54,831 bases of DNA from a virus (IMGVR_UViG_3300043394_000753:1-54831); one strand, 5' to 3'; positions 1-54,831 are shown, counted from the first letter of the stretch. Notes: a model not told the origin generated them from the letters alone. Numbers and translations are program-made.

Positions 1-652
1 CATTGTAAAATGAAGCCGCACCTTCTTTAAAATTAACGCTGATTGCCGCTGTTGGAAATTGTTTATCATTTACATGCGTTGCCAAATATTTTCCAATCGG
101 TGCATTTATTCCAATATCGAATGTTTTGATAATGGTTGCTTTACTTAATAATTCAATGATTCTTTGATTTTGACCAATAGTATCGTTAGAGTATTGTGAT
201 GTGTAATCAACATCGTCAACTCTATAAATTATAAATTTAGAAGGTAATTTCTTTTCAATCCATAATGGAGCAAATATTTTATATTGCTCATCATACAACT
301 TTGTAATATTATGAGATGCTCCGTATTGGTATTGGTCTTCATATTGACTAGAATAGTCAGAGTATAGCGTAACATCAGAGTCTGTTCTTAAGACTTGATA
401 TTTCTCACTGTTTGGCAATTTTTTAAAAAACAAAGCAACGTCAGATGAATATACTCCATCTGGCTTTATGTCGAATTTTTGATATTCTACCTTTGCAAGC
501 TCTTTGTTTGCGTTAAAAGCACTTAAAAATAAATTAGAATTTGAGTCAACAATTACTTTAATATTACTTGTTAACTTGGGGTTGGTACGCAACAATGCAA
601 ATGATTTATTATCATCAACATTACGCACAACACTTGTATTAATTATAGCCAT
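1..652 (-). CDS. virion structural protein, 5' part (runs off the window edge)
   Basis: Not in the ORF track. ATG at 652 opens a frame reading MAIINTSVVRNVDDNKSFALLRTNPKLTSNIKVIVDS..., open to the window edge. Late-type motif upstream; continues the structural gene block. Confidence 0.75.
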   Translation of the reverse strand, partial: MAIINTSVVRNVDDNKSFALLRTNPKLTSNIKVIVDSNSNLFLSAFNANKELAKVEYQKFDIKPDGVYSSDVALFFKKLPNSEKYQVLRTDSDVTLYSDYSSQYEDQYQYGASHNITKLYDEQYKIFAPLWIEKKLPSKFIIYRVDDVDYTSQYSNDTIGQNQRIIELLSKATIIKTFDIGINAPIGKYLATHVNDKQFPTAAISVNFKEGAASFYN

Positions 653-654
653 GA

Positions 655-719
655 AAATCGCCTCTTTTTATTTATATTATATATCCCAGGAATTAAGGGC
701 TAATAAAAAGAGGCGATTT
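655..719 (-). promoter_or_regulatory. 18-bp perfect inverted repeat with a late-type promoter motif in its loop
   Basis: Arms aaatcgcctctttttatt (655-672) and aataaaaagaggcgattt (702-719). GATATATAAT (676-685, minus) lies in the loop, and one arm ends 2 nt before the ATG at 652. Confidence 0.75.
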
Positions 720-722
720 ATA

Positions 723-3700
723 TTAATATGCGTTAATTTCAGTATATGAATAGTCGATTCTATCTTCTGCTAGATATAATCTTCTTCCACCACCTCCGCC
801 ACCGCCTGAGGATTGGAAATTTGTATTGTAATTAGACAACATCGAACTTGTAATATTGTTTATATTCTTTCCTTGTGGAGAATACTTTGCATATACTTCA
901 ATATCAAATTTAAATTCTTTTTTAGCAAAGTCGAGTATGTCTAATCCTATTTTTTTAGAATATGTTAAATTAGTTAAAGTATTGTCAATAATACCACCAA
1001 CGCGGCCAGTACCTGCGGCGCCTTCTCCAAAGTAATCTGTCATTCTATATTGAAAAACAAGGTCAACTGTTATTGCATTTGCATTTCCACCTACAATTAC
1101 TTTTTTACCATTTTTATTAGGAGCATCAACTACCAATGAATCAACATTCAATGGTGACAAATATAGGAAAGATCCACAAGATCTACCACCTAATAAGAAT
1201 TGGTCTTCTGGATTAAATCCATTTTTAATAGTAGCACGTAATCCTTGGCTTCCCTGTTTATTTAATGTTTTAATAATTCTAAGCGGTGTTTGTTTTTTAC
1301 CGTGTATATCATCTGCTCTTCTAGGTGCTGTTTTTGGCATGCCAACTAATCCATTTCCTGCTAATTCAAGAATTGCGGCACCTGGTACAAGTGACGAATA
1401 TCCCGGCAATAGAGGATGGTCAACATGCATGAATATTCCATTTGAATATTCAGCATAAGAAACAGTACTACCAAGTCCAGTTTTATTTGGAGCTAAATTC
1501 GTATATGAACCTGCCCATATAAAATTTCCTGGAGTGTTTTCAGTAGTTAATGGTGTTCCAGTTGCATTTGTAAAATTTCTAGAACCATCTGAATTATATG
1601 TGATTCCACTTATTGCAAAATTTAATCCATATTCATACTTATCGTAACCATTAACTGATGCGACGTCAATATCACCATCTGCTACATTATTGCTATTTTT
1701 CTCATCGATGATATAAAGATTATCGTCGTTTGCTAAATTTTTAAACCTAGAATATATGAATTGTCCTCTTAATTGAGTAGATTGTTCAGGTCCGCTATTG
1801 AAATAATCAGTATCTAAATTTGCAACGTTATCAATGTTTTGATAAACAACTGGAACTAAATCATATCTTCCTTCATTTCTGTAAAATGAATCATTAATAT
1901 ATTCCGGTGAAATAGTACCAGCTCCTAATCCAAATTTTGTATCTATTGTTGAAACGTGAGCCGGCGTTCTTGTATCTCCAAGAATTCTAGCAATTAATTC
2001 AAGGTCAGTTGCTTTAGTATTTGAAAGTTCAACCTTAAAGTTTTTAGTAACAATATATCCCTTTCCTCCAGTACTTGGAATTTCATTAACATAATAACCT
2101 GCAAATAATTGAACAGTTGTGTTATTGGTAACCGGTGTAACGTTACCATCTTCATCAATGATTTTAATCATCAATTCACCAACAGTACCTTCAATTACTG
2201 CTCTTAATCTTAAAACTTCATTTTGAAGACTTAATAATTTATCATAAACCGATAATGGATTATTTTGTTCAGATAAAAATCCCGATGCAATTGAACTTGC
2301 ATTATGCGCATATGTTGATTCTCCTGCAATAAATGTTTCTGCAACGTGAGAAAATACACCAGCAGTTTCAAGGTCTTGTTGAATTTGAACACGTACTGCG
2401 TCTAATTCATTTGCCTTAACAACACTATCTATAGCGTCAGTATTTACTTCACCTTGTGGAAATTCTATTCTTTGAATTTCTGACCATTCAGATTCAATTG
2501 GGTTTGCCGGAAATCCTGCTTCAGAAATAGATTTAACCATTATTTCAACAATTTCTCCCGGATTAATAGCAACATCTAATGAATTGAAATTAATTGCGTT
2601 TGCATCTTCTTCACTCTCTAGAACCCATGAATATTTGCCATTTTCTCCTAACTGTCTTTTTCTAACTGGTCCTAAAACTTCAACCCAATTTGAAAAGGCT
2701 GCAGTTTTTTCAGTTTGATTAACACTATCCGTAAATTTTATTTGGTCAACTTCAGAAGTTTTACCTGATGTTGAAACGTATCTATGTCTTATTTTAAATT
2801 GTACAACTTCTTGAGAAACTTGGTTTCCAATTTTCTTAGGTTCGGGCACAGACCAAAATCCGCGCACTCTAAACTTAGGTGCAACAGTTTGTAAATCTGC
2901 ACTTTCGGCAGAAGATTTAATATCTGTAATAATCGAAGAAAATAGTTTTGAACTTGATTCTCTCTGATTAATTAAAGAATTTAACTCATTATTTTGAGTA
3001 TCTTTTTCAGCAGAAGATTTAAATTTCTTAGTGTTGATTAAAGATTTCTTTTGTTTAATCGCCTCATCTAACTTTTTAATCTCTTGCTCTACTGAAGTTT
3101 TATCAGATTTTAACTGCTTAATTTTATCAGTAGTTGTATTATTGGTTAAGTGTTTATTAATTTGAACAACTTTAAAATTTGTTGTATCAATCACAGGAGA
3201 GTCTGGTTTAATACCGACTGCAGCTGGTGGAATATAATCAACCTTTAGTGATTTAATAAATTGTCCAAAATCAGAAACTTCATCTCTATAGTATTCTGAC
3301 AATGTCATTTTATTTCCAACAGCTGTTAAAATTTCTAATTCATTAGAATAAAATGCAACACCAGGAGAATAATTTTCAGCTGGTATTTTTGAATTTGGAT
3401 CGATTGGTTTTATAAAAACAACCTGTCTTTCATTGAAACCTATTTTAATTTCAACATCTAAATTAGTGTCTACATCTTTATAAATTCCAAGTTGATTAAC
3501 ACCAATTTTTATTACTTCAGAACCTTCCATTAATAGAAGTTCAAGTTGTGAAGTTGAATTATCGATAGAAACGATTTGATATCTTGTTCTATAATTACCA
3601 GAGTTAACAATTAAAGAATCACTTACCTTTAACGTCTCTGTATCTTTTAGTGTTTTTTCAGAATCAGTATATGATAATTTGTTAACAGTATATAATTTAA

Positions 3701-4409
3701 CGGTTTTTGTTTGAGAAACACCATCTACTACTTGTGATTTTTCAACATTATCGATTTTAGTAACATCAAACGTACCATTATATTGTATTAATCTCATTGG
3801 CATATCTAATACCTCTGCATCAATATAATATTTGTATGAATTATCATTTAACTCTGTTTTAAATGCTGCATAGTCAATTTCACTGCCTCCTTTATAAATT
3901 TCATCAAATGCTGTAAGTGTTGCAGCATCTTCTGAATTAAATACAAATCTTTCAACATAAACCTTTTCTGTTTCAACTGGAATTTGACCAGTAACATCAA
4001 GATTAATTGTTAATAGAGGATTTAAAAAGTCTTCAAAAAATTCATTTAATTTTGTTCCAAACATAGTTGGAGAAGCAAGAGAAGTTATAGACTTTGAAGG
4101 TCCTTTTAATCGTGCAGTATGTATTGTTCTATATGAACCATCCTTTAATCTAACATTTGCGTCAGATCCTTCAAGACCACTAATAGAATTAATATTATTG
4201 TTTAGCCTTTCAATTTCTCTTTTCAAATATCCAAACGCTGGAATTTGAATAGTTTCCATTTGATTGGTATTACTATTAAACAAGTCAATAACCACTGTTT
4301 CTTTGTTAGTGGTTATTGCTTCATTAATTCTATTGAATGTTTCTAGCGCGTTAGTGTTTAACTCTAGAAACTGTTCAAGTAATTGTGATATTGAATTGCT
4401 AGCGCTCAT
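723..4409 (-). CDS. large putative virion structural protein (beta-rich, central coiled coil)
   Basis: 1228-aa ORF in the structural block; heptad-like segment near aa 425-495; no catalytic motif recognised. Confidence 0.6.
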   Translation of the reverse strand: MSASNSISQLLEQFLELNTNALETFNRINEAITTNKETVVIDLFNSNTNQMETIQIPAFGYLKREIERLNNNINSISGLEGSDANVRLKDGSYRTIHTARLKGPSKSITSLASPTMFGTKLNEFFEDFLNPLLTINLDVTGQIPVETEKVYVERFVFNSEDAATLTAFDEIYKGGSEIDYAAFKTELNDNSYKYYIDAEVLDMPMRLIQYNGTFDVTKIDNVEKSQVVDGVSQTKTVKLYTVNKLSYTDSEKTLKDTETLKVSDSLIVNSGNYRTRYQIVSIDNSTSQLELLLMEGSEVIKIGVNQLGIYKDVDTNLDVEIKIGFNERQVVFIKPIDPNSKIPAENYSPGVAFYSNELEILTAVGNKMTLSEYYRDEVSDFGQFIKSLKVDYIPPAAVGIKPDSPVIDTTNFKVVQINKHLTNNTTTDKIKQLKSDKTSVEQEIKKLDEAIKQKKSLINTKKFKSSAEKDTQNNELNSLINQRESSSKLFSSIITDIKSSAESADLQTVAPKFRVRGFWSVPEPKKIGNQVSQEVVQFKIRHRYVSTSGKTSEVDQIKFTDSVNQTEKTAAFSNWVEVLGPVRKRQLGENGKYSWVLESEEDANAINFNSLDVAINPGEIVEIMVKSISEAGFPANPIESEWSEIQRIEFPQGEVNTDAIDSVVKANELDAVRVQIQQDLETAGVFSHVAETFIAGESTYAHNASSIASGFLSEQNNPLSVYDKLLSLQNEVLRLRAVIEGTVGELMIKIIDEDGNVTPVTNNTTVQLFAGYYVNEIPSTGGKGYIVTKNFKVELSNTKATDLELIARILGDTRTPAHVSTIDTKFGLGAGTISPEYINDSFYRNEGRYDLVPVVYQNIDNVANLDTDYFNSGPEQSTQLRGQFIYSRFKNLANDDNLYIIDEKNSNNVADGDIDVASVNGYDKYEYGLNFAISGITYNSDGSRNFTNATGTPLTTENTPGNFIWAGSYTNLAPNKTGLGSTVSYAEYSNGIFMHVDHPLLPGYSSLVPGAAILELAGNGLVGMPKTAPRRADDIHGKKQTPLRIIKTLNKQGSQGLRATIKNGFNPEDQFLLGGRSCGSFLYLSPLNVDSLVVDAPNKNGKKVIVGGNANAITVDLVFQYRMTDYFGEGAAGTGRVGGIIDNTLTNLTYSKKIGLDILDFAKKEFKFDIEVYAKYSPQGKNINNITSSMLSNYNTNFQSSGGGGGGGRRLYLAEDRIDYSYTEINAY

Positions 4410-4410
4410 A

Positions 4411-6342
4411 TTATCTTATAATTTCAAGTTCGAATGTCTTGTTTATTTGGTCTACACAGATTAATTCAACGTATGGTTTTTGGCTTAGTATGTTTGAAGT
4501 ATCTAGCACTGCTTTTAAAATCCAACCGTTTTGTTTATCAGTATATATGTTAATCTTGTTTGCTCCTAATGTAGGTAATGCTGTTTTAAATGAAAATTTG
4601 ATTATTTGTCCTTTTTTCCAATCATTAATACTATCATCTAAGTATATATTCAAATCTCCAGTAGGTGCACTTGTATTTGTGTAAATTCTTACCATATTTT
4701 CATATTGGCGTACTCTTGTTAATATTCCAGTAGAAGCAGATACTGACATATTAAATGGATTAACTACGTTAATTGGATTTCCAGTTGTACCTGATATAAA
4801 GTCATATTCAAATATATCATTTAATGTATATCCATAATTATTATTAACTAATGCAATATGATTTGGATTTGATTTATCGATAATCATACCATCTCCAGCA
4901 ACCAACACATCTGTATTATATTGAATTTCACTAGGTATTTGTCCACTGATTACCTGATTTAATCTGGTATTGACAGAGGTAATCATATCTAAAATAGATG
5001 TAGAATTAGCATAATTTAATGCCGCGTCTTCAAGAGATCTCTCAAGGTCTTGTACTCTAGCAGATAAATCACGAGTTGTATTAGATGTCATTAATAAATC
5101 CTCAACAGAAGCTAATCTATCAACAATACTTGCGTATCTTGCGTTAGCTTGAACCATTAAACGTGCTGCATTTTCAAGAGCAGTTGTTGTGTCCAAGAAA
5201 ATATCCATTGAAAACGTAGAGTAGTCATTAATATTTGCTTCTACACCAACGTTATCCAATGATGAATTAAATTTAACATTTAATTTCAATGCAAACGCAT
5301 TACCATTCAATCCCGTTACATCATTTGGTTTGTATTTTGTCAATTCTGGAATATACCATCCAGTTGTAGTAGGGTCATCTTTAAAATTATCTAAAATAAT
5401 TATACCATATAAATTAGTAGATCTGTTTGCAATATTAGATTTTGAATATAAATCATAATAAACCAAGATTGCATTAAATCTAAAGTCTCCACCTCTTTTA
5501 GAATATTCTAAGAGGTTATTTAATGTTGGATCGGTTGCTATTTTAGCATACAATGCTGGATTCCATTCTATACCATAATTGTATGCAGTTGCTGGGTCTA
5601 AATCAATAGTACCGTTTACATTATCAGCAAGCGAATCTAATGTTATATTAAAGTCAGGATGTGTTTGTCCTGCTCTACCATTTATTTCAGTACCTGGTAA
5701 ATATGACGTGGCTGTTGTATTATAGTTTGAAGATTTAAATAAAATCTCAGGTGTAAATCCAACTGATGAAGGAACGTTAACGAAAATTTCATTATATGTA
5801 TTTCCTTTATAGTTTTTATCATTTGAAACATCAATGTTTCCTATATATTTTACTACTCTATTATAATTATCTCCAGTGTTAGTAGTGTCTTCTTTTTCAA
5901 TAGCCCTAGAATATCCAGAAACTACCTGTTGTGTGTTTGCACCTTTAACTTCAAATGCACCTGTATGGTGTAACCATTTAAAAAAGATTTTCTCGGCATC
6001 CGATGAGTATATTGTAGGATCGAAATCATCATCAGTTAAAATGAAATTTTCAAAATTTAATGCATAGTTTTGTAGTGTTTCTGCAAAGCTAACATTTGCA
6101 TCTGCATTTGGAATATATGAAGATGCAGGTGAACCTCCTCCTTCAAATAAATTTTCGAATTGGATATAATTTTCACCATTTGAAGGGCTAGCAACTACCG
6201 GAATATCTAAAAGAGCAAATTTTGAGTATTCAAAATTAATGTCTGGATTATAATACGCTCTTGTTAAATCCCTTGCTGCACTTGAAAATGCATACATAGT
6301 TCCTCCCTGTTCCTGGGGTATTCTTATTAACGGTGTTGCCAT
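4411..6342 (-). CDS. putative virion structural protein
   Basis: 643-aa ORF, N/T/S-rich, with a coiled-coil segment near aa 385-465; tightly packed with neighbours. Confidence 0.6.
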   Translation of the reverse strand: MATPLIRIPQEQGGTMYAFSSAARDLTRAYYNPDINFEYSKFALLDIPVVASPSNGENYIQFENLFEGGGSPASSYIPNADANVSFAETLQNYALNFENFILTDDDFDPTIYSSDAEKIFFKWLHHTGAFEVKGANTQQVVSGYSRAIEKEDTTNTGDNYNRVVKYIGNIDVSNDKNYKGNTYNEIFVNVPSSVGFTPEILFKSSNYNTTATSYLPGTEINGRAGQTHPDFNITLDSLADNVNGTIDLDPATAYNYGIEWNPALYAKIATDPTLNNLLEYSKRGGDFRFNAILVYYDLYSKSNIANRSTNLYGIIILDNFKDDPTTTGWYIPELTKYKPNDVTGLNGNAFALKLNVKFNSSLDNVGVEANINDYSTFSMDIFLDTTTALENAARLMVQANARYASIVDRLASVEDLLMTSNTTRDLSARVQDLERSLEDAALNYANSTSILDMITSVNTRLNQVISGQIPSEIQYNTDVLVAGDGMIIDKSNPNHIALVNNNYGYTLNDIFEYDFISGTTGNPINVVNPFNMSVSASTGILTRVRQYENMVRIYTNTSAPTGDLNIYLDDSINDWKKGQIIKFSFKTALPTLGANKINIYTDKQNGWILKAVLDTSNILSQKPYVELICVDQINKTFELEIIR

Positions 6343-6364
6343 TGATGGTGTTTTTTATGTTTTA

Positions 6365-6934
6365 TTAATATTCTACAGCAGCATTCATTGCCGAAATTAC
6401 ATAAAATTCTGAAGTTGTTTCAGAATATCTCAATGTAACTGATCCTCCTGCATTAATTATTACTCCAGTTGCTCCTGCAAAATTAGAAGTATTTAATGTA
6501 ATAGCTCCTCCTTCTGCAATTAATACAATTTCTTGTCCGTTTTCAGCTGCTGGTAATAAAATTGGAGCTGAAAATGCAGGTGTAGTTGCATCTAAAATAT
6601 ATGTTGAAGCAGTATATCCTCCAGTTGGAATAATCGATACTGCATCTTCTATTTTAAGAATTAATGCATTGTTAAATTGTACTGCCTGATTAAATGTTGC
6701 TTCAACATTTGCAACGATAGCAGTTAGAGATACATTAAATGTATCAATAGTACCATTGTTTACTCTTAATGTACCACCTTTAACCTCTCCAGTTAAAGAT
6801 AAAGTTTGAGTTGCTGTATTTAACAATGCTGCTATTGAACCAAGTTCGCTATTTAATGCCGCAAAATTGTTGTTAATTACAATTCTTGAAGAAGAAACAC
6901 TATCTGTTCCTAAGATTGTTGTTATACTTGCCAT
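6365..6934 (-). CDS. putative virion structural/fibre-associated protein
   Basis: 189-aa A/T/S/G-rich, beta-strand-like ORF; N-terminal SRIVINNNFAAL motif of the kind seen in phage fibre/baseplate proteins. Confidence 0.55.
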   Translation of the reverse strand: MASITTILGTDSVSSSRIVINNNFAALNSELGSIAALLNTATQTLSLTGEVKGGTLRVNNGTIDTFNVSLTAIVANVEATFNQAVQFNNALILKIEDAVSIIPTGGYTASTYILDATTPAFSAPILLPAAENGQEIVLIAEGGAITLNTSNFAGATGVIINAGGSVTLRYSETTSEFYVISAMNAAVEY

Positions 6935-9700
6935 TTAAATGATTTTTAATATATTTTTATTTATTTTGTTTTTATTTCCATTAACATCCGTTAATTCAAG
7001 TTCAATTGTATAATCTCCCTTATGTTTAAATAGGTATGTTAACCACGTATTACTATAATATATATCATCTATATTTTGGCTATTATTTTTTAGCCTCCAG
7101 TTTTGCGAAACTATACCTGGCATTTTAGTTATGTCATACGAAAATGTAACATGGTTTAACATGTTAACTCCAATATGAGTATCAATAACACATAAATCAT
7201 TAAAGTTTGGATTATAACTCACAAAATGAACTTCAGATCCCGGTACAATTGTTCCACCTAAAGGATTATTAAATCCAACTTCAGAATAGTCATGTGTTCT
7301 TGAAGGTTCCTCGGCAACTACCAATATGTAATTACAAACATCTTCATTTCCATCATTATTTACATCAATTAAAATTGGATTAAAATTAAATTTAGCAAAT
7401 AAAGGATGTTCAATTTTATCTAAATTTCTTAGTTCTTCAACAATTAAATTCCACGCCGATAAATCATTATTATTAGTTGGATATGGACTGGTAATCTCAT
7501 ATGAATCAGTTACCTCAATATTTGTTACAGGGTCTACTTGTTTTATGAATAATTTATATCCGTTAACATAACCCTCACTATTTCTAAGATCTATTTTAAA
7601 TGATGAATTAATATCTGCACCAACTCTCATCATATTCCAGTTTACTTCTGAACCATCATTCCATTCATGCGTTCTAAGTTCTTTCCATTGGTATGGACCT
7701 GGAGTTTCATTATATCCAGTTGGTTGAGTATTATCTAAAAACCTTCTAACTGTTGAAAATTCAGCTCCATCATCTCCGTCATTTACGTAGTTTGCTCTAT
7801 CTAGCGTTAAATAATATGTTGCTATGATACTATCAACTGATGCCATGTTTTCTCTAGACCAATCCCAATCACTTCCTGCACTATCATAGATATATGCAGA
7901 TTGATTTAAATTTAATTTAGGAAGCATTCTTTGAAATATTCCATAAACTTCAACATTCTTGTTTTTAACTTCAAAATAGTTCTCTTCTCTCCAAGAACTT
8001 CTTACATTATATAAATCATAAATTGCAAGTTCTACAGAATACATTCCAGTATATGGTAAAACCACTGGAAATTGCTGATATTCCGGGTGAAATTCACCGC
8101 TATTATCAGTATATCCAACTCCACCCCTAAACGATTTTAAATATCCCTTTGGTCCAGTAATATTCCATTCCATTTCATAGATTCCCTGTTTCCACCAATT
8201 ATTCCATGTCAACATATGGTTTCCAGTATCGTTTGCATCCATAAATGAAAATTCAGCCGAATCCCATGAATCAATAAATGATTCTGCATTTAATATAACT
8301 GGACATCCGACAGGTATACCATCTAATGTATTAAATGTTGATTTTTCTTCATTATAATATCCATTATAAAAAGATTGAATGGATTCGGTAATTCCTTCTC
8401 TATCTGTGTTTGACAGCGCGTTAAAATCTTGCAAAATTCCAGTTAATCTATAATCAACCTTTCGTAAATCTTCAATAAATAACTGTTTTTCTTTTGGAAA
8501 TCTACTAAAATCAACATTCTGCCCAGCGGTTTGCACCTTTATTGTATGCTGATTGTTCCAAACGTTTTGATTAAATTGAGAAAAGTAATCCCCTTCCCCT
8601 GTAATATCTACGATTTTAGCCTGTAATGGTAAGAATTCTTTTTGTAGTTTATTCTTTAATCCATACAATTTAATTAATACCTCATCTGGAGAATAATCTA
8701 AAGATTCCTGTACTGTTGGAATATCCCATTCATCTACATTACCATCTGCCTCATTTAATCTATAAACAAGAGAAAATCTACTTGTCTTTTTTAAATTAGA
8801 ACTTGGTAATTCAGTTTCTTTATTTTTATCAGCTAAAAATCCAGTAACCTCCTGATTAGGAACTGCAATTGCCTTTAGCTTTCCAAAATTCTCAGATTGT
8901 TCATTGATATTTAACCAATATTCCTTTAAAGTTATTTTATTATATCCAAAAAAATCAATTGCATTTAATAATGCTTTATATGTTCCAATAAATGGTTTGA
9001 TTTGACTGGCCTGTAAAAGTAATTCCTTTCTTTTTTGATTCATTAGAATCCAGTTAGGAGATAACTCTTTAATGTCAGCATCTTTAAGTATTAAATAATC
9101 CTCTGGCTTTAGCGTCATTCCAATATTAGAAAGTAATACTGCTAATCTCTCATCTTCCTCTTCAGTTTCACCATATATTCTAATGGTTGCTATTATTGTT
9201 TCATTTCCATCTATATCAACTTCTATAATATCAAGAAGTCTTGTGTGGTAATTATCAACATGACTCATAAGTGCTATGTTACACTTCAGCGGAGTCATTG
9301 GAATATTTGAATTTATAATTTTAAATCCATCCTGATTTGTACCAGTACTTGAATTTGAATCAAGTAGGTCAAATATTACTTCATCCTTTTTTTGAATTTC
9401 AAGTCTACCGGCAACATTAGTAGCATCATACATAAATATGTCTTCACTATATTCATATCCGCTAAAAAATTTAAATTTAAACTTACTTCCACCTATCTTT
9501 TCAGAAACAGGCATTACAAACTTAGTATTTCCAAGATTTCCTTGTACTTCCTCTAAAATATAAATGGTAAGAGTTTCATATAGTCCAGTTGAAACCTTTG
9601 GCAAATAACAAATACCTTCCCATAATTCATTATCTGAATTATATAAAAGGTTAAGGTCGTTTGATTCACTATCAAAAAAACGTAGTTTATTATATGCCAT
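6935..9700 (-). CDS. putative baseplate wedge protein (gp7 / P2 gpI-like motif, PKD-like C-terminus)
   Basis: 921 aa; GTYKALLNAIDFFGY resembles the P2 gpI/gp7 wedge motif; TYLFKHKGDYTIELELTDVNGNK is PKD-like; lies just downstream of the gp6-like gene. Confidence 0.55.
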   Translation of the reverse strand: MAYNKLRFFDSESNDLNLLYNSDNELWEGICYLPKVSTGLYETLTIYILEEVQGNLGNTKFVMPVSEKIGGSKFKFKFFSGYEYSEDIFMYDATNVAGRLEIQKKDEVIFDLLDSNSSTGTNQDGFKIINSNIPMTPLKCNIALMSHVDNYHTRLLDIIEVDIDGNETIIATIRIYGETEEEDERLAVLLSNIGMTLKPEDYLILKDADIKELSPNWILMNQKRKELLLQASQIKPFIGTYKALLNAIDFFGYNKITLKEYWLNINEQSENFGKLKAIAVPNQEVTGFLADKNKETELPSSNLKKTSRFSLVYRLNEADGNVDEWDIPTVQESLDYSPDEVLIKLYGLKNKLQKEFLPLQAKIVDITGEGDYFSQFNQNVWNNQHTIKVQTAGQNVDFSRFPKEKQLFIEDLRKVDYRLTGILQDFNALSNTDREGITESIQSFYNGYYNEEKSTFNTLDGIPVGCPVILNAESFIDSWDSAEFSFMDANDTGNHMLTWNNWWKQGIYEMEWNITGPKGYLKSFRGGVGYTDNSGEFHPEYQQFPVVLPYTGMYSVELAIYDLYNVRSSWREENYFEVKNKNVEVYGIFQRMLPKLNLNQSAYIYDSAGSDWDWSRENMASVDSIIATYYLTLDRANYVNDGDDGAEFSTVRRFLDNTQPTGYNETPGPYQWKELRTHEWNDGSEVNWNMMRVGADINSSFKIDLRNSEGYVNGYKLFIKQVDPVTNIEVTDSYEITSPYPTNNNDLSAWNLIVEELRNLDKIEHPLFAKFNFNPILIDVNNDGNEDVCNYILVVAEEPSRTHDYSEVGFNNPLGGTIVPGSEVHFVSYNPNFNDLCVIDTHIGVNMLNHVTFSYDITKMPGIVSQNWRLKNNSQNIDDIYYSNTWLTYLFKHKGDYTIELELTDVNGNKNKINKNILKII

Positions 9701-9702
9701 TA

Positions 9703-9972
9703 TTATTTAACTTTTTTATCTCCTTTTTTAAGTGTAAAAGATTTATATGATTTTAAATATGTAACAGAGTCTACCCAGTCAGCAACGACGTGTTGAATCA
9801 TAATGATAAAATCGTTCATAGTATCATTTCTTTGTATATATTTTGAAATAGAATTTGACAAAATATTAACACGATAGTTATTTCCTACATGTTTTCTATC
9901 ATCCATCACAGATAACCTAGTGTCGTACGAATTTACTTTTCGTACTTTAAATAAATTACTTAATATATCCAT
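9703..9972 (-). CDS. hypothetical protein (baseplate operon)
   Basis: 89-aa ORF; start overlaps the stop of the gp6-like gene. Confidence 0.6.
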   Translation of the reverse strand: MDILSNLFKVRKVNSYDTRLSVMDDRKHVGNNYRVNILSNSISKYIQRNDTMNDFIIMIQHVVADWVDSVTYLKSYKSFTLKKGDKKVK

Positions 9973-11792
9973 TAAATAGCTTTTCTATTTTGTGCTTGTA
10001 TTCTACTGAACACCGTATTTGGTACTGCCGGCTCATCAAAATAAATTGACAATGCTGCCATTTCCCCGGTTCTAACACCATCCTCTACTGTTATTCCATC
10101 TCTGTCTTTCCATCCTCCTCTAAATAAAGCTACTTCTTCTTTTTCTAAAAGTATATCGCCAAAGGTATCTAAATTTATTACGTTTTCAGGAAGTGGAGCA
10201 CCTGCATCAAATGTTATTTGTTGTTCAGTTTCAGTTCTTTTAAAGAAAACATATTTAGATTTACCATTGCCAATTTCCTCAAGCACAGGAGTACTTGGTG
10301 TTACTGTAACTGTTTTAGATATGTAGTACCCGTTTCTTCTTGCAGATTCTTCTGCTTCAGAAACAAATCTAACATTTACTGAATCAATTCCTTCAACGCC
10401 CTCTAACAATGCAATAATATCTGATTTTGGTAAACGATCTCTTCGGGTTATATTAATTAAATAATTTGAAATTTTAGAACGAATTTCATTTGATAGATTA
10501 TTTTTATCAAATCCTTCAAAGTATCTTACCTTAACGTCCATTCTAAAATATTGTACAGATGGTTTAACAATTTTTACTTCTGTTGTAACCATTTGTTGTC
10601 CAGATTTTTCAAGTACATTTAGTATCGCATTATTTTCGTCTTCAGAAAAGAAAAATTCTTCTTTATTAAGATTAAAATAATCATTATTTTTTGAAAGCTT
10701 TCGTGCAGTATCTGGTAACATGAATAGGTATATTACATTGTCATCATCAATATATCCATCCTCAGTTGTATTATATGCGTCTAAATATGAAAACATACCA
10801 TACTTAGATAAAAATGCCTCGTAGTTTTCAGGTGTTGCCAAGACAAATGAATGGCTCTGTAACGGAGCTATTAATTTTGTCAATTCAATTGACTCTGGAT
10901 CAGAGCCCATCGCTGGTGCAATTGTAAATGCAGCTTCTAATAATTGATTTAAATTATATGTATTCCCTAAGGAATCAAATCCTTCTGTTGTAAATTTGAA
11001 ATTAAGATCTTTAGAACCTGTTAAATTTCCTCTAGAACCTTCAGTTATTAAATACTCAATACCAATTGATGCGCCTTCAGATGGAATCATACCAAATGAA
11101 CCATTACCAAAATAAATATCTAATCCGCCAGTAATTCCTGTTTTTACTAAATATCCTTTAGTTCCAACTTTCATATCATACAAAGAATCGTATTTTGTCC
11201 ATGGCTCTCCGTTAACACTTACCTTTACTGAATGATGGTCTGTATTCTTTTTAATAATAATGTTGAATGATTGTAACTTCTCTCCAGTTCCTGTTACAGT
11301 TTGTGTTTCAACCTTTCCTTGAACAACTGGAATATAAATATATTCTGGATTACTTTTTTCTATTCTAAATTGATCGTTATTCGTCTTTAAAATATATTGT
11401 AGTCCATTTTTACTTGAATTAATTATTGTATTTGCAGGAATATTAATAGCATCGCCTGCGATATCATTAAATGCACTAGTATTTAATCTAACTCGTATTT
11501 CTCCAGTCGCAGCGCTTCCTCTAAATGCATCGTGGCCTGCAAGTCTTGCAAGTCCATATATGGATTCATGATTTTGGGCAGTTAATATATTTTGTTCAAC
11601 AACAGCATCCTCCACATAGAAAAATACCAAATTAGTTAATTCGGTTAATACTTCTAATATTTGTGAAAATGGTGAAGCGGTTGTAAATAATTCACCAGTT
11701 CTGCCATATAATCTACTGATATATGTTCGTGTGTCGGCTAACATTTCGTTAACCTTAATTCTAGCTGTTGATAAAAATTTTAATTCTGCCAT
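9972..11792 (-). CDS. baseplate wedge subunit, T4 gp6-like (baseplate J family)
   Basis: NILTAQNHESIYGLARLAG, DIYFGNGSFGMIP, GSDPESIELTK and LATPENYEAFL match typical gp6 motifs; follows the gp25-like gene. Confidence 0.85.
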   Translation of the reverse strand: MAELKFLSTARIKVNEMLADTRTYISRLYGRTGELFTTASPFSQILEVLTELTNLVFFYVEDAVVEQNILTAQNHESIYGLARLAGHDAFRGSAATGEIRVRLNTSAFNDIAGDAINIPANTIINSSKNGLQYILKTNNDQFRIEKSNPEYIYIPVVQGKVETQTVTGTGEKLQSFNIIIKKNTDHHSVKVSVNGEPWTKYDSLYDMKVGTKGYLVKTGITGGLDIYFGNGSFGMIPSEGASIGIEYLITEGSRGNLTGSKDLNFKFTTEGFDSLGNTYNLNQLLEAAFTIAPAMGSDPESIELTKLIAPLQSHSFVLATPENYEAFLSKYGMFSYLDAYNTTEDGYIDDDNVIYLFMLPDTARKLSKNNDYFNLNKEEFFFSEDENNAILNVLEKSGQQMVTTEVKIVKPSVQYFRMDVKVRYFEGFDKNNLSNEIRSKISNYLINITRRDRLPKSDIIALLEGVEGIDSVNVRFVSEAEESARRNGYYISKTVTVTPSTPVLEEIGNGKSKYVFFKRTETEQQITFDAGAPLPENVINLDTFGDILLEKEEVALFRGGWKDRDGITVEDGVRTGEMAALSIYFDEPAVPNTVFSRIQAQNRKAI

Positions 11793-11804
11793 TTTATTTA
11801 TATT

Positions 11805-12158
11805 TTATACGTATAATCCAATACCATATCTATTATCAATAGTGATATCAATATACATTGCATTTCTTTCAGTTTCAGTAACGTATTCAACGTTAACCGA
11901 TACTGGATATTTAGTTGAAAATGGAACATAGGTTGAAATAGCGGTTGAAACTACACCCTTTATCATGTCGTCATTATACATAAAAGAATAAACGTAGTCT
12001 TCTAGATTTAAACCAAACTCTGGCATACCCATCACATCTCCCTTTGAAGTAAAAAGAAGAGTTTCAATTTGAGTTAACATTAATTGAATTTCCTCGTCCA
12101 CTTGTAATTGGTCTGGTCTAAAATTAGGATCCCCTACTGCTTTTATATATAGTTCCAT
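11805..12158 (-). CDS. baseplate wedge/sheath initiator, gp25-like (GPW_gp25)
   Basis: 117 aa with IETLLFTSKGDVMGMPEFGLNLEDYVY, the gp25 L.T..GE...P.FG..L pattern; canonical gp25-gp6 order. Confidence 0.85.
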   Translation of the reverse strand: MELYIKAVGDPNFRPDQLQVDEEIQLMLTQIETLLFTSKGDVMGMPEFGLNLEDYVYSFMYNDDMIKGVVSTAISTYVPFSTKYPVSVNVEYVTETERNAMYIDITIDNRYGIGLYV

Positions 12159-12174
12159 AGTATTATATATTTGT

Positions 12175-13005
12175 TTAAGAATGCATCATCCAGTCAGTAC
12201 CTTCGTCTGTCTTGATTTCTTCTATAACTTTTTCTAGTTCTTCTTCTCCAAGTCCTTTAATTGCATCTGCATTTACTTCAATATTTCCCGGAAGTGCAAA
12301 TCCAAATATAGATAATTTTTGTCCTAGTGAAATTTTAATCTTTGCTGCGCAATATCTAAAAAATGCTTCATCCGCAAAAAGTGCGCATTCTGGAATAGTT
12401 TCGTATATTTCCAATATGATATCTCTCTTTGGAGTTTCTCCTGTAAATTTTAACTCCTTAGTTAATTGGTTATAATTATAACTTATTGGATTTTGAATAA
12501 TTTGTCTTGCCAAATCATAAAAACTTTCGTTAATAACATATGCTTGTAAATTTTCAGCCGCGGCTCCAGCATTTGAACCACCATACATGCCTCCCATTAA
12601 CATACGCTCCATTGAAAAATCTCCTTGTGTAACGTTAATATCCATTGAACCTCCCCATCTTGAACCTGTTTCAAAAACGCCATATACTGAATATACTTCA
12701 TTTCCTCCAGTAACAGGATCTTGTCCTGGAAGTGTAAAACTTCTTTTTCTTTTAAATTGCTCAGAAGAAAAAAGATTTACAGGTAAAACCATAAAGTTTT
12801 CCTTTACTGAATACTCATAGTTTTTATAGAACCACTTCTTTGCGTTTTTAACAATATTTTGAACCTCTTTTTTTGGAAGATTCATTGGAATCATACATGA
12901 ACCTGTAACGTCATCTGCTAATTCATTTACAAAGTTATTAAAGCAATCTGTTGCCCATATAGGATCTTCTAAATGGCTTTCGTTACCTATAATAATATCA
13001 CTCAT
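12175..13005 (-). CDS. neck/head completion protein, T4 gp13-like
   Basis: C-terminal YCAAKIKISLGQKL...LPGNIEVNADAIKGLGEEELEKVIEEIK matches the gp13 LPGGV.LNG..I...A.EE pattern. Confidence 0.75.
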   Translation of the reverse strand: MSDIIIGNESHLEDPIWATDCFNNFVNELADDVTGSCMIPMNLPKKEVQNIVKNAKKWFYKNYEYSVKENFMVLPVNLFSSEQFKRKRSFTLPGQDPVTGGNEVYSVYGVFETGSRWGGSMDINVTQGDFSMERMLMGGMYGGSNAGAAAENLQAYVINESFYDLARQIIQNPISYNYNQLTKELKFTGETPKRDIILEIYETIPECALFADEAFFRYCAAKIKISLGQKLSIFGFALPGNIEVNADAIKGLGEEELEKVIEEIKTDEGTDWMMHS

Positions 13006-13021
13006 CGTTTATTTTTTATTT

Positions 13022-14314
13022 TTATATTAGTTGGTATTTAATAATTTCAACATCGTGGAATTTTGCAAGTTTTTTATCATAGCTTCCTTCTCTAAAAATT
13101 CCACCATTCATAGTACCTTTAAAGATTCCTTTTCCATATACATAACAGTCGCTTGTCATACATGTTCCATGGACATAGGATGAGTCTATTTTACTTGAAG
13201 TAATTTGTGTTCCTGAATAAAAGTTACAATAGTGAATATCTGACCCCTGTACATCACATCCATACATGTCACACGCTGTAAATTCTCCTCTTAAGAAACA
13301 ACCTACAAATTCGTAATCATGTAAATCAACACAATATTCAAGTCTTCCATTTGAAACTTGAACTTTACCCGTATCAGAATCGTAATTAATATGCCCCTTA
13401 GATAATTCGCCATGGGTAAATAATCTCATTACTCTATCCTTGATGCTTGGCCAATATAGATCTACTATCTTTGGATTGTTTTTTAAATCAACTGTAAATT
13501 TAACATCCTTCCAATTATCTGTAATAGTTTTCCAGTTTCGGCGGGCTTCAATTATTCTTTGATTTTCTGAAATAATTCGTTTAAGTTCAATTGCGTTAAG
13601 TTCTGAAAATTCAGTATTTTCAGTTGATTTCCACAATTGCATTAGGAAGCTATCAACTAAATGTAAGATTTTTGTTGTCTTTTTTTCCCAATCAGCTCCT
13701 CCAACATATCTAAATTCCAAATAGTTTTTATGTCTTTTATCAAAATTAATACCGTAGTATTTTGAATCTGGAAATATGAAGTTTTGTTGATTGATATATT
13801 TACCATCAAAGAAATAAGTGTCTTCTTTAGGTAATACGAATTTTATTGATTTTGCATATGCTGAATTTTCTCTCTTAGGAAATAGTTTAAAAACCTGTTC
13901 CTCATTAAAATCTAGAATGAATTTAAGAGTATTCATTTTAGAGATTCTATATTTATTGTCAATCTTAGATTTATCAAATGAAAGATTCAGGTGAATCGAG
14001 GAACGGTCATTTGTATATCCATTCTCTTCTATCCATTTACATACATTAATTATCATTAATCTTGCTGCAAAATACGGAAGAGCTCCGGTTACGAGTTCAA
14101 GTAATTTTGCACCACCTGACATATCAGGTTCTATTTTAAACTCATCTTGAGTTACTTCAAAATCACTATGTGCCTTTGTTTCAAGATGAATTTTTTTACC
14201 AAGTAGTTTGGCTAATTTATCGGTTGTTTCCTGCGCTGGCAAATTTGAATAAAATTCAAACTCAACACCTATCAAGGCATTTTGTAAAATGTTTGCGTCA
14301 TTAAGGTTATTCAT
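13022..14314 (-). CDS. putative amidoligase (COOH-NH2 ligase type 2) with C-terminal beta-helix-like repeats
   Basis: GVEFEF, DMSGG..LELVT, SSIHLNLS, KYYGINF and LEFRYVGG motifs; C-terminal ~5-residue periodic segment. Confidence 0.75.
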   Translation of the reverse strand: MNNLNDANILQNALIGVEFEFYSNLPAQETTDKLAKLLGKKIHLETKAHSDFEVTQDEFKIEPDMSGGAKLLELVTGALPYFAARLMIINVCKWIEENGYTNDRSSIHLNLSFDKSKIDNKYRISKMNTLKFILDFNEEQVFKLFPKRENSAYAKSIKFVLPKEDTYFFDGKYINQQNFIFPDSKYYGINFDKRHKNYLEFRYVGGADWEKKTTKILHLVDSFLMQLWKSTENTEFSELNAIELKRIISENQRIIEARRNWKTITDNWKDVKFTVDLKNNPKIVDLYWPSIKDRVMRLFTHGELSKGHINYDSDTGKVQVSNGRLEYCVDLHDYEFVGCFLRGEFTACDMYGCDVQGSDIHYCNFYSGTQITSSKIDSSYVHGTCMTSDCYVYGKGIFKGTMNGGIFREGSYDKKLAKFHDVEIIKYQLI

Positions 14315-14363
14315 TACTCTATAGATATATTACTTAAGTTAAGTTATATATCTTAGTAAATAA

Positions 14364-15173
14364 TTATAGCATTGAATCTAGTTTCACCTGTAATTTTTTT
14401 ATCGTTTTTTGATAGTCAATTACTGATTTTTTTTTCCATTCAATATTAGTTTGTTTCCATGAAGCAATTCTTTTAGCTATTCCATTATCACGCTCAGAAT
14501 TATAAAATGCCTCATCGTTATTATAATTTTTTGCAGCATCTCGTTTTACGATCTCCTTCCAGGTTGGCCATTCATACCAAGATTCTCTAGGATTATCTTT
14601 AATTGCTTGTATGATTTCTGTATCGTTTAATTTTGAATTAGCTTCAGAGTCTTCAGTTGCTCTTTTAATTCTTAATTCATATCCTTGAATTTCATTGTTA
14701 AGCTTTTCAAGTTTAGACATTTTCTTAATTTTTTCAGAATATTCTTTTGAAATTTCAGAAGCACCAGTTTTAGGGATATTTGTTTTTACAATATATCTAT
14801 AGTGAAGTCTTTGAATATTATGTCCACCTGCATAAATTGCCTCAGTTAGAAAATCGTAGGTAGTTCCATCTCTTTGAATTTGAGAAGAAATTTCAATATT
14901 CCCTTTGGCGCTTTTACGAACATTAAGAGATATTAATGAATCGGTTGGTAATGTGTACATCTCAATGGATTTAACCATATCATAGGTTAAATTTAATCTT
15001 GCAGCTTCTCTGTCGTATTTAGTGAATTCTTGTTTAAATGTTTCAATAAACCATTTTTCAGTGGCAGCTACCATTTCAACAATAGTAGGTTCTAACGAAT
15101 CTAAAATAACATTAACTATATTATTTTGATTTGATTCATTTACAAATTGTCCGTATGTTTTAAATTTATTCAT
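14364..15173 (-). CDS. hypothetical protein with capsid-targeting-like N-terminus (possible internal head protein)
   Basis: Starts MNKFKTYGQFVNE, similar to the T4 internal-protein targeting sequence MKTYQEFIAE. Confidence 0.55.
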   Translation of the reverse strand: MNKFKTYGQFVNESNQNNIVNVILDSLEPTIVEMVAATEKWFIETFKQEFTKYDREAARLNLTYDMVKSIEMYTLPTDSLISLNVRKSAKGNIEISSQIQRDGTTYDFLTEAIYAGGHNIQRLHYRYIVKTNIPKTGASEISKEYSEKIKKMSKLEKLNNEIQGYELRIKRATEDSEANSKLNDTEIIQAIKDNPRESWYEWPTWKEIVKRDAAKNYNNDEAFYNSERDNGIAKRIASWKQTNIEWKKKSVIDYQKTIKKLQVKLDSML

Positions 15174-15190
15174 ATTATATTTATCTAGTT

Positions 15191-15270
15191 TAATTATAAT
15201 GTAAATATAAACAAAAAAACCCAGATCCTAAAATCTGGGTTGTTAAATTTATGTTAAAGTTATTAACAAT
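15191..15270 (-). promoter_or_regulatory. conserved ~80-bp element, copy 1 (terminator-like hairpin plus putative early promoter)
   Basis: Minus strand TTGTTAATAACTTT...AACCCAGAT/ATCTGGGTT hairpin-T7-GTTTATATTTACATTATAAT; same architecture at 29721 and 32955. Confidence 0.75.
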
Positions 15271-16460
15271 TATAGCTTTAAGAAAACCTTTCTTGTATCT
15301 GCGTCTATTCTTGTAATTTGAACAGTGATTGGGCTATTTTTTGCAAGTGAATCGATTTCCGTACCTTCTGGTAATTCAGAGATATGTAATAATCCTACAA
15401 TTCCATCCCCGATATCAACAAATACACCATAATCTTTCACTGATTTAATAACACCTACTACTTCGGTTGGAAAAGATTTATATTTCCCGGCAACTTCTTT
15501 CCAAGGATCTACTGTTTCAACATACTCAATTTGTGTTAAAGTAATTTTGGTATCGTTGATAATTTCTTTAACTTTAAATTCGATCGTGTCTCCTGGTTGA
15601 ATTTCTCTTGCTTTATGTTTTTTAGCAAATTCAGGATTTAAATCGTTTGTATGAATCATTCCAGTTAAACAACCATCAAATTCAACAAATACTCCATATT
15701 TTGCAGAACCTGTAACATTTCCGGTTTTAGTTTCTCCAATTTTGTTTCTAAGTTCATCTACTTTAGCAGGAATCATTGCCTGTAAGTATTTTCTATGTGA
15801 AACGATTACGGTTCCTCTTTCTGGAGAGTAACTCATCGGTACCACATACATTTGAGTATTTAATATAGATTCAAACTCTGCAAGTTTATTAATTCCTGCA
15901 AGTGAACCTGGCATGAAACAATCAATACCTTGTACATTTACGAAATAACCTCCGTTTGGAATCATTCCAGTTACAGTTCCAATATATGCAGTATTTCCAG
16001 ATTCAACTGAAGCTAATATTTCTCTAAGTATTGCTGCCTTAATTCCAGCCTCAACAGAACCTAAAATAAATCCTTTATCGCTTCTACCTGATGTAATTTC
16101 AACGTCTACCTTTTCTCCAGGAATTAATTTTGCCTTTGAAATTACAGATTCTCTTGACATATTCACATATACCATTTCCTTATGCCCAATATCAATTGAA
16201 GCCCATTCAGTGTCAACTGAATATACAGTACCTGTGTGTGTTTCTCCCTCATTTACTGAATAAACTAGAGAGGTGTTTGATAGAGCATTTTCCATCAAAT
16301 CATATAGCTCTTGTGCATATGGTTCTCTTGAATATACTTTGTGTCCCTCTTTTGTTTTTACATGTGGGTTTGGTTTTTTGTGTGCTGATGGGCAATCTTC
16401 TAAATAAGCATCCCAATCAAATCCTGGAATTCCATCAACTGCTAATGTGTTTTTTGACAT
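15270..16460 (-). CDS. rpsA: phage-encoded 30S ribosomal protein bS1 homolog (four S1 domains)
   Basis: Four S1/OB repeats (GETHTGTV..., CFMPGS, YGVFVEFDG.LTGMIH, YGVFVDIGDGIVGLLHISEL); N-terminal FDWDAY resembles the Bacteroidota bS1 N-terminus. Confidence 0.88.
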   Translation of the reverse strand: MSKNTLAVDGIPGFDWDAYLEDCPSAHKKPNPHVKTKEGHKVYSREPYAQELYDLMENALSNTSLVYSVNEGETHTGTVYSVDTEWASIDIGHKEMVYVNMSRESVISKAKLIPGEKVDVEITSGRSDKGFILGSVEAGIKAAILREILASVESGNTAYIGTVTGMIPNGGYFVNVQGIDCFMPGSLAGINKLAEFESILNTQMYVVPMSYSPERGTVIVSHRKYLQAMIPAKVDELRNKIGETKTGNVTGSAKYGVFVEFDGCLTGMIHTNDLNPEFAKKHKAREIQPGDTIEFKVKEIINDTKITLTQIEYVETVDPWKEVAGKYKSFPTEVVGVIKSVKDYGVFVDIGDGIVGLLHISELPEGTEIDSLAKNSPITVQITRIDADTRKVFLKL

Positions 16461-16506
16461 TTTTTTTGTTTAAGTGTTAATATTAATAGTTTATATATAT
16501 GTTTTA

Positions 16507-18432
16507 CTAGAAGGTGGTTGGGCTTATGCCTACCATTGGAATTGGAGGTCCAACCGGTACTATAAATCCTCCAAGATATAAAAATTTAACGCCTAACAAA
16601 TGTTTAGAGCATGCAACTGCAACTGCAGAAGATACTGCCTTTGAAGCAATAGGTGTCAGCGGTTGTTTTTTAAATCTTTTACCTGTATTCCATGCCTTTC
16701 TTAGATCGCTTGCTAATGAGTTTTTATTACCATACGATATTGGCGCATATGTTCCTCCTAATGGAGGAACAGAAGTACAAGGCGATATTGGAGGACTTGG
16801 TTTAAATGGTTGTACTGCCGTACTTTTCCAATAATCAATAATTGCTTGCGCCATTAAATCATATCCATCACCTCCTTGTAAATCTTCTTCAATATTTCCA
16901 GTGGTAGAGTTACCCCATTTTCTTAAAAGGTCATACCACTTATTTTTTTCTTTATGGTACTCCTCTATTTTCTTAGCGTTTCTCTTTAACTCTTCTTTTT
17001 CAAATCTCTTAGGGTCAAGCTTTGCAAGAAGTCCTTTAATTGAAATTCCTTTGTCAGAATATCCATCCATTTTTTTGTCAATCGATTTAAAGTATACAAA
17101 TTTACATATATCGATTGCATTTAACCAAAATGGAATTCTTGTTTTATCGTCAATGTGTTCTTCTTGGAATACATGCCCATTAATTGGATTTGATACATTA
17201 TTTGGGTTTGGAAGACCATATAATTTTTTAATAGCATCTTCCTTTTTAAGAGTTTTATCTTCCTTTAAAAGCTCTTTAATAATATCTTCCTCAGACAATG
17301 CGCCTCTGTATTCATTCTCATATTTCTTAAGTTCTGCGCTAAATAAATTCTTTATTTTGGCCTCAGATAATCCAAATACAGAATTTGATGAACCTTGCTT
17401 TTTAAATTGATCGACTAATGTTTTTTTGTATGAGTCTGCCTTCTCAAAGGCTTTCTTACCTGCAATTTCACCTTTGACTTTTTCATAATTTGCACCATTT
17501 ATACCTAATATTTCAAAAACCTTTGACTTTACCTTTTTACCAAAATCAGCATTATGTCCAATATCTAATCTATCAACCCATTCACCATATTCTGGAGATC
17601 CATCGTTTTGATAAACAACCCGAAGCGCTATATTTTTTATTCTTTCCTCTTCTGTCATCTCAGGAATAGAAGGTCTTGTCTTTTTATTGGCAAAAGGATC
17701 TTTAATCTCATCGATAACATTAATATTATCGTCTTTAATGTCTAGTGTTATTTGTTTGTTTATCTCTTTTAACAAAGTTGTTCCATCTGGCCCATATACT
17801 CCTTTAAAGATATAAGTATATGAACCTATTTGAGTAGGAGTTAATACATGTAGAACGTTATCTGTTGCAATCTGAAGCGGCTGATCCTCCCCATTAATAG
17901 AATATAATAATTTATAATCGATCCCTTCAGTAAATCCAGAGATGGTCATGGTAACGTATTTTTCAGCATCTCCTGGTTTTGAAGCTTCTTCTAACAAATT
18001 ATAATCAATTTCTCCAGAAACAGAAGGTTTCTCATCCGTTGGACATGTTGATGGAAAAAAAGGATAGAATATAAATTTTTTAAGTGTATCTTTATTTGCT
18101 TCAGTCCATTTTTCAAGTTCACAATATGTATCGAAATTAATATTGGGTGATGGTACCTTTTCAAACATATCGGCGTACTTTAAATTTGAAAACTTGCTTT
18201 CAAATTCTATACTCTCTTCATCATAGATTTTCTTAAATGCTTTTTTGAAACCATCTTCAAGTACTTGCTTTTGGCCAGGCTGATGAATGTTTCCAAACAT
18301 CGTTTGTGATGTTTTTACGCTATTAAAATATTCATTAGCAAGAAATACAGCAAATTCGTCTATACTTGATGCGCTCAAGCTAGATAATTTTGCAGATACA
18401 TTGTTAATAAAAATTGGCCATTGTGCAGGCAT
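16507..18432 (-). CDS. hypothetical protein (baseplate region)
   Basis: 641-aa ORF with its own late-type motif (18449-18458); Pro/Gly-rich C-terminus; no family recognised. Confidence 0.6.
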   Translation of the reverse strand: MPAQWPIFINNVSAKLSSLSASSIDEFAVFLANEYFNSVKTSQTMFGNIHQPGQKQVLEDGFKKAFKKIYDEESIEFESKFSNLKYADMFEKVPSPNINFDTYCELEKWTEANKDTLKKFIFYPFFPSTCPTDEKPSVSGEIDYNLLEEASKPGDAEKYVTMTISGFTEGIDYKLLYSINGEDQPLQIATDNVLHVLTPTQIGSYTYIFKGVYGPDGTTLLKEINKQITLDIKDDNINVIDEIKDPFANKKTRPSIPEMTEEERIKNIALRVVYQNDGSPEYGEWVDRLDIGHNADFGKKVKSKVFEILGINGANYEKVKGEIAGKKAFEKADSYKKTLVDQFKKQGSSNSVFGLSEAKIKNLFSAELKKYENEYRGALSEEDIIKELLKEDKTLKKEDAIKKLYGLPNPNNVSNPINGHVFQEEHIDDKTRIPFWLNAIDICKFVYFKSIDKKMDGYSDKGISIKGLLAKLDPKRFEKEELKRNAKKIEEYHKEKNKWYDLLRKWGNSTTGNIEEDLQGGDGYDLMAQAIIDYWKSTAVQPFKPSPPISPCTSVPPLGGTYAPISYGNKNSLASDLRKAWNTGKRFKKQPLTPIASKAVSSAVAVACSKHLLGVKFLYLGGFIVPVGPPIPMVGISPTTF

Positions 18433-18458
18433 AATATACGTTTTAGAAATTATATATC

Positions 18459-19178
18459 TTATTTACCTTTCTGCTGATAATCTTCGTGGGATGATTTTAG
18501 GCTGCTGACTGTTGACGGAGTTGTTGCAGCAGGAGGCCCTGAAGGACCAACTCCAGTTGGATGAAAATGGTTTTTATAATCATCAAGAAATTTATTTAAC
18601 CATTTTTCAAGCGATACACCACGAACAGTTGGTTCTGATTCGTCTTCACTACCTTCGCCTGTATTACTTAAAAATACATTTCCAGAATCTAAGAATATTT
18701 TTTCAGCACTAGAAATTTTGATAAATCCTTTTTCGTCAATTTGGATTAACGGTCTCTCCTTTGCTCCACTTCCTCTTGTAATTACAAGTCCATCCTCAGG
18801 TGAGTGATAGATTCTAATATTTCTTACTTCATCATATACTAATGAAACAACATCATGTGCCGCAGATGAGGCCTCAAGAACATCAGTCTTTAATGATTTA
18901 CTTTGATTAATTTGAAACCAATACTCTGGGTGATATATGTTACCGTTATCAAAACGAACCGCCACGATTGTACCTACATTTGGTATATGATGTGCTCCTA
19001 TAAAATCTCGATTCATTGGAGTTGCCCATGGAATAGAGTCATTTGGTAATTTATCAAATTTACCAAATACTTTAATTCTGCATCTTCCAAGAAATTTAGG
19101 GTCAGCATTATCTACAACCTCACCGATCCAATGGGTTTCCCTAATATTATCTTTATCTAATTCTTTATCTGTTGCCAT
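18459..19178 (-). CDS. baseplate central spike, gp5/gpV-like (OB-fold N-terminus, HxH tip, no lysozyme domain)
   Basis: IGEVVDNADPKFLGRCRIKVFG...IPWA...IPNVGTIVAVRFDNGN is the Gp5 OB signature; C-terminal NHFHPTGVGPSGPP resembles the P2 gpV metal-binding HxH tip. Confidence 0.85.
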   Translation of the reverse strand: MATDKELDKDNIRETHWIGEVVDNADPKFLGRCRIKVFGKFDKLPNDSIPWATPMNRDFIGAHHIPNVGTIVAVRFDNGNIYHPEYWFQINQSKSLKTDVLEASSAAHDVVSLVYDEVRNIRIYHSPEDGLVITRGSGAKERPLIQIDEKGFIKISSAEKIFLDSGNVFLSNTGEGSEDESEPTVRGVSLEKWLNKFLDDYKNHFHPTGVGPSGPPAATTPSTVSSLKSSHEDYQQKGK

Positions 19179-20395
19179 TAATCGTAAGCGTTTCCTAAGT
19201 TTCTTACTCCATTTTGCGCAGCAGCATTTAATCCTTGTGTAATTGAAGAACCTGTAAAGTTGCCAAACACATTTGCTTGAATATTATTACCTATATTTCT
19301 TTGTTGCTGTGTGATATCAGTTGCATTGTCTATGTTTCTCACAACATTTGAAAATACATTCTCAAATGTTGGAATTCTATTAACAGTTTGTATTCTAAGC
19401 TCTTGCGCTAATTCTCTCTTTTTATCTTCAGCCAACGACTTTAGTGTTGCCTTTCCTCGTTCATTTGCTTCACTTAATCTACCGTTTAATTTATCTTTAG
19501 CAAATTCCATAGGAGTTTTACTCGAAGACTCAAAAAACTCAGAATCTGGTGAAGGAGACATATGATTCTTAGTATGTTCAGGTTCAGTAATTATTCCATT
19601 CAATACTCTTGCCTCTATTTTTTCAAAGCCTTGATAATTTATAGTAATATTATTAACTGCAGCATTTTCAGGATTTTTTGAAAGATCGCTAAATATCGCA
19701 GTTCCTGTCATCATGTCAAATTCACAATATTTGATTCCAACCATAAAATATGGTCTTCCATCGGTACCCATAATAGCTGAATTTTTATTTTCAGTATCCA
19801 TTTTAGGCTTAAAGTTATCTGGAAATCCATTGATTGCGTCCTTATTTATTTTACTAGGAATTCCATTAACCTTTATATCGGTATTTACTTGTATACTTCT
19901 AACCTCAGTTACATAAACATACATTGTAAATTTTCTAAGATTTGTAGGTAAAATATATCCCCATCTTCTGCTATCAAAAACACCTTCTCTATATAAGTGC
20001 ATAAGACCTGCAACTGGAAGGTTTAATGATTCAAGCGTTTCAATTTCAATCTTTGCATCGTCTCCTCCAAAATAAGGTTCGGCGTCATTTCTTTGAAAAA
20101 GTCTTTCAAGGCCTTTTATTGATTGCCAATACCATGGCATTTCATTATTAATTGTCAGTAGCGCTTTTTTAAATTCAATAAAACTAGCGTATGCTTCCTT
20201 ATAAAAATTATCGATAGTATCGCCTGATTCTGCTAATTTTTTTAAATAATCTTCAGCAGGACCTGCTAATAATGGAGAAAGTGCCGGATTAAACACGTCA
20301 AATAATATCGCAAACGACAAGTACGTTGGATCCTGATATGGATATTTACTAATTGAACCTTTACGAAAATCCGATATGTTTTTAAAGTCTGACAT
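19178..20395 (-). CDS. putative tail tube / baseplate-tube junction protein (gp19/gp54-like)
   Basis: 405 aa between the hub and spike genes; the tube-like assignment rests mainly on synteny. Confidence 0.45.
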   Translation of the reverse strand: MSDFKNISDFRKGSISKYPYQDPTYLSFAILFDVFNPALSPLLAGPAEDYLKKLAESGDTIDNFYKEAYASFIEFKKALLTINNEMPWYWQSIKGLERLFQRNDAEPYFGGDDAKIEIETLESLNLPVAGLMHLYREGVFDSRRWGYILPTNLRKFTMYVYVTEVRSIQVNTDIKVNGIPSKINKDAINGFPDNFKPKMDTENKNSAIMGTDGRPYFMVGIKYCEFDMMTGTAIFSDLSKNPENAAVNNITINYQGFEKIEARVLNGIITEPEHTKNHMSPSPDSEFFESSSKTPMEFAKDKLNGRLSEANERGKATLKSLAEDKKRELAQELRIQTVNRIPTFENVFSNVVRNIDNATDITQQQRNIGNNIQANVFGNFTGSSITQGLNAAAQNGVRNLGNAYD

Positions 20396-20408
20396 GTATT
20401 ATTTATCT

Positions 20409-21908
20409 TTATTTTTTAGAAGCTACTGTGTTTTTGTTAACGTTATTAATTCTACTTGGCCATTCTCTTCTAAGTAAATTAATTTTCTGCCCAATACCTG
20501 CGTCACCTGCCTTATATGTATATTGAATTCCTCCAACCACATAATATCCACTTAAAAATTCATCTACCATGTAAACTGAAGGATCTGATAGGTATGAATC
20601 TTCAACCTTTTCAGCTTCAAATCCATCCTCTGTCTTTTTATCTTTAAGAATTTTATCAGCCTTCATTATATCAGTACCATTTGTATAAATAAATACAGGA
20701 ATTTTATGATATCTGTGAATCGCCGGATTGAACGTTGCTAATTCAATATCGAGTGACATTTTTTTAACTTCATCCATATTTTGTGAATTTGAAATTGCAG
20801 CATACTCATAATTTAAATGTGTATTAGAAGTTTCAGGGTCACCTGATTTTCTACCTACATATTTATATTTTATTTCATTTTTATATCTGTCTTCATCTCT
20901 TCTACCTTTTAATGGTTCTTCGATGTCTTTCATGTTTTTACTAACAAGGGGTTCTATATCATGTGAAACTAATCCTTCTTCTGAATCATTTTCATAATAT
21001 TGTAAAACTCTTTTATAACCATTCTTTTTTAGAGCAGCACCTGCACTATTTTTCAGTGACTGAGAAATAATAAATCTATTTGTTCCAGAATCTCTTTTGT
21101 GATTTGAAAGAACTAACGGTTGTTCTGCCTGATTTAATGAATCATCCACTCCTGTTGTTTTTGCGTCAGCATAATCAACAATTGTCGCCAATTTTGCATC
21201 CTCGAGGGTTTCTTCAGAATCAAATAATTTATTTAAATTTACATAATTTAAATAATAGTATGGGTCTATGCTGAATGTCTGAAAACTATCTTCATCAATA
21301 TACGAATGTCTAACCAAATCTTCTAATGTATCATACATTGAATTAAATGGTATAACTAAATTCATTGAATCATCGGTTGAATCTATGTTAGTTGCAACCC
21401 CTAATTTTAAATCATTTGCCATTTTTTCAATATGGTCTAATGATGTACCAACCCCATACGATTTACAATCTTCAGAGTATAATCCTGGGATTTTAACTCT
21501 TCCCATTAATGTATACTTGCCTCCTTTAGTAGAAGTTCGTTGATTAGGTGTTTCTACATATATAATGTCGAAGTCCATTCTAATAGCCTTATACGTTGTT
21601 TTATCAAGAGTACCCATTCTAAAGTTAATTACATCTCCATCTCTTGGAAAGGTGTCAACCCCGAATTGACCTCTTGTATCTATTAATGTAACTTCAAGAA
21701 TAGGTAAAATTCCAGTGCAATCCAAGTTCATTCGCAAAATATCTTCAGTCGCAAATTCATATCGATTAATCATCACCATAATATCTAATCCTCCACTAGT
21801 AACGGCCCTATCATTTCCCTCGTCTTCTTTAAACGATTCAAATTCCAATTTGTCTAAAACAATTGTAGGTTCAGTTACCGTTAAAATATGATTATCTATT
21901 GATGCCAT
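20409..21908 (-). CDS. putative baseplate hub protein (gp27/GPD-like)
   Basis: 499 aa; C-terminal FLSGYYVVGGIQYTY....Q.INLLRR typical of hub proteins; gp53-hub-gp5 synteny. Confidence 0.6.
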   Translation of the reverse strand: MASIDNHILTVTEPTIVLDKLEFESFKEDEGNDRAVTSGGLDIMVMINRYEFATEDILRMNLDCTGILPILEVTLIDTRGQFGVDTFPRDGDVINFRMGTLDKTTYKAIRMDFDIIYVETPNQRTSTKGGKYTLMGRVKIPGLYSEDCKSYGVGTSLDHIEKMANDLKLGVATNIDSTDDSMNLVIPFNSMYDTLEDLVRHSYIDEDSFQTFSIDPYYYLNYVNLNKLFDSEETLEDAKLATIVDYADAKTTGVDDSLNQAEQPLVLSNHKRDSGTNRFIISQSLKNSAGAALKKNGYKRVLQYYENDSEEGLVSHDIEPLVSKNMKDIEEPLKGRRDEDRYKNEIKYKYVGRKSGDPETSNTHLNYEYAAISNSQNMDEVKKMSLDIELATFNPAIHRYHKIPVFIYTNGTDIMKADKILKDKKTEDGFEAEKVEDSYLSDPSVYMVDEFLSGYYVVGGIQYTYKAGDAGIGQKINLLRREWPSRINNVNKNTVASKK

Positions 21909-21910
21909 TG

Positions 21911-22411
21911 TTATATTGTTATTGTACCGTTTCCGATTGTTATATTAGTTTCTCCTTCTTTAAGAATATTAGGAGGCAATATTTGTTTAGATCCATTTGC
22001 CTTTTGTGCAGCCTTTCTTTGAAGATATTCAATTCGCTTAGCATCCTTAACTGGAATTCGCTTTGTATCAATAAATTGATCTCTAATCGAAGGTTCATTA
22101 CTTGAGGTCTGTGCCATTTTAATTGGCTTAATAGTATTTAAAGTTGCCATATTTTGTGGAATAAGTAAAACATCTCCCAAATTAATTAAAAAAGGATTCG
22201 ATATGTTATTCCATTTTAATATATAATCACAGTAATTTGCATCTCTATAGTATTTTAAAGAGATTAAGTCTATTCTGCCAATTTCATCTTCAGTCACAGT
22301 ATGTTCTGCAATGGTTTCAGTTAGTGGTGAAAAAACAACAGTAGGTGTTGTCATAATTACCTTGCCGTTATCCGCTGAAAGATTCTTTTTTTCTAGTGTT
22401 GTAAATTTCAT
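21911..22411 (-). CDS. baseplate wedge protein, gp53/LysM-like
   Basis: HTVTEDEIGRIDLISLKYY...ILKWNNISNPFLINLGDVLLIP is the gp53/tail-X LysM pattern. Confidence 0.8.
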   Translation of the reverse strand: MKFTTLEKKNLSADNGKVIMTTPTVVFSPLTETIAEHTVTEDEIGRIDLISLKYYRDANYCDYILKWNNISNPFLINLGDVLLIPQNMATLNTIKPIKMAQTSSNEPSIRDQFIDTKRIPVKDAKRIEYLQRKAAQKANGSKQILPPNILKEGETNITIGNGTITI

Positions 22412-24204
22412 TATCCGTTACTTAATTTTCTGAATACGTTAACAAAGGAATCCTTAGTAGGAGCACCTGTATCTTTATTACCATATGCACTTACATCAAT
22501 TGTTTTATTAATATCTGCAACATCATCAGGTTGTACATAAAATCGGCCTCTACCCGTATTAAACATTGATTCAATTTCTGCTTTATCGCGAGGACGCCCT
22601 GGTTTAAGTTTAATAACTGCGATTAATCTTTCAGGAAAGTCATGAATTGTACTCGCACCTTCAAATGTAATTTCACAATCTTCCATTATTAAATTTCCTA
22701 TTACCATCATTGGATTTAATGGATTTCCAACTGTTAAATGCCATTGTCCAGTAGGGTCACCCGATAATAATGCAGCAACCGCCTGTCCACCCTGTGGTGT
22801 GTTAAACATTTCCATTAAACTTCCACCTATCAGATTATTTAAAAATTTATTATTTGCAAGATTTTTATAGTTAGCAGGATCTAAAACTCCTTTAAACATA
22901 TCTCCCATATCTTTTATGATTGTACCTAAAAATCCTCCATAATCACCTGATCTAAGTTTTCCTAAATCTCCAAGTGGCTTTGCAACCGCACCATCTCCAA
23001 TATATCTTACGCTACCTCCCCAAAATGGAGCATTATTATATGTTAATGCTAAAAGATTGGCAAGTTGATCGAGCATCATTACCTTTGGGTTTACTCCCTC
23101 AAAACTTTTAAGTTCATATTCAAATCTTAATGAAAACGCTTGTTCAAATTTTAATCCTTTTTCTCGAACCATCATGTCGCGTATAACGTTTAATGGACCA
23201 AATACATGATTAGGATATGTGTTTGAAAATGAATCATATCCTGCATTTTGTTTATTTGCGTTTGAAGAAACTGCATCTCTTCCGGCTGCTGCGTTTGTTG
23301 CTGCAGAAAGAAATCTGCTACTCTCAATTATACCTCCAAATGTACCACTAGAAGCCTGTTGTTTTGATTGCAGCTCTTGCACATCTGCCGTTGCTGTGTT
23401 ATAATTAAATCCATGCGAAAATTTCAAAATTTCAGTTAATGGATTTCCGGCAGCTTCACCAATCCACGTCACTGCTCTTGCAAGATCGGGCTGTTGAATA
23501 GGAACCATTTCCTTTCCAGCGGGATTAAGACCAGATGGTGTTATAATATCATCGGTGCATGGATACGCAAATCTTCGTAAAGTTATGAGCATACTATTTG
23601 GAATTTTTCCAAAAAAACGAGTCAGCGCAAAATCTGAATACTGATATCGATAAGCGTAGTTATTTTCAAGCTTTCCAGTTAATTCAATAATTTGAGTAGC
23701 GGTGGGATTAATTAAACTAAGTGGATCTATTTTTCTGTATCTGCCTGATTTAACATTAAGTCCATCCTTGCCCATATCAAGTGGATTACCTCTATAATTA
23801 ATTAAAGAATATTTATTAAAGGCAGAATATGGTCTTGGGCCAACCTGTAATACCTTTCCTTCATTTTTTCCAGCTTGAGTTGATGTGTATTTTTCAGATT
23901 CGTTTTCATCTGTATAATACTTAGAATTGGTTGTATCGATCGTGGAAAATGGTTGATCCGTTACCATCGATCTTGCCTGGGTTTGGTCAGGTGGATTTAA
24001 AGATTTTAAACCTCTATTTCTTGACTTCTTTTTACCTACTGTTTGCGTTGGGTCTTCTCCGTCTATGTCGTATCCGGTAACGCTTTTTACTGCACTGATA
24101 AATCCTTTACCTAGCGATGTAGTTTTTGCGTATGAAAAACCTTCACTTGTTTTTTTTCTAGTAGATTCAGCTAATTTTTCAAAATAATCTTTTTCTGCTG
24201 CCAT
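22411..24204 (-). CDS. putative baseplate tail-tube initiator (gp48-like)
   Basis: 597 aa; C-terminal IGNLIMEDCEITF....FPERLIAVIKLKP tube-like fold pattern; directly upstream of the gp53-like gene. Confidence 0.5.
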   Translation of the reverse strand: MAAEKDYFEKLAESTRKKTSEGFSYAKTTSLGKGFISAVKSVTGYDIDGEDPTQTVGKKKSRNRGLKSLNPPDQTQARSMVTDQPFSTIDTTNSKYYTDENESEKYTSTQAGKNEGKVLQVGPRPYSAFNKYSLINYRGNPLDMGKDGLNVKSGRYRKIDPLSLINPTATQIIELTGKLENNYAYRYQYSDFALTRFFGKIPNSMLITLRRFAYPCTDDIITPSGLNPAGKEMVPIQQPDLARAVTWIGEAAGNPLTEILKFSHGFNYNTATADVQELQSKQQASSGTFGGIIESSRFLSAATNAAAGRDAVSSNANKQNAGYDSFSNTYPNHVFGPLNVIRDMMVREKGLKFEQAFSLRFEYELKSFEGVNPKVMMLDQLANLLALTYNNAPFWGGSVRYIGDGAVAKPLGDLGKLRSGDYGGFLGTIIKDMGDMFKGVLDPANYKNLANNKFLNNLIGGSLMEMFNTPQGGQAVAALLSGDPTGQWHLTVGNPLNPMMVIGNLIMEDCEITFEGASTIHDFPERLIAVIKLKPGRPRDKAEIESMFNTGRGRFYVQPDDVADINKTIDVSAYGNKDTGAPTKDSFVNVFRKLSNG

Positions 24205-24251
24205 TCCTAATTTTAGATATATTTGTTTTAGTATATATCTAATTTTTGATT

Positions 24252-24839
24252 TTACTCTAAATTATCGAGTTCAATGGATTTAGGTCTAAATAACAATTTA
24301 TCAAAATAGTCTGATGTGGTACCAGCCCTATCCCCTAGAAACTTTTTAATATGTGACTGAAACACACCCTTACTTTCATAATGATAATTACCCTTAGAAT
24401 ATGTGTTTCGCGTGGTTAATTCATATAAATCCTTGATGGTTTTCTCAATAAAAAAATCCTGTATGTTATTATATAACTCCATAATTTCTCCATGCGTTTT
24501 TACACACATTACCGAGTCAACTACAACCGTGTAGGTTTCCCATCTGGATTCTATATAATTTTGAAATTCTTTAACTGTTGAAAATTTTTGTCTAGAAATT
24601 CTGAAAGATGTAAGAGCACCATCAAAATTTCTATCAAATTTCATGTCAAACATATACCTTTTTAAAAAATCGATATCGTCATAAAATTTTGTAATTTTTA
24701 TTTGATATCTTGGCATTTTATCGCTGAATTCAACATCATGTATAATTGCCCTTACTGGAAAGACAATATTGTTATACCTATTATTTGAAATAAGTACATG
24801 AATGTATTCACCCTTTGAAAAAAGTTTGTGTCTAATCAT
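24252..24839 (-). CDS. hypothetical protein
   Basis: 195-aa ORF overlapping the upstream gene by 4 nt. Confidence 0.7.
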   Translation of the reverse strand: MIRHKLFSKGEYIHVLISNNRYNNIVFPVRAIIHDVEFSDKMPRYQIKITKFYDDIDFLKRYMFDMKFDRNFDGALTSFRISRQKFSTVKEFQNYIESRWETYTVVVDSVMCVKTHGEIMELYNNIQDFFIEKTIKDLYELTTRNTYSKGNYHYESKGVFQSHIKKFLGDRAGTTSDYFDKLLFRPKSIELDNLE

Positions 24840-25240
24840 TTTTTAATAATATTAACAGTGTCAAATAGGTCAGATATTCTTCCATCCACTTGTACATTAT
24901 TATGAATTATAGTTAATATGATTATATGCTCTCTATCAGATTGAGAGTCTATTAAGTTTTTAAAGTTGGTTACAACCTCAAATTCAAGATTTTTAAATAA
25001 GTAAATTACACGATCAACTCCAATATTATCTATATGAAGTTGACGTGTAATTTCAGATATGATTGTTAATCCAACAACTGAATCACATGGTTCCTGTCCA
25101 TAGGGATCTGCTTTAATAAGTTTATTTTTTATTGATGCATGGTCAATTACCTTAGTTGACAATCTATCAATATCCTTTATAAACTTATTAAATTCACGCC
25201 TAGATGGGCACCATACACATTCAATTGTTAAATTATTCAT
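24836..25240 (-). CDS. hypothetical protein
   Basis: 134-aa ORF in a tightly packed run. Confidence 0.7.
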   Translation of the reverse strand: MNNLTIECVWCPSRREFNKFIKDIDRLSTKVIDHASIKNKLIKADPYGQEPCDSVVGLTIISEITRQLHIDNIGVDRVIYLFKNLEFEVVTNFKNLIDSQSDREHIIILTIIHNNVQVDGRISDLFDTVNIIKK

Positions 25241-25555
25241 TTATTGTTTTGCAGAAGCCTTCAATTCATTTAATTGTTTTTCAAGCCTCTCTATTTTTTC
25301 ATTTTTTTCTTTAGTGGTTGGAATGTAATCAACTCCCCAATCTTCAATAATCTGTATTTGGCGTTTATTTTTTGAATTACCAAACGTTAATCCAATATCA
25401 ACACATAATTCATTGATAAATTTAATTTTATTAGATTGAATTTCAAAATCATAAACCGTAGTTGATTCAAAAACTTCTCCAGCTGAATTAATATTATCAT
25501 CTAATATTGTCTTAATAACACCATTATCTGCTAACGTTATTTTAACTGTCTGCAT
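25241..25555 (-). CDS. hypothetical protein
   Basis: 104-aa ORF with a C-terminal coiled coil. Confidence 0.7.
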   Translation of the reverse strand: MQTVKITLADNGVIKTILDDNINSAGEVFESTTVYDFEIQSNKIKFINELCVDIGLTFGNSKNKRQIQIIEDWGVDYIPTTKEKNEKIERLEKQLNELKASAKQ

Positions 25556-25934
25556 TTAATCTTGCATTTAAAGATTCTCTTGCTTGTTTTTGTAGTGTAG
25601 CAGCCTTCTTTTTATCTTCTTTATATGTTAGTTTATTTTTAACATTAACTAAAATCCACGCCTCTTCTAACATATTTTGCTCAACTTCGTTATATCCTTG
25701 ATCTTTCCAAGATTCCTTTAAACCATTTACTTTAGTTTGTAATTGATTTTCAATATCGTCCTGTACTCTATTTAAAAAGGCTTCATGTGCTTGGTTTCCA
25801 TCATTTCTTGTTTTATCATACCATGCCTCACCCGGTCCATTTAAAGGACTATACATATTTTTAATTTTTAAGTAACCCATCTCGGATAATTGAGATCTTC
25901 GTTGTCTTCTAGACGGTGTTGTTCCTTTACTCAT
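25542..25934 (-). CDS. hypothetical protein
   Basis: 130-aa helical ORF with basic N-terminus (SRRQRR). Confidence 0.7.
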   Translation of the reverse strand: MSKGTTPSRRQRRSQLSEMGYLKIKNMYSPLNGPGEAWYDKTRNDGNQAHEAFLNRVQDDIENQLQTKVNGLKESWKDQGYNEVEQNMLEEAWILVNVKNKLTYKEDKKKAATLQKQARESLNARLNADS

Positions 25935-26562
25935 TGTAGTATTTATTTATAAATGTTATTACTTCTTGTTTTAAATATTCTTGCAGTTTATTTATCTCTA
26001 TTTGTGAGACAGCTACCTGCGCAATGGTATTAATAAGATTTTCTTTATCTTCATCTGCGTTTTCAATTAACATATTAAATATTTGCTTATTTGGTATGTT
26101 TAAATTAATAATAGCATGTAAAGGCTCTATATTCTTTTTAGAAAGTTTAGCAACTAATTCTTCCAGTGGAGAAATTTCAGGTGTTTTACTAATAATAGTA
26201 GGCTGTGTTGATTCAATTAATTCAACATGATTGGTTTTGATTGATTTTTCTCCCATTGCAATTGAGTTTAATGTATCTGCGCCGGGAAACGGTAGTTTAC
26301 CATCAATTACTTCTTCCATAAATTCACCCAAAACATTATTAAAAATTTGAGAACCATCTGTAAAGTGTGTAAATTTACCATCATCGTGGTTAACTTCAAC
26401 TACTTTACCAAAATTCTCACCCTTTTTCCATTGATATGTTTTTACAGTTTCTTTCACTACTTCCATTGTTTGTAATTTTTCATGATTATATTCTTTTTTA
26501 TAAAAATGTTTCTTAATCCAATTGATTGAACTCTTCATCATTTTTGCAATATTTAATTTCAA
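25927..26562 (-). CDS. hypothetical protein (start uncertain, possibly 26466)
   Basis: ORF in operon context; several in-frame ATGs. Confidence 0.65.
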   Translation of the reverse strand: MKLNIAKMMKSSINWIKKHFYKKEYNHEKLQTMEVVKETVKTYQWKKGENFGKVVEVNHDDGKFTHFTDGSQIFNNVLGEFMEEVIDGKLPFPGADTLNSIAMGEKSIKTNHVELIESTQPTIISKTPEISPLEELVAKLSKKNIEPLHAIINLNIPNKQIFNMLIENADEDKENLINTIAQVAVSQIEINKLQEYLKQEVITFINKYYNE

Positions 26563-26710
26563 ATTTTTCTATAAAATCAATTCCATCATCATCTCCGATT
26601 AATACATCTACCTTTCTAACGTATTTGTGATAGAATTTAATGCTGCCGTTTTCAATAAGAAAGTTCCTAAGTGTTTCAACATTGGGAACTATTAGTTTAT
26701 TAATACTCAT
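26513..26710 (-). CDS. hypothetical protein
   Basis: 65-aa ORF overlapping the dCMP deaminase stop. Confidence 0.55.
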   Translation of the reverse strand: MSINKLIVPNVETLRNFLIENGSIKFYHKYVRKVDVLIGDDDGIDFIEKFEIKYCKNDEEFNQLD

Positions 26711-27215
26711 TCCAGGTGTTTACTTGATTTACTTTTATATCTGCTGTTTTTAATAACTCAACTCCACTCATATCTCTATAATCTTCAGAATAATATACTT
26801 CAGTTACACCTGATTGTATGATTAATTTTGCACAATCAAAACATGGACATGTTGTAGTATATAAAGTTGCTCCATCACAGCTCATTGTTGACTTAGCAAC
26901 CTTCATAATTGCGTTTGATTCAGCATGCAACACCTCTCTTTTTGTTACATGTCGATGTGCACATCCTAATTCGGTATTAGATAATGTCCATCCATTTTCT
27001 TGTAACAATTCTGCCTGTTCCGGAAAATCCCATCCTGTTTCTTCAACACATTCGCATTCATTATCGAATCCATGTGGTGTTCCATTATATCCAAATGAAA
27101 TCACCTGTTTGTCTTTGACAATAACGCAACCTACCTTTCTGCGAGTTGCATAACTAAGCTTTGCAAACTGATATGCGACTTGCATATAAATAATTTCTAT
27201 TGGAATTTTAGGCAT
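26700..27215 (-). CDS. dCMP deaminase (ComEB/T4 cd family)
   Basis: RRKVGCVIVKD, GYNGTP, HAESNAI and PCFDC zinc-binding deaminase motifs. Confidence 0.93.
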   Translation of the reverse strand: MPKIPIEIIYMQVAYQFAKLSYATRRKVGCVIVKDKQVISFGYNGTPHGFDNECECVEETGWDFPEQAELLQENGWTLSNTELGCAHRHVTKREVLHAESNAIMKVAKSTMSCDGATLYTTTCPCFDCAKLIIQSGVTEVYYSEDYRDMSGVELLKTADIKVNQVNTWNEY

Positions 27216-27217
27216 AA

Positions 27218-27266
27218 AAAAAGTCTATATATGTTTATTATTATATATAGACTTTTTATTTAGTTT
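27218..27266 (-). promoter_or_regulatory. AAAC-N17-TATAAT promoter-like motif overlapped by a 15-bp inverted repeat
   Basis: IR arms 27218-27232 and 27243-27257; TATAAT at 27240-27245; AAAC at 27263-27266. Confidence 0.7.
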
Positions 27267-27275
27267 ATTTGCGAA

Positions 27276-27752
27276 TTAATCAATATCCTCGCCATCTACA
27301 GCGTCTTTAACTTCTTTAGTTTCATTGATTTTTTTAGTGTATGCTTCTGCCATTTTGTTTAAACATGCTTCAAACGCTTCGGTTTCCATATCACCCTTTA
27401 ATTCGGTGAGAGCGTTTACTCCCATTCTAGCAACTAATGCAGCATTTTCAGCCATATAAGTTTCTACTGTATGGTCGTCATGTGCATCTTCATCCCATTC
27501 CTTTGCTTCTTCCATTACTTGTTCGTAACATTTTTCTAACATTTCCGAAACTGGAATTGTTGGATTAATTCCATCTCCTTTTCCTTGAATTGGAGTTACT
27601 TTTTCCTCAGATTCTTGAACTTCTTCTGCTTCATCTTCAACTTCAGATAAATCTTTATCTTCTGGTTCTGCAACAGCTGTTAATTTAGTTTCTATTTCCT
27701 CTGATCTGTCCATTTCAGAAATAAAGGTTTCAAATGATTTAATACTTGCCAT
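27276..27752 (-). CDS. acidic hypothetical protein with capsid-targeting-like N-terminus
   Basis: Starts MASIKSFETFISE; very Glu/Asp-rich; late-type motif at 27784-27793. Confidence 0.65.
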   Translation of the reverse strand: MASIKSFETFISEMDRSEEIETKLTAVAEPEDKDLSEVEDEAEEVQESEEKVTPIQGKGDGINPTIPVSEMLEKCYEQVMEEAKEWDEDAHDDHTVETYMAENAALVARMGVNALTELKGDMETEAFEACLNKMAEAYTKKINETKEVKDAVDGEDID

Positions 27753-27784
27753 AGTTTTTAATTTTTTTATATTAGTATATGGAT

Positions 27785-28111
27785 TTATATATCTTTATCT
27801 TTTATGATGTATTCAAAACTTGAAGGGAGGATGTGTTTTTGAATTTTTAATGCCTTAATTATAATTGCAACAATAATACCACCTGGCATTAGGGCAATTG
27901 TTGTCAGTCCAATTGTTTTTAAAACATCTTTAAATTGATTTCCAACCCATTCCTTTTGTAATTCGTTCATTTTATAGTCATACATCATATGTCCATATAG
28001 TAACTTAAAGGCGTCTTGGGTTTCCTTACCTTCTAATTTTAGTGCAACAATAAATTTTTTAGAATTAGTCTTAAAATCATTAATATGATTTGACAAGATA
28101 TTTGGTTTCAC
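27785..28111 (-). CDS. hypothetical protein with one hydrophobic segment
   Basis: 108 aa, GTG start; TIGLTTIALMPGGIIVAIII hydrophobic stretch. Confidence 0.6.
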   Translation of the reverse strand: MKPNILSNHINDFKTNSKKFIVALKLEGKETQDAFKLLYGHMMYDYKMNELQKEWVGNQFKDVLKTIGLTTIALMPGGIIVAIIIKALKIQKHILPSSFEYIIKDKDI

Positions 28112-28119
28112 CTAATGAA

Positions 28120-28461
28120 TTAATCTTCTGATTTATATGGTAATTTTTTATCATTTCCACCATCTCTAACCTCCTTTGCTAAATCAGCGTCTGCCTTACC
28201 CCATGTTCCTGTACCTTTTTCTAAAAATGCATTAACTCTAGCATGTCCCCATGCTTCTTGGCTCATTCCTTCATAATGGCTTGAATTCCACGCACCCATT
28301 CCTCTACGCATAACTGCGTTTAAGATTCCAATTGGTACGCCTGATTCTTTACTCTTTTTGGCAAGAGATTTATTTAAGTCAGCATTTTCTAATTTTGCTC
28401 TGGAAGTTTCCTTGTTTTCCTTTTCACTTAAAAATTGTTCAAATAACATTAAATGTTTCAT
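28120..28461 (-). CDS. conserved viral protein (DUF5824-like) with capsid-targeting-like N-terminus
   Basis: RRGMGAW...QEAWGHARVNAFL..G...DADL motif recalled from large DNA viruses; starts MKHLMLFEQFLSE. Confidence 0.65.
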   Translation of the reverse strand: MKHLMLFEQFLSEKENKETSRAKLENADLNKSLAKKSKESGVPIGILNAVMRRGMGAWNSSHYEGMSQEAWGHARVNAFLEKGTGTWGKADADLAKEVRDGGNDKKLPYKSED

Positions 28462-28480
28462 TGTATTACGATATATTTAT

Positions 28481-29401
28481 TTAACTATATATCATTGAAA
28501 AATCCTTATGATACTTTTGTAAAGCTAACTCTTTAGCCTTTGCTTCAATTTCAATATCTAGATCCATTCCATACGTTTCAATATATTCATATAAGTAATC
28601 AGCATGGGCTCTTAATATTACTGAACTATCTTCGTGTAATTTTTTTGAAGAGGAATAGTGACATAATTGACGAATGTCTTTAGGCCATGTTTTTGCACAT
28701 AATTCCAATGCATCCTTTTCTGACATAGAATCTTCATAACAGAAATGATGGAAAAAGTCAAACGTAATTGGAGTGCCACATAATTTATAAATTTCATAAA
28801 GATCTGTTACACCATATTGACTTGGCTTGTCATCGTTTTCCAAAACAAGACGAGAAGATGCACAATCAGGTAATAGTTTAAAATTTTCTGCAAATCTTTT
28901 AATTGCAGAATCTTTGTCGCCATACGTTCCACCGACATGAATATTCATTGCAGCATAGTGTGTTCTAGGTAAACCCATTAAATCCATAACCTTGCCATGT
29001 TGAGTTAATTCCCACACAGCATCATTGACAACCTTTGGATTTGGACTTGCAAGAATGTTAAAAGGACCTGGATGAAATGTAAGCCTTTGACCTACTTTAG
29101 TTGCGTAATCGCCTGCAGTTTTTAGTAATGATTTGATTGTATTATAGTTAGGCAATTCCTCAATATCATATTCTGAATTCCATGGAAACATACTAGATGA
29201 CATACGGTACATTGTAATTCCATTTGCATTATTCCATTTAAGGATTTCAATCATATCCCTGAGGTTAGCTTCGGCCAACTCACCTGCATATTTAATACCC
29301 TTTGCTTGAAAGGTTTTCTTAATCATGCTTCTACCGATCTTAATTCCTTTTTGTTTATCCAATGTTAAATTGATACAACAGTACCCGTAATTTGCAGCCA
29401 T
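28481..29401 (-). CDS. uvsE: UV DNA damage endonuclease (UvsE/UVDE)
   Basis: GYCCIN, YRMSS, RLTFHPG, NIHVGG, RLVLENDD, FDFFHH, HYS, HAD and IEAKAKE motifs. Confidence 0.93.
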   Translation of the reverse strand: MAANYGYCCINLTLDKQKGIKIGRSMIKKTFQAKGIKYAGELAEANLRDMIEILKWNNANGITMYRMSSSMFPWNSEYDIEELPNYNTIKSLLKTAGDYATKVGQRLTFHPGPFNILASPNPKVVNDAVWELTQHGKVMDLMGLPRTHYAAMNIHVGGTYGDKDSAIKRFAENFKLLPDCASSRLVLENDDKPSQYGVTDLYEIYKLCGTPITFDFFHHFCYEDSMSEKDALELCAKTWPKDIRQLCHYSSSKKLHEDSSVILRAHADYLYEYIETYGMDLDIEIEAKAKELALQKYHKDFSMIYS

Positions 29402-29418
29402 ATTTTTATATTAAATTA

Positions 29419-29445
29419 ATTATATTGTGGTTATGTTTATAGTTT
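29419..29445 (-). promoter_or_regulatory. AAAC-N17-TATAAT promoter-like motif upstream of uvsE
   Basis: Minus strand AAAC-TATAAACATAACCACAA-TATAAT, 17-nt spacer. Confidence 0.65.
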
Positions 29446-29694
29446 CGGATATCTATTACAAATATCGAAGATTCTAGAAATTTTTGATGCTAATTCTGTT
29501 GGTAATTGTAGGGCTTCAATTTGAAGATCTGTATATAAATATCCATCGAATAAACCATATAATTTGTTTTCCATATTAAACGATAATCCATCTTCGATTT
29601 CCTCAGAGTAAGATACTTCTTTAATTAAAGAAAGAATTTCAAATCTAGTTTCGTCATTCATATTTTCGTGTCTGTCAAATCTCGTGTAACTCAT
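29437..29694 (-). CDS. hypothetical protein (start reassigned to 29694, 85 aa)
   Basis: The track's longer ORF runs through the regulatory element at 29721-29800; MSYTRFDRH is the first ATG downstream of it. Confidence 0.65.
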   Translation of the reverse strand: MSYTRFDRHENMNDETRFEILSLIKEVSYSEEIEDGLSFNMENKLYGLFDGYLYTDLQIEALQLPTELASKISRIFDICNRYPKL

Positions 29695-29720
29695 AATGTG
29701 GTGTTTTAAATTGTTTGTTT

Positions 29721-29800
29721 TAATTATAATGTAAATATAACTAAAAAGAGCCAAACAAAAAAATGTTTGGCTAATTATTTTCAAAAAAGTTATTAACAAT
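29721..29800 (-). promoter_or_regulatory. conserved ~80-bp element, copy 2
   Basis: TTGTTAATAACTTT...AGCCAAACA/TGTTTGGCT hairpin-T-rich-GTTATATTTACATTATAAT; identical spacing to copy 1. Confidence 0.75.
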
Positions 29801-30145
29801 TTATTTCCAGAATAATTGGACACATATTAGTAATAGTGCAAGTGTTAGTGATATTATTGTTTTTTGATTTAATGGTTCATCCATTATAACGTAGGTTAAT
29901 ATTCCAAATGAAACCATACCCATTGCAAATCCAATAAATCTGCCTGGCCATAATTGACCATCATAATATTCTGCAATATATTTAGTTGCAATTATAAACA
30001 TATATGATATAGTAGATCCTCCGATTAAAGCAATTATTATTGGATGCTTTTTAAACCATGGCCAAACAAACTGACCATTTGTTTGAAACCAAATTAAAGA
30101 TTGTCCTAATATAAATAGTAATATTCCGTATATTAAATTTCTCAA
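29801..30145 (-). CDS. small multi-pass membrane protein (SMR/DMT-like)
   Basis: 114 aa with about four hydrophobic helices; DEPLNQK before the last helix. Confidence 0.65.
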   Translation of the reverse strand: MRNLIYGILLFILGQSLIWFQTNGQFVWPWFKKHPIIIALIGGSTISYMFIIATKYIAEYYDGQLWPGRFIGFAMGMVSFGILTYVIMDEPLNQKTIISLTLALLLICVQLFWK

Positions 30146-30774
30146 AATAATTGGCCTGTTGAAGTTAGCAAATGTGATATAAAGCTAGGACGATGCGCTT
30201 CATTTGCTCCAATTTCCTTTATTGCTTTAATGTGTTGGGCAGTACCATATCCTTTGTTTGAATTCCACCCATATCCTGGGGTTTTAATATCTAATTCTTT
30301 CATAATTGCATCTCTTTCAGTTTTTGCCAAAATACTTGCAGCCGCAATAGATACATATTTATTATCTCCTCCGATAATAGTTTCAAATGGTACTCCATCG
30401 AATCCATGAAATTGATCGCCATCGATTAATATAAAATCAAAGTTATGCGTTTTTCTAACTTCAATTAAACATTGATTCATTCCCTGTAAGGTTGCTCTTA
30501 AAATGTTTGTTGATTCAATTTGCTCTGGATAGATATGAACGATGCTATATGCAATTGCATTATCTAGTACGATTTGTCTAGCATCCTTACGTTGTTGTTC
30601 ATTTAAAAGTTTAGAATCTTTGATAAGAGGGTGTTCAAATCCAAATGGCATAATACATGCCGATACTGTAACCGGTCCTGCCAGCGCTCCTCTACCTGCT
30701 TCATCAACTCCAATTTCCATTGTTTGTTCAGAACCGGTAAAGCTTGATTTTAGTAATATTTGTCTAGTTTCCAT
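30142..30774 (-). CDS. rnhB: ribonuclease HII
   Basis: GVDEAGRGALAGPV, DSKLL, IDG, SIAAASILAK, NKGYGT and HR.SF motifs. Confidence 0.95.
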   Translation of the reverse strand: METRQILLKSSFTGSEQTMEIGVDEAGRGALAGPVTVSACIMPFGFEHPLIKDSKLLNEQQRKDARQIVLDNAIAYSIVHIYPEQIESTNILRATLQGMNQCLIEVRKTHNFDFILIDGDQFHGFDGVPFETIIGGDNKYVSIAAASILAKTERDAIMKELDIKTPGYGWNSNKGYGTAQHIKAIKEIGANEAHRPSFISHLLTSTGQLF

Positions 30775-30792
30775 CTATATATTTTTATACAT

Positions 30793-30819
30793 ATTATATA
30801 GATGGATTCCAGAATGTTT
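30793..30819 (-). promoter_or_regulatory. AAAC-N17-TATAAT promoter-like motif upstream of rnhB
   Basis: Minus strand AAAC-ATTCTGGAATCCATCTA-TATAAT. Confidence 0.65.
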
Positions 30820-30856
30820 CATTACATATTATTGAGATATTACAGTGTGTATTAAG

Positions 30857-31114
30857 TTAGTCACCTGCCATTACAACAAGTTCCCTTAATTTTTTAAGCG
30901 TTTCACACTTTTCATATTCTTCTAATTCTACAAAATATTCTATAAGAAGATCTATAAATCCACTTCTTTGTCCAATTCCATGTGGAATGTCTATTGTGTT
31001 TTTATTGTCTTGATATACTAAAAATCGATTAACGGTTTTTGTAAAATTTCGTGTTATTATGTAATAGCTGGACCTCATCAAAGAGTCTCTTTCCTCTTTA
31101 GTAATTTCTTCCAT
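30857..31114 (-). CDS. small protein with C-terminal UVR-like motif
   Basis: YFVELEEYEKCETLKKL. Confidence 0.7.
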   Translation of the reverse strand: MEEITKEERDSLMRSSYYIITRNFTKTVNRFLVYQDNKNTIDIPHGIGQRSGFIDLLIEYFVELEEYEKCETLKKLRELVVMAGD

Positions 31115-31208
31115 CTGTGTTGTGGTATTTTTATTATTCTAATTTTACTTAGAATTATATTATATATTTAGGTGCATGCACCCATATATACACTAGATGA
31201 AAAAGGTT

Positions 31209-31235
31209 AGTATATTATAAATCCTTTGATTGTTT
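31209..31235 (-). promoter_or_regulatory. AAAC-N17-TATACT promoter-like motif
   Basis: Same 17-nt spacing; overlaps the 3' end of the bS21 gene. Confidence 0.55.
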
Positions 31236-31394
31236 ATACCTAGCCTTGGCAATTATTTTTCGCATGGTAATGGAAGGTTTTTTATACTCTTTTTTATTTC
31301 TGAGTTCCTGTAATTGTTTGGTTGCAATTACCTTTTGCTTTAATTTTTTTAAAGCCTTTTCTATATTATTGCTTTCTATGTGTATAATTAACAT
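31215..31394 (-). CDS. rpsU: phage-encoded 30S ribosomal protein bS21 (59 aa, absent from ORF track)
   Basis: Manual translation: MLIIHIESNNIEKALKKLKQKVIATKQLQELRNKKEYKKPSITMRKIIAKARYKQSKDL. Carries the bS21 IE.ALK..K.K and Y.KPS..R motifs; the MLII start and KA.Y tail are Bacteroidota-like. Confidence 0.88.
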   Translation of the reverse strand: MLIIHIESNNIEKALKKLKQKVIATKQLQELRNKKEYKKPSITMRKIIAKARYKQSKDL

Positions 31395-31639
31395 GATAGT
31401 TTATCAATTATTTTTTTAAGCTCACTGCATTTTTCATACTCTTCACGTTCTTTAAAAAAGTCTAATACAGTTTGAACCCCTTCGATTTTGTCAGAAGAAG
31501 GTGCGTCATGTTTAAGTGCTCCCATTTTATGTTCAACTATGGATTTATATATAAGTTCCATCATGTCTTCCTTTGAGGACTGGTGTAGTTTTTGTATAAA
31601 TCGAGTTTCTTGGCCGTTGTATTCTTCTAAATCATCCAT
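31388..31639 (-). CDS. small protein with C-terminal UVR-like motif
   Basis: FFKEREEYEKCSELKKIID. Confidence 0.7.
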   Translation of the reverse strand: MDDLEEYNGQETRFIQKLHQSSKEDMMELIYKSIVEHKMGALKHDAPSSDKIEGVQTVLDFFKEREEYEKCSELKKIIDKLSC

Positions 31640-32426
31640 TGGAATCTTTAATCTTTTTTAGTAATTCAATTTGGGATTCTGTTAGATTAATAGGTAAAGT
31701 TCTAAGTTTTACCATTAAGTTACCATACCCATTTGCATTATATATTGGCATTCCTTTGCCTACGACTCTAAGCATTTTTGAATCATGCGAACCTAGAGGA
31801 ACCTTTATTTTAACAGTATGTACTTTAGTTTTGACTTCAAATTCTCCACCTAGTAACATATCTATCCAATCTAATTGGAGATCTACATAGATATCTGAAC
31901 CATTTACTATAAGGTCAATATCTTGCATAACATTTACTGTTAATATTATATCTCCTGGCCTTGCTCCTTTGTTAATTGGATGATGTTGGCCTTTTTCTTT
32001 GATTTTAAGTTTCGTGCCATTCGGAATTCCCTTAGGTATATTAATATTAAATCCACCAGTTCCGACATCGATGTATCTTCTCGTTCCTTCATAACTTTCT
32101 TCTATTGTTATATTTATAGATACTCTAACATCGAATCCCCTAACCTCGTCACCAAATGATTGGTCAAACGCGCCAGCAAAATCATATCTATTAAATATGT
32201 CTTGCCATGCATCGTTAATATTAAAGGACCTACCATTGATAGAGTCATGTTTTTTTCTACGATCAGGGTCTCCTAAAATTTCGTAAGCTTCTGAGATTTG
32301 TTTAAATTTAGTATCGTCTCCTCCTGTTTTGTCAGGGTGGTGTTCCTTTACTAATTTTCTATATGATTTTTTAATCTCGTCATGTGAAGCATCTTTAGAA
32401 ACGTTTAATGTTTCATAATAATTCAT
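31632..32426 (-). CDS. dnaJ: DnaJ-class co-chaperone (J domain plus C-terminal domain, no zinc finger; CbpA-like)
   Basis: YYETLNV...IKKSYRKLVKEHHPDK...AYEIL.D J domain; DnaJ_C motifs GDIILTV, GKGMP and GNLMV. Confidence 0.9.
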   Translation of the reverse strand: MNYYETLNVSKDASHDEIKKSYRKLVKEHHPDKTGGDDTKFKQISEAYEILGDPDRRKKHDSINGRSFNINDAWQDIFNRYDFAGAFDQSFGDEVRGFDVRVSINITIEESYEGTRRYIDVGTGGFNINIPKGIPNGTKLKIKEKGQHHPINKGARPGDIILTVNVMQDIDLIVNGSDIYVDLQLDWIDMLLGGEFEVKTKVHTVKIKVPLGSHDSKMLRVVGKGMPIYNANGYGNLMVKLRTLPINLTESQIELLKKIKDSNG

Positions 32427-32431
32427 AAAGA

Positions 32432-32638
32432 TTATTTTGAAGTTCTAACCTTAATTGTTTGTTTTCTTTCTGGCAATGGTGCAGATTTTGCTTGCTTCTT
32501 ATTATCTGCTTTTTTCTCGGCAACAAGCATAGCCTGTCCCTTTCGATATGTAGCAATTTCTCTTAATTGCTGATTTTCCATACAAATCGCAATTCTTTCA
32601 AGAGATGATGCAATTTTATTTAATACTGATTCTTCCAT
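32432..32638 (-). CDS. hypothetical protein
   Basis: 68 aa; IASSLERIA helix and basic tail. Confidence 0.6.
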   Translation of the reverse strand: MEESVLNKIASSLERIAICMENQQLREIATYRKGQAMLVAEKKADNKKQAKSAPLPERKQTIKVRTSK

Positions 32639-32655
32639 ATTATTATATTAATATA

Positions 32656-32940
32656 TTATATTTGTTCTAAAATATCTTTGATTCTAGAACATTTTTCGTA
32701 TTCCTCTACTTCAATGAATATTTCTAACATTTGATTTAAAGTTTTTGAAAGAGACTTAATATCAAAACCATTACGCTTCATTGTTTTAATATCTATTCCA
32801 TTTTCCACAATCATGTCATAGTTTTCGTTGGCTAATTTCATTTTTAGCTCGTACATCATCTCTTCCATTAAAGCTTCTCTTTTCATAGTTTCTATCTCGT
32901 CATTTTCTTCAAAAAGGTCATTAAAATTGAATTCGTCCAT
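32656..32940 (-). CDS. small protein with C-terminal UVR-like motif (start reassigned to 32940)
   Basis: IFIEVEEYEKCSRIKDILE; the track's TTG start lies inside the regulatory element. Confidence 0.7.
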   Translation of the reverse strand: MDEFNFNDLFEENDEIETMKREALMEEMMYELKMKLANENYDMIVENGIDIKTMKRNGFDIKSLSKTLNQMLEIFIEVEEYEKCSRIKDILEQI

Positions 32941-32954
32941 GTTGTATGATTTAT

Positions 32955-33032
32955 TTATTATAGTGTAAATATAAACAAAAAAAGCCAAACAAAAAATATT
33001 TGGCAATTTATTTACAAAAAGTTATTAACAAT
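32955..33032 (-). promoter_or_regulatory. conserved ~80-bp element, copy 3
   Basis: TTGTTAATAACTTT...GCCAAA/TTTGGC hairpin-T7-GTTTATATTTACACTATAAT. Confidence 0.75.
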
Positions 33033-33852
33033 TTACATTAATTGCAATCCGGTTAAGAAGATCTATTTCATTTTCAATGTTATTTTTAACTAATGCACTG
33101 TCATAATGATTAGCCAAACCCGCTATTTTATTTTGCTCGCTATTTCTTATTGAATATTGTGTATATTTAGATCTAACATATTCAGCTCCCATAAATTTAT
33201 AGTGTAGTAATTTTATAGGAAAGTTGTTGAATGTTTCTAATATATCATATTGCATTTTCCATCTTCCCCATGGATGTCCATTCCATTCCCCAGTTGGCCT
33301 GATTTCAACGGGAACCGGATGCAATATTTCTCCATCTAGTTCTGAATTTAATTTAATTTCATGACAACCCTCAATCCATTCAAGCTTTTTAATTTTATTT
33401 GGATTAATAAGAATAGGTTTTGAATACCATGGATCTGGAACACCATCTTTAATTTCATCGTATATTTGTCCATCCCCTGTCGGAAAATAATTAGATACCA
33501 TTTGAAAACCTGCTGGAAATATAACGGCTGACTTATTTTCTTTTAAAAATTCTATAATATTTGGATGGTATATAAATTCATCACAATCACTTACTATAAT
33601 ATAATCTGCCTTTCCCTTTGCTTCAGTGATACATCTGTGTTTTAAATCTAAATGTACATAGTCATTAAATGTGTTTGACGTATTATACTCTCTAACATCA
33701 ACGTTTGGATATTCTTTACATATCATTAGAGTGCTGTCTGTTGATTGATTATCTAAGACTATTATTCTTTCACAAAATTTAGAATAGTGTCTTAGATAAT
33801 ACGGGAGCATCTTCTCCTCATTCCAAACAGTAACATATGCCCATATTTTCAT
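33025..33852 (-). CDS. glycosyltransferase, GT-A fold (family 2-like)
   Basis: VWNEEKMLPYYLRHY, LDNQSTDST and DCDEF (DxD) motifs. Confidence 0.85.
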   Translation of the reverse strand: MKIWAYVTVWNEEKMLPYYLRHYSKFCERIIVLDNQSTDSTLMICKEYPNVDVREYNTSNTFNDYVHLDLKHRCITEAKGKADYIIVSDCDEFIYHPNIIEFLKENKSAVIFPAGFQMVSNYFPTGDGQIYDEIKDGVPDPWYSKPILINPNKIKKLEWIEGCHEIKLNSELDGEILHPVPVEIRPTGEWNGHPWGRWKMQYDILETFNNFPIKLLHYKFMGAEYVRSKYTQYSIRNSEQNKIAGLANHYDSALVKNNIENEIDLLNRIAINVNC

Positions 33853-33855
33853 ATG

Positions 33856-34578
33856 CTATAAGATTGGAAGATATGAAAGCCTTAACATAACATTCATTGT
33901 TGATTTTACATCAGCCTCACAATATTCTTTTATTTTTTCAAGATTTCCATTCCAATATTCCTCAGTAGTTTCATTACCTTTCATAAGTGCCTTTGGAGAT
34001 GGAATATTCAATGTATCACAAATTAAATCTAATGATGCACTATTCCAACCTGCAAATTTCCAAACCTCATATGTATCTAATAGACAGTTTTCCCAAGGTT
34101 TTTTATTCTGTAAATGAAATTGAGAAGGAGTTTGAATACCATGCACTAGTGCTCTCTTAATTAAAAAAGGAAAATCAAAGTTTTTAATATTATGCCCAGT
34201 AAATTGAACATTTTGATTTTTATTAAATATTGCCTGTGCAGTTCCCATAAACTCTTTTAGAAATTCTGATTCATCATCTCCATAGAAAGATCTGATTTTT
34301 TCTGTAACTGGATTACCCGTTTCATCAAATTGAATTTGACCAATTGAAACTGTAATAATTTTTGCAAATTCAGGGTGTAGTGCTGCATTTTTTAAATATA
34401 AGTCGGCATCACTTAATTCAGCCAAATCAATTTCAGTTCTTCTGTAATTATCTGCCTTTTTTATCCAGTGAACGACAGCGCCTGGTCTTTGCTCACAAAA
34501 TTCACTATAATATTTAAATTCTGAAACAGTTTCGATGTCAATAAATAACATCGACTTTAAATTTGATACACTATACAT
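33856..34578 (-). CDS. 3'-5' exonuclease, PolB-like DEDDy family (start likely 34578)
   Basis: FIDIETV (ExoI), GHNIKNFDFPF (ExoII) and YCEADV (ExoIII). Confidence 0.85.
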   Translation of the reverse strand: MYSVSNLKSMLFIDIETVSEFKYYSEFCEQRPGAVVHWIKKADNYRRTEIDLAELSDADLYLKNAALHPEFAKIITVSIGQIQFDETGNPVTEKIRSFYGDDESEFLKEFMGTAQAIFNKNQNVQFTGHNIKNFDFPFLIKRALVHGIQTPSQFHLQNKKPWENCLLDTYEVWKFAGWNSASLDLICDTLNIPSPKALMKGNETTEEYWNGNLEKIKEYCEADVKSTMNVMLRLSYLPIL

Positions 34579-34807
34579 CTTTTTCGTTTTTTGAAATGTT
34601 ATAAATTGAGATTGGATATTTACTTGATTTTCTACCTTCTCTTTCGTTAATAAACCAAAAGTATGAATGTCCATGTATTTTTGCTAAAGAATCACATGTA
34701 TCTATAATAGGACCATACATAAGGGATCCTGCAAATCTAAAAAAGTATTTTTCTCCAATCTTTGGATTTTTAACTTTAATCTCTTGAATTTTTTTATCTT
34801 TTGCCAT
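34571..34807 (-). CDS. hypothetical protein
   Basis: 78-aa ORF directly after an AAAC-N17-TATAAT motif. Confidence 0.65.
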   Translation of the reverse strand: MAKDKKIQEIKVKNPKIGEKYFFRFAGSLMYGPIIDTCDSLAKIHGHSYFWFINEREGRKSSKYPISIYNISKNEKDV

Positions 34808-34812
34808 ATAGT

Positions 34813-34839
34813 ATTATATGCAAATTTTAAAAAATGTTT
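34813..34839 (-). promoter_or_regulatory. AAAC-N17-TATAAT promoter-like motif
   Basis: Minus strand AAAC-ATTTTTTAAAATTTGCA-TATAAT. Confidence 0.65.
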
Positions 34840-35059
34840 AAATTTGATTTAAAATGCACGAAGTATCTGTGCTCTGTCTAAGTTTTAAATATCTTTCAAA
34901 TGTGATAGATAATTCTATCCAACCACCTGTAATAGAATCCGGGACATTGAAAATATCAGTGTAATAGTGTGGCGCCTTTTCAATACGGCCTAATAGGAAG
35001 TCAACCATACAGTCAACTTCCATATTATGAACCCATATTTTTACAAACGTATTATTCAT
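34838..35059 (-). CDS. hypothetical protein (start likely 35059; possible paralog of 48298-48495)
   Basis: The MNNTFVKIWVH start overlaps the stop of the upstream glycosyltransferase. Confidence 0.55.
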   Translation of the reverse strand: MNNTFVKIWVHNMEVDCMVDFLLGRIEKAPHYYTDIFNVPDSITGGWIELSITFERYLKLRQSTDTSCILNQI

Positions 35060-36902
35060 TTTCATTATAAACAATATTTGCTGCCATTTCATCTTTGCCA
35101 TATCTTGGCATTGCATCTAATGGAGAATTTGGATTTTCCTCATATGCCCAATCGCTTAATCCAAGTTCTTCAAATCTTTCTTTAATTTTTTCATTGTAAT
35201 ATGCACCAATAGTTCTTACTCTTCTTTGGATATCTGCCCTTGCCAAATCATGGGTATTTTGGCCAGTTGCATTATTATATAAAAACTGAACATATCCTAG
35301 TTTAGGGATTTTACATGTAATCGTTTTTAAGAAAGTTCTTACAATTAATTCATAATCATCTGCAATTGCAAGATTTCTATTATGTCCTCCAATTTCAAAA
35401 TAGGTAGATCTTCTCCATGCTCTAACATGATTTGGAACTCCAACAATATGCCTAATAGTCTTTGGATTAATATTATGTTGAGTTGCAACCTGCATCATTT
35501 TTCCGTTGTACATTTCATCTCTGTATTTTCCATATGCAAATGCAAATCCTTCTGGATATGTCTGACACTCCCAATTTTCATTAACCTCTAATGTATCATT
35601 AAAAAAGAATCCTGCTTCTGGATGTTTTTTTGCTGCTTTATATAAATCTTCAGTACACCATGGAACTAATAAATCATCATGGTCTAATTCAGCAAGAATA
35701 AATCCTTTTGCCATACAACTTGCTCTCCATTTAACTTCTCCAATATTTCCACCGCTCTTCTCTCTAAAGTCATATACCTTAACACGAGGATCTTTTGATG
35801 CAATATCTTCCGCTATCTTTAATGTCTTACCTCCATCGGTAGAATCATTCACGAGCACCCATTCCCAATTAGAATATGTTTGTTGTTTTAATGATTCATA
35901 TGTATTATACAACTTTTCCTTTGTATTATAGATTGGTGTTGTATACGAAATTAAATTTGAATCTTCAATAGAATCATTATCAAGCATAGTATACATTGAA
36001 GATATATATGCTCTTTCACCAACTTCGGTTATTGATGTATCTGGTGGAATGTTTATCCATTTTCTACGAAATTGTAAAGGCATACTTGCCATCTTTGGAA
36101 ATTCTTGCCATGATTCTCCTCTACTAACAATAGCGTCGGGTTTAAATGTAGATAAAATTAAAGATATATTTTCATCATTTTTTAAATATTTTACATTTAA
36201 ATTATCTGCCTCATACCATAAATACTTGATTGATTTTAAATCGGGCTCATCGCTACCAATATATAGAACCTTTGGCACATTTGCAGATGCCTTCTTTTCT
36301 AAATAATTATAATGTGAATATACTGCTGGTGTAAATGTAAATGCATCAGGCATATTTTTAAACACATCACTTATAAGAATTCCATCCGCGCAATAGTCAG
36401 GTTTAAATTGATATCCATGTTTATTATAAACATCAACATGTGATATATATTGAGCAAGGTCTATACCTCCAATTTTTACATTTTGTGCTTCTGCTAATCT
36501 ATAATCTAATCCTGTAAAATCTCTTTTCTCTACGTTTTGAGAAACAACATGCACCATCTTTTCAGGAAAGGCGTTTGACATTTCTAATACATATTCATAG
36601 AACCCGTCATGCACAATATTATCATCATCCACAAAATAAACCCAACCGTCTTTAAATTTTGAAATTATACTAGAGCATTGTGGATATAGCATTCCAACCT
36701 TGTCTCCTTTTTCAAAATAGTATTGGGTAGAATCATCCTTTAGATCTGATAATAATTCAGCGTCAATGTCCTTTAAGGATGCTGTATCGAAAACAACATG
36801 CCATTTAATTTCTATTCCATTCGGAATATTACTAAATACTGATTCTTTAACTGTTCTTAAATTTTGAAGTCTTGTACTTCTTGTAATTATATTGATTATC
36901 AT
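35052..36902 (-). CDS. two-domain GT2 glycosyltransferase
   Basis: N-terminal GT-A domain (YFVDDDN); C-terminal GT2 domain (TPIYNT, QQTYSNWEWVLVNDSTD, ELDHDD, ADDYEL). Confidence 0.88.
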   Translation of the reverse strand: MIINIITRSTRLQNLRTVKESVFSNIPNGIEIKWHVVFDTASLKDIDAELLSDLKDDSTQYYFEKGDKVGMLYPQCSSIISKFKDGWVYFVDDDNIVHDGFYEYVLEMSNAFPEKMVHVVSQNVEKRDFTGLDYRLAEAQNVKIGGIDLAQYISHVDVYNKHGYQFKPDYCADGILISDVFKNMPDAFTFTPAVYSHYNYLEKKASANVPKVLYIGSDEPDLKSIKYLWYEADNLNVKYLKNDENISLILSTFKPDAIVSRGESWQEFPKMASMPLQFRRKWINIPPDTSITEVGERAYISSMYTMLDNDSIEDSNLISYTTPIYNTKEKLYNTYESLKQQTYSNWEWVLVNDSTDGGKTLKIAEDIASKDPRVKVYDFREKSGGNIGEVKWRASCMAKGFILAELDHDDLLVPWCTEDLYKAAKKHPEAGFFFNDTLEVNENWECQTYPEGFAFAYGKYRDEMYNGKMMQVATQHNINPKTIRHIVGVPNHVRAWRRSTYFEIGGHNRNLAIADDYELIVRTFLKTITCKIPKLGYVQFLYNNATGQNTHDLARADIQRRVRTIGAYYNEKIKERFEELGLSDWAYEENPNSPLDAMPRYGKDEMAANIVYNENE

Positions 36903-36918
36903 ATTATATTATTGGTTA

Positions 36919-37851
36919 TTATACGTCAAAGAAAAACATATGAAAAAATCTAGCGTTGTCAATCGCATCTCCAAAATATTGAGTGGCTGCATGAATATTT
37001 TTAGCATCAAACAAGACTAATCTGTTATATACGTTTCCTACCTCGTCTATTTTTTCAAAATGAGTGCCATCATAAAAATTCATTTCGGCATTCTTACCCT
37101 GAAATGCTCTTACGTAATTTACAGTACTTCTTTTTTCATCATCAAATTTATAGTCTCCGGTAACTTTACTTCGGTAGAATGCAGTACCAGTAGATGGTGG
37201 GGCGTTCGGTGTTAGAAATACCATTCCCGCATACGTTTGATTATCGACATGATATACGATAGGTTGATCTGCTGTGCAAAATTGAAATATTCCATTTGCA
37301 TATGAATCATGGTTCCAATTATAAATAGGTTTTCCAATAATCTCCTCAAGCCTTTCTTTCATACCAACTATTGAGAAACGACTAGTTGCTCTTTCTCCTT
37401 TATGATAGTTAGATGGAGAGAATTTAATTTCTCTAATTGCCCATTCTCTAACAAAATCAGGATCGTTATAGAAATTATCTACAACAATAAGACCTTTATC
37501 TTGATTTGCAAAACCAGTATAGTATGCTAGCCATTTTGCAAATGATTCAATTACAATTTCTTTTTCAACAAAATTACCCATGGATATAACAATAGGCTCG
37601 AACAATTCGCTGCCATCAATTGTTATACTAAACCCTATTTGAGTATTTTCAATGTTAGGATAAAATTCCTTTACATCCTTCCTTTCTGAGAATTTATTGA
37701 ATCTTTTTTCGCCTACCTTTATCATAGATATTTTTCCTTTTTCTGAAAAAATCCAACCATTAAATGTATAACTATTTTGATTTTGTTCTAGTGAATCAAC
37801 ATACATTCGTATGTTATCGTGGTTTGTGAAATGTGATATAATGTCTGCCAT
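36919..37851 (-). CDS. 2OG-Fe(II) oxygenase-family protein (DUF6445-like) with an extra N-terminal domain
   Basis: IVVDNFYNDPD.VR, HVD, GTAFY, NRLVLFD, H and R motifs. Confidence 0.8.
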   Translation of the reverse strand: MADIISHFTNHDNIRMYVDSLEQNQNSYTFNGWIFSEKGKISMIKVGEKRFNKFSERKDVKEFYPNIENTQIGFSITIDGSELFEPIVISMGNFVEKEIVIESFAKWLAYYTGFANQDKGLIVVDNFYNDPDFVREWAIREIKFSPSNYHKGERATSRFSIVGMKERLEEIIGKPIYNWNHDSYANGIFQFCTADQPIVYHVDNQTYAGMVFLTPNAPPSTGTAFYRSKVTGDYKFDDEKRSTVNYVRAFQGKNAEMNFYDGTHFEKIDEVGNVYNRLVLFDAKNIHAATQYFGDAIDNARFFHMFFFDV

Positions 37852-37911
37852 GTTTATTATATAATTAAGGGTATATTAGTTTATTATTATATTATATGAT
37901 TATATATCATT

Positions 37912-37938
37912 AAAAAAGGGGACTGATTAGGTCCCCTT
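37912..37938 (-). terminator. intrinsic terminator after the collagen fibre gene
   Basis: GGGGAC-CTAATCA-GTCCCC-TTTTTT on the minus strand. Confidence 0.8.
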
Positions 37939-37958
37939 AGTTTTAATATGAAATTAGA

Positions 37959-40268
37959 TTATTTTTTAAGTAAATCAATTTCAGCCTTTAATTCATTAAT
38001 TGCTTGAATTAATAATGGTACAATTTTTTCATATTGTACTGTTATGTAGTTTTCACCAGATTTAGAATTTCCGTTTTCATCCATGTCGAATGGCGCGGTT
38101 TTAATAACTTCTGGTAATACTTCTTGAATTTCTTGTGCGATTACTCCGACCTGTTGACTGTAGTCATTATAACCAAACTGCTCAGCAAATTTATTTTGAG
38201 TATAAGATACACCTCTTATTTTTCCAACTTTAATTAAAGCGTCTTCAATAGGTTTAATGTTATCTTTAAGTCTCTTATCTGAGTAGAATGCAATAATATC
38301 TCCAGATGCTACAACTCTACCTCCTCCGATTGGACTTGTTCCAACACCAATAGAGTTAAAGTGCCAGTCAGATCCCCAACCGCCTCCACCTGCAGGTCCA
38401 GTTGCACCCGTAGGTCCAGTAGGTCCAGTAGGTCCAGTAGGTCCTTGCGGTCCAGTTGCCCCTGTTCCACCGTTAGATCCACTAGGCCCAGTAGGTCCTT
38501 GTGGTCCAGTTGATCCATTAGTTCCATTTGATCCAGTAAATCCTTGGAAACCTCTAACACCTTGTGGTCCGGTTGCTCCGGCTGCTCCACCTGGTCCTTG
38601 TATACCTTGTGGTCCAGTTGCTCCGGCTGCTCCACCTGGTCCTTGTATACCTTGTGGTCCAGTTGCTCCAGTTGCTCCGTTAGATCCTGTTGGTCCAGTT
38701 GGTCCTTGAACACCTTGTGCTCCAGTAGATCCATTAGTTCCATTTGATCCAGTAAATCCTTGGAAACCTCTAACACCTTGTGGTCCAGTTGCCCCTGTTC
38801 CACCGTTAGATCCACTAGGCCCAGTTGGTCCTTGAACACCTTGTGCTCCAGTAGATCCATTTGTTCCATTTGTTCCAGCAGCACCTTGTGGTCCAGTAGA
38901 TCCTGTTGTTCCAGTTGTTCCAGTAAATCCTTGGAAACCTCTTTCTCCTTGAATACCCTGAATACCCTGAATACCTTGGTCTCCTTTAGCACCTTGTGCT
39001 CCAGCAGCACCTTGTGGTCCAGTAGATCCTGTTGTTCCAGTTGTTCCAGTAAATCCTTGGAAACCTCTTTCTCCTTGAATACCCTGAATACCCTGAATAC
39101 CTTGGTCTCCTTTAGCACCTTGTGCTCCAGTAAATCCTTGATCTCCTTTGATACCTTGAATACCTTGAATACCTTGGTCTCCTTTAGCACCTTGTGCTCC
39201 AGTAAATCCTTGGTCTCCTTTAGCTCCAGTTGTTCCAGTAATACCTTGAATACCTTGGTCTCCTTTGAATCCTTGGTCTCCTTTAGCACCCTGTGCTCCA
39301 GTAAATCCTTGGTCTCCTTTAATACCTTGAATACCTTGTTCTCCTTGGTCTCCTTTAGCACCCTGTGCTCCAGTTTCTCCAGTAAATCCTTGGTCTCCTT
39401 TAGGACCTACTACATTTTGATTAGATACTGGTGTTTGTCCATTATCCAATGATATTGTTAATAATCCGTTATTAACGGTTACTGTATTTACAGAAACCCC
39501 TGTAAATCCTTGGTCACCTTTAAATCCTTGATCTCCTTTGAATCCTTGGTCTCCTTTAATACCTTGAATACCTTGTTCTCCTTGGTCTCCTTTAGCACCT
39601 TGGTCTCCTTTGAATCCTTGGTCTCCTTTGAATCCTTGGTCTCCTTTGATACCTTGTTCTCCTTGAATACCTTGAATACCTTGTTCTCCTTGGTCTCCTT
39701 TGAATCCTTGGTCTCCTTTGAATCCTTGGTCTCCTTTGAATCCTTGTTCTCCTTGAATACCTTGAATACCTTGTTCACCTTGGTCTCCTTTAAATCCTTG
39801 GTCTCCTTTGATACCTTGTTCTCCTTGAATACCTTGAATACCTTGTTCTCCTTGGTCTCCTTTAGCTCCTTGGTCACCAGTTAAACCCTGAATACCTTGT
39901 TCTCCTTGAATACCTTGAATACCTTGTTCTCCTTGGTCTCCTTTGAATCCTTGGTCACCTTTGAATCCTTGGTCACCTTTAAGACCTTGTTCTCCAGTAA
40001 ATCCTTGGTCTCCTTTAATACCCTGAATACCTTGAATACCTTGTTCTCCTTGGTCTCCTTTAGCTCCTTGGTCACCAGTTAAACCTTGAATACCTTGTAT
40101 TCCTTGTTCTCCTTGATCGCCTTTATCTCCCTTAGAACCTTGGTCTCCTGTAGCGCCTTGGTCTCCAACTAAACCTTGAATACCTTGTATTCCTTGTTCT
40201 CCTTGAAGTCCTTGGTCACCTTTAAATCCTTGTGCTCCAGCGGTAGAAATATACGGTGTTATTGCCAT
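37959..40268 (-). CDS. collagen-like fibre protein with C-terminal intramolecular chaperone (peptidase S74-like)
   Basis: Roughly 200 Gly-X-Y triplets with one non-collagen insert; C-terminal [10 protein letters not shown]...GVIAQE...[15 protein letters not shown]. Confidence 0.92.
38390..40240. repeat. 9-bp-periodic coding tandem repeats (collagen triplets)
   Basis: Recurrent ccttggtct, cctttgaat, ccttgaata and ccttgttct units, plus larger duplicated blocks. Confidence 0.9.
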
Positions 40269-40297
40269 TGTTTTTCTATTTTTTTTTGTTTAATTTA

Positions 40298-41056
40298 TTA
40301 GTCTAATGTAGATTTTTCATATACTAAATCTATCGTGTCACTAGTACCTATTGCGTATCCAGTAACATTTGAGTTCCAATATAATGTATCACCTGCTGTT
40401 AAAGTTGCAATTGATTTTGCACTTAAACCACCATCATTTGAGAAGTAAACTTCCCCATCTCTGTTACCATAAGATTCAGTAACTGCAATACCATTAATGT
40501 ACACCTGTACTGTTGAATCAGCAAATGGTGTATAATCTAATGTAATTCCAGTTGAAGAGTAATTTCCATCAGTGAATTCTGAAGGTAAAGATTGTGTGTA
40601 CTCTTGTCCTTGTGCTGTTGGTACTACTCCTAAACTTGGTCTCCATGGAAGTACTTGTGCAGTTTCAGAAGTAATAGCCTGAATAATAGGATTACTGTAA
40701 GTAAAATTAGGATTTGACGTTGAATTATGCTCAGCCATAGTACCATTACCGCTTTCATCAACAACATAGAATTTTCCAGGAGTTAACCCCCATTCAGAAA
40801 CTTCAATATTACCGATTTGAACTGCAACAAATGTGTCGGTTGTAACACTTTCAACAACAAGTCTACCTAGTTTATCAGCTGCTGATGCATCTGCTAAAAT
40901 CCAAGATCCATTAAGAAATGCAATAACATTCCCTGCTGCAAAGCCATGACCTACTTGAGAGTAAGTTGACTTTAAAGACCCAGATTCTAACCTAGCATTG
41001 ATTGCGTTTAGGGTAGTTTGTAAACCCTCAATCTGCTTGATTTTAATTTGTGACAT
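40298..41056 (-). CDS. putative virion fibre-associated protein (start likely 41056, MSQIKIKQI)
   Basis: Shares an N-terminal QI..KQI motif with 43814-45766 and a C-terminal V.VNG...D.I.L.Y domain with 45936-47168. Confidence 0.65.
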   Translation of the reverse strand: MSQIKIKQIEGLQTTLNAINARLESGSLKSTYSQVGHGFAAGNVIAFLNGSWILADASAADKLGRLVVESVTTDTFVAVQIGNIEVSEWGLTPGKFYVVDESGNGTMAEHNSTSNPNFTYSNPIIQAITSETAQVLPWRPSLGVVPTAQGQEYTQSLPSEFTDGNYSSTGITLDYTPFADSTVQVYINGIAVTESYGNRDGEVYFSNDGGLSAKSIATLTAGDTLYWNSNVTGYAIGTSDTIDLVYEKSTLD

Positions 41057-41190
41057 AGATTTTTTGTTTTTATTTTTTTCTGTCAAAAGAGTTATTTAGT
41101 TAACTCTGTTCATATGTATATATTCACTGAAATTAGGTACGCGTTCACATTTTGCTGGGAATATCTTAATATAATACTGATAAATATTAC

Positions 41191-41766
41191 ATGGATGCAA
41201 TACTAAAAAAACTTATTAGAGATTATAATTATCTGAAAGAGACATTGGACGATGTTAAGGAAATTTCAAGTTTAGCAGAGGGAGAATTTAGAAGTGCTTT
41301 ATTAGAATCTGACCCGGATGCAATGGAAGCTTTACGTCCAAAGTCACCTGAAATAAATATTGAAATTGAAGAAATTGAAGCCCCTATTGTAGAAAATCAT
41401 AACGATGTTAAATTTAAAAAATTGTTTAGAAAAATTGCGGTAAAGTGTCATCCTGACAAATTAAATAATCAAGCGGGAGAAGACATTGAATTTCTTAAAA
41501 AAACATATGAAGATTTAAACCTAGCTAATGAAAATCATGATTGGGGTATGCTGTTAAAACTTGCAATGGAACTTAATGTTGAATTTAATGAACTCGAAGA
41601 GAGTGAAATTAGTAATATTAAGGAAAATATCGAAAAACTCCAGGGTCAAATCCAGACATATGAAAGTTCTATGGCATATGCGTGGTATACTAAAAATGAC
41701 GAGAATTCAAAAAAAGAATATCTCGCCATTTGTGCTAATATATTTAAAAAGACTTTAAAGGATTAA
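41191..41766 (+). CDS. J-domain-containing protein (internal HPD)
   Basis: FKKLFRKIAVKCHPDK; the only convincing plus-strand gene; GATAAATA motif at 41179-41186. Confidence 0.8.
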   Translation: MDAILKKLIRDYNYLKETLDDVKEISSLAEGEFRSALLESDPDAMEALRPKSPEINIEIEEIEAPIVENHNDVKFKKLFRKIAVKCHPDKLNNQAGEDIEFLKKTYEDLNLANENHDWGMLLKLAMELNVEFNELEESEISNIKENIEKLQGQIQTYESSMAYAWYTKNDENSKKEYLAICANIFKKTLKD

Positions 41767-42533
41767 ATATCCCATAAATCTACATAGTGACATCTTACAT
41801 AAATTGCTCTGTCAAATACCATTCCTCTTGGATTTTCTGCTCGCAGTCTTTTATTAAAATCAACGTCTTCGCTAACACCAACTGCATCTCTCCATTTAGT
41901 ATTGCAATCAATTGTATGCATTAATAACCATGGACTTAATACTGCCATACCTGGTTTTACTATAGTTTTTGTCCATTTACCCTGCAACCCATCTATTTCG
42001 GTGTCATTGGCATGATTACTTTCAAAAAGTTCTTGGCTATCTGGCCAATTTGCATTTTCATTATCGTACCATACTGTGTTAATCCACCATGAAAGCTCAG
42101 TATTTATATTGTATGTAAGAAGTAAAGTTAGTGTGAATTCAGGTAATAAAAAATCATCTGAATCCATATATGTTACCAGCTCTCCAGTTGCTGCTCCAAC
42201 ACCAACTCTTCTTGCAAATCCTCTATAATATTTATGCCCATTACCATCTATCTCGTACATGTTTGGCGTATCTTTATCAATGTATATAAATTTAATTGAC
42301 GGATCTTTTTTAAACTCTCTGGCGTATGTCTGGTGTGTTTTAGTGCAACCGTCTGCTACTATAATCAATTCACAATTTTTATAGATTTGATTTTGAAAAC
42401 TTTTTACAGCTCTTTTAAATTTAGCGATAGCGTCTGTTCTTGCACCTGGATAATCTCCAAGATATGATTGCATAACTATTGAGATTTTTGGTTTCTTAAT
42501 AGATTCCATTATTTCGTTTAATTCTTGATTCAT
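41763..42533 (-). CDS. glycosyltransferase family 2
   Basis: ISIVM, ELIIVADG, YMDSDD and SEDVDF motifs. Confidence 0.85.
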   Translation of the reverse strand: MNQELNEIMESIKKPKISIVMQSYLGDYPGARTDAIAKFKRAVKSFQNQIYKNCELIIVADGCTKTHQTYAREFKKDPSIKFIYIDKDTPNMYEIDGNGHKYYRGFARRVGVGAATGELVTYMDSDDFLLPEFTLTLLLTYNINTELSWWINTVWYDNENANWPDSQELFESNHANDTEIDGLQGKWTKTIVKPGMAVLSPWLLMHTIDCNTKWRDAVGVSEDVDFNKRLRAENPRGMVFDRAIYVRCHYVDLWDI

Positions 42534-43729
42534 TATTTATAAGTATTTGTTTTCCAATTATATTTATATGAAAGATTATGTTTTTTAGGTTCCCATAAAT
42601 TTTCAATTAGTTTTCTATATGTATCTACAACTTCTGGATTTGAAGATAGGTATCTATCTAAAACCTTCTGGTTGCTTATTTTATATTCTTCAATATTATT
42701 ATCGTGTTCGTTAATAGCTTTATTCAACTGTTTCATACCATCAAAGATTTTGAAATCTTTATAGTAATATCCAGCGTCTTTGATAAACTCTGCATTATGA
42801 ACAACTGGATATCCAAAATGAATAGCATCTAAATATGAATAATTTAGTGGATTTCCCCATTGATGTGCTAAAACAACATCAGTCTCTTCTGCTAAAAATG
42901 TAGTTACTGGATATCTTGGTATAAATTTAATTAATGGGTTTGCTCTGTTTATAGCATCTAGATTTTTAATCATACCCATAAAATATTTATTCTTAAGAAG
43001 TTTATTTCCACTTCCAACATACAATTGTTTAAATGAACCCTCGCCGAATTTTCTAAAAAAGGCCTCGACAATCATAATAGGTATTAATGAATATTTAACA
43101 ACATTAAGATTAGGTTCCATCACTGATATTTTCTTTTCTGAAACTGGTCTTATTTTATATTCAGGTATATTTTTTCCAAGTGATTTAAGAATTTCTTTAT
43201 TTTTATCAATGAACATAGGATCCCACACAAATGGAACTACTTTAACCTCATCTGGATTGTGTCTATATATTAATTCAAAGTATTCTTTGTTATGGTGTTC
43301 CTGTTGTGGTATTAACCATGTTTGATCGTGCCCTTTATCCCATGAAGGAATTCCAGGTGCATCAGGATCTCCGAATAAAACTCTTTCCATATCAATTACA
43401 TAATTGTTACCGCATTGATATTTTACGATTTTAGCGTTTGGATTATTTTGTTTGATTGCGTTTGCATAATGTTCAGGTATTGAAGTACCTAGGGTTATTA
43501 ATAGGTCAAGTTCCTTCCATTTGTCAGTAAACTTAAATATCTTAAATTTTGTAGTGTCCCATTGAACCTTTGTTAAATCTGTAACTTTATCAGATGTATC
43601 TAGAATCCAAACTTCATGTCCTCCTATATTTAATAGAGTGTTTGCTAAATATAGAGCATTTAGCTTGATTCCATTAATCCAAAGAGATTCATTTTCTCTG
43701 GTAAGTCCTATAGTGATTCCAATTTTCAT
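42533..43729 (-). CDS. DUF2827-like protein (probable GT-B glycosyltransferase)
   Basis: SLWINGI..N, MEPNLNVVK and HQWGNPLNYSYLDA...GYPVVHN motifs recalled for DUF2827. Confidence 0.75.
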   Translation of the reverse strand: MKIGITIGLTRENESLWINGIKLNALYLANTLLNIGGHEVWILDTSDKVTDLTKVQWDTTKFKIFKFTDKWKELDLLITLGTSIPEHYANAIKQNNPNAKIVKYQCGNNYVIDMERVLFGDPDAPGIPSWDKGHDQTWLIPQQEHHNKEYFELIYRHNPDEVKVVPFVWDPMFIDKNKEILKSLGKNIPEYKIRPVSEKKISVMEPNLNVVKYSLIPIMIVEAFFRKFGEGSFKQLYVGSGNKLLKNKYFMGMIKNLDAINRANPLIKFIPRYPVTTFLAEETDVVLAHQWGNPLNYSYLDAIHFGYPVVHNAEFIKDAGYYYKDFKIFDGMKQLNKAINEHDNNIEEYKISNQKVLDRYLSSNPEVVDTYRKLIENLWEPKKHNLSYKYNWKTNTYK

Positions 43730-43764
43730 AATGAAATGATTTATTTTTGATTTATATATTCATG

Positions 43765-43793
43765 AAAAAAGGGACCACATAGGGTCCCTTTTT
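43765..43793 (-). terminator. intrinsic terminator (potentially bidirectional)
   Basis: aaaaaa-gggacc-acatag-ggtccc-ttttt. Confidence 0.8.
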
Positions 43794-43813
43794 ATTTAAT
43801 TAGAATCTACTAA

Positions 43814-45766
43814 TTATTTTTGGTAAACAAAAACAACAGTATCGTCTTCATCAATTACGTAACCTGGAGTTACTAGAGCAATAGCAGTACCTTCAACAGA
43901 AGAAACTTTAACTCTATGTCCATTAACGAATGCGTTAACTAAAGATTTGTTATCATCTTGTACGTTGAAGTCCAATGTGTAAGATAAACCGTTTCCAGTT
44001 TTAAATTCTTCAACCATTTGAACATCTTCCATGATGTAACCTTCTAATGCGTCTAATCTAGCATCATGTGCAACTTCTAATGCATCGATGTTGTCGCTTA
44101 ATGTAGCAACTTCACCATTAAAGAAAGTTTCTAATGAACCTTCAGCAGCGATAGCTCTTGCTTTTTCAACAGAATCAGCAGCAGAAACAACAGCCTCTAA
44201 TGAAGTAAAGTCAGCGTTTGTAGCAGAGATCTCAGCAGATAAAGCTAATTCTAATGAATCAACAGAATCAACTAAGCTAGCACCTACAGCACCTAATCTA
44301 GTGTCGATAGATGTAACGTCAGCGTTTGTAGCAGAGATTTCAGCAGTTAAAGCAACTTCTAATGAATCGATAGAAGCGTCAGTAGCTAAAGCGTAAGAAG
44401 CAAATGCGTTATCATTAGTAGTATCAACTTGGTTGATTAAAGAAACAATTTCAGCGAATGTATCTTTATCAGCATCTGAGGCTAATAAGATAGCATCAAT
44501 TCTACCTTTTTCAGTAGAGATTTTACCATCTAATACTAATTCAGTAGATACGTGCTCGTTATGTTCAGCGATGATTTCAGCAGACAATAAAGCCTCAACT
44601 GATTCAACTCTTGATTTTTCAGTAGAAAATTTACCTTCGATAGAAGTAACGTCACCGTTTGTAGCAGCGATTTCAGCAGATAAAGCCAATTCTAATGAAT
44701 CGATAGAAGAATTAACTTCTACGAAGTCAGCGTTTGTAGCAGAGATTTCAGCAGTTAATGCTAATTCTAATGAATCAACAGAATCAACTAAGTTTCCAGA
44801 TACAGCTCCTAATCTTGTGTCGATAGAAGCAACTTCATTAACAACCTCAGTAGATAAAGCTGATAAATCGTCAGCTAATACTTCTTCAGCAGCGAATGCT
44901 CTTGCAACTTCAGTAGATAAATCATTAGTTAATACTCCTTCAGCAGCGAATGCTCTTGCAACTTCAGTAGATAAATCATTAGTTAATACTCCTTCAGAAG
45001 CTAATGCTCTTGAAGTTTCTCCTGAGATTTTACCTTCAACTGAAACGAAATCAGCGTTTGTAGCAGCAATTTCTGCAGATAAAGCAAATTCTAATGAATC
45101 GATAGAGTTGTTAATACCATTAACGTCTGCATTTGTAGCAGCGATTTCAGTAGATAAAGCTCCTTCTAATTCTGTAGCTCTAGTGTTAATAGAAGTTACA
45201 TCAGCATTTGTAGCAGAGATTTCAGCGTTTAAGTCAAGAATAACTTGTGCTACTGCATTGTCATTTGTTAAATCAACAGCGTTGATTACAGAAACGATTT
45301 CAGCGAATGAATCTTTGTCAGCGTCTGAAGCTAATAAGATTGCATCGATTCTACCTTTTTCAGTTGCAACGTTTGCATCAATTCTAGTAACGTCAGAATT
45401 TGTAGCAGAGATTTCAGCAGATAATGCAACTTCTAATGAATCGATAGAAGCAATAACTTCAGTGTGATCCATTGCTTGCATGTTTTCTAACGAATCAATA
45501 GATGCAGCTAAAATACCTTCTTCAGTCTGAGCTCTTAACATTTCATCAGAAGTGTACTGTCTAGCATCGAAAATTTCAGAAGATAATTGAATCTCTAATG
45601 AGTCAATAGATGCACCTGCACCACCTGATAAACCAGCGATTTGCTCATCAATATACAACTTAGTGTCAGCTGCATTGGCAATTTTAGTTTTGTCAGACGT
45701 ACTTAATGTTCCGAAGTTTACCGTAGATAAGAAATCAGAAATTTGTTTTGAACGAATTTGTGCCAT
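43814..45766 (-). CDS. alpha-helical repeat (coiled-coil) fibre-like virion protein
   Basis: Repeated SIDSLELALSAEISATNADV units; two copies of TEKGRIDAILLASDADKD.FAEIV; small C-terminal beta domain. Confidence 0.75.
   Translation of the reverse strand: MAQIRSKQISDFLSTVNFGTLSTSDKTKIANAADTKLYIDEQIAGLSGGAGASIDSLEIQLSSEIFDARQYTSDEMLRAQTEEGILAASIDSLENMQAMDHTEVIASIDSLEVALSAEISATNSDVTRIDANVATEKGRIDAILLASDADKDSFAEIVSVINAVDLTNDNAVAQVILDLNAEISATNADVTSINTRATELEGALSTEIAATNADVNGINNSIDSLEFALSAEIAATNADFVSVEGKISGETSRALASEGVLTNDLSTEVARAFAAEGVLTNDLSTEVARAFAAEEVLADDLSALSTEVVNEVASIDTRLGAVSGNLVDSVDSLELALTAEISATNADFVEVNSSIDSLELALSAEIAATNGDVTSIEGKFSTEKSRVESVEALLSAEIIAEHNEHVSTELVLDGKISTEKGRIDAILLASDADKDTFAEIVSLINQVDTTNDNAFASYALATDASIDSLEVALTAEISATNADVTSIDTRLGAVGASLVDSVDSLELALSAEISATNADFTSLEAVVSAADSVEKARAIAAEGSLETFFNGEVATLSDNIDALEVAHDARLDALEGYIMEDVQMVEEFKTGNGLSYTLDFNVQDDNKSLVNAFVNGHRVKVSSVEGTAIALVTPGYVIDEDDTVVFVYQK
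44885..44992. repeat. exact 54-bp tandem duplication within the fibre gene
   Basis: ttcagcagcgaatgctcttgcaacttcagtagataaatcattagttaatactcc occurs twice (18 codons). Confidence 0.85.
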
Positions 45767-45788
45767 ATTATAAATATAGGTTTTTTTG

Positions 45789-45838
45789 GCTCGCAGACAT
45801 TATTGTCCACGAAGTAACACACATTATTGTATGTAACT
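45789..45838 (-). promoter_or_regulatory. tandem stem-loops with identical ACA-AUAA-UGU tops in the 5' leader
   Basis: acattattgt at 45797-45806 and 45821-45830; stems need G-U pairs that form only on the minus-strand RNA. Confidence 0.6.
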
Positions 45839-45935
45839 GTATTATATATTTGGATTGTAATAGGAAAAACAGTTGTTTTTCATATATTATGTGATTATTT
45901 TTAATAAAAAAATAAAAAAAACGTTTTTTGCAGAA

Positions 45936-47168
45936 TTATCTTAAATCGTCAACATTTGACTCGTAGATTAAACTAATTTCATCACCAGGTGCTAACTCAA
46001 ACCCAGCAACATCTCCATTCCATATCAATTGGTCACCTGATCTAACATCACTCATAGAAACAGCGCTTAATCCATTGTTTCCTGAAAAATATGCAGAACA
46101 TCCAGTAGATGCGTTTCCAACATCAACGCTAATTCCGTTTACTTCTACCATAACGTAAGAGTCGTAATATGGTGAATATGTTATAAATATTCCAGTAGGT
46201 GACTTAGGTCCATTTGTATATAAATCAACTACTTTATTTTTGTCAAAGTATGTTAACATTCCATCTGGTTTAATATCTGTTCCAGTTATTCCATGTGTAT
46301 CGATTGAATACGTAACCTCGTCTCCAATTTGCCAAAGAGTTTTAGATACTCCAGGGCCTGATGCAATATCTTCTAAAGCCACCTTTATTTTAATACCATC
46401 AGTAGCATCTTGATTTCCACTGCCACTTGTTATATCTACTCTTTCCCATTCTATAATTTTATAGATGACAAAGAATTTTGAATTTTTAGTAGAATATAAT
46501 GTAAGAATTCCTTCTATTCCATCTGAATCCATTCTATTAACTAAAAAGTTTTCTAATTGAGTAGCTCTAACTAAATTTTTATCTAAATTTCTAAAAATCA
46601 TATGAGTTACATCGGATGGAATTTGTGAATTTATAGACATTTTTCCGTATGTTGTTGGTAAACTTAAATCAGTGTATTGAATATTAAAAACTGGAGTACC
46701 TATTGAAGATACTGGTACTGCAGGTGGTTCTGGATTTTCACCGCCTCCTCCATTATTATCGCCTGCAATAACCTGCCCTATATTAAAGGTTGGCATTATG
46801 TATGTTTTTGACTTTGGAAAAAAGTCTGAAAATATTAATGTGATTTGAATTAAAAGGTCGCCTGAATCCAAAGACATAGATTGCATTTCATTAATTTCAA
46901 AACTAATAACTCCAGGTTGATTTAAAGAAGGATCTTTAAAATTTAAAATATCTGAAACACCAGGTACTACTGGCGAATTATACATCAATACCTTTCTAAA
47001 TTGTTTATTTAATATAGCAACCGATATTACAGATACATTTCTTGCGTTTAATTGATTTCCTATAAAATCTCTGTGCAAGGTTATATCATATGTATATGAT
47101 TCTCCTTGTGTAATATTTGTGGTATTATCTATGCTTGCGATAATGTCTTCTAGTACAACGTATGCCAT
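45936..47168 (-). CDS. putative virion protein
   Basis: 410 aa; C-terminal domain similar to that of 40298-41056 (TGI.(L/I).Y.P..DS.V.V.(I/V)NGI.V...YFS..G.SA...GD.L.WN). Confidence 0.65.
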   Translation of the reverse strand: MAYVVLEDIIASIDNTTNITQGESYTYDITLHRDFIGNQLNARNVSVISVAILNKQFRKVLMYNSPVVPGVSDILNFKDPSLNQPGVISFEINEMQSMSLDSGDLLIQITLIFSDFFPKSKTYIMPTFNIGQVIAGDNNGGGGENPEPPAVPVSSIGTPVFNIQYTDLSLPTTYGKMSINSQIPSDVTHMIFRNLDKNLVRATQLENFLVNRMDSDGIEGILTLYSTKNSKFFVIYKIIEWERVDITSGSGNQDATDGIKIKVALEDIASGPGVSKTLWQIGDEVTYSIDTHGITGTDIKPDGMLTYFDKNKVVDLYTNGPKSPTGIFITYSPYYDSYVMVEVNGISVDVGNASTGCSAYFSGNNGLSAVSMSDVRSGDQLIWNGDVAGFELAPGDEISLIYESNVDDLR

Positions 47169-47200
47169 TTTTGAAAATTATTTTTTATAGTCTATATATT

Positions 47201-47902
47201 CTAGATTCCATGTTTGATTCTATTAAATACAGCATATTGCATTAAAGGAAGCATGCACTCTTCAAATGGTGGAATATTAGATTTTATTTTTACATCAAAT
47301 CTAAAAAATCTATATGCATTAGAATTTGACTCTGAATTTGCAATAAAAACTGCAATTTCTCTAAGTTCATTTTTTATTTCAGTAACCTTTGTTAGTTTAA
47401 AATCATTCCAATCTATTTTAAAACTGGTTGGCTCTATGTATTTGTAGATTTTTATAGTATCTTCACCTGGAACAATATACATTATATAGCCCATCGTGTT
47501 TAACATTTTTTTGTCAGGTATTTCTGTTATTTCACACTCTGACTCCAACGCTCTCCATTTATCTCTTATGAATTTATATAATGTTTCAAGTCTATTTATT
47601 GCAAGATCGCATATGTCGTATATAACTTGTAAATCTTCTCCTGCTTCTGAATAACTGTAAGATAGTGACATATTATCAAGGTCTATTCCACTTACCCTTT
47701 TACCCTTAGATTCGATTAAATTTTTATTATATTTTATACTGTATAATCTTTCAAGTTCAAGTTCAACTGCAGTAATCGCGGAGTATAGTGAATTGGCAAC
47801 TATCAATTTTTTTATTTTTTTGATACCTGCCAATAACTTGTATTGCTTTGATTCAAAGTCAAAGGGGGGAGTAGTAATCCAATATTTATCAAATATTTCC
47901 AT
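47201..47902 (-). CDS. hypothetical protein
   Basis: 233-aa ORF; PFDFESKQYKLLA N-terminus; late-type motif at 47904-47914. Confidence 0.7.
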   Translation of the reverse strand: MEIFDKYWITTPPFDFESKQYKLLAGIKKIKKLIVANSLYSAITAVELELERLYSIKYNKNLIESKGKRVSGIDLDNMSLSYSYSEAGEDLQVIYDICDLAINRLETLYKFIRDKWRALESECEITEIPDKKMLNTMGYIMYIVPGEDTIKIYKYIEPTSFKIDWNDFKLTKVTEIKNELREIAVFIANSESNSNAYRFFRFDVKIKSNIPPFEECMLPLMQYAVFNRIKHGI

Positions 47903-47962
47903 GTTATATTTATCTAAATTAACATTTGAATATTGATAGAATTGAAATTATATTAGTATATC

Positions 47963-48301
47963 TTAATATTCAGAACCGTTAGAACCTTTGATTGGCCTTT
48001 TATCTTGAATATTTTTTAAAGATTCTTTTTCTTTTTTATTTTCTGTATTTACAGTAGTAAGACCCCATTGTAAAATAAACCAACTTGCCTCTCTTTCAGC
48101 ATCTGCTTTAGATACCTTTAAAACATCTTGTATTCTTAAAACACAGTGCTTTATAAAATCTTCTTCTTTTTCATTTGTTGTGCTGTATTGCATATACCAA
48201 GATGGATTTTCCTTTACATCTTCGTATTTTACGCCATGATCCTTCAATTGATAATTAATTAATTCAATAAAAAGATCTCTTTGTTTTTCTCGCTTTGTCA
48301 T
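47963..48301 (-). CDS. hypothetical protein
   Basis: 112-aa ORF (WFILQWGL). Confidence 0.7.
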   Translation of the reverse strand: MTKREKQRDLFIELINYQLKDHGVKYEDVKENPSWYMQYSTTNEKEEDFIKHCVLRIQDVLKVSKADAEREASWFILQWGLTTVNTENKKEKESLKNIQDKRPIKGSNGSEY

Positions 48302-48495
48302 AGTGAAATTAGTGTTGTAAATGTATTATTATCGTTTAGTCTAATAAAATCATCATATGATATATCAACTAAATATGAATTTTCAAAATATGTTGGGGCT
48401 ATTGAAATTTGATATTCACCTGCTTCTATTTTTTCTGCTAATATCTTATTAAGATATTCTAACTCCTCAACATGTACGTAAAAATGTATTCTCAT
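48298..48495 (-). CDS. hypothetical protein
   Basis: 65-aa ORF downstream of clpP. Confidence 0.6.
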   Translation of the reverse strand: MRIHFYVHVEELEYLNKILAEKIEAGEYQISIAPTYFENSYLVDISYDDFIRLNDNNTFTTLISL

Positions 48496-48504
48496 ATTAT
48501 GTTA

Positions 48505-49191
48505 TTATCTTTTTGAATTAATTACTTCATCAATAATTCCATATTTTTTTGCTTCTTCTGCATTTAACCAAAAATCACGTGTAGCATCTTTCATTACTTG
48601 TTCTGGTTTTTTACCACAGTATTCTCCCAGTAAAGTAAATAATTCTTTATTTATTTTTTGCCATTCTGCCCAGTCGATTTCAGCGTCTTGAATGTTTCCA
48701 CTAAATCCTCCTGAAGATTGATGCAACATGGTGGTAGAGTGTCTTAAAGAACTTCTCTTGCCCTTTGTTCCAGCTCCTAATAATACAGATCCCATAGAGG
48801 CTGCCATTCCCGTGTTAACCGTACGTATATCAGATGTAATATATTCCATAACGTCTACCATTGAAAGTCCAGATTTAACACTTCCGCCGCCTGAATCAAT
48901 ATGCATAGTAATATCTCGACTATCGTTGGAATCTAAAAACATCAATTGAGCCTGTACTATAGTTGACATATTGTCGTTAACTTCGCCAGCAACCCATAAT
49001 AATCTATCCATCATTAATCTTGAAAAAATATCCATCTGTGTTGCTCTTAATTCCCTCTCCTCTAAGATATATGGAGTCATTGAGCTTTCTATTTGTTTTT
49101 GATAATAATGCATGTTCATCGAGCTAACATTATGGTCACTCATTGCATATCTTTGAAATTCTTTTCCGTAATTCATATTATAGTTGTTCAA
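48505..49191 (-). CDS. clpP: ATP-dependent Clp protease proteolytic subunit
   Basis: DIFSRLMMDR, AASMG (catalytic Ser), MLHQ (His) and RDFW (Asp); the NYGKEF..TPYILEER leader is Bacteroidota-like. Confidence 0.95.
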   Translation of the reverse strand: MNNYNMNYGKEFQRYAMSDHNVSSMNMHYYQKQIESSMTPYILEERELRATQMDIFSRLMMDRLLWVAGEVNDNMSTIVQAQLMFLDSNDSRDITMHIDSGGGSVKSGLSMVDVMEYITSDIRTVNTGMAASMGSVLLGAGTKGKRSSLRHSTTMLHQSSGGFSGNIQDAEIDWAEWQKINKELFTLLGEYCGKKPEQVMKDATRDFWLNAEEAKKYGIIDEVINSKR

Positions 49192-49468
49192 TTATGTTTT
49201 TAATTTTTGTGCACATTTCATAATTCTCATTTTCAATGTAGAATTCTAAACTTTTTTGTATTGATTGTTTATATGCATTTTGTGGAAGATCTGCTGTCAT
49301 TACAGTTCCATCTGGTGTTATTAACAAGCATAACTTTGTTTCGTTAGTTTCCCCGCTTAAGTTTCTTTGAATTAATTCAATAATTCTTTCATGAAATTGT
49401 TCGGTATCATACACGTTTCCTGTTTCTTCTATGTAGAATTCCGGTATTTCGTTCATATATTTTATCAT
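49178..49468 (-). CDS. small protein with C-terminal UVR-like motif, overlapping the clpP start
   Basis: FYIENENYEMCTKIKNIIE. Confidence 0.7.
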   Translation of the reverse strand: MIKYMNEIPEFYIEETGNVYDTEQFHERIIELIQRNLSGETNETKLCLLITPDGTVMTADLPQNAYKQSIQKSLEFYIENENYEMCTKIKNIIEQL

Positions 49469-49471
49469 ATT

Positions 49472-50320
49472 CTATTTTATATTAAGGTATTCACATAATA
49501 TATTATTATAATAATCTCTATCGGCATTTAATTCAATACCTTTATTAATATTATTTATCATATTAATACCATAATCAGCTATTATCATATTACCTTCTTC
49601 AATATTAAAAATAGGTTGAGTTAATCTCATCGTAGATACCGGTTTATTAAGACCTTCATGTACTATTTTTTCAGCAAGTTCATAATGTCTTTCGTAAAAA
49701 TGAATGTTGTCTGCAAAATGGTAATATGTTCCCAATTCTAATTCGGGATATGTTGACTTGAGCCAAAGATAAACATGTTGATGTACAAATGCAAAAAATG
49801 GCGCGTCAAATGTAAGACCATAAAAAATGTCATTGGAACGCATTTGTACTTTCATATCTAATTTATTTTCTCTAATTGAAAAGTTAAGATACATTGTACA
49901 TACAAAATCTTTATTACCCTTAAATTGATATTTAGGTTGATTTAAAAAAGCAATTGCTTGTCTTGTATTTTTATCGTTTTTAAGAGAAGTAACAACCCAA
50001 TCCAATTGTTCTCCAAAAAGAAGAGAACCATAATTTGAATTTATTTCATTTGTATTTGGATTTGTTATATTTTTCCAAAATCCTGAAAATTGATTAATGT
50101 AATCTACGTTAGTATCTTTGTTTAAATACCAAACTAATTCTCCTGCAAAGTATTTCCAGTTGAATTCTCTATTTTCAAAATTTGCAAATGGCTGAGTAGG
50201 ATCTACGGCGTATCCATTGTACATCAATTCAGTAACTTCAAGGTCTCTTGGTTTAGAGACCTTTCCGTTTATTTTTATATCTGATATGATATTTTGAAAA
50301 ACCTTTGAAAAGTTATTCAT
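49472..50320 (-). CDS. thymidylate synthase-family enzyme, T4 gp42-like dCMP hydroxymethylase type
   Basis: EINSNYG, DFVCT (catalytic Cys), MRSNDIFYGLTFD (Asp at the specificity position) and HFYERH motifs. Confidence 0.8.
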   Translation of the reverse strand: MNNFSKVFQNIISDIKINGKVSKPRDLEVTELMYNGYAVDPTQPFANFENREFNWKYFAGELVWYLNKDTNVDYINQFSGFWKNITNPNTNEINSNYGSLLFGEQLDWVVTSLKNDKNTRQAIAFLNQPKYQFKGNKDFVCTMYLNFSIRENKLDMKVQMRSNDIFYGLTFDAPFFAFVHQHVYLWLKSTYPELELGTYYHFADNIHFYERHYELAEKIVHEGLNKPVSTMRLTQPIFNIEEGNMIIADYGINMINNINKGIELNADRDYYNNILCEYLNIK

Positions 50321-50354
50321 ATATTATATTATTAAGTTAATAAGTTATTTTAAT

Positions 50355-50381
50355 ATTATACTATTATTTAATGGAAAGTTT
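50355..50381 (-). promoter_or_regulatory. AAAC-N17-TATAAT promoter-like motif upstream of the TS-family gene
   Basis: Minus strand AAAC-TTTCCATTAAATAATAG-TATAAT. Confidence 0.65.
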
Positions 50382-52334
50382 CTCATCACCCTTTTTATGA
50401 GAAATAGTATAAACCTTAGGTCCTTTAACAATAGTTCCTAAAATTATCGAGTCGGCTAATAAATCCTCAACATATGTCTGAACTGCACGTTTTAATGGTC
50501 TTGCACCATATTGTGCATCATATCCTTTTTCTGCAAGAAATATCATTGCCTGCTTTGTTAATTTAATGGTATAATCTTGTGCAGACATTCTTTCAACAAC
50601 CTTTTTGATTTCAATTTCTGCAATTTCTATAACATGTTCTTCATTTAATCCATCAAATAAAACAATTTCATCTAATCTATTTAAAAACTCAGGTGCAAAT
50701 TTATTTTTAAGTTCCTTTCTAATAACTGTCTCCATTTCTATTTTGTGAGACGTAATAGACGTTGAACTACTGAAACCAATTCCAGCTCCAAACTCTGCAA
50801 CTCTTTTTGCACCAACATTACTTGTCATAATAATAATGGTATTTGTGAAATCAACAGTTCTTCCTAAACTATCCGTTAATCTTCCCTCATCTAATACTTG
50901 TAAAAGTGTATTAAAAATATCCGGGTGTGCTTTTTCTACCTCATCGAATAATACAACTGAATATGGTTTTCTGCGAACTTGTTCAGTTAATTGACCACCT
51001 TCCTCATGTCCAACATATCCAGGAGGAGAACCAATAAGTCTACTCACATTGAATTTTTCTTGGTATTCAGACATATCGATTCTAATTAATGCGTCTTCAC
51101 TTCCAAAATAATATTCAGTTAGTGCTTTAACTGTTTCTGTTTTACCAACACCAGTCGGTCCGATAAACATAAATGAGCCAATTGGTTTTTTAGATGAACT
51201 AACACCTGTTCTGCTTCGTTTGATAACTCGACAAAGTCCTTCAACTGCGCTATCTTGGCCTATAATCATAGACTTAAGTTCTTTTTCCATTTGAACAATA
51301 ATTCTATTCTCATCATCAGTCATTCTTGCGATTGGAATTCCGGTAGCTTGCGATATTGTCTCCGCAATATCTTCGTATGTTACCTGCTTTTTATTAGATC
51401 TAAGAGTCTCCTCCCATTCTTTTGTTGTTTTTATTATATCTTTCTTTTTAGCCAGTTCTAAATCTCTAAACTTACCCGCTTTCTCGTAATCCTGTTGTTC
51501 AACTGCCACCATTTTTTGAGCTTTAAATACTTCAGCCTCTTTTTCAAGTTCCTTAATGTTTTCTGGCATTTTAACCTCCTTCAAATGTACTTTAGCTCCG
51601 GCTTCATCCATTATATCGATAGCTTTGTCTGGTAATTCTCTTTGTGTGATATATCTGTCAGATAATGTTACACATGCTGCAATAGCCTCATCACTATATG
51701 AAACCGAATGGTAATCTTCGTAGTTTGGTTTAATTCTTGTAAGAATTTCAATTGCATCTTCAATTTTAGGCGGATCAATAAAGATTTCTTGGAATCTTCG
51801 AGTAAGAGCTCCATCTTTTTCAATGTTTTCTCTATATTCATCAAGGGTAGTTGCACCAATACACTGTACCTGTCCTCTTGCCAATGCTGGTTTTAATATA
51901 TTACTTGCATCTAAAGAACCGCTTACTCCACCTGCGCCTACTATTGTGTGAATCTCATCAATAAAGACAATTACATCTTTATTTTCTTTTAATTCATCTA
52001 CAATATTTTTCATGCGTTCTTCAAATTCACCACGGTATTTTGTTCCCGCAACAATATTTGAAATGTTTAATGAAATTATCTTTTTATTAAGAAGAGTCAT
52101 TGCAACCTGTTTATTCACAATGCGTTGTGCAATTGCTTCAACAAGCGCAGTTTTACCAACTCCAGGATCTCCTAATATAATTGGATTGTTTTTCTTTCTT
52201 CTTGAAAGAATCTGGCAAATTCTATATACTTCCTTTTCTCTACCGATGATAGGGTCAAGTTTTCCTTCAATCGCCATTTGGGTTAAATCTTCTCCGTATA
52301 AGTCGATAAACGGTGTGCTAGTTTTCTTTGACAT
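50364..52334 (-). CDS. clpC: ClpC-type AAA+ unfoldase lacking the N-terminal Clp-repeat domain
   Basis: GDPGVGKT and FIDEIH (D1), [11 protein letters not shown] (UVR M-domain), GPTGVGKT and FDEVEK (D2), IGF ClpP-docking loop; begins directly at the pre-D1 linker. Confidence 0.9.
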
Positions 52335-52407
52335 ATTTAAATTTAATTTATAATATTTGTATGTGAAAAAATGATTTTGTTTCTTCTATATTATATTTAT
52401 TTAAATT

Positions 52408-52440
52408 AAAAAAGGCTGCCCAATTAAGGACAACCTTTTT
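52408..52440 (-). terminator. intrinsic terminator
   Basis: GGUUGUCC-UUAAUU-GGGCAGCC-UUUUUU on the minus strand. Confidence 0.75.
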
Positions 52441-52492
52441 AATTCGTTCTATTGTAAATAAAAACCTATGTTATATTATATATCAGTAATTT

Positions 52493-52699
52493 TTACGACT
52501 TTAATCGTGTAAGAGATCTTTGTACGCAATCTGAACATAGAACTGTTGTGGTTTTTTCACCAACCTCCATCCAATTCTCACAAGAACCACTTTCCGGAGC
52601 ATAATCTCCCCATTTACTTTCTGATGGATTTGAATTTGAGCAAATCATCAACCTTGCCTTAGTTCCGTTTTTTCGTGTAATCTCCTTTGTTTTCGACAT
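52493..52699 (-). CDS. small Cys-containing (zinc-ribbon-like) hypothetical protein
   Basis: 68 aa with four Cys including CSDC. Confidence 0.65.
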   Translation of the reverse strand: MSKTKEITRKNGTKARLMICSNSNPSESKWGDYAPESGSCENWMEVGEKTTTVLCSDCVQRSLTRLKS

Positions 52700-53723
52700 A
52701 ATTAAAATATTTGTAATTTATATTTGTATTCCTTTGATTTGTTTCAATTTTTCTTTGATTATTTTCTGGTAATTTATTCCGATTCTCATATTTCTTATTG
52801 GTGTGGGAAAATTTAATTTCCTGCCTTTAAAAAAATCATTTTTTTCACCAAAATAGGGGCCTAGGCCTAAATACCAAAATTTAGGAATATCCAGTATCAA
52901 GGGGTGATTCCCCATAATATTGAGGGTACCATCAGGGCCTCCGGAGAATATCAAAATCCCTGCAACACCACCACAATTTGCCACAATACTATGATACTTA
53001 TTATAAAAACCCATATTGCGGTGAAATTTATAGTCTATCTGAATATCATAGTAATACTGTCTATATTAATCAAATATCTTTTAGTACTTATATAGAATAA
53101 CAGATTTTATATTTTATTTAAATACTTTAAATCCCTACAACGACGACGCCCATTCTGAGCTAAGGTAGTGAATCACCATTTTGAGGGGTATTTTAAAATG
53201 TGTACTGTGAGACCCTGCAACCTCTGTCCTCTAGGTTTTACCCTTGGAAGCAAAGACTTTAGTTATATTGACAGTACTCCCGTTTGTTTCAGAATCTGTG
53301 AAACTTTTTTTAAAAAGATTACACATCCCTCTGAGGGCACTGGGGAATATCAATTCTTAGGGCAGTATCGGTTATAGTGTGTATTATAGTTCTTAGTGTT
53401 TCTCTAAGTCTCACCGCAACCCTTGCGCCAACCTAATTTCCCCGGGGAATATTTTTTGTCCAGGGTACTTTGTCGATTTAGGGTACGCCAGCTGCTTTGA
53501 ATCGGGTGGAGGTATATTCATATTCTTAGGGAATTTGAGTGTCTCAGAGGGCCGGCAGGCCTGCAGACTATGTAGCATGCATATTCTCTGGACTAGGATA
53601 ATTGGTCGGCCTAGGGGAAGTCGCAATGCTATATTACTAATATTAGTTAGTAGTTCTAATAGATGACCATGCCCTTCCATCTCTCAACCCTCAGAGCCCA
53701 TGTAATTTGGCCTTTCTATGAGG

Positions 53724-54386
53724 TTATCGCATGCGCGGCTTTGGCATGCTACGTACCTTCGGTGTAAAGCTCTTTGGGGTATTTGGCGCGCCGTAGCGAG
53801 GGCCCAGTTTTGTCGCAGGTCGATTCTGAGGTATAGAGCCAAGTAGGTCGGCAGATGGTTGGTTTGTATTTGGATGCGATATATTATCTGCAGTATAAGG
53901 GTTTGTTACAGGACGCGTAGGGCCTTCAGTTTCAGGGTAGGGTCTATTTATATCTGCCATCTGATCTTTAGGGTAGTCTGTTGCAACAGGGCCTGTTTGA
54001 GTTCTATCTGTATCTGTTAACCTACTGGCAGTCTGTCTGTCCAGTAGTCTTTCAGTAAATGTTTTATTCTTAGGTGTGGGTGTTGCTACAGTAGGGTCTA
54101 GTTCATTAGGATATTCTGCTGCTAGTGGTTTATTATATGTCGTATCTGATATACTGCCAGTTTTACCTAATTGGGCCTCAGGGGAGGTACCCTGGTTAGC
54201 CTTACTCTGTTCATTATTTACCATCTGAGAGGCCTGGTCCAGGTTGCCGCTGGAGGTATCTAAATGGGTTGACCCTGGGGTTGCATCTATACTTGTTGGT
54301 ATATCACTTAGATCGGTCTTATTATTTGTAGCGAGTTTTGCGGCATTTATCCTATCTGCCATTGAAAAATTTAATGGCCTATACAT
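53724..54386 (-). CDS. Pro/Thr-rich, probably disordered hypothetical protein
   Basis: 220-aa ORF coupled (TAATG) to the upstream 47-aa ORF. Confidence 0.6.
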   Translation of the reverse strand: MYRPLNFSMADRINAAKLATNNKTDLSDIPTSIDATPGSTHLDTSSGNLDQASQMVNNEQSKANQGTSPEAQLGKTGSISDTTYNKPLAAEYPNELDPTVATPTPKNKTFTERLLDRQTASRLTDTDRTQTGPVATDYPKDQMADINRPYPETEGPTRPVTNPYTADNISHPNTNQPSADLLGSIPQNRPATKLGPRYGAPNTPKSFTPKVRSMPKPRMR

Positions 54387-54529
54387 TATTTAGCTTCTTC
54401 TGATTTATCTAATTTATCCAATAACTGTTGTAGTCTTTGGATTTTTTTATAGTTATTAGGCTCTTCCTGTTTGCTTTTTAGGATTTGTTCCATAACCTCT
54501 CTGGATGTTAGTGTTGATGTTGCTGCCAT
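54386..54529 (-). CDS. hypothetical 47-aa protein (not in track)
   Basis: MAATSTLTSREVMEQILKSKQEEPNNYKKIQRLQQLLDKLDKSEEAK; late-type motif at 54557-54566. Confidence 0.55.
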   Translation of the reverse strand: MAATSTLTSREVMEQILKSKQEEPNNYKKIQRLQQLLDKLDKSEEAK

Positions 54530-54580
54530 AGTTAAATGTTTTATTGTTTATAATAACTTATATATTTAGAAGCACTTGGA

Positions 54581-54831
54581 TTAAACGAGTTCGGCAACAT
54601 TATTAGCTACATATGCCCTATCGGCCCAGGTCTTTGCATTAACTACGTTATATTGGTCTTGGTTGTATAGGTTAGTATTATAGAATAATTGATTGATAGT
54701 TCCTACTGTTAAATTGGCCAGGATTGCTTCATCTATTAGGGCAACTTTGTTTCCTTTACGGGCAAATACTGTTAAGTAATAGTTTCCACCTTCTGGGCAG
54801 AATTCAACGGTTTGTAATGCACCTTTCTTAA
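54581..54831 (-). CDS. hypothetical protein, 3' part (enters from the window edge)
   Basis: Open frame ...KKGALQTVEFCPEGGNYYLTVFARKG...ELV* with stop at 54581-54583. Confidence 0.55.
   Translation of the reverse strand, partial: KKGALQTVEFCPEGGNYYLTVFARKGNKVALIDEAILANLTVGTINQLFYNTNLYNQDQYNVVNAKTWADRAYVANNVAELV

Follow-up and report, generated by a model that had tools for sequence, protein, structure and literature searches.

A phage ClpC without an N-terminal domain, and a family of small phage proteins whose C-terminal hairpin resembles the ClpC M-domain

We found that ClpC without its N-terminal Clp_N domain is the usual form in viruses, and that one such phage ClpC shares its operon with a member of a large, unannotated family of small phage proteins whose C-terminal helical hairpin superposes on the ClpC M-domain. 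The window (the whole 54,831-nt stretch of DNA that was analysed) derives from a large ocean or lake phage, a jumbo myovirus of whose genome it represents about 20%, and the host is probably a member of the Bacteroidota. A preliminary description of this DNA had reported genes for ClpC, ClpP and four small proteins, and all six ORFs are present where it put them, on the minus strand (Table 1). It had also proposed that the small proteins replace the missing N-domain as exchangeable adaptors. The evidence presented below argues against that proposal, and leads us to suggest tentatively that the hairpin may instead mimic the M-domain.

Table 1. Features of the clp operon and of the dnaJ neighbourhood, with positions counted from the first nucleotide of the window
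Feature	Position	Strand	Basis
mini85, family paralogue, EEYEKCETLK	30857..31114	-	family HMM E 1.1e-18
mini83, family paralogue, EEYEKCSELK; start overlaps dnaJ stop by 8 nt	31388..31639	-	family HMM E 7.9e-28
DnaJ-like co-chaperone, J domain and DnaJ_C	31632..32426	-	PF00226 80 bits, PF01556 98 bits
mini94, family paralogue, EEYEKCSRIK	32656..32940	-	family HMM E 1.9e-14
ClpP peptidase, 228 aa from TTG start	48505..49191	-	PF00574 195 bits
mini96, EEYEKC-family paralogue inside clp operon, motif ENYEMC	49178..49468	-	family HMM E 5.8e-13
Thymidylate-synthase-family gene between clpC and mini96	49472..50320	-	PF00303 78 bits, PHROG 160
ClpC-type double-ring AAA+ unfoldase, 656 aa, no Clp_N	50364..52334	-	Pfam AAA, AAA_lid_9, AAA_2, ClpB_D2-small
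FGAGIGF loop of ClpC, residues 515-521, presumed ClpP-docking loop	50772..50792	-	read from sequence
M-domain hairpin of ClpC, residues 257-296, tip motif including Tyr283	51447..51566	-	alignment to B. subtilis ClpC

The phage ClpC contains two AAA+ modules, a lid and a D2-small domain (PF00004, PF17871, PF07724 and PF10431, all above their Pfam cut-offs), and its match to PHROG 4871 starts at profile position 169 of 764. The M-domain, a short coiled coil of ClpC length, aligns without gaps to residues 405-491 of B. subtilis ClpC (E 3e-12) and scores 20.4 bits against the Pfam UVR profile (E 4.3e-4), under the cut-off of 21.5. In the alignment, Tyr283 is paired with B. subtilis F436, which by our count is the F of QEFEKAA. 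Tip residues Y283, E284, A286, R290 and D291 are invariant across 29 phage ClpCs, as are F515, G518, G520 and F521 of the FGAGIGF loop (GIGF itself spans residues 518-521), which we take to be the site of ClpP docking. The same tip motif, [YF]E.AA..RD, occurs in the Bacteroidota ClpCs that we examined. Pfam searches and alignment bore out the preliminary account of this protein: both ATPase domains, a UVR-type M-domain, an IGF loop and no Clp_N.

The Clp_N domain of ClpC is where adaptors, substrates and phospho-arginine bind, and it has a stabilising effect on the resting state. The corresponding profile (PF02861) had no match in the phage ClpC or anywhere else in the window, about 20% of the genome, and none in the best 120 ClpC homologues (637-671 aa). 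Across viral loci this is the prevailing arrangement, with fewer than 55 aa open upstream in 77 of 80, whereas the nearest cellular ClpCs carry an N-terminal extension of at least 120 aa (78 of 80, the other two ending at a contig edge). These closest cellular relatives are Bacteroidota proteins with 53-58% identity to the phage ClpC. No credible separate Clp_N gene was found in five large relatives; a 20-bit Clp_N match in one of them was rejected as a separate N-domain, as it sits in an unrelated-looking 481-aa ORF.

The operon runs clpC, thymidylate-synthase-like gene, mini96, clpP. Residues 51-226 of ClpP match positions 5-181 of the 182-position Pfam profile and are preceded by ~45-50 additional N-terminal residues; the catalytic Ser, His and Asp were recognised by eye. 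A reported overlap between mini96 and the clpP start exists if the TTG is used, but an alternative ATG at 49176 lies 1 nt past the mini96 stop codon. In each of the 17 clade loci, whose ClpCs are 68% identical or more, a mini96 orthologue lies between the thymidylate-synthase-family gene and clpP, and the former gene holds the same operon position. Such conserved gene order inside one phage clade is weak evidence for a functional link.

Six-frame translations were scanned with the motif [YFW]E.[CA]..[LIVM][KR]. Four of the five matches in the window, all with Cys, are the C-terminal motifs of the small proteins, found at the sites first reported for them; the fifth, FEQAFSLR (23125-23148), has Ala instead of Cys and lies within a 616-aa frame. 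The EEYEKC motif is not a chance resemblance, because it is conserved across a family of at least 1191 unannotated proteins of ~55-210 aa. The N-termini had been called unrelated; instead, the four proteins are found in searches with one another (E 4e-5 to 4e-3), their profiles align over nearly their full length, and mini85, mini83 and mini94 are 23-30% identical to the 96-aa mini96. Each constitutes its own orthologue group (among the 120 matches listed, 63 belong to mini83, 35 to mini85, 16 to mini96 and 6 to mini94), and none of the four could be assigned to a Pfam or PHROG family. They are full-length paralogues of ~80-100 aa, produced by a fourfold expansion, specific to this clade, within a large phage family.

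Three of these paralogues, mini85, mini83 and mini94, flank dnaJ, and dnaJ with family paralogues on its flanks recurs in two other loci (L024 and L025). Two of the four genes abut or overlap their upstream gene, and a terminator-like hairpin (33004-32984) lies just upstream of mini94. The idea that the copies sit behind different promoter classes found no support: promoter-like matches were near shuffle expectation (17 observed versus 14.4±4.2 shuffled, and 38 versus 26.2±5.6).

The hallmark of the family is a C-terminal helical hairpin of 40 residues with an invariant E-x-Y-E-x-C at its tip. In the hairpin model (pLDDT 87.4; helices 5-23 and 27-39), invariant residues E25, Y27, E28 and C30 occupy the turn and the start of helix 2. 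Their position at the tip, and not along the helix interface, suggests one conserved partner. VIA-align superposed hairpin residues 1-40 on residues 410-449 of S. aureus ClpC with an rmsd of 0.8 Å over 40 residues and Z of 5.5-5.6, values of 5-6 being, by the tool's own note, within the range of common arrangements for a helical hairpin of this length. The superposition therefore places Tyr27 on residue 436. The hairpin also superposes on B. subtilis ClpC 410-449 and ClpL 324-363, and UVR or M-domain hairpins account for 10 of the 23 entries listed in the structure comparison (Foldseek list, VIA-align), in which comparable scores go to designed binders and to the P22 scaffolding hairpin. Fold searches with the whole mini models gave no clear match; the AF2 model of mini96 has a pLDDT of 71.5.

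Pfam UVR (PF02151) had no match among the four minis up to an E-value of 10. Among 150 diverse family members, with an E-value limit of 0.1, it matched eight (best 4.7e-4), the lowest E-value of the recurrent families; the unrelated DHR-2_Lobe_A matched ten, an indication of the noise level in this search. The nearest atlas cluster with a Pfam family is viral, 81 aa in length, with UVR in 17% of its members (score 0.86). A profile search of PDB sequences with the mini family found no UVR protein. Aligned by hhalign to the full ClpC alignment, the family profile chose other regions (in two comparisons, with probability 0.5% and P 0.11) and gave no M-domain match; aligned to the M-domain alone, it took the expected register, but for no more than 16 columns (P 0.011, probability 3.7%). 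The notion that the tails mirror the ClpC M-domain thus holds for the superposition and for the Tyr at the F436 position, but homology to UVR or M-domain sequences is not significant.

Co-folding of mini96 with the phage ClpC, a check suggested at the outset, lends weak support to an interaction: three runs scored 0.32, 0.33 and 0.30, against 0.00 for the best control, with at least 94% shared contacts and a partner pLDDT of at least 75. However, this is a pass of the low-reliability kind, a score that defines no interface. When the tool was calibrated, 58 of 80 solved complexes passed, and so did 2 of 110 mismatched pairs; the passes that scored no more than 0.60 came from only 7 of the 80 solved complexes and from both mismatched pairs, and such passes are more often wrong than right.

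Both the N-domain and contacts between M-domains keep ClpC inactive; its deregulation kills bacteria and serves as a drug strategy. Against this background, the models lead us to suggest, with the doubt due to a proposal that has less than an even chance, that the mini hairpin is an M-domain mimic that modulates ClpC-type unfoldases. The free-standing hairpin would dock head-to-head on M-domain tips, in competition with the M-domain/M-domain contacts by which ClpC is kept in inactive assemblies. The target of mini96 in this clade would be the phage's own ClpC, which, by analogy with S. aureus ΔN-ClpC, would bind ClpP without an adaptor and yet stay locked through its M-domain contacts. For ClpC-less phages that infect the same host phylum, the target would be host ClpC or another host chaperone, and perhaps likewise for the three paralogues beside dnaJ. 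The minis would accordingly regulate the assembly state of the unfoldase and would not be substrate-delivering replacements of the N-domain.

Host ClpC as a target fits the presence of the family in ClpC-less phages related to those of Bacteroidota: in one near-complete genome (G029), the 805-aa neighbour of a family member matches phages of Flavobacterium, Polaribacter, Cellulophaga, Maribacter and Bacteroides. The tip motif shared with Bacteroidota ClpCs is a further point in its favour. Put at its broadest, the proposal would be that Bacteroidota phages possess M-domain mimics in the form of a large family of free-standing proteins, which cap the M-domain tips of ClpC and break the resting state, acting on host ClpC in small phages and, in one jumbo clade, also on an N-domain-less phage ClpC for which M-domain contacts are the only brake. 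In this full form we regard it as rather unlikely.

A quite different reading, to which we would also give something short of an even chance, is that the family is unconnected with Clp: the hairpin would be a generic dimerisation or binding element of small phage regulators (of replication, transcription or host takeover), and the place of mini96 would reflect the gene order of one clade. Among the six near-complete records (at least 90% complete), all six encode a family member and none encodes ClpC; the complete circular 60.8-kb GenBank genome MW202828.1 likewise encodes a member but lacks ClpC. Where small phage genomes are near-complete, family members have replication or small basic proteins as neighbours and no chaperone genes, among them a VirE-like primase/helicase and a putative DNA ligase (KLDGVRC, read by eye). 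The lack of significant homology to UVR or ClpC, the commonness of helical hairpins as folds, and a 145-aa long form of the family with a different N-terminal part all agree with this reading. It does not readily account for a tip whose invariance suggests a single partner, for the match of the Tyr to F436 in both sequence and structure, for the retention of mini96 in the operon of all 17 clade loci down to 68% ClpC identity, for the three paralogues around dnaJ, or for a co-fold score above that of the controls.

The original proposal, that the minis are exchangeable UVR-tailed adaptors that replace the N-domain and deliver stage-specific host targets to phage ClpCP, now appears improbable. 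In its favour are four paralogues in one genome with an N-domain-less ClpC, mini96 inside the operon, the weak co-fold support and the precedent of an adaptor-like phage protein for host ClpCP, SPO1 Gp53 (PMC6873191). However, the proposal fails the distribution test that was suggested for it, since the family and such ClpCs are each found without the other. Besides the family members in phages that lack ClpC, N-domain-less ClpC occurs with no mini in all 12 large records from other clades, among them a complete 321-kb phage genome (G045) that also encodes ClpP. Loss of the N-domain in viral ClpC is thus independent of the mini-proteins, and the family and this form of ClpC are not an obligate pair; the mini96 subfamily alone is linked to it, in the 17 clade loci. 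In addition, the N-terminal halves are short (~50 aa) and homologous and do not provide diverse binding domains, three of the four paralogues lie away from the clp genes, and the separate promoter classes lack support.

It is about as improbable that the hairpin imitates the UVR domain of another system, either the UvrB C-terminal contact with UvrC, with host nucleotide excision repair being blocked, or the hairpin of McsA. The hairpin does superpose on McsA 131-171 (Z 5.9, 22% identity) and on residues 16-55 of the UvrB C-terminal domain (Z 4.3), members occur in replication modules of small phages, and the thymidylate-synthase-family gene beside mini96 may, to judge from its family, serve to make modified bases. 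Yet UvrB gave the weakest of the UVR-type superpositions, homology is below significance, and no link of the family to repair genes was seen in the loci examined. Equally remote is an action of mini96 on ClpP, say by helping the N-terminally extended peptidase to assemble or to process its propeptide: the two genes are 1 nt apart or overlapping here and adjoin in 13 of the 17 clade loci, but a gene of ~870 nt separates them in the other four, and in a more distant genome (G001, ClpC 53% identical) the mini lies ~9 kb from clpC with no clpP alongside. This placement also counts against M-domain mimicry, as do the neighbours in small phages and the 12 records in which an N-domain-less ClpC has no mini.

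If the minis do bind M-domains, they would be ClpC modulators of a new, genetically encoded class, as well as a simple probe of resting-state control, and M-domain mimicry of this kind would do in protein form what certain small molecules and peptides do in deregulating ClpC. Should they not bind, they would still be among the larger uncharacterised small-protein families of aquatic phages, and the clp link would be one of local gene order only.

The concept that phages manipulate or bring Clp machinery has precedents. PMC6873191 describes SPO1 Gp53 as a 25-kDa adaptor-like protein for host ClpCP, a likeness to the minis in concept, and passages of a jumbo-phage review note ClpS, ClpP, ClpA and ClpX (PMC7824862); the passages of that review on ClpP, Clp, AAA+ and UVR make no mention of an N-domain-less ClpC or an EEYEKC mini family. 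The mini hairpin is like the UVR domain (PF02151; UvrB C-terminus, UvrC, McsA and the ClpC M-domain) in being a ~40-residue hairpin with aromatic-Glu-x-small-small-x-Leu-basic at the start of helix 2, superposing at 0.8-2.2 Å. It differs in having an invariant Cys for the first Ala and usually Lys for Arg-Asp, and in belonging to free-standing phage proteins.

The phage ClpC and ClpP are like those of Firmicutes and Bacteroidota (B. subtilis, S. aureus; PDB 3pxi, 6em8, 9qqr) in the two AAA+ rings, the length of the M-domain, the aromatic residue at 436, the GIGF loop and the adjacent bona fide ClpP; unlike the B. subtilis and S. aureus proteins, the phage ClpC lacks the N-terminal Clp_N domain. 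According to passages of PMC12583610, F436 of S. aureus ClpC lies at the M-domain tip and is required for M-domain contacts; engineered ΔN-ClpC binds ClpP yet forms inactive head-to-head rods, and is proteolytically inactive until the M-domain contacts are abolished, ΔN-ClpC-F436A being highly active. We found no description of a natural viral ΔN-ClpC in the literature searched. In its domain set and aromatic tip residue, as read from its sequence and set beside those passages, the phage ClpC is the natural counterpart of the engineered protein. With the N-domain lost almost universally in viruses and kept in their Bacteroidota relatives, nature has therefore made the biochemists' ΔN-ClpC, usually with a ClpP of its own.

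The six open reading frames (ORFs) at issue lie where the preliminary description placed them, and the motif of the EEYEKC family stands at the C-terminus of all four mini-proteins (mini83, mini85, mini94 and mini96); elsewhere in the six-frame translation, a loose form of the pattern gave a single further match, with Ala, inside a long frame. The N-terminal parts of the four, described earlier as unrelated, proved divergent yet homologous. A profile of the four mini-proteins recovered at least 1191 proteins at E ≤0.01, and a profile of 18 sequences recovered 429 clusters (50% identity) at E ≤0.001, with sizes of 54-208 aa among the 150 matches listed from it. The motif residues E, Y, E and C show little or no variation, and the best 120 matches split into four groups (63, 16, 35 and 6), one for each paralogue of the window. 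A form of ~145 aa has another N-terminal part, itself conserved (around HP.FW.GMFKKLI).

Pfam and PHROG assigned no family to the four mini-proteins, no annotation to the ~145-aa form and, save for two weak partial matches, no family to nine members from other phages. None of 120 matches listed from the four-protein profile carried a precomputed Pfam domain, and an atlas search grouped the family with viral hypothetical proteins. A tblastn search of 50,697 GenBank phage records with mini83 and mini96 gave no match at E ≤0.01; in one genome where tblastn had given none (MW202828.1), profile search found a member. The string EEYEKC was not found in the literature, and among the papers listed for phage-encoded ClpC, for jumbo phages with ClpC/ClpP and for marine Bacteroidetes phages with ClpC, none was seen to describe either this family or a phage ClpC that lacks the N-terminal domain (N-less ClpC). 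In G038, a near-complete viral record of 66 kb, two near-identical copies of a family member and its neighbours lie one near each contig end, an arrangement consistent with a terminal repeat or with circular permutation of the assembly.

Features of the window and of related loci, and structures aligned to the model of the mini-protein tail
Feature	Position	Strand	Evidence or remark
clpC, N-less	50364-52334		
Divergent thymidylate-synthase-family (thy-like) gene	49472-50320	-	78 bits; between clpC and mini96
mini96	49178-49468	-	
ClpP	48505-49191	-	Full-length Pfam match, 195 bits
Collagen-repeat protein, 769 aa	37959-40268	-	304 bits as collagen-repeat protein; C-terminal Peptidase_S74 chaperone domain
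Two family-2 glycosyltransferases	33025-33852, 35052-36902	-	Near collagen-repeat protein
Terminator-like hairpin	33004-32984	-	Just upstream of mini94; sole one in 30.7-33.2 kb
mini94	32656-32940	-	
DnaJ	31632-32426	-	J domain and DnaJ_C; no other Pfam families listed
mini83	31388-31639	-	
Ribosomal protein bS21, phage-encoded, 59 aa	31215-31394	-	PF01165, 38.6 bits; between mini83 and mini85
mini85	30857-31114	-	
~145-aa family form	L104-L183, e.g. L178:3512-3946		Frequent on short viral contigs
Family-member copies in G038	L223 4533-4808; L224 1352-1627		
S. aureus ClpC	410-449		VIA-align, rmsd 0.8 Å over 40 residues, Z 5.5-5.6
B. subtilis ClpC	410-449		VIA-align
McsA	131-171		VIA-align, Z 5.9, 22% identity
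ClpL	324-363		VIA-align
UvrB	C-terminal domain		VIA-align, Z 4.3

The preliminary description tied these proteins to N-less ClpC and set co-occurrence as its own test; their distribution runs otherwise: the family occurs without ClpC and N-less ClpC occurs without the family. A motif scan of viral contigs yielded 80 loci, 76 of them with a family member. ClpC was present in one of the 33 motif-bearing records tested (contigs of at least 18 kb) and in none of the six that are at least 90% complete, all six of which have a family member (one weak, E 0.0024). In the complete circular GenBank genome MW202828.1 (60,850 bp), the member directly follows a VirE-like primase gene, and ClpC is absent. 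Conversely, no family member was found anywhere in 12 large records (88-321 kb) of other clades, versus 7/7 large records tested of the window's clade (viral relatives whose ClpC shares at least 68% identity with that of the window), where copies number one to four and reach four in five records. Because the majority of viral records are fragments, failure to find a gene in them is weak evidence, and our conclusions rest mainly on complete or near-complete records. Because each is found without the other, this very large family of hairpin mini-proteins and N-less ClpC are independent; a link to the clp operon is confined to the mini96 subfamily and, for that subfamily, to the window's clade.

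Within that clade the tie is fixed. In 17/17 viral loci with ClpC at least 68% identical, the order runs clpC, thy-like gene, mini96 orthologue, clpP; in the window, 3 nt separate the thy-like gene from mini96. The other 63 loci (ClpC 51-54% identical) contained, within 10 kb, no family member at E ≤0.001 and no ClpP or thymidylate-synthase match to the window's proteins. The thy-like gene could encode a dUMP or dCMP hydroxymethylase-type enzyme for modified DNA. The overlap reported between mini96 and clpP holds if clpP starts at the TTG at 49191; the alternative ATG at 49176 lies 1 nt past the mini96 stop. In the phage ClpP, ~50 residues precede the Pfam match, possibly a propeptide. The remaining paralogues (mini83, mini85 and mini94) are grouped around the phage dnaJ, whose stop the mini83 start overlaps by 8 nt, and a DnaJ match is also flanked by family members in two other viral loci (L024 and L025). 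The terminator-like hairpin favours the ATG at 32940 as the mini94 start, with a new transcription unit there. Promoter and terminator scans of the AT-rich DNA of the window were uninformative, and the different promoter classes proposed for the copies could not be read from them.

Window ClpC (656 aa) is a complete double-ring Hsp100 (AAA, AAA_lid_9, AAA_2 and ClpB_D2-small), with a GIGF loop and an M-domain whose alignment to B. subtilis ClpC 405-491 is gapless. The ClpC N-terminal domain (Clp_N, PF02861) is absent from it and from the whole record. Its best 120 database homologues are all 637-671 aa long, and none has PF02861. Judged from reading frames, N-domain loss is a mark of viral ClpC copies, since 77 of the best 80 IMG/VR loci have fewer than 55 open upstream codons (two have ~170, and a contig end cuts one), whereas in 78 of the best 80 prokaryotic loci, drawn from one genome per species, the protein is extended N-terminally by 120 aa or more (median 181), and in the remaining two a contig end truncates the locus. 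The N-less ClpC/ClpP module is typical of large phages: record G045 (321 kb, with direct terminal repeats and rated 100% complete) encodes an N-less ClpC and, ~26 kb away, a ClpP (196 bits), with no Clp_N and no mini-protein. One candidate Clp_N, a 481-aa ORF in the relative G060 (L228 1732-3177, G060:C1) with a marginal match of 20 bits over 27 profile positions, is unlike a Clp N-domain and was treated as chance.

Homology of the tail to UVR motifs or the M-domain is unproven by sequence statistics. The Pfam UVR model matched none of the four mini-proteins and 8/150 diverse members at E ≤0.1 (best 4.7e-4), compared with 10/150 for an unrelated family; a profile search of PDB sequences returned nothing relevant (four unrelated matches, E 0.28-6). 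Against the M-domain alone, hhalign gave the expected register over 16 columns (P 0.011); against full-length ClpC, neither the family nor the hairpin picked the M-domain. A model of the 40-residue tail (pLDDT 87.4) consists of two helices with a three-residue turn between them; the invariant residues lie in this turn and where helix 2 begins. Foldseek with this model returned 27 chains at E ≤10, none significant. We also ran VIA-align on 23 entries, ten of them UVR or M-domain hairpins. In the gapless superposition the invariant Tyr coincides with ClpC residue 436, the position that sequence alignment also gives. The modelled likeness to a UVR/M-domain hairpin is thus a weakly consistent lead and not proof, because small helical models often reach such Z values. 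With the AF2 model of the whole mini96 protein, Foldseek found no match at E ≤0.001, and a wide VIA search reached Z ≤5.9, on assorted helical proteins.

Co-folding of mini96 with full-length phage ClpC, from alignments of 29 sequences for each, returned a verdict of weak support (0.32, 0.33 and 0.30, versus 0.00 for the best control); the score is for the pair as a whole and says nothing of the M-domain as contact site. At least 94% of contacts were common to the runs, and partner pLDDT was at least 75. In calibration, 58/80 solved complexes and 2/110 mismatched pairs reached the mark, but passes at ≤0.60 comprised only 7 of the 80 solved complexes and both mismatched pairs; by the tool's own rating, a pass this low is likelier to mislead than to be correct, except where the guess was already probable.

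The window is an entire IMG/VR virus record of 54,831 bp, which CheckV rates ~20% complete, and the full genome would therefore be roughly 270 kb. The window's G+C content is 32%, its minus strand carries nearly all of the long ORFs, a search for tRNA genes gave none, and megablast of 48000-53000 gave no match. A sub-threshold Baseplate_J match (19.2 bits against a cut-off of 21.1), together with the collagen-repeat protein, which we read as a tail fibre, suggests a tailed phage, read here as a myovirus. The host is probably a member of the Bacteroidota, because the nearest cellular ClpCs (53-58% identity) are almost all from that phylum. For a 499-aa protein of the window, the only GenBank relatives are those of Flavobacterium phage MaF61 and of uncultured phages sized 462-735 kb. 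MaF61, which is cultured and whose protein is a distant relative, carries neither the family nor ClpC and so does not offer a ready experimental system.

The hairpin might mimic the tip of the M-domain and compete with contacts between M-domains, a reading that we regard as possible but doubtful. By such competition mini96 would release the phage's own N-less ClpC, and other family members would act on host ClpC. This keeps the docking idea and the host-ClpC alternative of the preliminary description and drops its replacement of the N-domain by substrate adaptors. Two other possibilities, that the family has another partner and that the operon position of mini96 is inherited gene order, are jointly about as likely. 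In near-complete small phages, members neighbour a primase/helicase gene, small basic proteins or a gene resembling a ligase; in the window's clade, mini96 abuts clpP in 13/17 loci and is separated from it by an insertion of ~870 nt in 4/17. In a study of S. aureus ClpC lacking its N-domain, the resting state is lost and ClpP is bound without an adaptor, inactive head-to-head assemblies formed through the M-domain tips persist, and mutation of the tip residue F436 renders the truncated protein highly active (PMC12583610). The tip is invariant in 29 phage ClpCs (Y283, E284, A286, R290 and D291), and the Bacteroidota ClpCs examined have [YF]E.AA..RD at the same position.
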